Shown piece after piece: positions 1 to 54,864 of a stretch of DNA of 54,864 nt. The notes under the pieces were generated by a model that was not told where the DNA came from, made no database searches, and saw only the letters and a list, made by a program, of their open reading frames with translations. A program made the translations under genes and the position numbers. Position 1 is the first letter of the stretch. Every line of letters starts with the position of its first letter. The stretch is taken from positions 62,001 to 116,864 of the IMG/VR virus record IMGVR_UViG_3300009667_000002, one strand, 5' to 3'. This stretch comes from an uncultured virus (IMG/VR IMGVR_UViG_3300009667_000002). Its lineage: Duplodnaviria; Heunggongvirae; Uroviricota; Caudoviricetes.

Positions 1-25
1 TTGTAAAAATTAAAATTCTTTAACT

Positions 26-3000
26 ATGAATAATAAAATTTCTAAAATTTGTCATTTGGCAGACATTCACATTCGTAAAATTCCAACTAGAAACGAAGAA
101 TATGAAAATGTTTTTAATTCTTTAATTTCATCATTAAATATAGAAAAACCAGATAGAATAGTTATTGTTGGTGATTTAGTACATGATTATCTTGACTTAC
201 AGGGTGAACAATTAATATTGACAAATAAATTTTTAAAAAAATTATCAGAAATAGCACCCGTTAGAATTGTAAGAGGTAATCATGATTGTCGTAAAAAAAA
301 TTTAAAACGAGTTGATTCAATAGAAGCAATTGTAAAAACACTTGATAATAATAAAATTATTTATTATAATAAAACTGGTTTTTATGAAGATGAAAATGTT
401 ATTTGGTGTGTTTGGCATCATGGTGAATTAAAAAACAATCCTTGGTTACTTAAAGAAGGGAAAAATATTTTAAAGAATAGGGATTCTAATAAAATATACA
501 TTGATTTATTTCATGACCCCATAACAGGTTCTAAATCAACAACAGGATTTGAATTAAAAAGCAATTCTTTTTTTGGAATTAAGGATTTTAAAGGGGATTT
601 TTCTTTTTTTGGTGATATACATAAAATGCAATTTCTTGATAAAAATAACACAAAAGCATATTCTGGTTCATTAATTGCACAAGATTTTAGTGAAGGTGAT
701 GATAATTTTCATGGTTATATTTTATGGGATATTATAAATAAAACACATAAAGAAATTCCAATTGAAAATGAATTTTCATTTAAAAATATTAAAATAACAC
801 CATTTACTGATTTTGATGATTTAGATTTTGAAATTGAAAATCATACTAATTTCATGAAAATTAGATTTTTGTGGTTAACATTACCTCAAGCAAGAACAAA
901 AGAAAATGAAAGAAAATTAATCAATTTTATTAAAACAAAATATTCTGATAGTCAAATTATAAACATTTCCCATAAAAATCAATTTCTTGAAGAAGATAAA
1001 ATTGATGTAAATAATGATGTTGAATTAAATGATATTAATAATATTGAAATTCAACAAAATATATTTAAAGAATATTTAAAAAAGATTGGTGTGGATGATA
1101 AAACAATTAATGATGTGATTAATCTCGATAATGAAATAAGTAATGAAATAAAAACAACCGAAAACAATCACATTAGTTGGGATATTGTGAAATTTGGTGG
1201 TATTAATTTTATGTCATACGATAAATTGGATGTTGATTGGAAAGATATGAATGGTCTTTATCAAATTACAGGAATGAATACTCATGGTAAAACAACAATA
1301 ATGAAATTAATATCATATATTTTATATAATAAAACATTAGAAACTGAAACAAAAAAGAAATTTGGTGATATTAGATATGTTAATAATAGAAACGATGCTA
1401 CTTCATGTAGTGGTTATATGGTTATTGATGTAAACGGTGAATATTATGGTTTAAAAAGGAAAACTGAAATTAATAAAAATAAATCAGGTGAAATAATTAA
1501 TGTTTCAACAACATTAAACTATTATTTACTTTCTACACCAGATGATGATATGAATGATGAAAATATTATTGATAAATTAGATGATGATAATAGATTAAAA
1601 ACACAAAAAAAGATTGAATCAATTCTTGGTAATTATGATAATTTTATTCGTATTGTTATGACCACATCAGATACACTTAATAGAATATTATCAAATGATA
1701 TGGCGGTGTTTATTGATTCTATTTTATTTGATGCTGGTTTAGATATTTTTGATAAAAAATTAGACGTTTTTAAATTGTATCAAAAGAGAATCAATGAAAA
1801 AGGTAGGATAAACTGTAATGTTGAATCTGTTGAAGAACAAAATAGAATATTGGGTGGAGAAATTGATGAATTAAATAATAAACTAAATGCCGTTGAAACT
1901 ATTGAACTACCAAATATTCAAAATAGAATTAGTAATGGAAAAAAGTATATTGAAGAACAAACAAAAAAATTATATAGAATCAATTCAGAAATATATAATC
2001 TTAATATTGAAGATGTTAATTATGAAATAAAAAATGGGGAAGATAATATCTTAGAAATAAAAAAACGTGAAAAATTGTTAAATGATAATGCAAAATTATT
2101 AATAAAAACATATGATGAAAAAAAATTAGAATCTTTAATTTTAAAAAGAGATGAACATAAACAAAAAGAAAACGAAAATAAATTTAAAATTAAAGACATT
2201 GAATATAAAATACGTGAAAAAGAACATGATATTGAAATATTGAATGGAAATATTTTTAGATTAAAAAATGATGGTTCTAATTTAAAAACAGAAATTACTG
2301 ATTTGAAAAAAAGTAAAATATGTAGTTTATGTGGTCAACCAATAAATAAACCAGAACATTTAGAAAAAATAAAAAATTTGGTTCAGTTGAAAGAAAATGA
2401 GATGTTTAATATTGCAAAAAAAATAAAAATAATTGAAACTGAAGAAAAAAATAATATTCTAAATGAAATTGAAGTTTTAAAAAATGAGGTAATAAATATA
2501 AAAAATATAATCACTAAAAATTCTATTGACATGGAATTTGTTTTAGTTGAAATTGGTAAACTAACGAACGATAAAAATGATGTCGAAAAATATAATGAAA
2601 TAAAAAAAGAACTTGATAGTATTCCACTTTTGATACAAAACGAAGAACTAAAAATTGCAATTTTAAAACAAAAAATTGTTGAATATGAAAATTCTTTACT
2701 TCAAATTGAAGAAAACAAAAAAACGGAAAGAAATATTATTTTAAGTAAAGAAAAATTACAAAATTTTGAAATCGAAGAAAATAAAATCAAAGAAAATATT
2801 TTTATTATTAAAAATTTTATTAGAGATAAAGAAATTCAAATTAAAAATAATAAAGAATTAATTTCTAATTTTGAAAAACAAGAATATCGTGATAAAGTGA
2901 TGGGTTTATATAAAAATTGTGTACATAGGGATGGTATACCAAAACAATTATTGGTTAATTATTTAATACCAAAAATTAATAAAACTATTGAAAATATACT

Positions 3001-3370
3001 ATCAGTATCACCATTTAAAGTTTGGCTAGATGAAAATGATTTAAAACCAAAATTGGCATATAATTCAAGACCAACAGCAATAATTGATACAATTAGTGCG
3101 AGTGGAAAGGAAAGAACGTTTGCAAGTATTGTTTTAAAATTTGCTTTAAATCAAATTAATATTAAGTCAAAACCCGACATATTTTTATTAGACGAAGTTA
3201 TGGGTAAATTAGATGAAGATAGTGTTGAAGAATTTATAGAAATATTACAATTAATAAAAAATTACACGAAAAGGGTCTTAATCATTGAACATAAAGTTAA
3301 TATTGAACCCGATTATATTATTGACGTAATTGCTGACGATAACGGTATTTCGTCATTAAAAATCACATAA
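26..3370 (+). CDS. Fused SbcD/Mre11 nuclease and SbcC/Rad50 ABC-ATPase
   Basis: Metallophosphoesterase motifs HLADIH, GDLVH, GNHD, GDIH; then Walker A GMNTHGKTT, long coiled coil with zinc hook CSLC, signature SASGKE, Walker B IFLLDE, H-switch IIEH. Confidence 0.92.
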   Translation: MNNKISKICHLADIHIRKIPTRNEEYENVFNSLISSLNIEKPDRIVIVGDLVHDYLDLQGEQLILTNKFLKKLSEIAPVRIVRGNHDCRKKNLKRVDSIEAIVKTLDNNKIIYYNKTGFYEDENVIWCVWHHGELKNNPWLLKEGKNILKNRDSNKIYIDLFHDPITGSKSTTGFELKSNSFFGIKDFKGDFSFFGDIHKMQFLDKNNTKAYSGSLIAQDFSEGDDNFHGYILWDIINKTHKEIPIENEFSFKNIKITPFTDFDDLDFEIENHTNFMKIRFLWLTLPQARTKENERKLINFIKTKYSDSQIINISHKNQFLEEDKIDVNNDVELNDINNIEIQQNIFKEYLKKIGVDDKTINDVINLDNEISNEIKTTENNHISWDIVKFGGINFMSYDKLDVDWKDMNGLYQITGMNTHGKTTIMKLISYILYNKTLETETKKKFGDIRYVNNRNDATSCSGYMVIDVNGEYYGLKRKTEINKNKSGEIINVSTTLNYYLLSTPDDDMNDENIIDKLDDDNRLKTQKKIESILGNYDNFIRIVMTTSDTLNRILSNDMAVFIDSILFDAGLDIFDKKLDVFKLYQKRINEKGRINCNVESVEEQNRILGGEIDELNNKLNAVETIELPNIQNRISNGKKYIEEQTKKLYRINSEIYNLNIEDVNYEIKNGEDNILEIKKREKLLNDNAKLLIKTYDEKKLESLILKRDEHKQKENENKFKIKDIEYKIREKEHDIEILNGNIFRLKNDGSNLKTEITDLKKSKICSLCGQPINKPEHLEKIKNLVQLKENEMFNIAKKIKIIETEEKNNILNEIEVLKNEVINIKNIITKNSIDMEFVLVEIGKLTNDKNDVEKYNEIKKELDSIPLLIQNEELKIAILKQKIVEYENSLLQIEENKKTERNIILSKEKLQNFEIEENKIKENIFIIKNFIRDKEIQIKNNKELISNFEKQEYRDKVMGLYKNCVHRDGIPKQLLVNYLIPKINKTIENILSVSPFKVWLDENDLKPKLAYNSRPTAIIDTISASGKERTFASIVLKFALNQINIKSKPDIFLLDEVMGKLDEDSVEEFIEILQLIKNYTKRVLIIEHKVNIEPDYIIDVIADDNGISSLKIT

Positions 3371-3387
3371 AAATAGTAAAACATAAA

Positions 3388-3395
3388 CTATTTAT
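3388..3395 (+). promoter_or_regulatory. Late-type promoter motif CTATTTAT (representative of about 11 copies)
   Basis: (G/C)TATTTAT upstream of gene starts: + at 3388, 5307, 6678, 13101, 20987, 25461, 35377, 37560; - at 15420-15427, 36748-36755, 46935-46942. Confidence 0.6.
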
Positions 3396-3410
3396 TGTAA
3401 AACTAATAAT

Positions 3411-4514
3411 ATGGATATAAAAAAATATGATACATTAAGAAATAAAATAAACAAAAAGGATTTTGAGGGTAAAAATAAATCATTAGATAAATGGTTATAT
3501 AGATTTTCTTTTTTTGGAAATATTGGTTCAATATTTTTTGCTTATTTTTTAGTATATCCATCGTTACAAAAAGCAATTAAAGTGAATTTAATTGATGGTA
3601 TTTGGAATAATATATTATCATTTTTATTTACTGTGATTTTTTTAACAATGTTTGAAATTATAAAAAGATATATTGTTAGAAATTTTTCCCATGATTTTAT
3701 TATAAATGCAAATAAAATTAAATTTAATATAATAACATGGTTTATTGTTTTAGTATCAGTTGTTGTTTTAAGTTTTTATCTTTCTATATCTGGTTCTAAA
3801 AATTTGGCAGATACAAATCATTTCAGTAACATTGTTGTCAATAAAGAATTATCTAATAAATTAGATTCAATTAATAGAAGATATGACCCTATTTTAGAAA
3901 ATCTTACTATAGAATATAGTAATTATATTAATGATGCACGTGAAACTGTTTATAGTAATAAAAGGGATGCTTTTACTGAAAAATCAACAGAAATTGCAAA
4001 CAGGATTGATAAATTAAAACAAGAAAAAGAAAAGGCAATTAATATAGAAAACGATAAATTTTCTATAAAATTAAATGATATTCAAAAAGAAGATTCTAAA
4101 ATCATATTTTTATTTATAATAATTGTTGTGTTTAATGAATTGATAATAATTGGTGGTGTTTATTTTAGAGAATATTTTGAATATAATCTTTATCTTTTAA
4201 ATAAAGATTATTTTGAAAAAATATATACAAAAAGAGATAGATATCGTTCTTTATTAATGTTCATTTATAATGAAGGTAAGTTGAATGTTGGTGATAAAGT
4301 AATTCCTGGTTTAGAATTAAAATCAATTATTAGTGAAAGAACCAATATTCAAAATTCAAATAAAATGGTTGATGATTTTTTGCAAGAAATGGATAAATTA
4401 GGTGTTTTTGTTACTTCTGGTAAAAGAAGATATATTGGTATGGCATATAATGATGCAATGTTATTAATTGAAAATTATGATAGTGCGTTTAGAATTCTTG
4501 AAAACATGAAATAA
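3411..4514 (+). CDS. Membrane protein (about 4 TM segments and a coiled coil), unknown function
   Basis: 367-aa ORF with hydrophobic stretches, preceded by the late-type motif. Confidence 0.7.
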   Translation: MDIKKYDTLRNKINKKDFEGKNKSLDKWLYRFSFFGNIGSIFFAYFLVYPSLQKAIKVNLIDGIWNNILSFLFTVIFLTMFEIIKRYIVRNFSHDFIINANKIKFNIITWFIVLVSVVVLSFYLSISGSKNLADTNHFSNIVVNKELSNKLDSINRRYDPILENLTIEYSNYINDARETVYSNKRDAFTEKSTEIANRIDKLKQEKEKAINIENDKFSIKLNDIQKEDSKIIFLFIIIVVFNELIIIGGVYFREYFEYNLYLLNKDYFEKIYTKRDRYRSLLMFIYNEGKLNVGDKVIPGLELKSIISERTNIQNSNKMVDDFLQEMDKLGVFVTSGKRRYIGMAYNDAMLLIENYDSAFRILENMK

Positions 4515-4515
4515 A

Positions 4516-4692
4516 ATGAATAAAAACGAAAAAAAAATATTAAGAATAAAAGCAAATTTATTAAAAAAGTCTTTAACTATTGTGGATAATTTGGGTAATT
4601 TTGAACCTGAAGAATTTTATAATAATGAAGATTTGAAAATTCTTATTGAAGATGCAAAAAAATTAAAAAAAAATCCATATTGGAAATTATAA
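4516..4692 (+). CDS. Small hypothetical protein (58 aa, MNKNEKKILRIKANLLKK...PYWKL), not in the ORF track
   Basis: ATG 4516 to TAA 4692, fills the gap between its neighbours. Confidence 0.65.
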   Translation: MNKNEKKILRIKANLLKKSLTIVDNLGNFEPEEFYNNEDLKILIEDAKKLKKNPYWKL

Positions 4693-4698
4693 TTTTCT

Positions 4699-5301
4699 AT
4701 GTTAAATATTGATGATAAAACATTTTCAATTAATGAAAATAATTATATAAAAACAAAAACAGAAAAAAAACAAATTGTCATTTCTTTTAGTTTAAGAAAA
4801 AAAAATTACCACATTCTTAGATTACAACAAAACGAAATGGGTAAATCTAAGATGTGGAATACGTTTACTATAGATAGAAACGGTAACGTTTTTCAACATT
4901 ATAATGATGAATATTATACTAATTATTTAATTGATGGAAAAAACAATAAAGAAATAATATCCATTGTTTTAGAAAATATGGGCGGTTTGGTTGAATCTCC
5001 TAATGGTGAATTTATTAATCAATTAAATGAGGTTTGTGATTTTGATAGTGTTATAGAAAAAAAATGGTTGAGTTGTTCTTATTGGGAAAAAATACCTGAA
5101 ACACAATTTAATAATTTAATTTTATTGTGTCAATTTTTATTAAAAAAACACAATATTCCTTCAAATGTTATTGAATTTCAACATTATCACAAAAATATAT
5201 ATAAATATATTGGAATTGTTTTCATGAGTAATTATATTGATGATTTTACTTATTTTAATCCAATGTTTGATATTAATGAATTTAAAAGAAAAATTCAATA
5301 A
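4699..5301 (+). CDS. Amidase_2-fold protein lacking Zn ligands (probably inactive)
   Basis: Aligns by eye with the amidase at 9630, but has QIVISFS for QIVLHHT and GIVFMSNY for GIWSHSSY. Confidence 0.7.
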   Translation: MLNIDDKTFSINENNYIKTKTEKKQIVISFSLRKKNYHILRLQQNEMGKSKMWNTFTIDRNGNVFQHYNDEYYTNYLIDGKNNKEIISIVLENMGGLVESPNGEFINQLNEVCDFDSVIEKKWLSCSYWEKIPETQFNNLILLCQFLLKKHNIPSNVIEFQHYHKNIYKYIGIVFMSNYIDDFTYFNPMFDINEFKRKIQ

Positions 5302-5346
5302 AAAAACTATTTATTAAAAATGAAAGACACAAAAGATTAGATTAAT

Positions 5347-5841
5347 ATGAAAAAAACAACAACATCAAACGAAATGAGAATTTTTCTTAATCGTATGCGT
5401 AATGGATATGATGTGAAAAATCAAAAAAAAATATTGTTAAAAGAATATACAATGCGTGATTTATTAAAAATAACACGTTCTTTAAATGAAGAAAAAGAAG
5501 AAAATGAAATTGGTTTAAATAAAATAACAACTATTGACCAAAAAAATGAAGAAAATAAATTTTTGGCATTGTTTGATAATATGCCCGAAAATGAAACAGT
5601 AAGTGTTATTTTTTTTGATTTATATGTTTATGATAATCTTATTTTTTGGGGTGGTGTTGTTGATGGGGTTATTGAATTTACTTATCAGGTAACAAAAGAA
5701 GAAAATAGTTCTGGTGTAATGTTTGATTTTCTTGAAGAATATTCACCAGATAATCCAAAATATGATGAAATTATTAAAAGAATTGAAAATTATTATAATA
5801 AATTTTCTGAATATTGGAGAAATGAGGTGTTAAACAAATAA
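5347..5841 (+). CDS. Hypothetical protein, probably virion-associated
   Basis: 164-aa ORF after a late-type motif; LLKE and SLNE sites in the N-terminal part. Confidence 0.55.
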   Translation: MKKTTTSNEMRIFLNRMRNGYDVKNQKKILLKEYTMRDLLKITRSLNEEKEENEIGLNKITTIDQKNEENKFLALFDNMPENETVSVIFFDLYVYDNLIFWGGVVDGVIEFTYQVTKEENSSGVMFDFLEEYSPDNPKYDEIIKRIENYYNKFSEYWRNEVLNK

Positions 5842-5859
5842 ATTAATATAAATTATATT

Positions 5860-6648
5860 ATGAATAAAATTTTAGATTATATATTAAAAAATATTAAAAT
5901 TATTTTATTTTTTATAATAATTTTTATCATAATTTTTACTTTACAAAATAAAAGAATTGAAAAATTAAATGATAAAATTTCAAATGAAATTAAACTAAAA
6001 AATGCTTTATTAGATACTATTTCAACATATAGAAATAAAAATAACGAATTGGTTTCTGAAAAACTTACCATGCAAGAAACTATAAAAAATTTAAATGAAA
6101 TTAGTGGTAAGTTAAATTCAATGCAAAAAGAATTAATTAATAGAATTAATAATTTAGAAAATAAAAATAATATTATTGCTGCTGCATTGATTGAAACAAA
6201 TTTAAAAATTGATTCTTTTTTACATGATGGTGAAACTATTGTAGATACTATTACTAATAAAATCGTCTTTAAAGATAATTATAGCAATAAAAACAAATTC
6301 GTTACATATAAATTTACAGTATATGATATTAAACCAATTAGTATTGAAAAAACACCATTTCTATTAATAGATTCACTTTATTTTCCAAATAAACAATACA
6401 TTGATTTTCAATGGAAAAATGATAAAAAAATGGGTTATCCAGTATCATTCAGTATTACAAACAGTAATGATTTTTTTAAAACAGAAAATATTGAAAGTTA
6501 TGTTATACCTAATATAACAAAAGAGCATTTAAATCCAAATGGATGGCAAAAAGTTCAAAATTTTTATTATAAAAATAAAAATTCGGTTATTTATACTACT
6601 ATTGGTGTGGGTGTTGGTGTTCTTGGAACATTATTAATATCTAATTAA
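5860..6648 (+). CDS. Membrane-anchored coiled-coil protein (possible lysis or spanin-like role)
   Basis: N-terminal TM, coiled coil, C-terminal hydrophobic GVGVGVLG segment. Confidence 0.5.
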   Translation: MNKILDYILKNIKIILFFIIIFIIIFTLQNKRIEKLNDKISNEIKLKNALLDTISTYRNKNNELVSEKLTMQETIKNLNEISGKLNSMQKELINRINNLENKNNIIAAALIETNLKIDSFLHDGETIVDTITNKIVFKDNYSNKNKFVTYKFTVYDIKPISIEKTPFLLIDSLYFPNKQYIDFQWKNDKKMGYPVSFSITNSNDFFKTENIESYVIPNITKEHLNPNGWQKVQNFYYKNKNSVIYTTIGVGVGVLGTLLISN

Positions 6649-6704
6649 TCCTTTATACTATTTTTCGTTTTCTTTAAGTATTTATGAATAAGAATAGTTT
6701 CATA

Positions 6705-6911
6705 ATGAATAGTAGTGAAATAAAGTCAATAGTAAAAGATGAATTGAATAAATTTGTATCTGATTTATTAGATAAAGAAATTGCAAAACTGTTAAAACAA
6801 AACAATAGTAAATCAAGAAATGAAATGATTTCAACAATAAAAGATTCATTAGAAGCCGTATATAAAGTTTTATGGCAAAAACGTGAATTTTGGAAAACTG
6901 ATATTAAATAA
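6705..6911 (+). CDS. Small hypothetical protein
   Basis: Track start 6684 overlaps the GTATTTAT motif (6678-6685), so in-frame ATG 6705 (MNSSEIK) is more likely. Confidence 0.55.
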   Translation: MNSSEIKSIVKDELNKFVSDLLDKEIAKLLKQNNSKSRNEMISTIKDSLEAVYKVLWQKREFWKTDIK

Positions 6912-6913
6912 TT

Positions 6914-9250
6914 ATGAATGAGAATACTAATTTTAAACCAACATTAAAAAAACCCATAAATAAACAATCAAAAGGGTTGGAAGATAACTTTAAAAAAAAT
7001 ATGAGTGGGTTGAATATTAAATTAAATGAAATTGATTCATTATTAACAGAAAAAGAACAATCATTAAAAAAGAAAATATTTAGTTTACCTAAAATGGAAG
7101 CCTTGGTTTTTTCAGACCCAAAATTGTCTGCAATTTATGATGAAATGGCTGAAAATGGTGAAGAAAAATATGGATATCATTACAATGAAACAATTCAAAA
7201 TATGATATTTAATGATTATGTATTAAATAGTCCAAAATATATTCTAAAATATAAAAGAGCGATACCAAAAAAGAAAAAAAGAAGGGATAAAAGTGGTATT
7301 AATCAAATAAAAAAAGCAGGTGAGGAAACCATGAGAAATAAAGGATTAATTAATGGTAAAAAGGATAATGATGTTTCTGAAACAACATCTTGTGGAAGTG
7401 CAGGTGGTTCTGTTGGATATGTTGGTTATGCAACACCATCGGCATGGGGTAATGGTGATTTAATGAAGGGTAAAAAATCCAAAATTATTAGAAAACCAAT
7501 TTGGAGTGGTGGTAAAATAATACAAGAAAATGAAAATTTAATTAATGATAATGAAATGATTGAAACATCAGAACAATTACAAGCATTACTTAAAACTAGA
7601 AAATTAACAAAAAATGATATTCCTAAATTAAAAGGTCAAGCATTATATGATGTTGCATTAAAATTTGCAAATAAAATGATTGGTTATGTAGATTGGGATG
7701 ATTTGGGAGATACTAATTCTTTATGGGATTATATTGATGAAAATGGTGGTATGACTTATAATGATTTAATTAATTCAGTAAAAGATGCTGTTGATGATAG
7801 ATTACGTGCAGATAGATTTGATGGTATTTTTTATGAAGCAAAGAGGAATATAAAAACAAAAATAGGTGAAAGTGAATATTTAACAGATTCTTCTGGTTTT
7901 GAAAAATATGTTAATGAATTGGAATCAGAAAAATTTTATGGTGAAAGAATAAAAATATACGTTAATGATATTCCATATTATTTAGAAAGAGTTGATTATA
8001 CTCATTTTTTTATGTCAAAAGAAGAAACCAAAAGAGGTATTCTATATAAAATAGAACAACATAGAGGTCAACCATATTATTTTGATGTTCAGGATTGGTT
8101 ATTTGGTGGCGATAATAAACCAGATGGTAAAAAATATTATACTAAACAAAATGAAGATGCAACAAGTATGGTAAATGCTTCAAAATTACAATCAAGAGAA
8201 GATTCAATGTCTAATAAAATGGAAACATCATCAGTTCCAACAGGAACACAACAAAGTGGTGGATTAAATGAATCTGAATTTATTGAACAAGTAAATAAAG
8301 AATTGGAAGCAATTTCTAAATATCATAATATATTATCAAACATGAATGAAGATAGAAAAATATCAACAGAAGTGGATAGGCAAAGAATTATAAATCAAAA
8401 TCCATCTAATTTTAAGAAAGATTTAAATTATAGCGGAACTAAAAAAATAATTGATGTTCAAAAAGAATTAGAATGGAAAGACCAACAAATAACAATTAAA
8501 GACCCACAAAAATTAGGTGTGGATATTGAAAAGCAAGAAATTAAATCAACTAATGCTAATAGTAATACACATCTAAAAAATGTAGGTAATAGTGATAATG
8601 ATAAGGGTAATGAAATACCTAAACGTAATAGAACACAAGAAGAACAAAATGAAGTGGATTTATATACTAAAGGATTACATTCCGTTAAATTTGATATAGA
8701 ACCAAGTAAACGTTTTAAAGACAGAATGAAAAAAGATATGGGTGATAAATTTTATGAAATAAGAAAAAAACAACTAGAAGATGGTAAAAAACAACCTTTA
8801 TATAATAAAGAATCACAACCTGTATATGATGGTAATGAAATGAATCAATATAACAAATATAAGGATATTAATGAATCAATGATTACTGGAAGATATGTTG
8901 ATATATTAGGAAAAAAACGAATTATTGATTTTAATATTCATGAAGTTTTAACCACTGAAAATGTAAACGGATTATTTAAATTAGATTTAACTGGTTTTGG
9001 TAATAAGTATAATAGCAAAACGGTTGATTATAAAATTATAAAAAATGATAAGATTATAAATTTAATGGAAAACTATAAATTTTATACTGATGGTAAAAAT
9101 AGTATTTTTAAAATAAAAAAAGAAAAAAATGTTGTTAATGAAAATTTAAATGTAGACAATAAAATTTTAAATAAAATGAAACATTTATTAAATTATAAAC
9201 CAAAGAATTTTATTGATACGAAAAGCACTAAAAAAAACAGAGGATTTTAA
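6914..9250 (+). CDS. Large hypothetical protein, probable internal head protein
   Basis: 778 aa, in a late-type unit, many (L/I/M/V)xE sites between segments. Confidence 0.5.
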   Translation: MNENTNFKPTLKKPINKQSKGLEDNFKKNMSGLNIKLNEIDSLLTEKEQSLKKKIFSLPKMEALVFSDPKLSAIYDEMAENGEEKYGYHYNETIQNMIFNDYVLNSPKYILKYKRAIPKKKKRRDKSGINQIKKAGEETMRNKGLINGKKDNDVSETTSCGSAGGSVGYVGYATPSAWGNGDLMKGKKSKIIRKPIWSGGKIIQENENLINDNEMIETSEQLQALLKTRKLTKNDIPKLKGQALYDVALKFANKMIGYVDWDDLGDTNSLWDYIDENGGMTYNDLINSVKDAVDDRLRADRFDGIFYEAKRNIKTKIGESEYLTDSSGFEKYVNELESEKFYGERIKIYVNDIPYYLERVDYTHFFMSKEETKRGILYKIEQHRGQPYYFDVQDWLFGGDNKPDGKKYYTKQNEDATSMVNASKLQSREDSMSNKMETSSVPTGTQQSGGLNESEFIEQVNKELEAISKYHNILSNMNEDRKISTEVDRQRIINQNPSNFKKDLNYSGTKKIIDVQKELEWKDQQITIKDPQKLGVDIEKQEIKSTNANSNTHLKNVGNSDNDKGNEIPKRNRTQEEQNEVDLYTKGLHSVKFDIEPSKRFKDRMKKDMGDKFYEIRKKQLEDGKKQPLYNKESQPVYDGNEMNQYNKYKDINESMITGRYVDILGKKRIIDFNIHEVLTTENVNGLFKLDLTGFGNKYNSKTVDYKIIKNDKIINLMENYKFYTDGKNSIFKIKKEKNVVNENLNVDNKILNKMKHLLNYKPKNFIDTKSTKKNRGF

Positions 9251-9253
9251 TAT

Positions 9254-9619
9254 ATGACAAATAATATTAGTAAAGAAAAATTTTTGGAAACGTATTATAA
9301 TTATCCACCTAATAGGTGGATAATTTTTATATATAGTTTTTTTACAAAAAATAATATAAATAAAGAATTAAAATTAAAAAATGTATATACGTTTATATTT
9401 ATTATTCTTTTTTTAATTGGATTTTTTGGTGTTATTTTTAATTTAAATAAAAAAATTATTTTATGTTCAATTTTTGTTTATTTAATATTATTGATTATTT
9501 TTATAGTTTCATTAACAATTGCAATTTTAATGAATAATTATAGAATAAAAAAAATATGTAAAGAATTAAATATTAATACAGATGAATATAATAAATTATC
9601 TAAAAATTATTTTAAATAA
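9254..9619 (+). CDS. Two-TM membrane protein (holin candidate)
   Basis: Two hydrophobic helices, immediately upstream of the intact amidase. Confidence 0.45.
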   Translation: MTNNISKEKFLETYYNYPPNRWIIFIYSFFTKNNINKELKLKNVYTFIFIILFLIGFFGVIFNLNKKIILCSIFVYLILLIIFIVSLTIAILMNNYRIKKICKELNINTDEYNKLSKNYFK

Positions 9620-9629
9620 ATTATTTGTT

Positions 9630-10337
9630 ATGGATGGTATTTGGAAAACAAAAAAAGAAAACGAAAAAGAAAATAAAATTTTATCAAAATTAGACTTAAA
9701 AGAAATTATTTTGGTTGATTTTCCATATAATCAATATGTTAGAGAAGAAACTAAAAAAAATCAAATTGTTTTACATCATACCGTATCTGGTCAAGGCGTT
9801 GATGGTGATATTAAGTGGTGGTTAATGACAGCAGAACGTATTGCCACGGCATTAATAATTCAATGGGATGGTAAAATATTTCAATGTTTTTCATCCAAGT
9901 ATTGGGCTTATCATTTGGGTGCTGGTAATTCAAATTTAGATAAACATTCCATTGGAATTGAAATAGATTCTTGGGGTGGTTTAATTGAAAAAAATGGATT
10001 GTGGTATCCTGCAAAATGGGATGATGTAAAAAAGAAAAATATACCAAATACTAATTTAAAACCAGTTGAAAATGTAGTAATATATGATAAACAATATCGT
10101 GGTTTTTATGGGTTTGAAAAATATACCGATGAACAAATTGAATCATTACGTAAATTACTTATTTTTTTCAATGAAAAATATGATATACCTTTAGATTATA
10201 ATGAAGATATGTTTACATATTCAGAAAAAGCAATTAATGGTGTTTCAGGTATATGGTCACATTCTTCATATAGACAAGATAAAAGTGATGTTCATCCACA
10301 AAAAGAATTAATTGAAATGTTAAAATCGTTAAAATAG
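9630..10337 (+). CDS. N-acetylmuramoyl-L-alanine amidase (Amidase_2, endolysin candidate)
   Basis: IVLHHT, WAYHLG, SIGIEI, SHS...KSDVHP motifs; ATG 9630 preferred over 9582, which overlaps the upstream gene. Confidence 0.85.
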   Translation: MDGIWKTKKENEKENKILSKLDLKEIILVDFPYNQYVREETKKNQIVLHHTVSGQGVDGDIKWWLMTAERIATALIIQWDGKIFQCFSSKYWAYHLGAGNSNLDKHSIGIEIDSWGGLIEKNGLWYPAKWDDVKKKNIPNTNLKPVENVVIYDKQYRGFYGFEKYTDEQIESLRKLLIFFNEKYDIPLDYNEDMFTYSEKAINGVSGIWSHSSYRQDKSDVHPQKELIEMLKSLK

Positions 10338-10346
10338 TTTATTGTT

Positions 10347-10751
10347 TTGAAAAATATAATAAGACAAAGAAATGAACTTTATAGGGATTTTAGTATTAAT
10401 TTATTATCCCATATAATATATTATTATCTTGATAAAGATACATTATCCAACGACAATGATATAAAAAATCATTATAATTGGTGTTTTAATAAAACTTGTG
10501 AAAATTTTAAAAAAGAGGAAATTGATTTTACAAAAAATAATAAATTAAAAGAATATTTTTATAAATATTATTATCATAGATATTATAAAAATAATGAAAT
10601 TGAAAACAATGAACATTTTCTATTTTGGAAAAATGTATTTAATTTAGATAATCAAAACGATAAAAATAGTATGAAATTATTAATGGAAATATATTCAATA
10701 TTTGATGAATATTTTCAAAATAAAAATAAACCAGAAAAAATAATATTATAA
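10347..10751 (+). CDS. Hypothetical protein
   Basis: 134-aa ORF, TTG start, in operon context. Confidence 0.55.
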   Translation: MKNIIRQRNELYRDFSINLLSHIIYYYLDKDTLSNDNDIKNHYNWCFNKTCENFKKEEIDFTKNNKLKEYFYKYYYHRYYKNNEIENNEHFLFWKNVFNLDNQNDKNSMKLLMEIYSIFDEYFQNKNKPEKIIL

Positions 10752-10752
10752 A

Positions 10753-10784
10753 TTTGGAATTTATATAAAAAATGTATATTTTTG
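10753..10784 (+). promoter_or_regulatory. Bacteroidota sigma70-type promoter
   Basis: TTTG 10753-10756, 20-nt spacer, TATTTTTG 10777-10784. Confidence 0.55.
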
Positions 10785-10814
10785 TAAAAAATAACTAATA
10801 AAAACTTTAATAAT

Positions 10815-11093
10815 ATGGCAAATTTAAAATTAGATTTAATTAATAAAATTAAAAATGACAAGTATTACGATGAATTAGAATTAGTACGTTTAGCAGCAGA
10901 CCCTAATATGCTTTATAAAAAGAAAATTGAAGAAATGCAAGACATTTTAGGTCGTATTTCTTTGTATAACAATCAAATAAATTTAATTGAACAATATTTC
11001 CGTGATGAACAACCACAACAGCAACAAATTCTTCAACAAAAACCCGTTCAACAACAAGAACGTATTCATCAAGGACAATCACATGGAGAATAA
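10815..11093 (+). CDS. Hypothetical protein with Q-rich tail
   Basis: 92-aa ORF after a promoter. Confidence 0.6.
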   Translation: MANLKLDLINKIKNDKYYDELELVRLAADPNMLYKKKIEEMQDILGRISLYNNQINLIEQYFRDEQPQQQQILQQKPVQQQERIHQGQSHGE

Positions 11094-11095
11094 TA

Positions 11096-11290
11096 ATGAA
11101 AATTATTAACGAAATATATCAAATTTTATTTATATCTTCCATAATTTTTATAATAAAAATTATAACTAATTTATCTATAAAAGTTTATGGAAGATTTAAA
11201 TTAAAAAAAGAAACCCGTTTTACTCTAACCAATATTGAGAAATTGATATTATGGGTTTCTTTAACAATATTTCTTTCATATATTTTTTAA
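11096..11290 (+). CDS. Small two-TM membrane protein
   Basis: 64 aa, two hydrophobic segments. Confidence 0.55.
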   Translation: MKIINEIYQILFISSIIFIIKIITNLSIKVYGRFKLKKETRFTLTNIEKLILWVSLTIFLSYIF

Positions 11291-11295
11291 AAAAA

Positions 11296-11853
11296 ATGGA
11301 AATGACAATACATGAAATATTAAAACAATCAGACGAATATTTAAAATCGTTTGAGAAAAATACAATTGATGGTTGGTGGGAATTGGAAGTTGGATTACCA
11401 AAAGGTTGGGTTTTTAATAATAATAAAGATATTGAATGTGAATTATTACAAGAAAAAGAACTTGGTAATATTGTTAAAATAAAACCAAAAAATAGTAAAG
11501 TAATTATTGATGATTTAATAAAATTTTTAAATATTATCATAATAACAAACAAAAAAATTGAAGAAAAAGAAAAGGAATTTACAACTAAAATGGAAGAAAT
11601 GAAATCTGTTTTAGAAAAAGAAGCAAAAAAATTTTATGAAGAACTTGATGAATTGAAAATTAATTCCTTTAAAAATATTAATAAAGATTTTGAAAAATCT
11701 ATTTCTACAACAGAAAATACTGAAGATTTAAAAAATAATAAAGATGAAAAATCTTCAACAACAAAAAGAAAAACAATAAGGAAAAAACAAATAAATGAAG
11801 AAATTGACTCTCAAAGCATTGAAGAAGAAATAGTTAATGATGAATTAAAGTAA
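11296..11853 (+). CDS. Hypothetical protein with C-terminal coiled coil
   Basis: GWWELEVGLPKGW segment; ATG 11296 avoids overlap with the upstream gene. Confidence 0.6.
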   Translation: MEMTIHEILKQSDEYLKSFEKNTIDGWWELEVGLPKGWVFNNNKDIECELLQEKELGNIVKIKPKNSKVIIDDLIKFLNIIIITNKKIEEKEKEFTTKMEEMKSVLEKEAKKFYEELDELKINSFKNINKDFEKSISTTENTEDLKNNKDEKSSTTKRKTIRKKQINEEIDSQSIEEEIVNDELK

Positions 11854-11859
11854 TGTTTC

Positions 11860-12207
11860 ATGGAATTAAATGATAAAATATTATCCATTGATTCAGATGA
11901 TGATAATTTGAAGTATAATGAATTTGAAAAATATTTAAATTCCGATACAAACAATAAAAAAAAATATTTTATTAATGAAGTCGAAAAAAGTGGATGTTTT
12001 TTATTGGATGAAATTGAAATAAAAAGAAAAAAAAATGAAAAGAAAAAAGACCAATTAATAGAGTATATTATTAAATATTCTGAATATTCAATAGAAGAAT
12101 TAAAATCATATTCTTTGGATGATGTTAGAAACATATATAAAGAAATAAAAAAAGAAAATAGACCATTTTTGTTAAAATTATTATACTATTTGTTTAATAT
12201 TGAATAA
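11860..12207 (+). CDS. Hypothetical protein
   Basis: 115-aa ORF in operon. Confidence 0.55.
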   Translation: MELNDKILSIDSDDDNLKYNEFEKYLNSDTNNKKKYFINEVEKSGCFLLDEIEIKRKKNEKKKDQLIEYIIKYSEYSIEELKSYSLDDVRNIYKEIKKENRPFLLKLLYYLFNIE

Positions 12208-12218
12208 ATTTCTTAAAT

Positions 12219-13001
12219 ATGGGGTTGTTTGATGATATTTTTAATAAATCGGTTATTTATGAAATGTTTTTCTTTAATGTAAAAAGTGTTTTAGAATATC
12301 CTGATTTAGAAATTTTAGAAAAAGAAAATCCATTACTTTTTCAATCTTGGTTAGAAGTATGCAAACAAAAAAATATTAATACTGAAACTATTGATTTTAA
12401 TAATTATTATTTAGAAAATGCAATATATTATCCCGAATACAATAAAATTATATCAATTACATTTGGTGGTGTATATAATGAAAATAATGAATTAAAACGT
12501 TATATAAATAAAATTGTAAATGATGAAGAATCAATTGTAATTGATGGTTTTTTTAATGTTTTAAATGAAATATCTAGTGATGGTATGAAATCACAACCAA
12601 AATATTTTCCTATACTTTCTGGTTACAATATTATTAATTATGACATACCTCTTTTATTTAAAAGATATTTAAAAAACATTAATAACATTAATAATATTAA
12701 TAATAAATTACCTCTAATATTAAAAAGAGCCTTAACAATTAAACCTTGGGAATCTGGTGTTATTGATATTATTAATTTATGGAATTTTAACGGTAAATAT
12801 GAAATAACACCATTATCAACAATAATAAATTTTCTAAATCTAAAAAGAAAATTAGAATTACTTACACCATTTGAATTATCTAAATATTATTGGGATAATA
12901 TAAAGAAGGATAAAGAAAAAACATTAGAATATATATCATTACAATCAGCAAATCAAACAAACATTATAATTCAAATAATAAATAAACTAAGAATAATTTA
13001 A
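12219..13001 (+). CDS. PolB-related DEDD 3'-5' exonuclease-like protein, catalytically degenerate
   Basis: Exo II-like GYNIINYDIPLL kept; Exo I position reads FFNVKS instead of DxE. Confidence 0.6.
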   Translation: MGLFDDIFNKSVIYEMFFFNVKSVLEYPDLEILEKENPLLFQSWLEVCKQKNINTETIDFNNYYLENAIYYPEYNKIISITFGGVYNENNELKRYINKIVNDEESIVIDGFFNVLNEISSDGMKSQPKYFPILSGYNIINYDIPLLFKRYLKNINNINNINNKLPLILKRALTIKPWESGVIDIINLWNFNGKYEITPLSTIINFLNLKRKLELLTPFELSKYYWDNIKKDKEKTLEYISLQSANQTNIIIQIINKLRII

Positions 13002-13026
13002 AAATATAATATTTTTATTTCTATTC

Positions 13027-13059
13027 AAAAAACGAATGATGAATCATTCGTTTTTTTTT
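13027..13059 (+). terminator. Intrinsic terminator
   Basis: AAAAAACGAATGAT-GA-ATCATTCG followed by a T9 run. Confidence 0.75.
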
Positions 13060-13146
13060 GTTTGTTTTTGTAGAAACAATTTAACTTTTCGTTGAATTAG
13101 GTATTTATAATAAAAATAAATTGTTATACATAACATAATAAATCTT

Positions 13147-13905
13147 ATGGTTGATTTTTTAAGTCCAATAAATGCTAAACAAATAAAAAGTAATATATAT
13201 ACAGGTGAAACTTATTATGGTGGTAAATTTATTGGTGATGGTAGTGAATTAACGGGTTTGGATTCACCATATGACCTTGCATTTGCATTAACTGATGAAG
13301 ATAGCGAAATTACAACAGGTGAAACAGTTCAAATTTATATAACAAGAGGTTTTATTGTTGAAAAAATTACTCTCGTCCTTAATGAAAAACCAACTGGTGG
13401 TAATTTTATTGTAGATTTAAAAGTAAAAAGAAACGATAGTTGGTATAATATCGGTGAAATTATTGTAAGTGCAAGTACAACACAAGGTTCAATTACTGAA
13501 TTTGAAACTGAAATTTTTGAAGATGGTGATTTAATTAAAGCAGAAGTTAAACAAATAGGTGTTTTAGATGCTGGTTCTGGTGCTAAAATATATATTAAAG
13601 GTTCGATGAATGGTATGTGCAATGATGGCTTTAAAAAATTAGAAACTAGCGGTAATAAAACTTGGGGCGATGAAAGTTCTAACACGTATTTTTCAGATAT
13701 TTCAACTGATAATTATGACATTAATTTGAATTCTGGAATAACTAAGTCCATAATGATTTTTCAAAAAGGTAATGCTGAAGGTGAATTTAAAGCAGGTAGT
13801 GGTGTTACATTATTTGGTTTTGGTTTAAAAACAAAAATGGGTAATGCTACAACAGTATATCCATTTACCCCAAAAGAATATCATATTATTGGGGGATTTG
13901 AATAA
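13147..13905 (+). CDS. Probable virion or tail-associated protein
   Basis: G/T/S-rich beta-type composition, FIGDGSELTGL segment, late-type motif at 13101. Confidence 0.5.
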   Translation: MVDFLSPINAKQIKSNIYTGETYYGGKFIGDGSELTGLDSPYDLAFALTDEDSEITTGETVQIYITRGFIVEKITLVLNEKPTGGNFIVDLKVKRNDSWYNIGEIIVSASTTQGSITEFETEIFEDGDLIKAEVKQIGVLDAGSGAKIYIKGSMNGMCNDGFKKLETSGNKTWGDESSNTYFSDISTDNYDINLNSGITKSIMIFQKGNAEGEFKAGSGVTLFGFGLKTKMGNATTVYPFTPKEYHIIGGFE

Positions 13906-13908
13906 TGA

Positions 13909-14129
13909 ACTGAGTTAATTTATCTTAGTTTTTATGGTGATAATAGAATTTACCAGCAACAATCAGAGTTGCTGAGTATTCTAATAGTCCAAAAATAACT
14001 AATATTGTAAGTGCTTCACCTTTGGTTGATGGTACAGATGTTGAGCAAGCAAAATATTGGATTAATCAAATTCTTGGTCATACTGGTATTACAACATTTA
14101 GATTAAATTCGACAAACATAACCCTATAA
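13909..14129 (+). pseudogene. Gene remnant without a start codon
   Basis: 60-codon open stretch 13947-14129 (NLPATIRVAEYSNSPKITN...) with coding-like composition and no ATG; a short coding-like stretch in another frame precedes it. Confidence 0.4.
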
Positions 14130-14160
14130 TTTATAATATTATCAGCAAATTAAATAATTA

Positions 14161-14316
14161 ATGAAAAACGATGGAAAAAAATATTGGGATAGTCTTTCTG
14201 AAAATGAAAGAATTGAATTATTGGAAAATTATGATTATTGGGATGGATTTAGATTCTATAAATATGAATATCTTCCCAATGATTTGAAGAAAATTATTAA
14301 TAATGAAATTAAATAA
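14161..14316 (+). CDS. Small hypothetical protein (51 aa, MKNDGKKYWDSLSENERIELL...), not in the ORF track
   Basis: ATG 14161 to TAA 14316. Confidence 0.55.
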   Translation: MKNDGKKYWDSLSENERIELLENYDYWDGFRFYKYEYLPNDLKKIINNEIK

Positions 14317-14320
14317 TTAA

Positions 14321-14617
14321 TTATGTTTTATCTACCCACTTTAAATTTTCTTCAAACTTACCATTAATATATTCAGCATCATAGAATTCATCGAAAGTAT
14401 TTTCATTCATATATGCTCTATTCATTTTTTTTTCACCATATAAAAGATAGTTTATTAAATCAATAATGGTATGAAAAAAAATGTACATATTGTCATTATA
14501 ATAATATGTTAAGGTATTTGACCAATTATCATCAATCGAATAATTATATAGAACACCAATATTTTTATTAGTGTTTGAAAAATTTTCTTCGTGAATTGTT
14601 TTTATTTTTGTTTTCAT
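14321..14617 (-). CDS. Hypothetical protein
   Basis: 98-aa ORF downstream of the M23 gene. Confidence 0.55.
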   Translation of the reverse strand: MKTKIKTIHEENFSNTNKNIGVLYNYSIDDNWSNTLTYYYNDNMYIFFHTIIDLINYLLYGEKKMNRAYMNENTFDEFYDAEYINGKFEENLKWVDKT

Positions 14618-14621
14618 ATTA

Positions 14622-15206
14622 TCAATTTTTTACAATTAAATTATTATTAAGATGAAAAAATTTTAATGGATTTTCTATTCTCTTATTTTTATGAATTTCA
14701 TAATGTAAATGCGGTCCTGTTGACATACCAGTATTTCCACTTTTTGCAATTAATTGACCTTTATATACAATATCTGTTTCAGAAACATATATATTTTTGC
14801 TTAAATGTCCTAATAATATTTCAAAACCAGCAGAATTTTTTATTATTATATTATTACCATACCCATTTTTAGATTTTTCTACTTTAGTTACAATACCATT
14901 CATTGGTGCATAAACATTAGTATTTATTCTAACACCAATATCAACACCTTTGTGAAATATTATTTTTTTATAAATTGGATGCATTCTTAATCCAAAACCA
15001 GACGTTATTTTAGCATTAATGTCTTTAATTGGCGATTGGTCGGGATAAAAATCTAATAAGTTAAAATTTCCAAAAATAACATCATCAACAAATTCATATG
15101 GATTTGTTTTTACATTAATTTTATCGTTTGTATTTGTTGTAGAACTTGAATTAGTAAAAAAAATAAAATTAATTAATAATATTAATATTAAGTTATATTT
15201 TTTCAT
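14622..15206 (-). CDS. M23 family metallopeptidase with signal peptide
   Basis: HKGVD (HxxxD), GYGN, STGPHLHYE (HxH); hydrophobic N-terminus. Confidence 0.92.
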   Translation of the reverse strand: MKKYNLILILLINFIFFTNSSSTTNTNDKINVKTNPYEFVDDVIFGNFNLLDFYPDQSPIKDINAKITSGFGLRMHPIYKKIIFHKGVDIGVRINTNVYAPMNGIVTKVEKSKNGYGNNIIIKNSAGFEILLGHLSKNIYVSETDIVYKGQLIAKSGNTGMSTGPHLHYEIHKNKRIENPLKFFHLNNNLIVKN

Positions 15207-15440
15207 AATTACTAAGTTTTAATGATTATTTTATTGATAATTAGTTAAATAGGTTGTTGTTTTTTATGATATTATTGATTATTAATAACTCTATTAAACT
15301 AAAATTCCCAGAATTTTTTAATATTCTGGGTGTTTTTTTGTTATTGTAGGAATAACGAAAGAAACATTTTTTTTTTGGTTTTATTTTTTTTATGTATAAT
15401 TTATTAATCATATTTAGATATAAATAGTTTTAAATTTTTA

Positions 15441-16166
15441 TTATTCAGAAATTGTTTTATTTTTTTTCTTCTCATTTATCCTTTTAAGAATATTTAATGG
15501 AGTAAATTTAAAAAGAAAGGAATCATTAATTCTTTCAAAATCAGTTTTTTTTGCTAAAGAAAAAAGTTTATATATATTTTTTTCAAAATCTAAATTATTA
15601 TCAAATTTAGATAAATTATAATATTTAAAGGCATTAAATTTAATTTCATTAGATTTATTTTTGTTTATGTATATTGTTTTATGATTTAAATAGAAAAAAT
15701 GGTCGATTTTATTGTATTGTATTGGTTTTACCAATCCTAAAATTAATGTATTGTTACTATAATAATTCCTATAAATCATTTCCATAAATTCTTTGGTAAC
15801 GTCTTTCTTTCTATATTCTTCTTTAAGAATTAAAGAATGTATAATAATAAATCTCTCATAATTATTTAAACTTATTGATTTATTATTTAATTCTTTTTTT
15901 AATTCACCATATGAATCTTCAAAATCATAAAAATTAATTAATTCATTAATGGAAATATTTAAGTCTTTACATAATTTAATATTCCATATTGAAAAATTAT
16001 ATTCACCAATTAATTCGGGTTTGTTTTTTTCTTCGATTCTTAATTTTAATATTTCCCCATCACATTCAGTTATTATATTATCGTTATCATTAATAAAATC
16101 ATGATTTTTTTGATAACATACTGTTTTGAATGTAATATCATTCCATAATTTAATATTATCTTTCAT
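15441..16166 (-). CDS. Hypothetical protein, possible divergent GNAT fold
   Basis: IIHSLILKEEYRKKDVT resembles GNAT motif A; has its own ECF-like promoter. Confidence 0.45.
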   Translation of the reverse strand: MKDNIKLWNDITFKTVCYQKNHDFINDNDNIITECDGEILKLRIEEKNKPELIGEYNFSIWNIKLCKDLNISINELINFYDFEDSYGELKKELNNKSISLNNYERFIIIHSLILKEEYRKKDVTKEFMEMIYRNYYSNNTLILGLVKPIQYNKIDHFFYLNHKTIYINKNKSNEIKFNAFKYYNLSKFDNNLDFEKNIYKLFSLAKKTDFERINDSFLFKFTPLNILKRINEKKKNKTISE

Positions 16167-16195
16167 TTTATTTTATAATATATTTTTATGGATAA

Positions 16196-16221
16196 TACGA
16201 TATTTTTTAAAAAATGTTACA
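16196..16221 (-). promoter_or_regulatory. ECF-like promoter TGTAAC-N16-CGTA
   Basis: + strand TACG 16196-16199, TGTTAC 16215-16220. Confidence 0.7.
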
Positions 16222-16231
16222 AATAATTAAA

Positions 16232-16456
16232 TTATTCTTCCAATGAAAATTCTTCGGCAACCATAACCAGTATATTAGATGGTATTGCTTTTTTTCTTTT
16301 ATTTAATGAATCAACAACTAATTTGGTTATATGGTGTTGTGTAAAAATTTCACCTAAATTCATCCAATTTCTGTCGGTTGTTGTAATTAATAATTCTTCA
16401 GTATCATTATCATATACCTTAACTGTTATTCTTGGTGATTTTTTTATGTATTTCAT
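16232..16456 (-). CDS. Hypothetical protein
   Basis: 74-aa ORF overlapping its upstream neighbour by 4 nt. Confidence 0.55.
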   Translation of the reverse strand: MKYIKKSPRITVKVYDNDTEELLITTTDRNWMNLGEIFTQHHITKLVVDSLNKRKKAIPSNILVMVAEEFSLEE

Positions 16457-16719
16457 TTTGCTTCATTATTAGTTTCTTTATTTTCTTTTTTTAGATTATT
16501 TGCAATTGGTATTAGTGCAAACACATTAAAATATAATAATTTTACAATCCAAATTATTCCAACCCATTGCATATATTTAATTTCAATTTTAAACAAATCA
16601 AATAGAAAAAATTTCCATGTAAAATTTGTAAAAATTGCAAATAAAAAGGATTCCAATAAATAGTAGATTATAATTGGAATTAAACCTAAAAATTTTATTA
16701 TATCATTCATATTAAACAA
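16453..16719 (-). CDS. Small membrane protein
   Basis: Two hydrophobic segments. Confidence 0.55.
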   Translation of the reverse strand: MFNMNDIIKFLGLIPIIIYYLLESFLFAIFTNFTWKFFLFDLFKIEIKYMQWVGIIWIVKLLYFNVFALIPIANNLKKENKETNNEAK

Positions 16720-16745
16720 TATTTTATATATTTTATATTATCAAA

Positions 16746-17303
16746 CTATATTTTATTCATTATGTATTTCCAAACTTTACTACATTCTCTAATTTGATGT
16801 TTACAATCATCAATAGGATGATGTTTAATGACATTAGGACAATATTCAAGATTTTTTACATCAGGATATAATGATAATAATGTTCTAACATCACGTTCAT
16901 TTGAATATTTCCAAGGTTTTTTTAAACCACATAAATTGAATGCATTTTCTAATATTGGTAAATCAAAATATTTACCATTTGACCAAATTTGTAAATTTTG
17001 ATAATTTAAATTATCAAAAAATCTTGTGAATGATTCGAGAACCAAATCAATATTAAAATTTTCTTTTAATATTTCATTTATGGATTTTTTATCTTGATTT
17101 AACCACCAATATATTGTATCGCCATTAACAACCATTCCTTTATCCAAACATGATTGTAAATTAACAACGGCATAAAATTCTTCACCAATATCACCATTTT
17201 CAATATTAAATTCAACAGCACCAATTGATACAATTGCTGAATTTTTAACATTTCCCATTGTTTCTAAATCAATCATTAAATGACCATAAGATTTATTTTC
17301 CAT
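16746..17303 (-). CDS. DEDDh 3'-5' exo(ribo)nuclease, Rv2179c-like
   Basis: MIDLETMG, WSNGKYFDLPIL, RDVRT, HHPIDDC motifs. Confidence 0.85.
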   Translation of the reverse strand: MENKSYGHLMIDLETMGNVKNSAIVSIGAVEFNIENGDIGEEFYAVVNLQSCLDKGMVVNGDTIYWWLNQDKKSINEILKENFNIDLVLESFTRFFDNLNYQNLQIWSNGKYFDLPILENAFNLCGLKKPWKYSNERDVRTLLSLYPDVKNLEYCPNVIKHHPIDDCKHQIRECSKVWKYIMNKI

Positions 17304-17833
17304 TACGATAAATTATTTATTAAATTTTTATTATATTTATATATTTTAATATTTTCAAATTTACCAGACCAAAGAGGGTTGTTGTCATATAAACTACCAT
17401 CATTTAGTGTTTGTAAAAAATCAATACTCCCTGAATATCTTTTATTTTTTGTGTCATGAACAATCCAAATACCATTAATATTATTATATGGACTGTCAAT
17501 CCATATAGTATCACCATATTTAATTTTACCTTTATATCTATTATCAGTAGAATCATTAATTAATTTTTGTCTATATATACAATATAGCATATCTTGACTA
17601 ATTGCAACCCAACGAAGTTCACTTGCTTTTTCTATATTAATTTTTGAACCATCACCCGTAATTGTTGGATTATTATTACATTGTTCAATAACAGGATTAT
17701 AGATACTTCCCCAAACATTATCATAGATTAGAATATATCGTTCATCTATTTTAAATGTTATATTTTCTGATATTTTAATAAAGGAAAAAAATAATATAAA
17801 AAATAGAAATATTTTAATTAAAAATCGTTTCAT
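17303..17833 (-). CDS. 3D-domain (MltA/RlpA-like) putative cell-wall enzyme with N-terminal TM
   Basis: ITGDG, WVAISQD, KYGDTIWI, VHDT, SIDFL motifs; ATG 17833 preferred over TTG 17881. Confidence 0.6.
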   Translation of the reverse strand: MKRFLIKIFLFFILFFSFIKISENITFKIDERYILIYDNVWGSIYNPVIEQCNNNPTITGDGSKINIEKASELRWVAISQDMLYCIYRQKLINDSTDNRYKGKIKYGDTIWIDSPYNNINGIWIVHDTKNKRYSGSIDFLQTLNDGSLYDNNPLWSGKFENIKIYKYNKNLINNLS

Positions 17834-17927
17834 ATCTTTTTTTATTTTGGGCAAATATATAAATATTTTTTTTATAATCAAGATTTTATGTATTGGATTT
17901 GGTTTATTGTTTTTTTATTATTAATTT

Positions 17928-17953
17928 TGTAACAATTTTATTTTTTTTTCGTA
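17928..17953 (+). promoter_or_regulatory. ECF-like promoter TGTAAC-N16-CGTA
   Basis: TGTAAC 17928-17933, CGTA 17950-17953, 22 nt before the RNA ligase ATG. Confidence 0.75.
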
Positions 17954-17975
17954 AATTTTAAAAAATCTAAATATT

Positions 17976-18983
17976 ATGAGAAAATTAGCGACAATTGAAC
18001 GAATTACAAAAATTGCTCCTATTGATGGTGCAGATAAAATTGAATTAGCAAGTATTCTTGGTTGGAATGTTGTTATAAAAAAAGGCGAATATAATGTTAA
18101 TGATTTAGTTGTATATTGTCAGATTGATTCAATACTTCCAGAGAAACCAGAATTCGAATTTTTAAGGAATTCAAAATTTAGAATTAGAACAGTTAAATTA
18201 AGGGGTCAAATATCACAAGGAATTTGTTTTTCATTGGCAATACTACCAAACGAAATTCAAGAATATATTCATAAAACTAAAAATATTGTTGGTTATGATG
18301 TAACAGAAATACTTGGTATTATTAAATATGAACCACCAATACCTGCTGAATTGTCGGGTGAAGTTAAAGGTAAATTACCATCATTTTTTCAAAAAACAGA
18401 TGAAGATAGAATTCAAATATTACCAGATATTCCATTAACATATGGTGGTCAAAGTTTTATTGTAACCGAAAAATTGGATGGTTCTTCCTGTTCTTTTTAT
18501 TATAATAATGGTGATTTTGGTGTTTGTGGTAGGAAATGGGAATATGTTGAATCTGAAACAAATACAATGTGGAAATTTGCAAAAGAAAATGATTTAAAAA
18601 ATAAATTTAGAAATTTAGGTCGGAATTTAGCATTTCAAGGAGAAGTTATTGGTGAAAATATTCAAAAAAATAAATATAAACTAAAGGGTCAAACGGTTAG
18701 ATTTTTTAGAATTTTTGATATTGATAGGTATGAATATTTACCCTATGAAGAAATGTGTGAATTAATTAATGAATTGAAATTACAAACTGTACCTATTATT
18801 GATTGGAATTATAAATTACCAAACACAATGGAAGAAATATTAGAATATGCCGTTGGTAAAAGTAAATTAAATCCACAGACGGAAAGGGAAGGATTGGTTT
18901 TTGTTAAGTATGAATTGAAAAATCAGGGTAGATTGAGTTTTAAAGCAATTTCAAATAAATTTTTGATTGATAATAAGGAATAG
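17976..18983 (+). CDS. ATP-dependent RNA ligase, DRB0094-like (N-terminal OB module and nucleotidyltransferase)
   Basis: MRKLATIERI...IDGADKIE N-terminus, motif I TEKLDG, FQGE, EGLV, FKAIS. Confidence 0.9.
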   Translation: MRKLATIERITKIAPIDGADKIELASILGWNVVIKKGEYNVNDLVVYCQIDSILPEKPEFEFLRNSKFRIRTVKLRGQISQGICFSLAILPNEIQEYIHKTKNIVGYDVTEILGIIKYEPPIPAELSGEVKGKLPSFFQKTDEDRIQILPDIPLTYGGQSFIVTEKLDGSSCSFYYNNGDFGVCGRKWEYVESETNTMWKFAKENDLKNKFRNLGRNLAFQGEVIGENIQKNKYKLKGQTVRFFRIFDIDRYEYLPYEEMCELINELKLQTVPIIDWNYKLPNTMEEILEYAVGKSKLNPQTEREGLVFVKYELKNQGRLSFKAISNKFLIDNKE

Positions 18984-19016
18984 AATTTAATATAAACATT
19001 AAACGAATTTAAATAT

Positions 19017-20975
19017 ATGAAAAGTGAATTTTTAGAAAGAATTGAAAAAAGAACAAAAGAACTTGAAATAGTAAAAACTAAACTAAAAGAAAAATTTATT
19101 GGTATTGATAATGTAATTGATAAGGTTATTAATAATATTTCTTTATGGTATTTAACCCCTGAATTTCAATTCAGACCATTAATTATTTCATTATGGGGTA
19201 TTACTGGTGTTGGTAAAACAGATTTAGTTAGAACACTTGTTAAATATTTAAATTTTACTGATAAATTCATTGAAATTCAAATGGATGTTCAGAATGAATA
19301 TTTAACGAATATTGAAACATATTTAGAAAATAGTGGTGTAGATTCATCAGAACCATCCATTTTACTATTGGATGAAATTCAAAGATTCAGAACTGTTGAT
19401 GAAGATGGTAATTTATTGGATAATAAATTTTTTAATGATGTTTGGATGTTACTATCTGATGGTAAGTTTCAAAACGAATCCAATAGAAAAAGTAAAATAA
19501 TGGAAATGCTAATGGAAGAACTTTATTGGTATGAAAATGAAAATAATTCAGAAGAAAATGATAATGGAATAATAAAAAATAAACAAAAAAAATCTTATTT
19601 TTTTTGGGATGAAGTAAAAAAAGAATTAAGTGAAAAGCCCAAAGAGAAACAAAATAAATATAAAACCACTGTTTGGACTGCCAATAGAATGAAAAAACTA
19701 TTAAATTTAAAAATTCCAACAAGTGCTATTATGGAAATGAGTGTTAATGAACGTATTAAATTGTTGGAAGAAGCATTAAAGAGTAATGGTATTAATGAAG
19801 GTAAATCATATAAAAAGTTATTAATTTTTATTTCGGGTAATCTTGATAACGCATTTAATATGTCCAATGATGTTGATGATGTTGAAATGGATGCGGATAT
19901 TTATCATGAATTATCTAAAAGAATAAATATTATTGATATTAAATCTGCATTACTAAAACAATTTAAACCAGAACAAATAGCAAGATTTGGTAATAATCAT
20001 GTAATATACCCTTGTTTAGATAAAAAGAGTTATAAAAAAATAATAAAGAATAATGTTCAAAAAATACTAGATGAAATTAAAGACAAACATAATATTATTA
20101 TTGAATTATCTAATGAAATTTATGATATTATTTATAGAAATGGTGTATTTCCAGCACAAGGTGTTAGACCAGTAATTTCAACTATTAATACATTATTGGG
20201 AAATAATTTACCCTATTTTCTATATTATTTAATATTAAATGATGTTTTTAAAACAAAAATTGAGAGTGAAAACAATAAATTATTTATTAGAATTAATAAT
20301 AATAAAATTGAAAAAGAAATTGAATTAGAAATAGATAATATTCGTATAAATAAAACAGTTGACGAAAAAATGTTAACAATAGTACACGAAATTGGACATA
20401 CTTTGGTTTATTCAATACTTTTTAAAACACCACCAAAGCAAATAAATATAAATAGTACGGGACTTGGTGATGGATTTATTATTAATCACGTAACAATAGA
20501 TAATAAATCTTTTATTAGAGATAAAATTGCAATACTGTTTGGTGGTTTGGTTGCAGAAGAAATTGTTTTTGGTGATTCATTTAAATCAAATGGTTCATCT
20601 GGCGATATATCTGTAGCAACCAATATGGTTGGTAAATATATTCGTTGTTATGGTATGGATGAATATGTTTCCAGAATAACAACTGAAATGAAAGAACATA
20701 CAATGATGTCTGAATATAATTATGATGTTGATAAAACCAATGATATTATTGAAAAAATATTGAAAGAAGAAAAGGAAAGGTGTAAAAATATTATTATTGA
20801 TAATTTAAATATCTATAAAGAAATAGTTAAACAAACAATTGATAAAAATTCTATTTTTCCTGATGATATAATTAGTATATTTTCAAAGTATGGAATAATA
20901 TTAAATAAATCAGAAGTTAATGATAAAATCATATATTCTTATGATAAAGTTTTAAAAAAGTTTTTAAATCAATAA
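19017..20975 (+). CDS. Soluble AAA+ ATPase fused to a peptidase M41 (FtsH-type) domain
   Basis: Walker A GITGVGKT, Walker B LLLDE, FKPEQIARFG, GVRP; C-terminal HEIGH, GGLVAEEIVFG, GSSGD. Confidence 0.85.
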   Translation: MKSEFLERIEKRTKELEIVKTKLKEKFIGIDNVIDKVINNISLWYLTPEFQFRPLIISLWGITGVGKTDLVRTLVKYLNFTDKFIEIQMDVQNEYLTNIETYLENSGVDSSEPSILLLDEIQRFRTVDEDGNLLDNKFFNDVWMLLSDGKFQNESNRKSKIMEMLMEELYWYENENNSEENDNGIIKNKQKKSYFFWDEVKKELSEKPKEKQNKYKTTVWTANRMKKLLNLKIPTSAIMEMSVNERIKLLEEALKSNGINEGKSYKKLLIFISGNLDNAFNMSNDVDDVEMDADIYHELSKRINIIDIKSALLKQFKPEQIARFGNNHVIYPCLDKKSYKKIIKNNVQKILDEIKDKHNIIIELSNEIYDIIYRNGVFPAQGVRPVISTINTLLGNNLPYFLYYLILNDVFKTKIESENNKLFIRINNNKIEKEIELEIDNIRINKTVDEKMLTIVHEIGHTLVYSILFKTPPKQININSTGLGDGFIINHVTIDNKSFIRDKIAILFGGLVAEEIVFGDSFKSNGSSGDISVATNMVGKYIRCYGMDEYVSRITTEMKEHTMMSEYNYDVDKTNDIIEKILKEEKERCKNIIIDNLNIYKEIVKQTIDKNSIFPDDIISIFSKYGIILNKSEVNDKIIYSYDKVLKKFLNQ

Positions 20976-21005
20976 CATGTTTATTGGTATTTATTATAAA
21001 AATCT

Positions 21006-21287
21006 ATGAATATTAATTCTAACATAAAAAATGTAGACCTACAATTCATTTTTAACGAAATTGCTTCAAATATTCATGATGAAGCAAAGGAAATTAGAAA
21101 ATCTGATGAATTGAAAAATGGTAATATTGCAATATATTCAAGTTATTTAATATATCCATCTGACGATGGAAAATATTATGCTTTTCATTATGTTGTTCAT
21201 GTTGATGAAAAAACAGAAAGATTTTATGTTGTTACATGGATTGAAACAACAGAAGACGAATATTTGGATTCTTTAAAATTTAATTAA
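21006..21287 (+). CDS. Hypothetical protein
   Basis: 93-aa ORF after the late-type motif at 20987. Confidence 0.55.
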   Translation: MNINSNIKNVDLQFIFNEIASNIHDEAKEIRKSDELKNGNIAIYSSYLIYPSDDGKYYAFHYVVHVDEKTERFYVVTWIETTEDEYLDSLKFN

Positions 21288-21297
21288 TTTTTGTAAA

Positions 21298-21873
21298 ATG
21301 AAATTAAATTTATTATTACATATATTAAATAAAAAACAAAAAAAAATAATAGATGATGATATTAAATTAATATTAAGTAGATGTAATAGTATTGCACAAA
21401 AAGAATATATTGAACTTAAAGAAACTAAAAAAAAACATGATAGTAAATGTCCTAATTGTGGTTCTTGTGAAAATATTGTAAATAAAATTTCATATGTTTA
21501 TGGTAAAACAAATACTACAAATACAATTATTTTTGGTTTTACTTTAAATAAAATAGAAAATAATATTGAAACACAAGAAATTAATCATTGTAATAAATGT
21601 GGAAATCAATGGACAAAAGGAAGAATAAAATATATTTCAGGTAGTGATATATTAAGAGTTACATTAAATTATCTATTTGAAACATTAAATAATTCAAATA
21701 ATGAAGATTGTGATTGGAAATTGGATGCTGTTAAAGTGTTTGATGGTTGTTATGCGGAATCTATTTTTAAGTTAAAAAAGAAAAATTATGAAAAACTTCA
21801 TAACGACACAAGAAAATATTTAACTCTTAAATTATTGAAAAGTAAGTATAAATCAATCTATAATAAAAAATAA
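21298..21873 (+). CDS. Zinc-ribbon-containing hypothetical protein
   Basis: CPNCG and CNKCG pairs. Confidence 0.6.
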   Translation: MKLNLLLHILNKKQKKIIDDDIKLILSRCNSIAQKEYIELKETKKKHDSKCPNCGSCENIVNKISYVYGKTNTTNTIIFGFTLNKIENNIETQEINHCNKCGNQWTKGRIKYISGSDILRVTLNYLFETLNNSNNEDCDWKLDAVKVFDGCYAESIFKLKKKNYEKLHNDTRKYLTLKLLKSKYKSIYNKK

Positions 21874-21881
21874 TTATATTT

Positions 21882-22355
21882 TTGAAAACATCTGATATTG
21901 AATTTGCTGTTGCAAAATATTTTAATTTTAGAAAAAATTTAATAGTTCCTAACGTTTCATGGGGATTTAATATACATGAATGTGATTTATTAATAGTTAG
22001 AAAAAGTGGATATGCTATTGAGGTTGAAATTAAAATAAGTAAATCTGATTTTAAAGCAGATTTTAAGAAAATACATAAACATATAGATATAGATAATAGA
22101 ATTTGTGAATTTTATTATGCATTACCACAAAAAATATATGATAATTGTAAAAATTTAATACCAAATAATGCTGGTGTGATTGTGTGTGATGAATATGTTG
22201 GAAATAATACAAAAAAACATATTTATGTAAAATTAATTCGTAAATCAAAAAGAATAAAAGGTGCTAGAAAACTAACAAACGATGAACAGTTTAAACTGCT
22301 TAGATTGGGTAATATGAGAATTTGGAATTTAAAAAAGAAATTATTAAAAACTTAG
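21882..22355 (+). CDS. PD-(D/E)xK nuclease, MmcB-like
   Basis: ECDLL...EVEIKISKSDFKAD, FYYALP, AGVI motifs. Confidence 0.7.
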   Translation: MKTSDIEFAVAKYFNFRKNLIVPNVSWGFNIHECDLLIVRKSGYAIEVEIKISKSDFKADFKKIHKHIDIDNRICEFYYALPQKIYDNCKNLIPNNAGVIVCDEYVGNNTKKHIYVKLIRKSKRIKGARKLTNDEQFKLLRLGNMRIWNLKKKLLKT

Positions 22356-22356
22356 A

Positions 22357-22388
22357 TTTGTTTTTAATAAATAAATTTAATATTTTTG
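22357..22388 (+). promoter_or_regulatory. Bacteroidota sigma70-type promoter
   Basis: TTTG 22357-22360, 20-nt spacer, TATTTTTG 22381-22388. Confidence 0.55.
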
Positions 22389-22408
22389 TTTCTTAAAATA
22401 GAATATTT

Positions 22409-22675
22409 ATGAAAAATATTAGGGGTTTAGATTTAATTAATTTAGGTTTTGAGGAAAATATAGTAACACCAGAAGAATCTGGTTGTAATAAAGAATTTAC
22501 TTTTTACACTTTTGATATTGGTGATAATTGTTTATTTATAAGCGATGCTTCGGATGAAAATGATGGTAATTATACCATATCATTCTTTGAATTTGAAAAA
22601 AATATTGCAATTACCAATTTAAATGAATTAAAAGAACTTTTATTAATCATTAAACGAAATATACGTGAAGGATAA
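22409..22675 (+). CDS. Hypothetical protein
   Basis: 88-aa ORF. Confidence 0.55.
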   Translation: MKNIRGLDLINLGFEENIVTPEESGCNKEFTFYTFDIGDNCLFISDASDENDGNYTISFFEFEKNIAITNLNELKELLLIIKRNIREG

Positions 22676-24074
22676 TCAATTATTACTTCCCAATGGTAAA
22701 TTAATTACATTCAATAATGAACAAACAGATGCTTTAAATAAAATAAAGCATTGGTTAATGAATGGTGATTTATTTTTTACCTTATCTGGTTATGCAGGTA
22801 CTGGTAAATCTACAATATTAAAAAAAATATTAGATAATTATAATGGTAATGTTGTTGTTAGTGCGCCAACACATAAAGCAAAAAAAGTCATTGCCAATGT
22901 TACGGGTAAAAGAGGTCAAACATTACATAGTTTACTTGGTTTAAGACCCGATGTAAATTTGGATGATTTTAATCCAAATGACCCGCAATTCAATCCAATT
23001 GCAGAACCTAAAATAACTGATTTTTCGTTTGTTGTTATAGATGAAGCATCAATGATTAATCAAGAATTATATAAACTTATTCATAGTAATGTTTTAAATT
23101 CTAAAACCAAAGTATTGTTTGTTGGTGACCCCGCACAAATACCACCTGTTGGTGAAAAGGAAAGCGTTGTTTTTAATCAAGAAATGGATGATAAAACTTA
23201 TCATCATTTAAGTAAAATTGAAAGGCAAAATGATACCAATCCCATTACTTTTGTATATGATGCATTAAGAAACAATTTAAATAAATTGGATGGTGGTTTT
23301 AAAAGAATAAGTAATATAAATGATAATGGTGAGGGTATTGTTTTTTTAAAAGACAAACGTAAATTTAGAAATTTAATATTGGAAAAATTTAAAGATGATG
23401 AATTTAAAAAAGATACGGATTTTTGTAAGGTAATTGCATGGAAAAATGATACTGTAATGAAATCCAATTCAATAATTAGAAAAGAATTATTGGGTGATAA
23501 AAGTGATGTTATTGAAGTTAATGATATTATAATGGGTTATCGTAGCATTAGCAATGAAAGTCAAAAATATAATATTATTGAAAATAGTGCAGATTATCAT
23601 GTTGTTGGTAAATCAAATCTGGAAGAAAATAGGTATGAAATTTTGGGTTATCGTGTTAAATTAAGAGAAACATTGGGTAAGGGATTGTTTAATTTTCAAG
23701 ATGTTTTCATTATAGATTCCAATAATCACGATAATTTACATAAATATGCAGAAATGCATGATTTTTTACGAGATATTTCTAAAACCAATAAAAAATTCTG
23801 GTCTAAATATTATGATTTTAGACGTGAAAATTTACTAATGAAAACAATTACTGAATATAGGAATGGTGATAAGAGAAGTGGTTATGATGTAATTATAAAA
23901 GATTTAGATTATGGATATGCAATAACTGGTCATAAATCACAGGGAAGTACATATACCCATGTTTTTGTTATGGAAAATGATATTAATGATAATTGGTTAC
24001 TAAAAGAACGAAATCAAATAAAATATGTGGCATTAACAAGACCAACAATATCTGCAACAGTTTTAATTAATTAA
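22665..24074 (+). CDS. SF1B DNA helicase, Dda/RecD-like
   Basis: GYAGTGKS, APTHKA, TLHSLL, IDEASM, VGDPAQIPPV, YAITGHKSQGSTY, YVALTR. Confidence 0.92.
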   Translation: MKDNQLLLPNGKLITFNNEQTDALNKIKHWLMNGDLFFTLSGYAGTGKSTILKKILDNYNGNVVVSAPTHKAKKVIANVTGKRGQTLHSLLGLRPDVNLDDFNPNDPQFNPIAEPKITDFSFVVIDEASMINQELYKLIHSNVLNSKTKVLFVGDPAQIPPVGEKESVVFNQEMDDKTYHHLSKIERQNDTNPITFVYDALRNNLNKLDGGFKRISNINDNGEGIVFLKDKRKFRNLILEKFKDDEFKKDTDFCKVIAWKNDTVMKSNSIIRKELLGDKSDVIEVNDIIMGYRSISNESQKYNIIENSADYHVVGKSNLEENRYEILGYRVKLRETLGKGLFNFQDVFIIDSNNHDNLHKYAEMHDFLRDISKTNKKFWSKYYDFRRENLLMKTITEYRNGDKRSGYDVIIKDLDYGYAITGHKSQGSTYTHVFVMENDINDNWLLKERNQIKYVALTRPTISATVLIN

Positions 24075-24082
24075 AATAAAAT

Positions 24083-24394
24083 ATGAAAATAAAAAATTTT
24101 ACACACGGTATTTTGGTATTAAACCCAAAACTAGAAAAGGATGGTAAAATACCTGTTGTTCATTTTTTGGGTTTGTGGAAAGAACCCAATGAAAATGATT
24201 TTGAAAATTTAAAGGATGAATTAAGAAATGATTCTCAATATGAATTGAATGATGTTGTAGATGATTTAGAATTTATTCTTGCTGATGAAGAAACAATCGA
24301 ATTCTACAATGAATTGGTGAAAAATGATGAAGTAGATTTTATTATTCATAGAAATGATGAAAATGGTTTACTTGATAATATTACATTAAATTAA
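24083..24394 (+). CDS. Acidic hypothetical protein
   Basis: 103-aa ORF. Confidence 0.55.
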   Translation: MKIKNFTHGILVLNPKLEKDGKIPVVHFLGLWKEPNENDFENLKDELRNDSQYELNDVVDDLEFILADEETIEFYNELVKNDEVDFIIHRNDENGLLDNITLN

Positions 24395-24516
24395 AAATTT
24401 GTTTTTATTTTAAATTAATATTAAATTTTGTATATATTCTAATCATTATTTTTTAAACCAATATCATCTATTATTGTCAATATATTTTTTATAATAATTT
24501 TATTTGGTAATTTAAA

Positions 24517-24870
24517 ATGAATGAATTTGTAAAAATACTTAAGTTTAATAAAGAATCTAATGGTAAATGGTATATTGATTTACCTAAATGGAAGGGTAAA
24601 AAATCTGCATTACAAATGGTTTGTGGTGCAGATAAACTATTGGATATTATTTCAAATCATTCAAATTCTGTTGAAATTTTTATTCATTATGAAAATTTTG
24701 ATGGTGCTTCTTTATTAAAAAAGAAAAGAAATTGTTGGTTTAATGGTGCTGATTATACTATTGAAAAATATAAGAACAATAATATTAATTTAAAGGTTTG
24801 GTTGTGCAATGTTACAAAATATGTTTTGGGTTTTTTTCCTGATGAAATATATTTTGCTAAATATAAATAA
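24517..24870 (+). CDS. Hypothetical protein (DUF6717-like)
   Basis: WYIDLP, MVCGADKLLD, WLCNVT..V.G.FP..IY motifs. Confidence 0.55.
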   Translation: MNEFVKILKFNKESNGKWYIDLPKWKGKKSALQMVCGADKLLDIISNHSNSVEIFIHYENFDGASLLKKKRNCWFNGADYTIEKYKNNNINLKVWLCNVTKYVLGFFPDEIYFAKYK

Positions 24871-24955
24871 AAAAAGTAAATTATGTGAATTAAATCCCTT
24901 TTTTATTTTAAAATTGGTGAATATTAAATTAATATTTTAAATTTATAAAAATTTT

Positions 24956-24981
24956 CGTAACATTTAAAAATTTAATTCGTA
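24956..24981 (+). promoter_or_regulatory. ECF-like promoter (CGTAAC-N16-CGTA variant)
   Basis: GTAACA 24957-24962, CGTA 24978-24981. Confidence 0.65.
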
Positions 24982-24990
24982 ATTTAATAT

Positions 24991-25377
24991 ATGAAAAAAA
25001 CATTAATTATATGTCGTGGTTTGCCAGGTTCAGGTAAGACTACATTTAGCAAACTAATTGGAAAAGCAATTTGTAGTGCTGATGATTATTTTATGCATAA
25101 TGGAGAATATTGTTGGGATAAAGAAAAAATATATGATGCTCATGCTTGGTGTATTAAAAAATGCGAAAGATTTATGAAAATTAATGCATTAAAAATTATC
25201 ATTGCCAATACTAATACAACAACAAAAGAAATGCAACCATATATTGAACTTGCTAATATATATGGATATGATATTTTTACTATTATTGTTGAAAATAGGC
25301 ATAAGGGAAAAAATATACATGATGTACCAGAAGAAACAATTGAAAAAATGAAAAATAGGTTTGAAATTGTATTATAA
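24991..25377 (+). CDS. P-loop kinase (AAA_33, polynucleotide-kinase-like)
   Basis: RGLPGSGKTT, SADDYF, ANTNT, NIHDVP motifs. Confidence 0.85.
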   Translation: MKKTLIICRGLPGSGKTTFSKLIGKAICSADDYFMHNGEYCWDKEKIYDAHAWCIKKCERFMKINALKIIIANTNTTTKEMQPYIELANIYGYDIFTIIVENRHKGKNIHDVPEETIEKMKNRFEIVL

Positions 25378-25399
25378 AAGTTAAATATATATATTATTT

Positions 25400-25433
25400 A
25401 AATCCCATATAAAAAAAACATATGGGATTTTTT
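25400..25433 (+). terminator. Intrinsic terminator
   Basis: AAATCCCATAT...ATATGGGATTT followed by T residues. Confidence 0.7.
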
Positions 25434-25482
25434 GTTTATTATAATCATAAAGTTTCTTTAGTATTTATAAAAAAATATTTTA

Positions 25483-25717
25483 ATGATTAATAATTTAAAA
25501 AAAATCAATTTTATGTAAAATAACCTAAAGAATTTAATATTTTATAATAAAAGAACATTTTTAATAATTAAAAAGGGAGTGGAAAAAATTTATCATACGA
25601 TATTCAATAATAATATACCAAAAAAATGAATTGGATAAAATTATAAATGAAATGAATGGTATTCTTTTTAAATTAAAAGAATTTACAGAAAAACAATTAG
25701 TCAAAAATTTTTAAAAA
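25483..25717 (+). pseudogene. Scar of leader-tagged gene(s): MINNLKKINFM* plus broken coding-like sequence
   Basis: ATG 14 nt after the late-type motif; 25475-25507 is identical to 26441-26473. Confidence 0.55.
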
Positions 25718-26362
25718 ATGAAAAACATAAATAAAATAATAAATAATACAATTCATGAATATTTAAATGAAAATTTAAGTAATGAAATTAAACAACTACA
25801 AAGAGAATTAAATTATTTAGAAAATGTAGAATTAGAAAGAGCAAGAAAAAAACGAAATTTTGATTTATTTGATGAAATTGTTAATAAAATAAAAAAAATA
25901 CAAAAAATTTTATATTTTTTGACTGGTGATAGTTATGGTGAAAATAAACAAAAAGAACGAAATATAAAACCAAAGGGTTTAAATGATAAATATGATTATC
26001 CAACAGATGTTCCTAAAAATATTTATAGGTGGATATTATACAATCAATCGTTGTTATATTCAGATGCCACTGATGCAGTTAGATGGAGTAGAATAATAAA
26101 CACAAAAAATGAACCTAGATATAGTGGAAGTATTACAATTTATAGGGCAGTTGATAATGATAATTATAATGAGATTCGTGAAGGTGATTGGGTTACTATA
26201 AATAAAAAATATGCAATTGAACATAATAATAGGTATTTTAATGGAAATGGAAAAATATTATCTTTAGAAGTTAATGGCAGGGATGTTTTAAAATCACCAA
26301 CTGGTGATTATAATGAAGCCATATATGCACCGTTAAAATATTCAATAGATGTTAAACTATAA
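25718..26362 (+). CDS. Leader-tagged protein with ADP-ribosyltransferase-like domain
   Basis: Leader MKNINKIINNTIHEYLNE; ITIYRAV...GDWVTINKKYA...NEAIY. Confidence 0.55.
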   Translation: MKNINKIINNTIHEYLNENLSNEIKQLQRELNYLENVELERARKKRNFDLFDEIVNKIKKIQKILYFLTGDSYGENKQKERNIKPKGLNDKYDYPTDVPKNIYRWILYNQSLLYSDATDAVRWSRIINTKNEPRYSGSITIYRAVDNDNYNEIREGDWVTINKKYAIEHNNRYFNGNGKILSLEVNGRDVLKSPTGDYNEAIYAPLKYSIDVKL

Positions 26363-27054
26363 TTATGAAAAGCATAAAAAAAATAATTAATTCTATAATT
26401 AAAGAATATTTAAACGAAAATAGAGATATTTTAAATAAAGATATTTTAATGATTAATAATTTAAAAAAAATCATACTTGAAACAATAAAAGAAATTGATG
26501 GTGATATTCATTTTAATGATAAACAAAATAATAATTATATTCATTGGAATGAACTAACATTATCAACTAAAAATGATATATGTGAAAATCTAAGGAATAA
26601 TATAAAATATTTACAAAACAACTATTGGAATAGTGAAGCATTAAGAGATATGATTGAAGATTCAATTATTCAACCAACATTTAAAATAGAATATAAAAAT
26701 GTAAATGAATTATATAAAGAATTATTGGATATTGGTTGGAATATTAGCAGTCTTAATTTAAACCATTTAATTAATAAAATAAGAAATAATGTACAACTAG
26801 ACCCTATACTATTGAATAATAATAAATTTTATGATGGTGGTCATAGATTAACAGCATATAAAAAATTAGGAATTAATAAAATACCCACGATAGATATTGG
26901 AAATTTGTTAAATTTTGATTGGGAAAAATGGGATAATGGGGAAATATCTTTTTAATACCATGAATTTATTATGAAAAGCATAAAAAAAATAATTAATTCT
27001 ATAATTAAAGAATATTTAAACGAAAATAGAAATATTTTAAATAAAGATATTTTA
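26362..27054 (+). repeat. 87-bp direct repeat pair (26362-26448 and 26968-27054, one mismatch) encoding the shared leader
   Basis: Direct comparison; only GAT vs AAT at codon 21 differs. Confidence 0.9.
26365..26955 (+). CDS. Leader-tagged protein with ParB/sulfiredoxin-like domain (double leader)
   Basis: MKSIKKIINSIIKEYLNE then MINNLKKIILETIKE; DPILL...YDGGHRLTAYKKLG. Confidence 0.7.
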   Translation: MKSIKKIINSIIKEYLNENRDILNKDILMINNLKKIILETIKEIDGDIHFNDKQNNNYIHWNELTLSTKNDICENLRNNIKYLQNNYWNSEALRDMIEDSIIQPTFKIEYKNVNELYKELLDIGWNISSLNLNHLINKIRNNVQLDPILLNNNKFYDGGHRLTAYKKLGINKIPTIDIGNLLNFDWEKWDNGEISF

Positions 27055-27576
27055 CCTAATTATTTATATCATGTAACAACAAACTATAATGATGTTATTA
27101 AATCTGGAATATTATTGGCAAAATCTGGTTTAGATTCTGGTGGTTTGGGTGGTACTGAAAGTATTGGTGTTTCTTTTGTTTCTGATATAAATATAGCAAA
27201 AAATATCTATAATGAATTAAATTTAATTAACAATATTAACAATTCGAAAAATGAAAAAGAAGTTTTAAAAATAATAAATAATATTGATGATGGGGAAAGA
27301 AAAAATTTTATATTAACTGAATATAATAGAACAATTGATGTTTATATGAATTTTAAAACTGCTGCTTTAATGGCAATTAGATTAAGTAGAAATTCATTAA
27401 ATTTTTATGATAAACCATATTATGGTATTATTATTTTTAATGAAGATAATATAATAAATAAGGATATTGGAATTATTAAAATCCACAAAAATAAAATTCC
27501 CAATGATGTAAAAATAATTGAAGGGGTTGATAAAAATTTAGGTGAAATTAGGGTTTTAGGTGATATCAAATTATAA
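26971..27576 (+). CDS. Leader-tagged protein with ADP-ribosyltransferase-like domain
   Basis: YLYHVTT...IKSGIL, GVSFVSD...A, GEIRV. Confidence 0.5.
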   Translation: MKSIKKIINSIIKEYLNENRNILNKDILPNYLYHVTTNYNDVIKSGILLAKSGLDSGGLGGTESIGVSFVSDINIAKNIYNELNLINNINNSKNEKEVLKIINNIDDGERKNFILTEYNRTIDVYMNFKTAALMAIRLSRNSLNFYDKPYYGIIIFNEDNIINKDIGIIKIHKNKIPNDVKIIEGVDKNLGEIRVLGDIKL

Positions 27577-27578
27577 AT

Positions 27579-28049
27579 ATGAAAAACATTAAAAATATAG
27601 TTAATTCTATAATTCAAGAATATTTAAACGAACAAGAATCTAAACAGCATGATTTTTTTAAAAAAGATATTACTGGTATGGCATTTTATGATGATATAAT
27701 TCATAATAGAAATAATAAATTTAATTTAGAATATAAAATTGTTAATTTATTAATTGATGATTATTTCAAACTAATTCATGATGAAAATGGAATATTTCAA
27801 TCTAAAGAATGGCATTTAAATAATAAAAATTCCATGTTAAACGAAAAAATATTTAAAATAGTAGAAAATATGAAAAGGGGTATTAAATATGATATCCCTG
27901 TTTATGATTTTAGAGATGGTTTTCAAGAAGGTAGGCATAGATTAATTGCTGCAAGTATTTTAGGATGTAATTTTGCTCCAGTTGCATTATTTGGATATAA
28001 TATTGATTTGGAGTTAAAAATAAATGGTATTAAGGTTTATAATAATTAA
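27579..28049 (+). CDS. Leader-tagged protein with ParB/sulfiredoxin-like domain
   Basis: MKNIKNIVNSIIQEYLNE; IPVYD...QEGRHRLIAASILG...PV. Confidence 0.65.
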   Translation: MKNIKNIVNSIIQEYLNEQESKQHDFFKKDITGMAFYDDIIHNRNNKFNLEYKIVNLLIDDYFKLIHDENGIFQSKEWHLNNKNSMLNEKIFKIVENMKRGIKYDIPVYDFRDGFQEGRHRLIAASILGCNFAPVALFGYNIDLELKINGIKVYNN

Positions 28050-28058
28050 TATAATATT

Positions 28059-28703
28059 ATGAAAATTATAAAAGAAATTATTATTAATACAATTCAAGAA
28101 TATCTAAATGAACAACAACACGTAAATAAAACCTTTCTTTGTGTTGATATTCAACCAGAATATAAAAATTATATTACTTTTAATATATATGAATGGGTTG
28201 AATATATTAATAATAATATAGACAATAATAATATTGTTTTACTTTATAATGGTTATGATAGTTTAGGAATGATTACTGAATATGATTACGTTGAATGGTT
28301 GTATAATATTGGAATGGAAAAAAACACAATTGATAATTTAATTTTTTATGATAAGGGATATGCTTTTTTTAGATATTGCATAGATAATCAAATAGAAGAA
28401 GATATTATTGTTAGTTTGGTAAGATATATGATAAAAAATGATATTACTGATAGTAGAGATATTAATAAACCATTATGGGAAAAATATATAAAAGAAAATA
28501 CCAATTTAAATACCAATGAAATTAGAGAATTATTGGATATGGCTGGTGATATGATATATATTCCTGATTTGGTGGATGAATTAAAAAAATATAATAATAT
28601 CGTTCTTATGGGTGGTGGTAAGGATGAATGTCTTAAAGAAGTTGAAATTGCATTAAAAGCAATTAATAAACCATACCAAAAAGAAAATAGGTTTATTTAT
28701 TAA
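28059..28703 (+). CDS. Leader-tagged isochorismatase/nicotinamidase-like cysteine hydrolase
   Basis: MKIIKEIIINTIQEYLNE; LCVDIQ, YDKGY, IVLMGGGKDECL give a D-K-C triad pattern. Confidence 0.55.
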   Translation: MKIIKEIIINTIQEYLNEQQHVNKTFLCVDIQPEYKNYITFNIYEWVEYINNNIDNNNIVLLYNGYDSLGMITEYDYVEWLYNIGMEKNTIDNLIFYDKGYAFFRYCIDNQIEEDIIVSLVRYMIKNDITDSRDINKPLWEKYIKENTNLNTNEIRELLDMAGDMIYIPDLVDELKKYNNIVLMGGGKDECLKEVEIALKAINKPYQKENRFIY

Positions 28704-28747
28704 ATAAACACAATAAAAAAAATATAATCCATTTTTTTTCTTTTTTT

Positions 28748-28773
28748 TGTAACAATTATTAATTTTATTCGTA
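28748..28773 (+). promoter_or_regulatory. ECF-like promoter TGTAAC-N16-CGTA
   Basis: TGTAAC 28748-28753, CGTA 28770-28773. Confidence 0.75.
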
Positions 28774-28798
28774 ATATTTAGTAAAATCATTCTTTATA

Positions 28799-29266
28799 AT
28801 GAAAATATTAAAAAATATTATGAATATAATTGGAATTAATTTAACCAATAAAACAAAGTTTGATTATGTTAATATGAATGATAATAATTCTGAAACACTA
28901 ATATTATTAAAAAAGAATTTTAAATTTTTGTTAATTGAAAATAATGTACCAATAGATAAAATTAAATTTATATCCAAAGAATATTTTTACTATAATATTG
29001 AAACTAAAGAAATAAATCCAAAACAAATTGTTTTAAGTAAAAAAGAAAAGAAAAACACACCATTAATAATAAATTCAAATAAAAATATTATTAAAGTTGG
29101 TTTAAAACATTATCATTCTTTACTAAATATTTTTGAATTCATAAGAAATATGATAAAAATAAGTAAAAATGGTGTTGTGATTATGATTACTAATGAATTT
29201 TTAAACAATAATTGTGATAATATTTATATGTTAAATTTAGATGAAATAACCTATAATAATTATTAA
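28799..29266 (+). CDS. Hypothetical protein
   Basis: 155-aa ORF after a promoter. Confidence 0.5.
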   Translation: MKILKNIMNIIGINLTNKTKFDYVNMNDNNSETLILLKKNFKFLLIENNVPIDKIKFISKEYFYYNIETKEINPKQIVLSKKEKKNTPLIINSNKNIIKVGLKHYHSLLNIFEFIRNMIKISKNGVVIMITNEFLNNNCDNIYMLNLDEITYNNY

Positions 29267-29269
29267 AAT

Positions 29270-29959
29270 ATGGCAACTAAAGCATTAATATTTGTTTTAA
29301 TTTATTTTTTTATTTCATTTGGAGTAATATTTATTTCAGAAAGAATATTTTCATATTTTTTATTTTTTAAATTAGAAAAACACCCTAAAATCATTGAATT
29401 TATATTCAAAAAATTGGATGAAATATGTAAAAAAGAAAAAATATTTGTTTATGATTATTCCTATAATGAATTAAATAAAGATATTGAAAATTTTGATGAT
29501 TTAATTCTTGGTAGATATATATATACATATGATAATGAATATCAAGAAAAGATTAATGAATATATTGATATTATTAATAAACTATCGAAAAACGATGAAG
29601 AATATAAAGACTATTCAAAAACAAACAAAAATTTTAAATCCTTAGTTTTACCAAGAATTGAAATATGTAATGCATATGATAATGAAAGAATTAAATTAGG
29701 TGGGATGATAAGTTATTTTATAACATATTTACATGAATTGGGTCACCATTTTGCTTTTAAAAATATGGGTAAGCATACTGAAAGGGATGCTGATTATTAT
29801 GCATATCAAATTATTAAAAACGAATTCCCAATGTTTTTTCGTTTAATATATGATTTTAGATTTAAAAATGAAAAAATGTCCATCAAAGAAAAAATAGTTG
29901 GAATGTTTCAGTTTCTTAAATATTTAATTACAAAAAAAATAGAATATGGCAATTTATAA
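29270..29959 (+). CDS. Membrane-anchored HExxH zinc metallopeptidase-like protein (ImmA/IrrE-like)
   Basis: N-terminal TM, YLHELGHH, TERDADYYA. Confidence 0.65.
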   Translation: MATKALIFVLIYFFISFGVIFISERIFSYFLFFKLEKHPKIIEFIFKKLDEICKKEKIFVYDYSYNELNKDIENFDDLILGRYIYTYDNEYQEKINEYIDIINKLSKNDEEYKDYSKTNKNFKSLVLPRIEICNAYDNERIKLGGMISYFITYLHELGHHFAFKNMGKHTERDADYYAYQIIKNEFPMFFRLIYDFRFKNEKMSIKEKIVGMFQFLKYLITKKIEYGNL

Positions 29960-30317
29960 TTTTAATTACGAAGAAAAAAATAATAAATTTATATATAAAT
30001 CTATTGATTTATATTATAATTCATTGAATAAAAAAATTTCATTCGATAGTGGTAATTTTATAAAGGATTGGTACAATCTAAATAAATTTAAAAATAGTTT
30101 AAAAAATAATGATGTTCATTTTACACAATTAAATAATCATACTATTTTTGAAAAAGAAATTAATAATTATTATGATATTGCCTACTTAAAAAAAAATTTT
30201 TGGGGTAAATTAAAATTATATTACAATAAACCACAAAATTCAATAATGAAATTATACATACCCAATGGAATAAAATTAAAATGGAAAGAATTTTTAAAAC
30301 ATATTAACGAAAAATAG
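29946..30317 (+). CDS. Hypothetical protein
   Basis: 123-aa ORF. Confidence 0.5.
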   Translation: MAIYNFNYEEKNNKFIYKSIDLYYNSLNKKISFDSGNFIKDWYNLNKFKNSLKNNDVHFTQLNNHTIFEKEINNYYDIAYLKKNFWGKLKLYYNKPQNSIMKLYIPNGIKLKWKEFLKHINEK

Positions 30318-30325
30318 TTTTTATT

Positions 30326-30356
30326 TTTGTTTTTTAAAAAATATTCATTAATTTTG
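30326..30356 (+). promoter_or_regulatory. Bacteroidota sigma70-type promoter
   Basis: TTTG 30326-30329, 19-nt spacer, TAATTTTG 30349-30356. Confidence 0.6.
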
Positions 30357-30402
30357 TTTTTTAGATTTTGGAAAAATTATTAACAATAAAAAACATATTG
30401 TC

Positions 30403-31344
30403 ATGAAAAAAAATTCATTAACACCAAACAAAGGCTTGAGTTTATCACAAGCACAAAGTATTTCTAATCTTTGCTTTCAAAAAGCAAGTGAAATTGATAT
30501 GCAGTTAAATAGCATTAACAATTCAAGTAAAAAAATTAAAGTAGATGGTGAGGAATTAACACTTGTTAATGGTACACCAATGCCCGATAATATTATTGAA
30601 TTGCTTGAACTTAAGGCTAAATTACATGCTTGTCAAGCATTTTTAATGGAAAATATTAAGGCTAAAGATGCCATGTTGAATGAAACTATGACAACATCTG
30701 CTGATATATCAGATATTGAAGAACCAAAAAAACCAGATTTAATTAATTCTCATGCTAAATTTCTTCCTAAAGTTAATGAAAGGTGGGGATGGGAACAATT
30801 ATGCGTATCAGATATAAATGAATATCTTGAATCGGAAGCATATGCAGCACATATTGGTCAATTTATTCATAAAGATGGTGTTTTGCATAATTTAAGAAAT
30901 GAATTAAAAAACATTAAACCTGTTGAATGGATGGAAATTAAATCTGGTGAAAAAACACCTGTTAAAGTGGAAATTCACCATACACAGGATAAACTTTTTG
31001 ATATTCATGAAAAATTATCGGCATTGCATCGTAAACATGAACAACGTGTTAACTATTTTAAATCCATTGTAAAAAATTTGGTGACAAATGAAAATGCAAG
31101 AATTGCAAAACATAATACAGAAATTCAAATTGAAACAGAAGCATTAAATCAAAAAATGAATTCCGAATATAAAATTGCAATGGATGAATATACTGAAAAA
31201 ATAAAAACAATTCAGAATGAATTTGAAATTGAAAGACAAAAAAGAATTAAAGAAATTGTTTCAATGAGAATTTCAGTTGATGAAAGATTTCAAGAAATCA
31301 TTGATATGTTTTTATCTGAAATTAAGGATGATAGAAATGAATAA
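30403..31344 (+). CDS. Alpha-helical/coiled-coil protein of unknown function, adjacent to a structured RNA
   Basis: 313 aa; GLSLSQAQSISNL, LHACQAFLMENIKAKD, EAYAAHIGQFIH; C-terminal coiled coil; less compositionally biased than neighbours. Confidence 0.75.
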   Translation: MKKNSLTPNKGLSLSQAQSISNLCFQKASEIDMQLNSINNSSKKIKVDGEELTLVNGTPMPDNIIELLELKAKLHACQAFLMENIKAKDAMLNETMTTSADISDIEEPKKPDLINSHAKFLPKVNERWGWEQLCVSDINEYLESEAYAAHIGQFIHKDGVLHNLRNELKNIKPVEWMEIKSGEKTPVKVEIHHTQDKLFDIHEKLSALHRKHEQRVNYFKSIVKNLVTNENARIAKHNTEIQIETEALNQKMNSEYKIAMDEYTEKIKTIQNEFEIERQKRIKEIVSMRISVDERFQEIIDMFLSEIKDDRNE

Positions 31345-31353
31345 TTAATAAAT

Positions 31354-31635
31354 AGAGTTGAATGGTAAATAAAGCACAAGCCGAGTTTACCATTCTTTAT
31401 GTTTAGCAATACGTTCTTTATTTAATTAAATTTTATCATTAGCATAAGTGGTAAATGTTTGACAAACATTTTTTTTTTAAACCCGCTTCTCTCACAAAAA
31501 TTTTTATATTATATGATGATTATTAATCATCAAATTGTAAGACTTGGTTTTTGATTTTGTCCTTGGGTGAGAGAAGGTCTTTGACGTTGCTTTTGATTTT
31601 TTCTTTAACTATATAACGTATTGCTAAACAACTCT
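31354..31635 (+). ncRNA. Candidate structured ncRNA (about 280 nt, nested long-range stems)
   Basis: Perfect 16-bp stem 31400-31415/31615-31630; 10-bp stems 31360-31369/31386-31395 and 31486-31495/31567-31576; closing AGAGTT/AACTCT. Confidence 0.7.
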
Positions 31636-31653
31636 TTTAATATCATAAAAATA

Positions 31654-31923
31654 ATGAAAGAAATCACAAAAAATAGAAAATTCGACCATGTTAAAGTTTT
31701 TGAAAAACTAAAAGAGTTTGGGTTTAGAAAAACTGGTAAGGAATTATATCCACTATATTTTAATAGTAGTAGTAATATTATTAGTTATTATATGGCAAAA
31801 AAAGAAACACCAGAAAAAAAAGGTGCGTTTGTTTTTATTCATAAAGAAAATAGATTATATGCATATTCTTTTGAAGAAATTGAAAATGTTTATTTAGAAT
31901 TATTGGAATTAATAAAAAAATGA
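31654..31923 (+). CDS. Hypothetical protein
   Basis: ATG 31654 preferred; the track's TTG 31621 lies inside the RNA stem. Confidence 0.55.
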   Translation: MKEITKNRKFDHVKVFEKLKEFGFRKTGKELYPLYFNSSSNIISYYMAKKETPEKKGAFVFIHKENRLYAYSFEEIENVYLELLELIKK

Positions 31924-32144
31924 AAATAGATTATTATCATAATAAAGAAATTGAATTAACTGAAAATTTTTTTAATTTAAAAGAAATATTAAATTTTCAA
32001 TTAGAACATGATATTCAAATTATTCGTGGTGAAGGTTATTAATATTGTTGCTATATTGATAAGGAATGTTTTAATGTTTTATTAACACCAATGTGTGCTT
32101 TAGTTTTAGGAATAAAAATATTTAAAGAAAATCAAAAAAATTAA
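31920..32144 (+). pseudogene. 75-codon gene with an internal TAA at 32040-32042
   Basis: MKIDYYHNKE...IRGEGY*YCCYIDKECF...KENQKN*; frame stays open up to the terminator. Confidence 0.55.
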
Positions 32145-32153
32145 ATAATAATC

Positions 32154-32187
32154 AAACCAACATAGTACATAATGTTGGTTTTTTTTA
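32154..32187 (+). terminator. Intrinsic terminator
   Basis: AAACCAACAT...ATGTTGGTTT followed by a T run. Confidence 0.7.
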
Positions 32188-32291
32188 TAGTATTTTTATA
32201 AAAAATAAATGTTTAAGTTGATTTTTATATTACGCCAAAGGTTAAAAATTTTTTATAGAATGGCGAAATTTAAAATAATTATTGATTTAAT

Positions 32292-34076
32292 ATGAATGAA
32301 ATAATTGCATATCATGGTAGTTATGAGCATTTTTTGAAGTTTTCTGAAAATAAAATAAAAGCAAATAAAGAATTACATTTAGGTTGGGGTTTTTATTTTG
32401 TGGATAATCCACAAACTGCTCTTAAGTATGGAAATTATATATATAAAGTTAAATTGTTCAATAATAAGAATCATTACCATTTAATTGACTTTAATAAACC
32501 AATAGAACCAAATATTTTATATAACATATTAACATCCCTTTATTATAAAATTAATAGAAAAAAAATAAACTATGATAATTTTAAATTATTATACAACATA
32601 GAAAAAGAAATTGAAAATTTTAAAAATAAAATTTGGAATGAATTGGTAAAAATAGATAGTGATTTAAATATGTTGACCTTTTCTGAAGTATTTGATACGG
32701 ACAATAAAAATTCTTGGTTTTATATATCTAACTATATTAATAATAATCAAATTAATAAATTATGTAATAAATATTATTCTTTATTAAATATAAAAAACAA
32801 TAAAAAGATATTAGATTTTAACCTTCATGATATTGGTTTTCTTATTTATAAAAAAATATCACATTTATTGAATGGTGATAAAAATGCATCTTTATTTTTA
32901 TTAAAAAATGGAATTGATGGGTGTATGGATATTCTATCTGGATATAAATATTATTCTATTTTTAATTCAAATGATATTAAAATAGTAGAAATAAAAAAAT
33001 ATAAACAAAATTATATGAAAAATATTATCAATGAAATTGTTGTGGATTTTTTTCAACATAAAAATTTGTTAATTGAAAATTTACAATTAGCAAATAAAGT
33101 TTATTTTAATACTGGTAAACTAACTGAAGAAGATAAAAATATTATTTTAAATATTACTAATGGTGATAATTATACTAAAATAATTTCTGATTTTTATTAT
33201 GAAATGAAAAAAACAAAACAATTAGATAAATTAGATTTTAATTCAATTATTGATTTGAAATTTTTATATAAAGATGTTAAAACATACAATAAAAATGTTT
33301 TTCCTATTGTTGGATTTGATGTTTTTAATATTAATCCAAATGATATTGATGTAATCATGAGAAGTTTATATAAAAGACGTTTAATAATTCAAAAAATAAA
33401 AGATTTACCATCAATTGCCATTAGAAATTTAAAAAATGATATTCGTAAAGAAAGAATAATTTCCCAATTAGATACTTATTTACATAATTTAGATTATTTT
33501 TTTGCACACTATTCATTATTATCAAATAGAGATAAAAAAATGCAAGAAAAAATACTAAATAAAATGTTCAAAAATAATATAACATTATCAGAATTACTTA
33601 GTTTTGTTGAAGATAAACAAAATTTAATTGGTGGGGTTGAATTTACAAAAGAAGATATTATCGAATTATCAAAAACAGAAGATTTTGAAATTATATATAA
33701 TCATGATAATAAAATGATTGTAAGGGTTGATTCACCCGAAGGGATTAAAAAAATTGGTTGCAATTCATTATGGTGTTTTACCTATGGCGGTGGTTTTGAT
33801 AGAGCATATAGAGATTGGTATGCTTTTAGTCATAACGATATGGTTTATGTTATTATAGATTTTAACAAAAATTCTGATTCTGATGATTTTATGCATGTTT
33901 TAATTAAACCATTGGTTGACGAAGATGGAAATTTAATTGATTTTGACGATGATGATGATTATCCTCTATATACCATGACTAACGAAAATTATTGGAATCC
34001 ATATTCAGTATTAGAATATTTGTTTGGTAAAGATTATAAAAAAATTATCTATAATTATCTTAATTTCGAAAATTAA
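32292..34076 (+). CDS. ADP-ribosyltransferase-like domain joined to a second leader-bearing protein with a GCNSLWC (PcfJ-like) motif
   Basis: AYHGS...LGWGFYFVDN..TALKYG...GIDG...YSIFN; internal MKNIINE...LLIE at 33015. Confidence 0.6.
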   Translation: MNEIIAYHGSYEHFLKFSENKIKANKELHLGWGFYFVDNPQTALKYGNYIYKVKLFNNKNHYHLIDFNKPIEPNILYNILTSLYYKINRKKINYDNFKLLYNIEKEIENFKNKIWNELVKIDSDLNMLTFSEVFDTDNKNSWFYISNYINNNQINKLCNKYYSLLNIKNNKKILDFNLHDIGFLIYKKISHLLNGDKNASLFLLKNGIDGCMDILSGYKYYSIFNSNDIKIVEIKKYKQNYMKNIINEIVVDFFQHKNLLIENLQLANKVYFNTGKLTEEDKNIILNITNGDNYTKIISDFYYEMKKTKQLDKLDFNSIIDLKFLYKDVKTYNKNVFPIVGFDVFNINPNDIDVIMRSLYKRRLIIQKIKDLPSIAIRNLKNDIRKERIISQLDTYLHNLDYFFAHYSLLSNRDKKMQEKILNKMFKNNITLSELLSFVEDKQNLIGGVEFTKEDIIELSKTEDFEIIYNHDNKMIVRVDSPEGIKKIGCNSLWCFTYGGGFDRAYRDWYAFSHNDMVYVIIDFNKNSDSDDFMHVLIKPLVDEDGNLIDFDDDDDYPLYTMTNENYWNPYSVLEYLFGKDYKKIIYNYLNFEN

Positions 34077-34099
34077 TCAAAAACAAATTTTATAAAAAC

Positions 34100-34618
34100 A
34101 TGAGTAAAGATATTAGAATGATGATTGATAAAATCAAAAATTTAAAACCTGTTATAAATGAAAATATTAATAACATAAAGACATTATATCATGGTACTTC
34201 TGATAATAAAAAAGAATTTCAAAATGATGATATAATTTTTTTATCAACATCATCAACATTTGCAAAAAAATATGGTGATAAACTATTAATTATAAAAGCA
34301 GATTTGGGTAATGTTTTTAATTCTTTAGAATTTAACGATATTCAATTATTATATAAAAACGGTTTTAAATTATATGACCCAAATGTAGATGAAGATTGGG
34401 ATGATATTGGATATGATTTTAATAAAGAAAATTTTAGAACAGCAAAAGCATTTATAAATTCACCAACTAATAATAATACATGGGATGCCATTGAAAGTAC
34501 AGAAGGTGTTATTGATTGGATATTTAATAATGGTTTTGATTCAATATTAGTAACCGAAGATAATATAGAAAACTATATTTGTAAAAAAAATAACATTAAA
34601 TCAATTGAGAATTATTAA
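34100..34618 (+). CDS. Leader-tagged ADP-ribosyltransferase-like protein
   Basis: MSKDIRMMIDKIKNLKPVINE; LYHGT, IFLSTS...AKKYG, GFDSILVTE. Confidence 0.6.
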   Translation: MSKDIRMMIDKIKNLKPVINENINNIKTLYHGTSDNKKEFQNDDIIFLSTSSTFAKKYGDKLLIIKADLGNVFNSLEFNDIQLLYKNGFKLYDPNVDEDWDDIGYDFNKENFRTAKAFINSPTNNNTWDAIESTEGVIDWIFNNGFDSILVTEDNIENYICKKNNIKSIENY

Positions 34619-34620
34619 TA

Positions 34621-35256
34621 ATGGGTAATATAATAAAACTTATAGAAAACGTTGTAAAAGATTTTTTAAACGAAATTTCTTTTCATGATATAAAAATTGA
34701 TGATATATTAACAGATAAGTATGTTAGAAATTATATTTTAAATGGTTATGCTGATAATTTATTGGATTATTATAAAGATGAAAATAATTTAGATAATCGT
34801 AATGATGATGATGTTTTAGAATCGGAAGAATTTTTTGATTTAGTAAAAAGTGAATTAGAATCCAATTTAAATGTTGCAATGGATAATATATATGATAATA
34901 TAGATAATCAAACCAATAAAATAAAATTATATAGAGCAATTAGAGTTGATAATAATTGGTTAAACCATTTAAAAACACAGGGAAAAAGATTAGGTATATA
35001 TTGGACATGGAATGAAAATAGTGCTGAAACTCATTGGGGAGATTATTCAAAAGAAAATGAAGCATTAATTGAAATTGAAATAGATGAAAAATATATTAAT
35101 TGGTATAAAACTCTTGAAATGAATATGAATTCAAATTTTCATGAAGAAAACGAAATTAGATTATTTAAAAACACACCAATTAAATTAAAATCAATAAAAA
35201 TTAATGATGTTGATATGGATATTTCCGAATTAATTAATAAAACATTCTATGCTTAA
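34621..35256 (+). CDS. Leader-tagged ADP-ribosyltransferase-like protein (R-S/T-E pattern)
   Basis: MGNIIKLIENVVKDFLNE; KLYRAI, GIYWTW, EENEIRL. Confidence 0.6.
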   Translation: MGNIIKLIENVVKDFLNEISFHDIKIDDILTDKYVRNYILNGYADNLLDYYKDENNLDNRNDDDVLESEEFFDLVKSELESNLNVAMDNIYDNIDNQTNKIKLYRAIRVDNNWLNHLKTQGKRLGIYWTWNENSAETHWGDYSKENEALIEIEIDEKYINWYKTLEMNMNSNFHEENEIRLFKNTPIKLKSIKINDVDMDISELINKTFYA

Positions 35257-35376
35257 TTTTTATACCTTTTGTTGGAATTAACTGCCGATGAAATTAAACA
35301 AAAATATTATACAATTAAATATATAAAAAATCCAACACAAGAAGTTATTAATTATGTAAATAATAATTTAACATAA
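35257..35376 (+). pseudogene. Short remnant of another array gene
   Basis: Start-less frame FLYLLLELTADEIKQKYYTIKYIKNPTQEVINYVNNNLT*. Confidence 0.4.
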
Positions 35377-35403
35377 CTATTTATATTAAAATTATTATTT
35401 AAG

Positions 35404-35988
35404 ATGAATATTATAAATATTATTAGAGAAGAAATTGAAAGTATATATTCAGCCAATTTTCCTGAATTTGGTGATAGATTACACCATTTAGATTTAGATA
35501 ATATAACAGAAGAACTTGAAAGTATTGTTGAATATGGTGAAGCAACCCATGAACCATATCCATTTAAATTTGATAATGTTAGTTTTAATGAAGTTAATTA
35601 TCATTTTGATACCGAAGAAGACGAATATGTTGTTTTAATAAATCTTGTGGATAGAATAAGTAGAAAATGGGAAGTATCTTTTGGTGTTGTTGGTGGAACT
35701 CCAACAGATATTTTAAATAAGGGTAGACATTTTAGAGTTATGTCAACAATTACTAAAATTATTAATGATTTTATTGATAAATATAAACCCAATTTCATAT
35801 TAATAAAACCATCAAAAAATGATGAATATGAAGATTTATATAATAGGGAAGATAAAAGAAGATTTAATATGTACATGGCATATGTAAAAAAGAATATGCG
35901 ACCAGATTATTTTGCATATGAATATACACCCTACATTGTAATTGAAAGAAAAGTAAAAATTAAGGATGATAATATTGTAACAATTTAA
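35404..35988 (+). CDS. Leader-tagged hypothetical protein (possibly divergent GNAT-like fold)
   Basis: MNIINIIREEIE leader, late-type motif at 35377; FRVMSTI...P...RRFNMY pattern. Confidence 0.5.
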   Translation: MNIINIIREEIESIYSANFPEFGDRLHHLDLDNITEELESIVEYGEATHEPYPFKFDNVSFNEVNYHFDTEEDEYVVLINLVDRISRKWEVSFGVVGGTPTDILNKGRHFRVMSTITKIINDFIDKYKPNFILIKPSKNDEYEDLYNREDKRRFNMYMAYVKKNMRPDYFAYEYTPYIVIERKVKIKDDNIVTI

Positions 35989-36729
35989 TTAAAATTTTGG
36001 GTTAACAATTATATTTCTAACTTTCATTTCTTTTGGTAATATTTTATCAATAACATCCAAATCTTTATTTTCAATACCCGAACTAATAATTACATGCATT
36101 GGAATATCAATATTTTTTGCACTTCTAATACCGACAAGATAATCATCAATATAATATTTTAAATATTTTTTATTCCAATCCAATCTATAGTAATGCCATC
36201 TATCCTCAATGTTTTTTAAAATCATACCATCTGCCTTACCATAAATATTATGATTATAATCAGAACCAGCATGTGTATTATATGTAAATTTTTGTTTATC
36301 ACCATATTCTTCAAAAATATCAATTTCTGCAAATCTACTATTATCATCCATTGCACCAAATAGCCAAAATGCAGACCACAAACCATATCCTTTAGGAATG
36401 TAAATTTCTGCTTCAAAATTACCATATAAAAAGGTGTTTTCACTAAATAAAACACCTCTAGTGTATTCAAATTCTATATTATTAGTATTCCACCATCCAT
36501 TATCAACAACATGCTCTTTTTTTACAAAAAGAGAATATTCGTTATTTCTTTTAATAACATTATTATCTGAAATATAAACATGATTAGAACCAGTATTTGT
36601 TCTACCCCAAGGATAACAATATTTAAATTGTGTAATACGTTCACCAATTAAAATTGGTTTAACTTTAATTCTAAAACCTATTTTATATAGAAAAAGAAGA
36701 ATTTTATTGATTATTTTTAAAATATTCAT
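35989..36729 (-). CDS. Glycoside hydrolase family 16
   Basis: FLYGNFEA, GLWSAFWL, catalytic EIDIFE, WHYYRLDW...YYID. Confidence 0.88.
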   Translation of the reverse strand: MNILKIINKILLFLYKIGFRIKVKPILIGERITQFKYCYPWGRTNTGSNHVYISDNNVIKRNNEYSLFVKKEHVVDNGWWNTNNIEFEYTRGVLFSENTFLYGNFEAEIYIPKGYGLWSAFWLFGAMDDNSRFAEIDIFEEYGDKQKFTYNTHAGSDYNHNIYGKADGMILKNIEDRWHYYRLDWNKKYLKYYIDDYLVGIRSAKNIDIPMHVIISSGIENKDLDVIDKILPKEMKVRNIIVNPKF

Positions 36730-36758
36730 TAGTAAAAATTGTTTAATATAAATACTTT

Positions 36759-36784
36759 TGTAACATTTAAATTCCTTTTTCGTA
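36759..36784 (+). promoter_or_regulatory. ECF-like promoter, back-to-back with a minus-strand late-type motif
   Basis: TGTAAC 36759-36764, CGTA 36781-36784; ATAAATAC 36748-36755. Confidence 0.75.
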
Positions 36785-36820
36785 TATATAATTGAATAAA
36801 ATAAAGAAAAATTAGAAAAT

Positions 36821-37192
36821 ATGCCCTATAATAAAATTCGTTTTGGTGAAGAATTAAAAAACACACTTAAAATTATAAAAGAAGCAAAAAAAGATTCCTA
36901 TAATTTAATTTTTTTTAATTTTAATAATACAAATTATTTGTTTGGATATTCATTCAATGAAAAAGCATCACCATTTTTATTAAAAGAATCCGACAATGAA
37001 TTTATTATAAATACCAAACATATATTTACAACCAATTCATATAAAATAGAAACGAATGGTTCATTAATATCCAAAAATTTTAATTTTAACATGACCATTA
37101 AAGATTTTGTTAAAATATATTTAAATGGTGAGTTGGAAATTAAAGAAAAGAAAAAACAAAAAAATAATAAATCTAAAATTAAGAAAACATGA
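36821..37192 (+). CDS. Hypothetical protein
   Basis: 123-aa ORF after a promoter. Confidence 0.55.
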   Translation: MPYNKIRFGEELKNTLKIIKEAKKDSYNLIFFNFNNTNYLFGYSFNEKASPFLLKESDNEFIINTKHIFTTNSYKIETNGSLISKNFNFNMTIKDFVKIYLNGELEIKEKKKQKNNKSKIKKT

Positions 37193-37545
37193 ATGAAATG
37201 GATAAAATAGAAAATTTTGAATATGAATATATGGGTTTTGGTGTTCATAAATCATCTTGCATTATTCGAATAGAAAAAAATGGAGATATGTTTTATATAT
37301 TATTTGAAGATATTGGAAATGGAACATCTGTTACTAATGCATCAGAACAGTTAGCAAGTGATATTGTTAATTTATATTCTATAAATCCAACAAAATGTAG
37401 ATTTTTTGAAACATACCGAATTTATAATTATGATTCTATTGATGAAATTACTTATGAATGGGATTATAATAATAAATTTATAGCAAGAAAACCTACTTGG
37501 AAAAATGCAAATCTTAGTTTATTAAAATTTTTTAATATTAATTAA
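37189..37545 (+). CDS. Hypothetical protein
   Basis: 118 aa, GTSVTNASEQLA segment, ATGA overlap with the upstream gene. Confidence 0.6.
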   Translation: MNEMDKIENFEYEYMGFGVHKSSCIIRIEKNGDMFYILFEDIGNGTSVTNASEQLASDIVNLYSINPTKCRFFETYRIYNYDSIDEITYEWDYNNKFIARKPTWKNANLSLLKFFNIN

Positions 37546-37588
37546 TTGTTGTTTTTTTTCTATTTATATTAATAAAGTTTATTTTAAA

Positions 37589-37936
37589 ATGAAACCAAAT
37601 GTAATTATTGTTGATGATATCGATGTTAATCGATTCTTAATAAAAGAAATAATAAAAGAAAAACCAATAGAAATAACTGAAGCAACAAATGGTGAAGAAT
37701 GTATTAATCTTATTAATAATAACACTAAATTAATATTTATGGATGTTATGATGCCAATTATGAATGGCATTGAAGCAACTAAAATTATTAACGAAAAATA
37801 TCCCAATATTATCGTTATAGGTATCACAGGTCAATATGAAAGTAAAGAGCATAAAATTTTTCATGAAATTTTATATAAACCATATAATGGATGTAAATTG
37901 ATTGATATTTTAAAAAAATACAATATAATTATTTAA
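37589..37936 (+). CDS. Stand-alone response regulator receiver (CheY-like)
   Basis: IIVDD, ATNGEE, IFMDVMMPIMNG, ITG, KP motifs. Confidence 0.9.
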   Translation: MKPNVIIVDDIDVNRFLIKEIIKEKPIEITEATNGEECINLINNNTKLIFMDVMMPIMNGIEATKIINEKYPNIIVIGITGQYESKEHKIFHEILYKPYNGCKLIDILKKYNIII

Positions 37937-37984
37937 TAAAATAAATAATTGTTGGTTTCATTCTAAGAAAAAAGAATATTAATA

Positions 37985-38341
37985 ATGAAGAAAATAATGA
38001 AAATATTTTTTTCTTTAATTAATGGTTCAAATAAATATTTTTATACCATTAATAATGAAAATATTAATGATATTCTAAAGGAACATATCATAAATAAATT
38101 TTCTAAAATTAATCCAAAATTAGATTTTTCTAATTTAAAAATTGAAGTAACAAAACATAAGTCCAATAGAATTAAAATTTTATTGGTGAAAAATGTTGTA
38201 AATACGACCAATATTTGTCAAATAGCAATAAATACCAATAGAAAATTGGCAGAATATATTTATAACTATGGAATTGGTCAATCAACAGGATGTGTATTTG
38301 GAACTGTTTATACAACACAATTTAATAATTTATATAAATAA
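37985..38341 (+). pseudogene. cas6: C-terminal fragment of a Cas6-like endoribonuclease
   Basis: YIYNYGIGQSTGCVFGTV matches the Cas6 GhGxxxxxGhG loop with one G to V change; only 118 aa, N-terminal RRM missing. Confidence 0.65.
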
Positions 38342-38343
38342 AT

Positions 38344-38373
38344 TTTGTTTATATTAAAATATTATTACTTTTG
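38344..38373 (+). promoter_or_regulatory. Bacteroidota sigma70-type promoter
   Basis: TTTG 38344-38347, 18-nt spacer, TACTTTTG 38366-38373. Confidence 0.5.
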
Positions 38374-38403
38374 TATGTCTAAATTCATCATTTTTTGTTT
38401 TTT

Positions 38404-38512
38404 GATTTTTATGCTTAAAACTTGTCGGGTGAATACCTATAAACCCCGAACTCTGTTGATGGTAACCCAATCCGATAAATAGGGCAGAAGAAGTGTGGGT
38501 AGCATAAAAATC
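38404..38512 (+). ncRNA. Candidate structured RNA (multi-stem, possible pseudoknot)
   Basis: GC-rich island closed by a perfect 12-bp stem 38404-38415/38501-38512; inner stems TCGGG/CCCGA and CTCTGTT/AATAGGG. Confidence 0.6.
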
Positions 38513-38565
38513 TTTTTATTGTATAAAATGTTAGAATAATTTAAATAACTAAATTTTAAATAAAA

Positions 38566-39477
38566 ATGGAAGAAAATAATGTAAGTTTTATTGAAATTAT
38601 TTCCGAACTTCAAGCAAGGTTTGGTTGGAATGATGATTGGAAAAATAGTGAAATTGAAATTAAAAATTATCCATTTAATGATATTTTTCATACAAATGCT
38701 TTGAATAATGGAAATTGTGATATTTCAATAAATTTTTCTGAAAATTGTCAAAAAATTTCAAACAAAAACGGTTTGATTTACTACAATGGTAAATGGGCAA
38801 CTCGTAAATTAAAAACACAACCACAATATTGGTTTGTTGAAAAAGATATTAATAACCCAGTGTGGGAAATATATGAAAACGAATATTTTAAATCGAATGT
38901 GAAAAATTCAAACGATAAATATTTTTATTGTAATATACCATATGGTAATACATCTATAAATTTGCTCCATGAATTAAAAAACCATCAATATATTACCCTT
39001 GAACAGTGGTATAAATTTATATTTAATCCAACAAAATATTTAACATGCCTTTTTTGGAATAATGAAAATGAAGATATTAGAATTCTTGGAAAATATGATT
39101 ATAAAAATGAAAATGGATTATTTGTTGATTTAGTTAGAAATGAATGGAAATATTGTAAACCAATATATGATTATCGTTTTATTAGTAATTTTAAACACGA
39201 TAAAAATAAATTAGTTTATAACGATAACATTAACATTAATATCTCCAAAAAAAATAATGAATGGATTGAATTTAAAGAAAATTCACCATTACCACAATTT
39301 GGAAAAATGGTTTGGATATTGGATGATAAAAATAATGTATATATGGGATATAGAAGTTTTACAAATGATTTAAAAGAAACTTGGAAAATAATTGAATATA
39401 CAATAGATAAAGATTTAATTTCTTATGTAAATAACATTACTCATTGGTCTGAAATAAATAAACCAACATATTTTTAA
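38566..39477 (+). CDS. Modular hypothetical protein with a C-terminal DUF551-like domain
   Basis: WIEFKENSPLP...ITHWSEINKP; N-terminal part similar to 42764-43669. Confidence 0.55.
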   Translation: MEENNVSFIEIISELQARFGWNDDWKNSEIEIKNYPFNDIFHTNALNNGNCDISINFSENCQKISNKNGLIYYNGKWATRKLKTQPQYWFVEKDINNPVWEIYENEYFKSNVKNSNDKYFYCNIPYGNTSINLLHELKNHQYITLEQWYKFIFNPTKYLTCLFWNNENEDIRILGKYDYKNENGLFVDLVRNEWKYCKPIYDYRFISNFKHDKNKLVYNDNININISKKNNEWIEFKENSPLPQFGKMVWILDDKNNVYMGYRSFTNDLKETWKIIEYTIDKDLISYVNNITHWSEINKPTYF

Positions 39478-39501
39478 TTCAAAATAATAAAAAATTTTAA
39501 A

Positions 39502-40164
39502 ATGGAAATAAATAATACTGATTCTAATTTTATCCCAATTTCATCAATATCATATACTAATGATGAAACCATAAAAAATATAATGACCCTTTATAATATC
39601 GAAAGATTTGACCTCGATTGTACCTATTCTATTGGAAATTTTTGGAAAAAATTACCAAAACCAAAACATAAAACAGATTTATACCCACAAAAACCAGATG
39701 TGATTAAAGCAAGTAGTGATAATCTACCCTTTGAAAATGAATCAATGAAAAGTATTATGTTTGACCCACCATTTGTAATCGCTGGTAAAACATATAAAGA
39801 TAATGATGATGGTAGTAGTATTATTGCTAAAAGATTTGAAGGATATTTTAGTTTTGAAGAACTAAAAAACCATTACTATGGTACTTTAAAAGAAGCATAT
39901 AGATTATTAGAAAATGATGGTATTCTCGTTTTTAAAACACAAGATACTGTTTCTAGCGGTAAAAACCATTTCTCTCATTGTGTTGTAATGAATATGGCAC
40001 AAAAAATAGGATTTTACCCAATTGATTTATTTGTCCTTTTAGCAAAAAATAGAATCAATTCTTTTTCAAAAAATAAATGGAAAAATCAACGTCATGCCAG
40101 AAAATATCATTCATTTTTCTGGGTATTTAAAAAAACTAAATGTAAAGTAAATTATGATTTTTGA
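39502..40164 (+). CDS. Amino (N6-A/N4-C) DNA methyltransferase
   Basis: LDCTYSIG, catalytic MFDPPF, EAYRLLENDGILVFK. Confidence 0.8.
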   Translation: MEINNTDSNFIPISSISYTNDETIKNIMTLYNIERFDLDCTYSIGNFWKKLPKPKHKTDLYPQKPDVIKASSDNLPFENESMKSIMFDPPFVIAGKTYKDNDDGSSIIAKRFEGYFSFEELKNHYYGTLKEAYRLLENDGILVFKTQDTVSSGKNHFSHCVVMNMAQKIGFYPIDLFVLLAKNRINSFSKNKWKNQRHARKYHSFFWVFKKTKCKVNYDF

Positions 40165-40252
40165 CAATTATTGTGGTTCTGTTGTTGTTAAAACAATTGA
40201 TGAATTGGATAAATTGGAAAAAGAATTTTTTAATTAACGTTAATTAAATGAT

Positions 40253-41026
40253 ATGAAATTTTTAATTCAGAAAATCGACAAAGAATTAAGACACGATTTC
40301 ACGTTTACTCTCATGGAATCCATTCGATATCAACAATGGTATCATAAATCTAAAGACGTAATTAAGTATAAGTTTTTTAACACCAAATCAGACGAAAATA
40401 CTTTTATTTTTAATGATGCACATAAAAAATATGTACCTGTTGGTAGTGTTGAATTTGTAACATCATTCCTTGAACAATTTTATGGCGTTGTTCCCAAACC
40501 ATTAAATGTACCAGAAGAATTGTTTCATTATGCGGGTAGAAAAATATACAATGGTACAGAAAAAGATTTACCTCGTAATGGCTATTGGATAGCAAAATCA
40601 AACAATAAAATTAATGAGTATATAAGTTTATTAAATTGCAACACAAAAGATGACTTCATTTATATACCAGCGAATAATTATCAATTTTCTGAAAGTATCA
40701 GGATTGATAGCCAAAGAAGATGTTTTATTTATAATGGTAAGTTGGTGGGGATTCAACATTATCTCGGTGATTTTAAAATATTTCCAAATATAATGGCAAT
40801 TGAAGCAATGATTATTGATTTTAAATCAGCACCAATCGCATATACTCTTGATGTTGGAATCAATAAAAACACTAACACAGTTTTTTTAGTGGAAGCACAT
40901 GACTTTTTTTCTTGTGGTTTATATGGTTTTGCCGACCATCGAATATATCCACAGATGCTTTACAGATGGTTTCGTGAATATACTAATAATTCTGAAAAAG
41001 AATCACAACATGGGTTTAAAAAATGA
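40253..41026 (+). CDS. ATP-grasp protein (R2K/DUF4343-like)
   Basis: PVGSVEFV, RRCFIYNGKLVG, AYTLDVG, VEAHDFFSCGLYG. Confidence 0.75.
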   Translation: MKFLIQKIDKELRHDFTFTLMESIRYQQWYHKSKDVIKYKFFNTKSDENTFIFNDAHKKYVPVGSVEFVTSFLEQFYGVVPKPLNVPEELFHYAGRKIYNGTEKDLPRNGYWIAKSNNKINEYISLLNCNTKDDFIYIPANNYQFSESIRIDSQRRCFIYNGKLVGIQHYLGDFKIFPNIMAIEAMIIDFKSAPIAYTLDVGINKNTNTVFLVEAHDFFSCGLYGFADHRIYPQMLYRWFREYTNNSEKESQHGFKK

Positions 41027-42426
41027 AAACGATAATTACTGATAATCATATCATTCTGAAAGAGAATCACAATACAAAGATACTGACATATACTGACATA
41101 TACAATGGTAATCATATCATTCTGAAAGAGAAACAAAATGTCCCGTAAAATATAATTCTGAAAGAAAAAAATATCTTGCAAGACAAAATGTCCTGTAAGA
41201 TGTCCTGCAAAATGAATATTTATATTTTTCTAAAAAGAAATTATAATTCTTGTGATATTAATATTAATAATTTTATTATCCTTATTAAAAAATAAATATA
41301 ATTAATATGTCAACTATTTTCTGCGATTTAATTGACAAATTAATTTAAAATAATTATATAACAAAACTATTTTAATTTTATAATAAAAAAATAAGAATAA
41401 AAGTGCATTACCTTGCACTTTATATTGATAATGTTAATTATTTTGAACAAAATCATAATAAATGTGCAATATATTGCACTTTATAAAAAAAAATATAAAT
41501 TATACTATTCTAAAAAAAACATAATATTTCTTTTTATTTTATTATAATATGAAATTAAACTTATTAACATGGACATTAACATGGACATGTTGTCCATGTT
41601 AAAATATTATTTTTTATATTACCGTAGAACTACAGTAGAACTATAGTAGAAGTTATTTTAAATAAACTTCATTATTTGGATTATTTTTACTTCCCTATTT
41701 GTCAAAATATAAATATAAAAACCATTTTCCTGATATCAAGAAAATGGTTTTTTATAATAAAATAACATTATATTGTGATTTTATTCTTTAATGATAGATA
41801 TTACATTGATATTACATTAAAATAACATTATATTGTGATTTTGTGGTCGCAATTTGCGACAAGATAATATCATTATTTTTATAAAAAAAATATCTCTGTT
41901 TTTTTGTACTATAATTATACTTTTTATTGAAATTAATTATTAAATTAACTATAAATTATACTTACTTAAACTAAAAATAATACAATTGATTATCAGTATA
42001 ATATACAGTAATATCTTAATGTTTTAAATATAGACAAATACAAAATTCCATTTTTTACCATTTTTTACCACAAATTACCACTAAAAATAAAGGTATTTTT
42101 GTAGCCCCTACACCCACATCTTCTCTTACTTTTTATTTTTTTAAAAAGTTATTTTATAAAAAATTATAAAAAGTTTATAAATATTAAATTTTATAGAATA
42201 TCAAATCTGGACATTTAAAATATTTATAATTAAAGCACATTAAATTGATATTGATGATATAATAATATTTGGACATTAATTTGGTAATATCTGGACATTT
42301 ATGCTGTACATTGTTGTAATATACTTAATGGTATAATACTAATTAGTATAAAATTTATTTCTTGCATATTTTGCGTTGAATGGAATAATTATTCGTTGCA
42401 AAAATAATGGGAATATGATATATTTT
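41027..42426. repeat. 1.4-kb non-coding, repeat-rich region at the convergent strand switch
   Basis: Direct repeats of 24 bp (41043, 41109) and 25 bp (41758, 41818), 10-12-nt tandem repeats, several palindromes; no credible ORF. Confidence 0.8.
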
Positions 42427-42672
42427 TTAATTTAAAAGAGTTAATTCAACATCGACTAATTTACATTTATTAAGGTTATCGAAATATTCATCAGTTATTA
42501 GGCTATCATTACCAATAATATTTTGGACACATTTTACTGTATAAATCATATCATTCATTGTAATATTTTCTTCATATAGTAAAGGTGTATTTGTTTCATA
42601 TATTCCTTTAGTAAGTTTATTGACATCAACAAAGATATTGTTGTACATTAGTGTTTTAAATATTTTTTTCAT
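42427..42672 (-). CDS. Hypothetical protein
   Basis: 81-aa ORF. Confidence 0.5.
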   Translation of the reverse strand: MKKIFKTLMYNNIFVDVNKLTKGIYETNTPLLYEENITMNDMIYTVKCVQNIIGNDSLITDEYFDNLNKCKLVDVELTLLN

Positions 42673-42763
42673 AGGTTTAAACTTTTATTATGTACATTGG
42701 TTGGTATTAATATTTAGATTAAAATTATTAAGTAGATTATATTATTATTTTATGTACATTGTT

Positions 42764-43669
42764 TTAAATATAGTTTTTATTTTTTATTGTATCATTTATT
42801 TCTTTTTTCAGATTAATTTTTAATTCATTGGATAATGGGAAGCAATAGTTCCATGAAGCACCATTAGCATCTACATATTGGTTATGAGGGTTTGTAAGTG
42901 CATATTCAGCAATATATCCTTTGGCATCCAATGTATTTTTAAATATATATAGTTCACCTTTTATTGGTTTATTTTCTATTGGTTTTAGTTTAGGATATAA
43001 ATCATATAGATTTTTTATTTCATCATTGGTAGCCAATCGTAATTCTATGATATCAATAGAAGATGTTAAGAAATTTACATTTTCATGTAATAAATTTTGT
43101 TTTATGGAATAATGTATTGCATTATCTATATTTTTTTTAATTATATTTCCTTTAGCCAGCCATTCACTATATTTTGTTTTAATATAAAACCAATCAGTAT
43201 CATTAATAATTGATAAATCCACATTGTTTGGTTGAAAGAATTTTTTCCATTGATTTAGGGTAATATATTGGTAGTTTATATATTCATTTTCTATTCCATT
43301 AATAATATCAGTTTCTAATCCATCAGAAGTTTGATATTTATATTTTGGAATATATTCAAATTTATTTTTAAACCATAATTCAAAAGATTTCCATAATGGA
43401 TGTTTTTCATTTCTTTCAAGAATCCATTTTTTAGGTTTATTAGTTAATTTACGAATTTCCCAAATACCACTATCATAAATTTTACCATATTTACCCCAAA
43501 TAGTAAAATTATTATTTATATTTTGTATTCCCCATCCAATATTAGTATTATATATAGAATTAAATTCGAATTCAGAATTTTCAGATTTTTCATTAAACCA
43601 ATTTTTTCCCCATCGAATATTAAGTTCAATCATTAATTCATTAAATGTAATTGTTTCCATGTTGTACAT
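42764..43669 (-). CDS. Modular hypothetical protein, paralogue of 38566-39477
   Basis: Shared segments IY..G.W..RKL...P..W..E and QYITL.QW.KF; start may be 43660. Confidence 0.6.
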   Translation of the reverse strand: MYNMETITFNELMIELNIRWGKNWFNEKSENSEFEFNSIYNTNIGWGIQNINNNFTIWGKYGKIYDSGIWEIRKLTNKPKKWILERNEKHPLWKSFELWFKNKFEYIPKYKYQTSDGLETDIINGIENEYINYQYITLNQWKKFFQPNNVDLSIINDTDWFYIKTKYSEWLAKGNIIKKNIDNAIHYSIKQNLLHENVNFLTSSIDIIELRLATNDEIKNLYDLYPKLKPIENKPIKGELYIFKNTLDAKGYIAEYALTNPHNQYVDANGASWNYCFPLSNELKINLKKEINDTIKNKNYI

Positions 43670-43736
43670 TGTTGTTAGTTAGATAATACATATTATTATA
43701 ACAAAAATAGTATAAATTTAAATTATTTAAAAATAT

Positions 43737-44159
43737 TTATTCATTATTAATTTCATCAACTAAAAGTAGATTTAAAATATCATTAATACAATTTTGTAGA
43801 TTAAAACCTATTTCTTCATAATCACAATAGAAATAGTAGCATTCTCCTTCTTCTCTATTTTGTATACATTCTATAGTTTCATTATTATCATTAATGAATG
43901 AATTAGAACCTGTACATTCATCACATATTTTTTCATCTGGGTATTCATTTTCTTTAAATGGTATATGTTTCCATCCTTGTGAATAGTATGTATAAATTTT
44001 AGTTAGTAATGATTTTGTTTTATTGAAATATTCATTTTGATTCATTATAATAGTATCATTTGATTTGTTTTTATTTAAATCATTAAATAATTCATTAAAA
44101 ACTTCATCAATTACTTCTGGTTTAAATTCATCATATAAATTTTTGAATTTATTTTTCAT
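43737..44159 (-). CDS. Hypothetical protein with Cys cluster
   Basis: 140-aa ORF, CDEC...C...C. Confidence 0.5.
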   Translation of the reverse strand: MKNKFKNLYDEFKPEVIDEVFNELFNDLNKNKSNDTIIMNQNEYFNKTKSLLTKIYTYYSQGWKHIPFKENEYPDEKICDECTGSNSFINDNNETIECIQNREEGECYYFYCDYEEIGFNLQNCINDILNLLLVDEINNE

Positions 44160-44168
44160 ATTTTAATA

Positions 44169-44456
44169 TTATTCTTCTGTGTTAATATAAAAGCATAGTT
44201 TTAATTCGCTATATATTTTAAATTGCATTTCATATAGACGAATGGAATAGTATGGATTATTTTCTTTTGATATACCTGCTTCTTCTAGTATTAATTTAGA
44301 ATATTTTAAGGCAATTTCTCTTATTTCATTTAGTTTATTGAAAACTTCTTTTTGTTGTTTTTCTGTATTTTCTTTTTTCATTTTTTTATTATGATTAGAA
44401 GTTAAATTATTTATAACATTTTCTAAATCACTAAAATCTATTTTAAAGTCTTCCAT
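44169..44456 (-). CDS. Hypothetical protein
   Basis: 95-aa ORF in a tightly packed unit. Confidence 0.5.
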   Translation of the reverse strand: MEDFKIDFSDLENVINNLTSNHNKKMKKENTEKQQKEVFNKLNEIREIALKYSKLILEEAGISKENNPYYSIRLYEMQFKIYSELKLCFYINTEE

Positions 44457-44459
44457 ATT

Positions 44460-44840
44460 TCAATGAATTAAACTATTCCAAAGTTCAGGATTATCAAATT
44501 TATTTCCAATTACAGTTCTATAATGCATGTCAGATGCTGTTCCACCACCAAAACACCATTTAGATTCTTTATTATCCCAAGTTACGATATGAAAGTGTGA
44601 ATTACTACCCCATTCTTTTTCATCGAAATCGATGATATCATTTTCATATATTCTATTACCTTTTGAATCATATCTTCCCGTAAATTCACTTTTACCAATT
44701 ACATAATATTTAAAATATATATTTTTTAGAATACGAATTGCATTACCAGAAAATATTTCACCATATGTAAATTCTTTAAATATTATTTTACCAGTAAATA
44801 CATGTTGAAGATGTATTCTAAATATAATTTCTTTTTCCAT
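44460..44840 (-). CDS. YopX family protein
   Basis: EIIFR, FTGRYDSKGNRIYENDII, VIGNKFDNPEL. Confidence 0.85.
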   Translation of the reverse strand: MEKEIIFRIHLQHVFTGKIIFKEFTYGEIFSGNAIRILKNIYFKYYVIGKSEFTGRYDSKGNRIYENDIIDFDEKEWGSNSHFHIVTWDNKESKWCFGGGTASDMHYRTVIGNKFDNPELWNSLIH

Positions 44841-44855
44841 GATTATGTTTATTAA

Positions 44856-45062
44856 TTAATAATTCATGTTGTACATTGTGGATAATATTTTATCATTGGG
44901 ATTAATATCCTTTCTCCATTTAGCAAAAGATACATTAAGGAATCCTGATTTCTTAATTGCTTCTTTTTTTGTGGATGCTGTAATAAATTTTAATAGTTTT
45001 TGGTTTTTAAAACCACCCCAAGCATATCCACTAATTTCATAAACTCTTTGTTGTGTTTTCAT
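44856..45062 (-). CDS. Small hypothetical protein
   Basis: 68-aa ORF. Confidence 0.5.
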   Translation of the reverse strand: MKTQQRVYEISGYAWGGFKNQKLLKFITASTKKEAIKKSGFLNVSFAKWRKDINPNDKILSTMYNMNY

Positions 45063-45228
45063 TTTCTTTGTTTTTATGGATTAAATTTTTAAAACGTTCA
45101 TAGCATTTTCTACTACAGAAAATATTATCAGAATATTTCCAATCATCCACACAATTTTTATTTATTGTAAAAGGTTTATTACAATAATCACAATGATAAA
45201 AAACTCTTTTTCCAATATATCTACTCAT
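45037..45228 (-). CDS. Small zinc-finger protein
   Basis: CDYCNKPF...FCSRKC. Confidence 0.6.
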   Translation of the reverse strand: MSRYIGKRVFYHCDYCNKPFTINKNCVDDWKYSDNIFCSRKCYERFKNLIHKNKENENTTKSL

Positions 45229-45252
45229 AGATTTATTTTATTAATAATAAAA

Positions 45253-45528
45253 CTACCAACCATTGTTTTCTAGAGATGATGATAAAAAATTATAATTTTT
45301 TGGTTTATTAATAGGTTTTGGTATTGGTTGCCAATGAGTAACATTTTTTAATTCATAACCAATATCATATGGAAATATTTTTCCATTTTCATTAAAAAAT
45401 AGTGGACAATTAAACCATTTACCTTGATTATCATAATATGCTAAATGCATGTTATTATCATTCATAACCCAATAAATATTATTTTTTTCAAGTTTATTAG
45501 TTTTTGATGTTATTTTTATCCATTTCAT
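45253..45528 (-). CDS. DUF551-like protein
   Basis: MKWIKI...VTHWQPIPKP. Confidence 0.7.
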   Translation of the reverse strand: MKWIKITSKTNKLEKNNIYWVMNDNNMHLAYYDNQGKWFNCPLFFNENGKIFPYDIGYELKNVTHWQPIPKPINKPKNYNFLSSSLENNGW

Positions 45529-45719
45529 TATATTATATTTATTAATGGTTTAAGTTCATTTATTCTACTTTTTTAGTCATCAGATTTTAGATAAGCAAAT
45601 TTTTTTCTTGAAAATGATTTGACCAAGATAAAGATTCGGCATATGATGATGATAATTGACTGTAATATTTTTTTCAAGTTCTTTTATTCTTAATTCTATT
45701 TTATCTTTTAAGCCTAACA

Positions 45720-45959
45720 TTATTTTTTTATTTTATTGGTATATTCATTTATTGTTTTATCATACTTTTTTATTTTTTTAGATATCCAATCATCATCAAT
45801 TGTCATTTCATATGCACAAAATTTTGATTTTATAAAATAACCGTGTATTCTCCAAAATAGTAATTGAATATTAAAAAAATATTTATATCCTAAATCTGCA
45901 TTAACTTTTGCAAAGTAAAATCCCAATCCAAAATATTTATATTTTATGTATATTTTCAT
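45720..45959 (-). CDS. Hypothetical protein
   Basis: 79-aa ORF. Confidence 0.45.
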   Translation of the reverse strand: MKIYIKYKYFGLGFYFAKVNADLGYKYFFNIQLLFWRIHGYFIKSKFCAYEMTIDDDWISKKIKKYDKTINEYTNKIKK

Positions 45960-45971
45960 GATAATTTATTA

Positions 45972-46412
45972 TTAACCACAATCATAATGATATTTTAAAC
46001 TACTAGCAGGTTTAATTTCTTTTAAATTCAAATAATCATTTATTATTGATTTAATTATTGTATTATCCATTAAAAAATTATAATTATATTTCTTTTCAAA
46101 AAAATTAAGAATTCTTTTTTGACTATACAAAAAATGTTTATTATTTTCTTCATATGAAATATCAAATAACCATTCATCATTTTCATTTAAAATTTCAAAT
46201 CGTGGTGATGGTAAATTGGTTATTATTCCAACAGAATCTAAAAATCTTATATTTTTAGAATATTTTCATAATATTTCAAGAAATTCATTTTTAATTTCTT
46301 CTTCAATGTTTTTAATTCCTAATTCTTCATTTGAAAATTTAGTTCTTAAGATTTCTCTGACTTCATCAGATGAATTTTTATATACTTCTTTTAAGGTTTT
46401 ATTCGTTTCCAT
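45972..46412 (-). pseudogene. 147-codon gene interrupted by one in-frame TGA (46268-46266)
   Basis: METNKTLKEVY...EFLEIL*KYSKNIRFLD...HYDCG*; ECF-like promoter at 46433-46458. Confidence 0.65.
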
Positions 46413-46432
46413 GATGTTAATTTGTTTATTTA

Positions 46433-46458
46433 TACGAAGAATAATTTATTTTGTTACA
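46433..46458 (-). promoter_or_regulatory. ECF-like promoter TGTAAC-N16-CGTA
   Basis: + strand TACG 46433-46436, TGTTAC 46452-46457. Confidence 0.75.
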
Positions 46459-46501
46459 AAAAGAAGAAATAAAAAAATATATATTATATGAAAAATGTGG
46501 T

Positions 46502-46920
46502 TTAATTTTTTTTAAGGTTTTTTATCAATGAATATGAATCATCATATTCAATAAAAACTTCAAAACCAGTTTTTTATATAAATTAATTGCTTTATGATTG
46601 TTTTTATCAACAATTAATACTATAATATTTAAATTTAATTTATTTTTTACAAAACAAAAAAATTTATTTAATAAAATTTTAGCGTAACCCTTATTTCTGA
46701 ATTTTTCAAAAATTATTAATTCGTAAATTGATACATAATTTTCATTAAAAAATTCATCTGGTTCTTCAATATTAAATTTAGTTTCACCTACTAATACATT
46801 ATTAATTATTAATTGAAATTTATTATTAGAAACAAGAATTTTAATTTTTTTATTATTTTCAAACAATGGCATTCCAGCCACCTTATGCATCAATTTAAAT
46901 AATTTTTGTTTATTATTCAT
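46502..46920 (-). CDS. Leader-tagged GNAT acetyltransferase, frameshifted near the C-terminus
   Basis: MNNKQKLFKLMHKVAGMPLFE leader; FRNKGYAK, N..AINLYKK; one extra A in the run at 46575-46570 restores LYKKTGFE. Confidence 0.7.
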
Positions 46921-46986
46921 TTTTTGGTTTAAATATAAATAGTCATACATTCTTATATTATGTTTGTACATTGTTATTAATTAAAA

Positions 46987-47403
46987 TTATTTACAACTCC
47001 AATTAGGTGGTTTTTTATTATATATTCTTTGATAGAACATATCATATTCATCCAATAAATCAAAACATCTATCTTTTAACTTTGTATAGGGTTTATTGAT
47101 TGTTTTAAAATGTTCAATCCATAATTTTTTGGCTAGTTCAGGAGTTCTTCTATATGATTTAAAATATTGTTCTTCGAGTTCATTTCTAACATTAAGGGCA
47201 GGTTTTGATAGATTTCCGATATAATCTAAAATCATAATAATATTTTCATATTCATTAATGAATTCATTATTTGTGATTGTACATTGTATTACATGTTGGT
47301 TAAATTTTTTTTCATATTCTAATAATATGTCTTCTGCTTTTTTTAATTCGGTTTCGTGGTTAGGCAGATTTAAATTAATATTCATTAGTATTTTTTTACT
47401 CAT
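46987..47403 (-). CDS. Hypothetical helical protein
   Basis: 138-aa ORF. Confidence 0.55.
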   Translation of the reverse strand: MSKKILMNINLNLPNHETELKKAEDILLEYEKKFNQHVIQCTITNNEFINEYENIIMILDYIGNLSKPALNVRNELEEQYFKSYRRTPELAKKLWIEHFKTINKPYTKLKDRCFDLLDEYDMFYQRIYNKKPPNWSCK

Positions 47404-47423
47404 GATGGTATTAATTAAAAAAA

Positions 47424-47870
47424 TTAGGTTAAAATAGGGTTGTACAATGTAATATTAACAGACATTACGTTTTTTATAATATTTAAAATATTATTTTTAA
47501 TATTAGTAGTAGTATATTTTTTAGGTAAAGGTATATGTATTGTTGAATTTGTTCTAAATGCTTTATCATTAACATAATTTAGACATAATCTAAAAGCACC
47601 ATATTCTACTTCTATATTATTGGATGAATTTTCTACAATCATATTAGCAATAGTAATATTATTATTAATATTAATAATTTGTACTTTTCCAATTGTTAAT
47701 TTTTCTTTTTTAAAAATAATTTCAGGTTCAATCCATTTCTTTGAAAGTGTTTTAGTAAATTCATTTTCCCAAGTATTTTCATTACAAATATGTGCAATTA
47801 TAATTTTTTCATTATTATTTTCAATATTAATTGGATTTCCTTTTACTTCATTTATTGTTATATTAAACAT
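47424..47870 (-). CDS. Degenerate macrodomain-like protein
   Basis: VKGN, IIIAHICN, LSKKW, IANMI, YGAFRLCL, TIHIP pattern; glycine-rich loops absent. Confidence 0.6.
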   Translation of the reverse strand: MFNITINEVKGNPINIENNNEKIIIAHICNENTWENEFTKTLSKKWIEPEIIFKKEKLTIGKVQIININNNITIANMIVENSSNNIEVEYGAFRLCLNYVNDKAFRTNSTIHIPLPKKYTTTNIKNNILNIIKNVMSVNITLYNPILT

Positions 47871-48213
47871 AGGTAAAATTTTTATAAAATTTAGTTATTT
47901 TTAGATTACCTCTAATAAATTCTTTAATTAAGGATAAACATTCTTCATATGTTTTATCACAAATTTTCAATTTATAATATAATAATTGGTTGATATAAAT
48001 AGTTTTGATTGTTAAAGATGATTTAATAGGATATAATTTAGAATTTTCATTGAAGGTAAAATATTTATGCTTATCCTTTGGAAATATATTTTTATTATCT
48101 TTAATTAAAATAAGGTTATATCTTCTATTAAAATGAATGATTGCCATTGGGTCAACAACTTCCACAATGGATAAAAACATGTCATTATATTTAGTTTTAG
48201 ATATTATTTTCAT
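47863..48213 (-). CDS. Hypothetical protein
   Basis: 116-aa ORF. Confidence 0.5.
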   Translation of the reverse strand: MKIISKTKYNDMFLSIVEVVDPMAIIHFNRRYNLILIKDNKNIFPKDKHKYFTFNENSKLYPIKSSLTIKTIYINQLLYYKLKICDKTYEECLSLIKEFIRGNLKITKFYKNFTYV

Positions 48214-48292
48214 TTATTTTATTTAAAAGTATTGTTGTATAATAAAATATAATAATAGGTAATACTTTTATTTAATTTCATGGTTTTATTAT

Positions 48293-48607
48293 TTAATTAT
48301 TATTAAAATTTATTTTCAATTGTTTAATTGATGAATTCAATTCAATCCAACTTTCAATATTTTTTAAATATTTAATCCGTGTTTCAAAAGGAAGTTCAAG
48401 TATAAATTTTTTTGATTTATTGGGTGGAATTAAATTGCTTGCTTTAAATTTAATATCGTCTATTTCCATTATATCAATAATGGCATCGGGGTATTTTAAA
48501 GATAAATTGTAAAGTTTATTGGAAATAAACAAATCTAAATTTTTTACATTGGTTAAAAGATAAGACATTTGATTTTTTAATTCTTCTGCTGTTTTATTTT
48601 CGAACAT
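48293..48607 (-). CDS. Hypothetical protein
   Basis: 104-aa ORF. Confidence 0.5.
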   Translation of the reverse strand: MFENKTAEELKNQMSYLLTNVKNLDLFISNKLYNLSLKYPDAIIDIMEIDDIKFKASNLIPPNKSKKFILELPFETRIKYLKNIESWIELNSSIKQLKINFNNN

Positions 48608-48645
48608 TGTTATATGTGTTTTTAATTAAAAATAAATTTAATTAT

Positions 48646-48684
48646 AAAAAAAACAATTCCCTTGTAATCTAACAAGGGAATTGT
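48646..48684 (-). terminator. Intrinsic terminator after the rIIB-like gene
   Basis: ACAATTCCCTTGT...ACAAGGGAATTGT with an adjacent A run on the + strand. Confidence 0.75.
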
Positions 48685-48699
48685 GATGAAACATTATGG

Positions 48700-49872
48700 T
48701 TAACTAATATCAACCAATCTTGTTTCGAGCATTTTAATAAGTTCTTCCATTGGACGATTTTCTTCTTCCGCTTCGATTGCTGCTTTATATGGTATTTCAC
48801 TTCTTATTGCCATATCAACCGCTTTTTCCAATTCCTCAATTTCATAGGTGGAATAATCATCTTCATAATATCCATCTTCAATAATATCAATTATTCCATC
48901 TTCATATTTTGCAACAGCAAATGGAAAATACTCACTTACCCTCATTTTTGAATGGTTATAATTAGGAACGGCAATAACGTGTGCAGGATTAACAAGGCAA
49001 ACCAATACTTTTGAATGGGAATTGGCAAAGGATTGAACATAAGAAGTTGCACCAACATGCAAACCATAAGAACAATCAATTTCTGGGTCAGAATCACAAT
49101 TAGTTCTTTCCATTTTCACAGGTTTACCCAATTCAATATTCATTGACCTTGTGTACATATCCGTATAAGTGGTATTTTCTTCCGAATCACCAAATAATAC
49201 AACATCTTCGTACAAATCACCAAGTTTACCAAAACCAACAACACTTTTTTCCTTTTCATCCCACATTTCAAAAGTTTTTCTTTTGGTAATGGCAAAATCA
49301 CCATCCATGTTTTGATATACAACATACTTATTTGGATTACATTTCCAATCTTTTCTTACCATAAGGTATTTTTCAGCAACAAACTCATTTAATTTATTAC
49401 CTTTTTTCTTTTCATATACGGCTTTATAAACAACCATATAGCCCTTATTGGTTAATACAAAATCATGGGTAGAAATGAAATTAAAAAGACTTTTCCTAAC
49501 CCTTTTATCAGGATTAATCATAAGGAGTTTCCAAAAATTAATAATAGCATCCATTGGAAAACCATTTTCATGGTATTCTTTAATGGTTTCAACCAATTCA
49601 TTGGGTATTGGAGTATTGAATCCCGCTAAAAATACTTCACCATTATCAGGGTCAGTTTCCAATCCACAAAGGTAAGCAATTCTAATCTTTTCGTTTAAGA
49701 AAAAATAAATTTTTCGTAGATTTTCTTCACTTGGATTTTCTTTTGCATCCAATATTACACGATAAAAATCATTAGCATCATTAAGATTACTACAATTCTT
49801 TTTGTGCAATTTGCCATTAATCGAAACATTAATCGTATTTCCGATTTTTACTGCTTGAATGTTTGTTTTCAT
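48700..49872 (-). CDS. rIIB: rIIB-like protein
   Basis: NFWKLLMINP, LFNFI, GYMVVYKAV, CDSDPEIDCSYGLHVG, VNPAHVIAVP, KMRVSEY; downstream of an rIIA-like gene. Confidence 0.85.
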   Translation of the reverse strand: MKTNIQAVKIGNTINVSINGKLHKKNCSNLNDANDFYRVILDAKENPSEENLRKIYFFLNEKIRIAYLCGLETDPDNGEVFLAGFNTPIPNELVETIKEYHENGFPMDAIINFWKLLMINPDKRVRKSLFNFISTHDFVLTNKGYMVVYKAVYEKKKGNKLNEFVAEKYLMVRKDWKCNPNKYVVYQNMDGDFAITKRKTFEMWDEKEKSVVGFGKLGDLYEDVVLFGDSEENTTYTDMYTRSMNIELGKPVKMERTNCDSDPEIDCSYGLHVGATSYVQSFANSHSKVLVCLVNPAHVIAVPNYNHSKMRVSEYFPFAVAKYEDGIIDIIEDGYYEDDYSTYEIEELEKAVDMAIRSEIPYKAAIEAEEENRPMEELIKMLETRLVDIS

Positions 49873-49918
49873 TTGCCCGAAATTTAAAGGTTAATATTAG
49901 TTTAACTACATTTAATAA

Positions 49919-49944
49919 TACGATATTGTTTTAATTTTGTTACA
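49919..49944 (-). promoter_or_regulatory. ECF-like promoter for rIIB
   Basis: + strand TACG 49919-49922, TGTTAC 49938-49943. Confidence 0.75.
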
Positions 49945-49949
49945 AAATT

Positions 49950-49995
49950 AAAAAAAATAATTGGTACATTGTATAAATATACCAATTATTTTTTT
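49950..49995 (-). terminator. Hairpin terminator after the rIIA-like gene
   Basis: AAAAAAATAATTGGTA...TACCAATTATTTTTTT inverted repeat. Confidence 0.6.
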
Positions 49996-50004
49996 CTTTT
50001 TTAT

Positions 50005-52293
50005 TTAAAAAACCATAACTTTTTTCAGAATATCAACTAAAACATCATCCAATACTTTATTATAATTAATGTTGTAAGTATTGAAATATCTTAATATTTT
50101 TTCATTATTTTCTTCCAATTGGTATAGTTGTTCCAGTTTTTTCATAATATCTTTTTGTTCATCATTCAATTCAATATCACCAATATTTAAAAGACGTATT
50201 AATTCATCTTTATGGTATTTTATATCAGTATTAATATTATTCAATTTTTTAAAATATTCATTCACTTTTAGAATGATTTTACCATATTTTTCATTAATAC
50301 TGTTAAAATCATATCTTTTATAAAGTGGACTTAAATTTTGATATTTTGAAAAAATTTCATTCGATTGTAAGTAATTAATTACTAAATCCCTTTTACGATA
50401 TAACATTTTATTAGTAAATTGACTTATATGGTAAGCATTTTTACAGGATTCCAAATACTTAATATTGTTTTGAGCAACCCTAATAAACATTATGCCGTTA
50501 TTGGTAATATTATGATTATATGACTTAAAATTATCATTATATTTACTATAGTCCCAAATAAGGTGATTATTATCAAATAGTAATTCAAATATTTTTAAAG
50601 AATTGTTTAGTTTATATTCTTCTTCCAAATTACTATAAAATATTACACCATTAAATTTTTCCAATTTTTCAACTTTAATTCTATTAATTGAATGATGAAT
50701 AAATTTAACAGGTATTGTAATATCACTAAAATCATTTTTCTTTTTTGATATTCTTTTAATTACAAAATTATCAGGTAATTCCAAATTATCATAGTTTATG
50801 GCATTTTCACGAACAATGTTAAAAAATTCTTCTTGCATTTTTAACATTGTTTTAACAATTTTCACAGGTTTACCATTTTCATCGGTTGTGCTATTTAAAG
50901 CAATTTTAAAAATGTCTGAAATATCCAAACGATTATTTAAAATATTTCTTTTTGTAATTAAATAGTATGTTTTATGTAATGATTTAAGGTAAGTAGATTT
51001 AATTTGCTTACGTTTAAATTCATTTTCAACATAGTATATATTCTTATCAGAAATTAAAGAATTATACTCACCATAAAATTCTTTTTTTTCATACTTTTTA
51101 GGCTTATCACCTAATCTTCTTATATTAAAAAAGAAATTGAATAATGAAGTATCTTTGGTAAGTGCATTAAGTTTTAATTCTTTATACCTAAAATTAGACA
51201 AATCAATATCTTCTTTTTTTATCAACCCTTGTAAATTTAAAGATTTTCCATTACCAAATTTCAATATGTTATAGTTTTGTGTATATTCAAAAAAATCTTT
51301 TAAAGTAACAATATTTTTAAATTGTTTATTCAATAGACTAATCAATTCTTCTTTAACTTCAATAAGTTTCTTTTTAATTAACCTAATTGTATTTTCGTCA
51401 TAGTCCAATTGTTCACGACTTACTGTTACTTTAATATCACCAACATTAAACTTAATGGCAATGGGTAAATAGTATTCACTTTGATTTAAGTTAAGTACAT
51501 TGTAGTCAATGGGATAAGCGACTTTTCCTAAACATACGTGTATATATTTAGAATAGTCATTTCCCCTATAATAGAATGATTTTCCTTTAACAATTTGATA
51601 ATCATTAGTTGGTTTTAAATCATAATTATTATTTTTATCAATTCCCTCAAAAATAATATTTTCAAAGTAGTAAAGTTGTTTTACCATTTCTCTTTCAAAG
51701 GTAGGTATATCTTTTTCCAATACAGGAATTTTAATTTCAGTTCCATTGCCATCGGTTGTACTTTCAGAATGAAGTAATGATATTACGGGACTTTCCTTAC
51801 CTTCATATATACAATAATAATACTTAATCTTATTAAAGGTAGTAATAACATAAAAACTATTGTCATATTCATTTGTTCCATAACCTGTAATTCTTCTATA
51901 TGCCAATACTGACTTTGCACCAATACCATAACCACCAATTTGATTATTGTCATCACGTTTGGTACTTTCAAAGTAAACACTATAAATTTCTTTCATTCTT
52001 TCGGGTGAAATACCCACACCAAAATCAATGAATGATATATAATAGGTATTATCTTTTTTATCAAATGTTTTTCTAATAATAACGGGTTTATTAACATTTG
52101 CTTCAATGTGTGAATCAAAACAATTGCTTGTAATTTCCCTTACAATTGTTCCAATGGGATTAGAATAAATATTTTTTGTAAACATTTGAAAAACAATGGT
52201 AGTGGCATCTTTAGACAAACGCATATTAATTTGTCCATCATTATTAGTTGTAACCACTTCTTTTTCATTTAAAACTCCTACATCAATTTTCAT
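50005..52293 (-). CDS. rIIA: rIIA-like protein (N-terminal GHKL ATPase)
   Basis: IYSNPIGTIVREITSNCFDSH, DFGVGIS, STK, GGYGIGAKS, NGTEI, SREQLDY. Confidence 0.85.
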   Translation of the reverse strand: MKIDVGVLNEKEVVTTNNDGQINMRLSKDATTIVFQMFTKNIYSNPIGTIVREITSNCFDSHIEANVNKPVIIRKTFDKKDNTYYISFIDFGVGISPERMKEIYSVYFESTKRDDNNQIGGYGIGAKSVLAYRRITGYGTNEYDNSFYVITTFNKIKYYYCIYEGKESPVISLLHSESTTDGNGTEIKIPVLEKDIPTFEREMVKQLYYFENIIFEGIDKNNNYDLKPTNDYQIVKGKSFYYRGNDYSKYIHVCLGKVAYPIDYNVLNLNQSEYYLPIAIKFNVGDIKVTVSREQLDYDENTIRLIKKKLIEVKEELISLLNKQFKNIVTLKDFFEYTQNYNILKFGNGKSLNLQGLIKKEDIDLSNFRYKELKLNALTKDTSLFNFFFNIRRLGDKPKKYEKKEFYGEYNSLISDKNIYYVENEFKRKQIKSTYLKSLHKTYYLITKRNILNNRLDISDIFKIALNSTTDENGKPVKIVKTMLKMQEEFFNIVRENAINYDNLELPDNFVIKRISKKKNDFSDITIPVKFIHHSINRIKVEKLEKFNGVIFYSNLEEEYKLNNSLKIFELLFDNNHLIWDYSKYNDNFKSYNHNITNNGIMFIRVAQNNIKYLESCKNAYHISQFTNKMLYRKRDLVINYLQSNEIFSKYQNLSPLYKRYDFNSINEKYGKIILKVNEYFKKLNNINTDIKYHKDELIRLLNIGDIELNDEQKDIMKKLEQLYQLEENNEKILRYFNTYNINYNKVLDDVLVDILKKVMVF

Positions 52294-52342
52294 GGTATTA
52301 AAATTTAAAAGTTTAACATATTTTTTCTTTTCTATTTCATAA

Positions 52343-52368
52343 TACGCAAATGTTTTAAAATTGTTACA
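52343..52368 (-). promoter_or_regulatory. ECF-like promoter for rIIA
   Basis: + strand TACG 52343-52346, TGTTAC 52362-52367. Confidence 0.75.
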
Positions 52369-52597
52369 AAAAAATAATGTTTTTTTGTTTTAATTAAAGA
52401 CAATATAAAAAACAAATATTGAAATGTTTTTAATTAAAAAGAAAAAAAGTTGTTTATCAGGATGAATATTCTTATATTATATATATAGGTATGATTAATT
52501 TTATTTAGATTAAATCTAAATTTAAGATAATAAGTATATTGGAGTATACCCTCTGCGTGTTTTTTGAACACGAACCCAACCTAAGTTCATTTGATTA

Positions 52598-52623
52598 TAC
52601 GAATATTATTTAATTATGTTTCA
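52598..52623 (-). promoter_or_regulatory. ECF-like promoter variant TGAAAC-N16-CGTA with no long ORF downstream
   Basis: + strand TACG 52598-52601, TGTTTC 52617-52622. Confidence 0.6.
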
Positions 52624-52686
52624 AAATGATAAAGAATTTTATTATTTAATTAAAATATATATTTTATTTAAAGATATTTTAATTTA

Positions 52687-52722
52687 AATAAAATCCCCCT
52701 GTTAAATCAAATCAACAGGGGG
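52687..52722 (-). terminator. Intrinsic terminator
   Basis: CCCCCTGTT...AACAGGGGG stem with a T-rich tail on the minus strand. Confidence 0.7.
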
Positions 52723-52806
52723 CAAACCAAAACACCAATAAAAATTGAAAGGAGTGAGGGTTCACAACGTCCTCATTTGGATTTCAAGAATCCGTGAATA
52801 GTATTT

Positions 52807-53286
52807 TTAATCTTTTAAATATTGTTCCCAGAGTATTTTTTGTGTTATTGGTATTTTTGGTTTCATTACTTCATTGTAGAAGTCAATGCCTTCGTTTAAA
52901 TAGTCACAAGTTCCATCACGAAGAAAACCATCAGAAGAAAATTTACTTCCTAAAATTTGCATTGCAGCAAGGTAACAGGCAACAACAAGTAAATCGTATG
53001 GTTTTCTTGCTGTTTTACAAAAACTAAAACCTTCTTTATTTTCTAAGTAAAACGTTTCATGTGATAATTCTTCACCTTTACCATTAAAAGAAACAAATTC
53101 TTTAGTAAATTCAGGTTTACCATTTCCATCCCAACCTGCAATTTCAATTTTATCATTGGCGAAATATCCACCCGCACTATTAGTTTTTTCGGGTAAATTT
53201 TCATAAAGTTTCTTACAGGCATTTGAAAATTCCTCAAATTTTTCATCAGAAACTTTTTTGTTTACAATGTAGTGTGTGTAGCCCAT
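52807..53286 (-). CDS. Hypothetical protein
   Basis: 159 aa, MGYTHY, FNG...HETF, FCKTARKPYD segments; ECF-like promoter at 53340-53365. Confidence 0.7.
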   Translation of the reverse strand: MGYTHYIVNKKVSDEKFEEFSNACKKLYENLPEKTNSAGGYFANDKIEIAGWDGNGKPEFTKEFVSFNGKGEELSHETFYLENKEGFSFCKTARKPYDLLVVACYLAAMQILGSKFSSDGFLRDGTCDYLNEGIDFYNEVMKPKIPITQKILWEQYLKD

Positions 53287-53384
53287 TTTTAATTCCCCCT
53301 TTAATTAAGTTAATAATGTTTTGTTTGTTTATTTAATTATACGAAATGTTTTTAAAAATGTTACAAAAAAATAAATTTTTTAAA

Positions 53385-53585
53385 AAGAAACAACCCTTAA
53401 TTTTGTAAATTATATTAGAATATAAAATACGTTAATTAAGGGTCGTTTTATTCACTCACCTATTGGACAGAGGTGAACTGTCCGTGAATAACCATTGCCG
53501 TAATCACTTTTTCTAACCTTTTATATATATTGGTTAGAACGAATTTTCGGTTGGCTTTTTTTATCTTTAGTAAGAACGATTACTT
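53385..53585 (-). ncRNA. Candidate stand-alone small RNA (about 200 nt) containing a pseudoknot
   Basis: ECF-like promoter at 53598-53623, no ORF, six perfect 6-10-bp stems including the terminal hairpin 53393-53443. Confidence 0.6.
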
Positions 53586-53618
53586 TCTATATAAATATAC
53601 GTAAATATTTAAAAAATG

Positions 53619-53969
53619 TTACAAATTTTTCTTTAAATGTTTTAAACATTCAATTAAACCATTTTCCAACGCTTCTTCGTATGTTTTAAAACGTTTATTA
53701 TTTTTAACAATTTTATTATTTAAATAATAATTAAAAGAAAATAAATATTTCCCATCTAAATTTAGATGTGTTTTAATGGATATATAAATAGAATATGTTT
53801 CTCTTAACCATTTTTGAATTAAACTTTGTGTTGGTGCAGACATACATTTCACTTTTTCAATGAATGGTTTAAAATTATATTCATCTAAATAACAATAATG
53901 AGTTTTCAAATTAAACCCAACTTCTTTAGCAAGTTTAGCAACTTCAAATGATACTAATTGTTCTTTCAT
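53619..53969 (-). CDS. Hypothetical phage protein
   Basis: VSFEVAKLAKEVGF, APTQSLIQKWLRE, TYEEALENGL segments. Confidence 0.7.
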   Translation of the reverse strand: MKEQLVSFEVAKLAKEVGFNLKTHYCYLDEYNFKPFIEKVKCMSAPTQSLIQKWLRETYSIYISIKTHLNLDGKYLFSFNYYLNNKIVKNNKRFKTYEEALENGLIECLKHLKKNL

Positions 53970-54020
53970 GTCTTTTAATTTAAAATATTATGATAAAATA
54001 AACCATTGATTTATTATTTA

Positions 54021-54290
54021 CTAATTATAGTCATCATAATCATTATAATCAAAAGTATAATTATATTTTGATGGAATTGTTGATACTAAATCTTCAACAA
54101 TTAAAATTTCTATTTCATTTTCAAAAGATTCAGATAATTCTTTTTTTAATTCATCAATTTTACAACCACCTTTACCAATTAAAAAATTAGGTCTTCCCAA
54201 ATGAAATAAAATTAAATTATTATTTTTTATAATTGATTTAATTTCTAAAGAATTGGCATATTCGCCATATATTTTATTGTTGTACCCCAT
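54021..54290 (-). CDS. KH-domain protein (type II, ribosomal S3-like), probably 5'-truncated by the adjacent IS
   Basis: GRPNFLIGKGGCKIDELKKEL (GxxG loop); ATG abuts the tnpB stop codon. Confidence 0.6.
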   Translation of the reverse strand: MGYNNKIYGEYANSLEIKSIIKNNNLILFHLGRPNFLIGKGGCKIDELKKELSESFENEIEILIVEDLVSTIPSKYNYTFDYNDYDDYN

Positions 54291-54864
54291 TTAAGGACGC
54301 AAAGAGCGACCAGAAATAGTTCCTACTTCACAGACCTGACTAACGCCAGCATCTCCATAGGCTACCCCCGACATACCATCGGTTGTTTTATTTTTAGGGT
54401 TTAAAGCAAACTTTAAAATGTTTTTTGCCGCTAAAATATCCCTTTGGTTTATAGTTCCACATTCAGGACATACCCATTCTCTATCAGATAACTGCAAATT
54501 CTTATTAATAGCACCACATCCACACATCTTTGAACTGGGTTCAAATCTTCCTATCTCTAAATAGTTACCACCTTGTTCTGTTATTTTGTATTGAAGCAAA
54601 GTGTAGAATCTGCCAAGTCCTAAATCTGCTATTGATTGAGCAAGTTTATGGTTTCGTAGCATTCCAGAAATGTTTAAATTTTCACACGCAACTGTATCAT
54701 ACTGTTTGGCTATCGCAGTAGTTGTTTTGTGTAGAAAATCTAATCGTTGGTTTGCTATTTTCTCGTGTAGCCTTGCTACTTTTAAATTTGCTTTCTTCCT
54801 GTTTGCACTTCCTTTTTGTTTTTTACTTGCACGTTTTTGAAGCACTTTAAGTCTTTGCAAGTTG
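54279..54864 (-). mobile_element. Right part of an IS200/IS605- or IS607-type tnpB element
   Basis: tnpB, visibly higher GC than the flank, subterminal hairpin 54319-54287; end position approximate. Confidence 0.65.
54291..54864 (-). CDS. tnpB: TnpB RNA-guided nuclease, C-terminal part (runs off the window)
   Basis: GSANRKKA, IANQRLDFLHK, VACENL, PSSKMCGCG, WVCPECG, RDILAAKNI. Confidence 0.92.
   Translation of the reverse strand, partial: NLQRLKVLQKRASKKQKGSANRKKANLKVARLHEKIANQRLDFLHKTTTAIAKQYDTVACENLNISGMLRNHKLAQSIADLGLGRFYTLLQYKITEQGGNYLEIGRFEPSSKMCGCGAINKNLQLSDREWVCPECGTINQRDILAAKNILKFALNPKNKTTDGMSGVAYGDAGVSQVCEVGTISGRSLRP

Follow-up and report, generated by a model that had tools for sequence, protein, structure and literature searches.

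Type III toxin-antitoxin systems use an upstream array of short pseudoknots, which is cut by the toxin, as the antitoxin, with a terminator placed before the toxin gene. TRAP and HutP are oligomers that read short, evenly spaced motifs on mRNA leaders and control termination or translation. Few machines made of RNA and protein have been described in phages, and it was signatures of the kind described below that led to recent examples, VIPR among them. According to the accessible part of its report (10.64898/2026.04.26.720920), VIPR consists of ~100-nt RNA arrays of 5-nt GGY/NN units with hypervariable NN positions, and of an RRM/RAMP protein that coats its RNA. ROOL and GOLLD are structured phage RNAs of unknown function that are often found near tRNA islands; in the available text of PMC12286853 they are described as larger RNAs (GOLLD often >800 nt) that form RNA-only cages, ROOL without a known protein partner.

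We analyzed a window of 54,864 nucleotides, the last part of a 116,864-bp virus record (23% G+C, estimated to be 38% complete), and within it a gene for a 313-aa protein followed by a structured RNA. We found that this RNA is a conserved, covarying, expressed and discrete species that is bound in its occurrence to one protein family. We propose, with a probability of about 0.45, that the pair is a phage-encoded ribonucleoprotein of a new kind that protects or supports phage translation against RNA-cutting defences of the host. The locus contains the following features, all on the + strand.

30326..30356, +, promoter-like site of the Bacteroidota type: TTTG (30326), 19 nt, TAATTTTG (30349-30356), called from sequence, motif enrichment and the Bacteroidota consensus
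30403..31344, +, 313-aa protein belonging to a large phage family that has no annotation: two predicted helix/beta-hairpin/helix units and C-terminal helices, pI 5.8
31349..31640, +, putative mature RNA of ~289 nt, ends at 31349-31352 and 31637-31640 taken from a single circular contig
31363/31365 to 31618/31630, +, alternative mature RNA ends in other runs, from RNA-seq contigs
31354..31359, +, 5' arm of P1: pairs with 31630-31635 and joins both RNA ends, with an invariant G-C pair
31360..31395, +, P2 hairpin: conserved internal loop and small GC-ACAA-GC apical hairpin
31400..31415, +, 5' arm of P3: 16 bp with 31615-31630, sequence varying and pairing retained
31486..31495, +, 5' arm of P4: conserved CG before the arm, pairs with 31567-31576
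31541..31564, +, hexamer tract 1: four G-n-Y-n-U-u units without indels
31567..31576, +, 3' arm of P4, between tracts 1 and 2
31577..31612, +, hexamer tract 2: six units, fixed length, near-invariant CUAU at the end
31615..31635, +, 3' arms of P3 and P1

The first-pass annotation, made from the letters alone, had described a host-type promoter, a helical protein and, 9 nt past its stop, an ORF-free element of nested stems without a recognized RNA class. The arrangement is as described, with the ORF (plus stop) at 30403-31344 and AGAGTT at 31354 beginning 9 nt beyond the stop. The element is free of ORFs except at its 3' arm, which is overlapped by a TTG-started ORF (31621-31923) whose first ATG lies at 31654. 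The spaced elements TTTG and TAATTTTG match the Bacteroidota promoter consensus, and the motif TAnnTTTG occurs within 120 nt upstream of the gene at 17 of 64 loci of relatives, against a shuffled mean of 4.2 and maximum of 12. Scans for sigma-70 promoters and terminators performed no better than chance. Together with the label of one MAG, the promoter motif points to a Bacteroidota host, which is thus suggested but not established. No tRNA or tmRNA was detected in the window by ARAGORN, and Rfam 15, with its models for ROOL, GOLLD, tRNA, tmRNA, introns and riboswitches, gave no match in it at gathering threshold. When the element was searched alone the best E was 1.1, and no Rfam match covered the element in five homologous loci.

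Elsewhere in the window, positions 41027-42426 form a region of ~1.4 kb at a gene-orientation switch, whose + strand lacks ORFs of at least 70 aa and which contains several short tandem duplications and inverted repeats; it is possibly a replication origin or a regulatory region. The ORFs at 32292-34076 and 34100-34618 have weak, below cut-off similarity to ART-PolyVal ADP-ribosyltransferases. Two adjacent ORFs (27579-28049 and 28059-28703) have a common N-terminal motif, I..IQEYLNEQ, suggesting a shared targeting peptide.

The region 31340-31660 folds at -75.8 kcal/mol (z = -5.1), a stability reached by none of 100 shuffled sequences. Its 16-bp stem is unique: nowhere else in the 116,864-bp contig do perfect inverted repeats of 16 bp occur at an arm distance of 20-300 nt. 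All six pairings named in the first-pass annotation are perfect Watson-Crick matches at the coordinates given there, two of them being hairpins that we checked as 8-bp arms. The stems are thus present as proposed, except that A31630 was used in both the outer and the 16-bp stem, so that one of them is one pair shorter, while the two perfect hairpins (31453-31471 and 31514-31532) lie outside the conserved core, in regions of variable sequence and length. This core comprises P1, which closes both ends, P3, P4 and P2 with its conserved internal loop; P1, P2 and P3 meet at a junction, and P3 and P4 make up a long rod. Length is free to vary among relatives both in the inner domain and in the 5' loop (~51-116 nt).

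Covariation of the stems, which the first-pass annotation had called for, was evident, with 30 of 33 pairs changing on both sides in 20 hand-picked sequences. In these sequences, pairing was retained in 89.5% of cells compared to 69.5% after shuffling and 41-51% after sliding, the slide control being favourable by design because the structure was derived from the same 20 sequences. Cognate arms paired better than non-cognate arms, both for P3 (0.90 vs 0.64; 36 arm pairs with a mean identity of 46%) and for P4 (0.97 vs 0.73; 31 arm pairs). A further helix proposed by RNAalifold, AGACUU/AGGUCU, had no compensatory change and was rejected. The molecule is a + strand RNA, because G-U pairs exceed A-C pairs (51 vs 7 in P3; 14 vs 2) and because cUUCGg loops are found only on the + strand (16 vs 0 in 63 RNAs).

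We then asked how closely the RNA follows the gene, scoring RNA copies with a position weight matrix. Among viral loci, it follows the gene in all 74 with enough downstream sequence (of 80 loci, 6 end too soon; the 74 comprise 63 distinct loci and 11 duplicates, one of them our own genome). Among metagenome loci it was found in 66 of 66, after 14 of 80 were dropped for having <400 nt downstream. In 65 of these 66, tract 2 scored >20 bits and in the remaining one 19.3, compared to a reverse-strand maximum of 6.2. Homologues thus do carry the conserved downstream structure. Usually the RNA lies right behind the stop codon, and sometimes beyond a small ORF, up to ~750 nt away. Searching for the RNA first yielded 71 loci: in 68 the gene is at most 2 kb upstream, in two the sequence stops within 100 nt, and in the last the gene is found on the same strand ~5 kb upstream, followed by a hairpin of its own. 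The viral, metagenome and RNA-first sets share contigs and are therefore not independent.

The same RNA plan was found in PQ006092 and 32 further viral loci of full length, hence in all 33 loci of a distant clade of ~100-kb gut phages, whose proteins are 23-25% identical to ours (profile E ~1e-43), and in 17 of these loci a tRNA-like gene lies 5-6 nt past the RNA. Linkage was examined in this clade and in that of our own protein. Wherever the sequence permitted the test, neither partner was found alone, down to ~24% protein identity and with differing flanking genes. The co-transcribed protein-RNA pair of the first-pass annotation thus stands as far as the RNA is tied to the protein family; that co-transcription is obligatory is doubtful, given the phage whose gene sits ~5 kb upstream, ahead of a separate hairpin, and the small ORFs that intervene at several loci. 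In the assemblies of two loci, L062 and L079, the RNA is intact next to a gene interrupted by a premature in-frame stop or a frameshift.

The stretch is present in 20 RNA runs from 18 studies, many of which are from activated sludge in 2017 and may be one campaign. We examined four RNA-seq assemblies (X1, X3, X10 and X19), leaving out four runs with a share of 0.00. The region is transcribed, as had been predicted, in all four, and in three of them the RNA forms a separate and deeper contig. In X1 this contig covers 31365-31618 at a depth of 875.6, compared to 7.53 for the gene contig, and in X10 it covers 31363-31630 at 89.5 compared to 7.8. In X19, a 319-nt contig corresponds to a closed 289-nt cycle (31349-31637) at a depth of 15.8 compared to 6.8 and 2.5. 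In X3, a strain variant extends to 31819 at a depth of 8.85, reading through into the next gene without a discrete contig. The RNA thus appears highly expressed, contig depth being a rough and strandless measure of expression that may include DNA. The closed contig was found in one of the four runs, and the 3-nt microhomology at its junction means that template switching may explain the circle, which is possibly an artefact. If real, the circle would result from ligation that closes P1 with a 7-nt loop, and one may speculate that the sealing enzyme is the RNA ligase with a PHA02142 OB-fold encoded at window positions 17976-18983.

The first-pass annotation overlooked the most informative feature of the element, which is the pair of hexamer tracts. 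They lie on the 3' strand of the RNA, flanking the P4 arm, and are the only runs of at least four such units in the contig. No indels interrupt the tracts, and tract 2 keeps an almost constant distance from the point where P3 ends. Across 111 distinct copies, the unit has a purine at position 1, a pyrimidine at position 3 and either U or G at position 5. On a minimum spanning tree, changes at position 5 are between G and U in 35 cases, with one C-U and one A-U change, and changes at position 1 are between A and G in 51 cases compared to 6 others. The tracts are spaced 37 nt apart in 74 copies and 36 nt apart in the other 37.

Several explanations for this regularity were rejected. The tracts do not code on either strand: there is no synonymous excess (synonymous/non-synonymous changes of 112/393 in antisense and 92/368 in sense), the spacing breaks the frame and stops occur in the sense direction. 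Sites that would be synonymous in antisense are fixed in 110 of 110 cases, and of the 194 Val-type triplets within the tracts, 123 are GTC, compared to 3% in genes. Speaking against this rejection, the antisense frame is free of stops in 86 of 86 cases, over both tracts, with a near-invariant TAG at the edge, and its translation is a basic S/T/A/P-K/R/M peptide. The two tracts do not covary as pairing partners of each other, and for pairing with opposite loops of the same RNA or with the mRNA, cognate partners were no better than controls. Folding programs leave the tracts only about half unpaired, A-rich partners being available. Nor are the tracts hypervariable guides, since their variable positions differ at 0.065-0.08 per site compared to 0.136 at the gene's third codon positions (17 pairs with proteins at least 90% similar). 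As the tracts behave neither as codons, nor as pairing strands, nor as variable guides, we infer that a protein probably reads them, and their sequence pattern suggests that a repeating binder does so base-specifically. That position 5 accepts U and G and excludes C would fit recognition of the keto/imino edge. The reader could also be a host protein instead of the phage protein.

The 313-aa protein has 2,116 relatives among 3,146 candidates, and profile searches place the family in 734 clusters at 50% identity. It is almost only viral, with 2 matches in 185,579 species genomes of cellular organisms, searched with patterns from close relatives, and a single distant record among 50,697 GenBank phages. 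Sequence searches of Pfam, PHROGs, PADLOC, NCBIfam and PDB with the protein gave nothing above cut-off, and the ESM Atlas returned just an unnamed viral cluster. An AlphaFold2 model (pLDDT 85.6, pTM 0.76) consists mostly of long helices, as the earlier description of a helical protein would have it, together with two beta-hairpins; helix/beta-hairpin/helix units are predicted at residues 14-97 and 135-248, followed by C-terminal helices. That the two units are an internal repeat is unsupported (hhalign 0.4%).

Foldseek found no match to the model in PDB at E<=0.001, the BFVD fold search returned only a member of the same family, and VIA-wide searches, run with the whole model and with its N-terminal unit, yielded nothing beyond generic helical hairpins (Z<=8.8). 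Neither a known RNA-binding fold nor, among the listed matches of the model, a RAMP was found in these searches; absence from the lists searched does not prove that the predicted fold is new. The protein is slightly acidic (pI 5.8; 44 K+R vs 52 D+E). The residues that hardly vary among 150 diverse members of the family are for the most part polar: S13, S21, N22, Q26, K86, K88, H156, R165, H209, E213, N217, K220, N225 and N231, which may contact RNA bases. A homotrimer prediction scored 0.19 against a mark of 0.42, which counts neither for nor against an oligomer.

A tRNA or tmRNA is present in 62 of 84 loci scanned, one of which is not a family locus, and none is nearby in the window itself and in 22 of the 84. 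Recurrent neighbours, in clusters each named from one representative, are HNH (27 loci), metallophosphoesterase (25), AAA_33 (20), RNA ligase (20) and TROVE (5) genes, found mostly within one group of related phages that share synteny; in the window none of them adjoins the gene. Genes downstream of the RNA are unrelated between loci. At one locus from the cluster of five (L061, 4340-5920), the TROVE (Ro60) gene begins directly past the RNA. Ro60 is known to bind Y RNAs. Upstream of the gene, one locus in the gut-phage clade has a phage-encoded tmRNA in a tRNA island (L085, 2175-2562), and at another ARAGORN calls a suppressor tRNA, tRNA-Stop (L058, 2252-2326). No reverse transcriptase was found among the inspected neighbour clusters or the 32 ORFs scanned in the window, in line with the first-pass annotation. 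Matches to the RVT_1 profile remained below cut-off in our own contig (38% complete) and were absent from five related genomes, four of them at least 90% complete. The weak match in our contig was rejected, being below cut-off and inside an unrelated 610-aa ORF. This ORF (L081, 757-2589; ~39.5-41.4 kb of contig G000:C1, outside the window) has no Pfam match at E<=0.001 and resembles what we take to be a glycosyltransferase interrupted by an intein-like insert.

We consider it likely that the RNA is processed from a longer transcript and that its tracts are lined by copies of the protein, which read their bases. In such a scheme, excision would release the RNA from that transcript, and P1 would keep its two ends together, possibly for ligation into a circle. 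Several protein copies would then align on the tracts. Each would use conserved polar residues of its helices (S21, N22, Q26, K86, K88, H156, R165, H209, N217 and K220) to read a purine, a pyrimidine and a U/G, one at every second base. More tentatively, the particle would act during infection in the arena of translation and RNA repair, where its most probable role would be to inhibit host defences that cleave tRNA or mRNA, or to serve them as a stable decoy. The linkage, covariation, + strand, RNA-seq depth, base rule of the tracts and tRNA/RNA-repair neighbours argue for this reading. The acidic protein, the lack of a match to a known RNA-binding fold, the two units not being detectably homologous and the read-through in X3 count against it, as does an RNA-repair context that comes largely from related phages, with the window and 22 of 84 loci lacking a nearby tRNA. 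A bolder form is doubtful: a circular phage non-coding RNA, sealed by a phage RNA ligase in the 7-nt loop and coated along its ~ten hexamers by a protein of new fold, would form an abundant particle whose every-second-base code serves to read or block a conserved target in the host (tRNA, ribosome or defence RNase), making it a new class of phage ribonucleoprotein common to jumbo and ~100-kb gut phages.

The strict linkage of gene and RNA, together with RNA contigs that are deeper than gene contigs, would also be compatible with a toxin-antitoxin-like pair of the type III mode, in which a toxic protein, for example a His/Arg-based RNase, is neutralized by excess RNA and serves in superinfection exclusion or competition between phages. 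Despite the two tandem units of 36-37 nt and the conserved H156, R165 and H209, we regard such a pair as unlikely, as the RNA lies downstream in one nested fold rather than in an upstream array of pseudoknot repeats, no toxin was matched in PADLOC, Pfam or NCBIfam, and the family is nearly absent from cellular genomes (2 of 185,579, with close-relative patterns). It is no more probable that the RNA works without the 313-aa protein, either as a decoy that engages a host protein or in the manner of ROOL and GOLLD, with linkage reflecting a shared pathway. In that case the acidic protein, the 5 kb between gene and RNA in one phage and a tRNA-island location resembling that of ROOL and GOLLD (available text of PMC12286853) would be readily explained, but partners that are never apart where this is testable, at ~24% protein identity and with changing flanking genes, would not.

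The tracts themselves invite further explanations. With ~ten repeats, alternating fixed and variable bases and a structured RNA beside a single phage gene, they recall VIPR as presented in the accessible part of its report (10.64898/2026.04.26.720920), and could be a non-contiguous guide in which the protein clamps the fixed bases and positions 2, 4 and 6 read a conserved nucleic-acid target. This is clearly improbable, given variable positions that are not hypervariable (0.065-0.08 vs 0.136 at third codon positions), a period of 6 rather than 5, one tract pair instead of an array in our contig and no RRM/RAMP match among the listed results of the fold searches. Still less credible is a cryptic template, either for a basic antisense (S/T/A/P)-(K/R/M/T) peptide made by a DRT2-like or rolling-circle route, or for a tmRNA-like hydrophobic tag in sense. 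The possible circle and the stop-free antisense frame (86/86, both tracts, with its near-invariant TAG) would suit it, whereas the missing synonymous excess, would-be synonymous sites fixed in 110/110, a frame broken by the 37/36-nt spacing, stops in sense, no RVT_1 above cut-off in our contig (38% complete) or five related genomes and a longest stop-free run on the circle of 42 codons all speak against it. Finally, a position directly past the stop codon in most loci and the read-through in X3 could reflect a cis-acting 3' element that stabilizes or regulates the gene's mRNA, or a leader of the next gene. We give this very little weight too, since the RNA forms a separate, deeper contig in three of four runs, downstream genes are unrelated, ORFs are inserted up to ~750 nt and in one phage the gene is 5 kb away.

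The ribonucleoprotein reading, if correct, would concern a widespread pair (734 clusters at 50% identity) whose RNA plan is kept across ~24% protein identity, whose repeat code and protein match nothing in the libraries searched, and whose locus is small (1.3 kb). A circle, if real, would be an unusual phage-encoded circular RNA, and if the pair does counter tRNA-cutting defences it would represent a new counter-defence principle. In the literature searched we found no description of the gene-RNA pair, which may be an anonymous motif in supplements outside that search. Short motifs of the RNA are absent from the searched supplement parts of PMC10690425 and PMC8040213, and the accessible part of the COMPASS report (10.64898/2026.10.21.760802) describes no 6-nt cluster; the RNA could be listed in the remaining supplements or among the COMPASS clusters of that report.

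How, then, does the locus compare with known systems? By the searches and comparisons run, it belongs neither to an Rfam family nor to VIPR, type III toxin-antitoxin systems, retrons/DRT or tmRNA. ToxIN and TenpIN share with it one protein gene, an adjacent RNA in excess and ~36-nt repeat units; the difference is a single downstream RNA with covarying long-range stems. No repeat array was found upstream of the gene in the window, and the toxin families ToxN, CptN and TenpN gave no match above cut-off in Pfam, NCBIfam or PADLOC. DRT2 and retrons resemble it in that their non-coding RNA likewise holds a tract of fixed length flanked by helices, but here no RVT_1 was found beside the RNA or in related complete genomes, and there is no coding signature. 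For tmRNA, ARAGORN and Rfam were negative, the frame between the tracts is not kept and in-frame stops occur. The predicted helix/beta-hairpin/helix units have the order of secondary structure of prefoldin, at Z 7.5-7.8 and rmsd 3.9-6.2, values tied with dozens of unrelated helical hairpins and thus not evidence of homology; one of 58 family members matches the Prefoldin_2 profile (E 0.0035).

The likeness to TRAP and HutP lies only in the proposed mode of reading repeats, with no match in sequence or fold. With ROOL and GOLLD the locus shares a structured phage RNA and a tRNA-island setting, and differs in an RNA of ~290 nt that is tied to one protein family and carries hexamer tracts. With VIPR, as far as the accessible part of its report goes, it shares a minimal phage locus with ~ten repeats of alternating fixed and variable bases, and coating of the RNA by protein, shown there and proposed here. 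Neither GGY/NN 5-nt repeats nor hypervariable guide positions were found; the units are instead 6-nt R-n-Y-n-U/G-u, conserved by position, inside a nested rod and beside a predicted helical protein. By analogy, we propose that VIPR or TRAP may come closest in working mode, and that the setting resembles that of ROOL and GOLLD.
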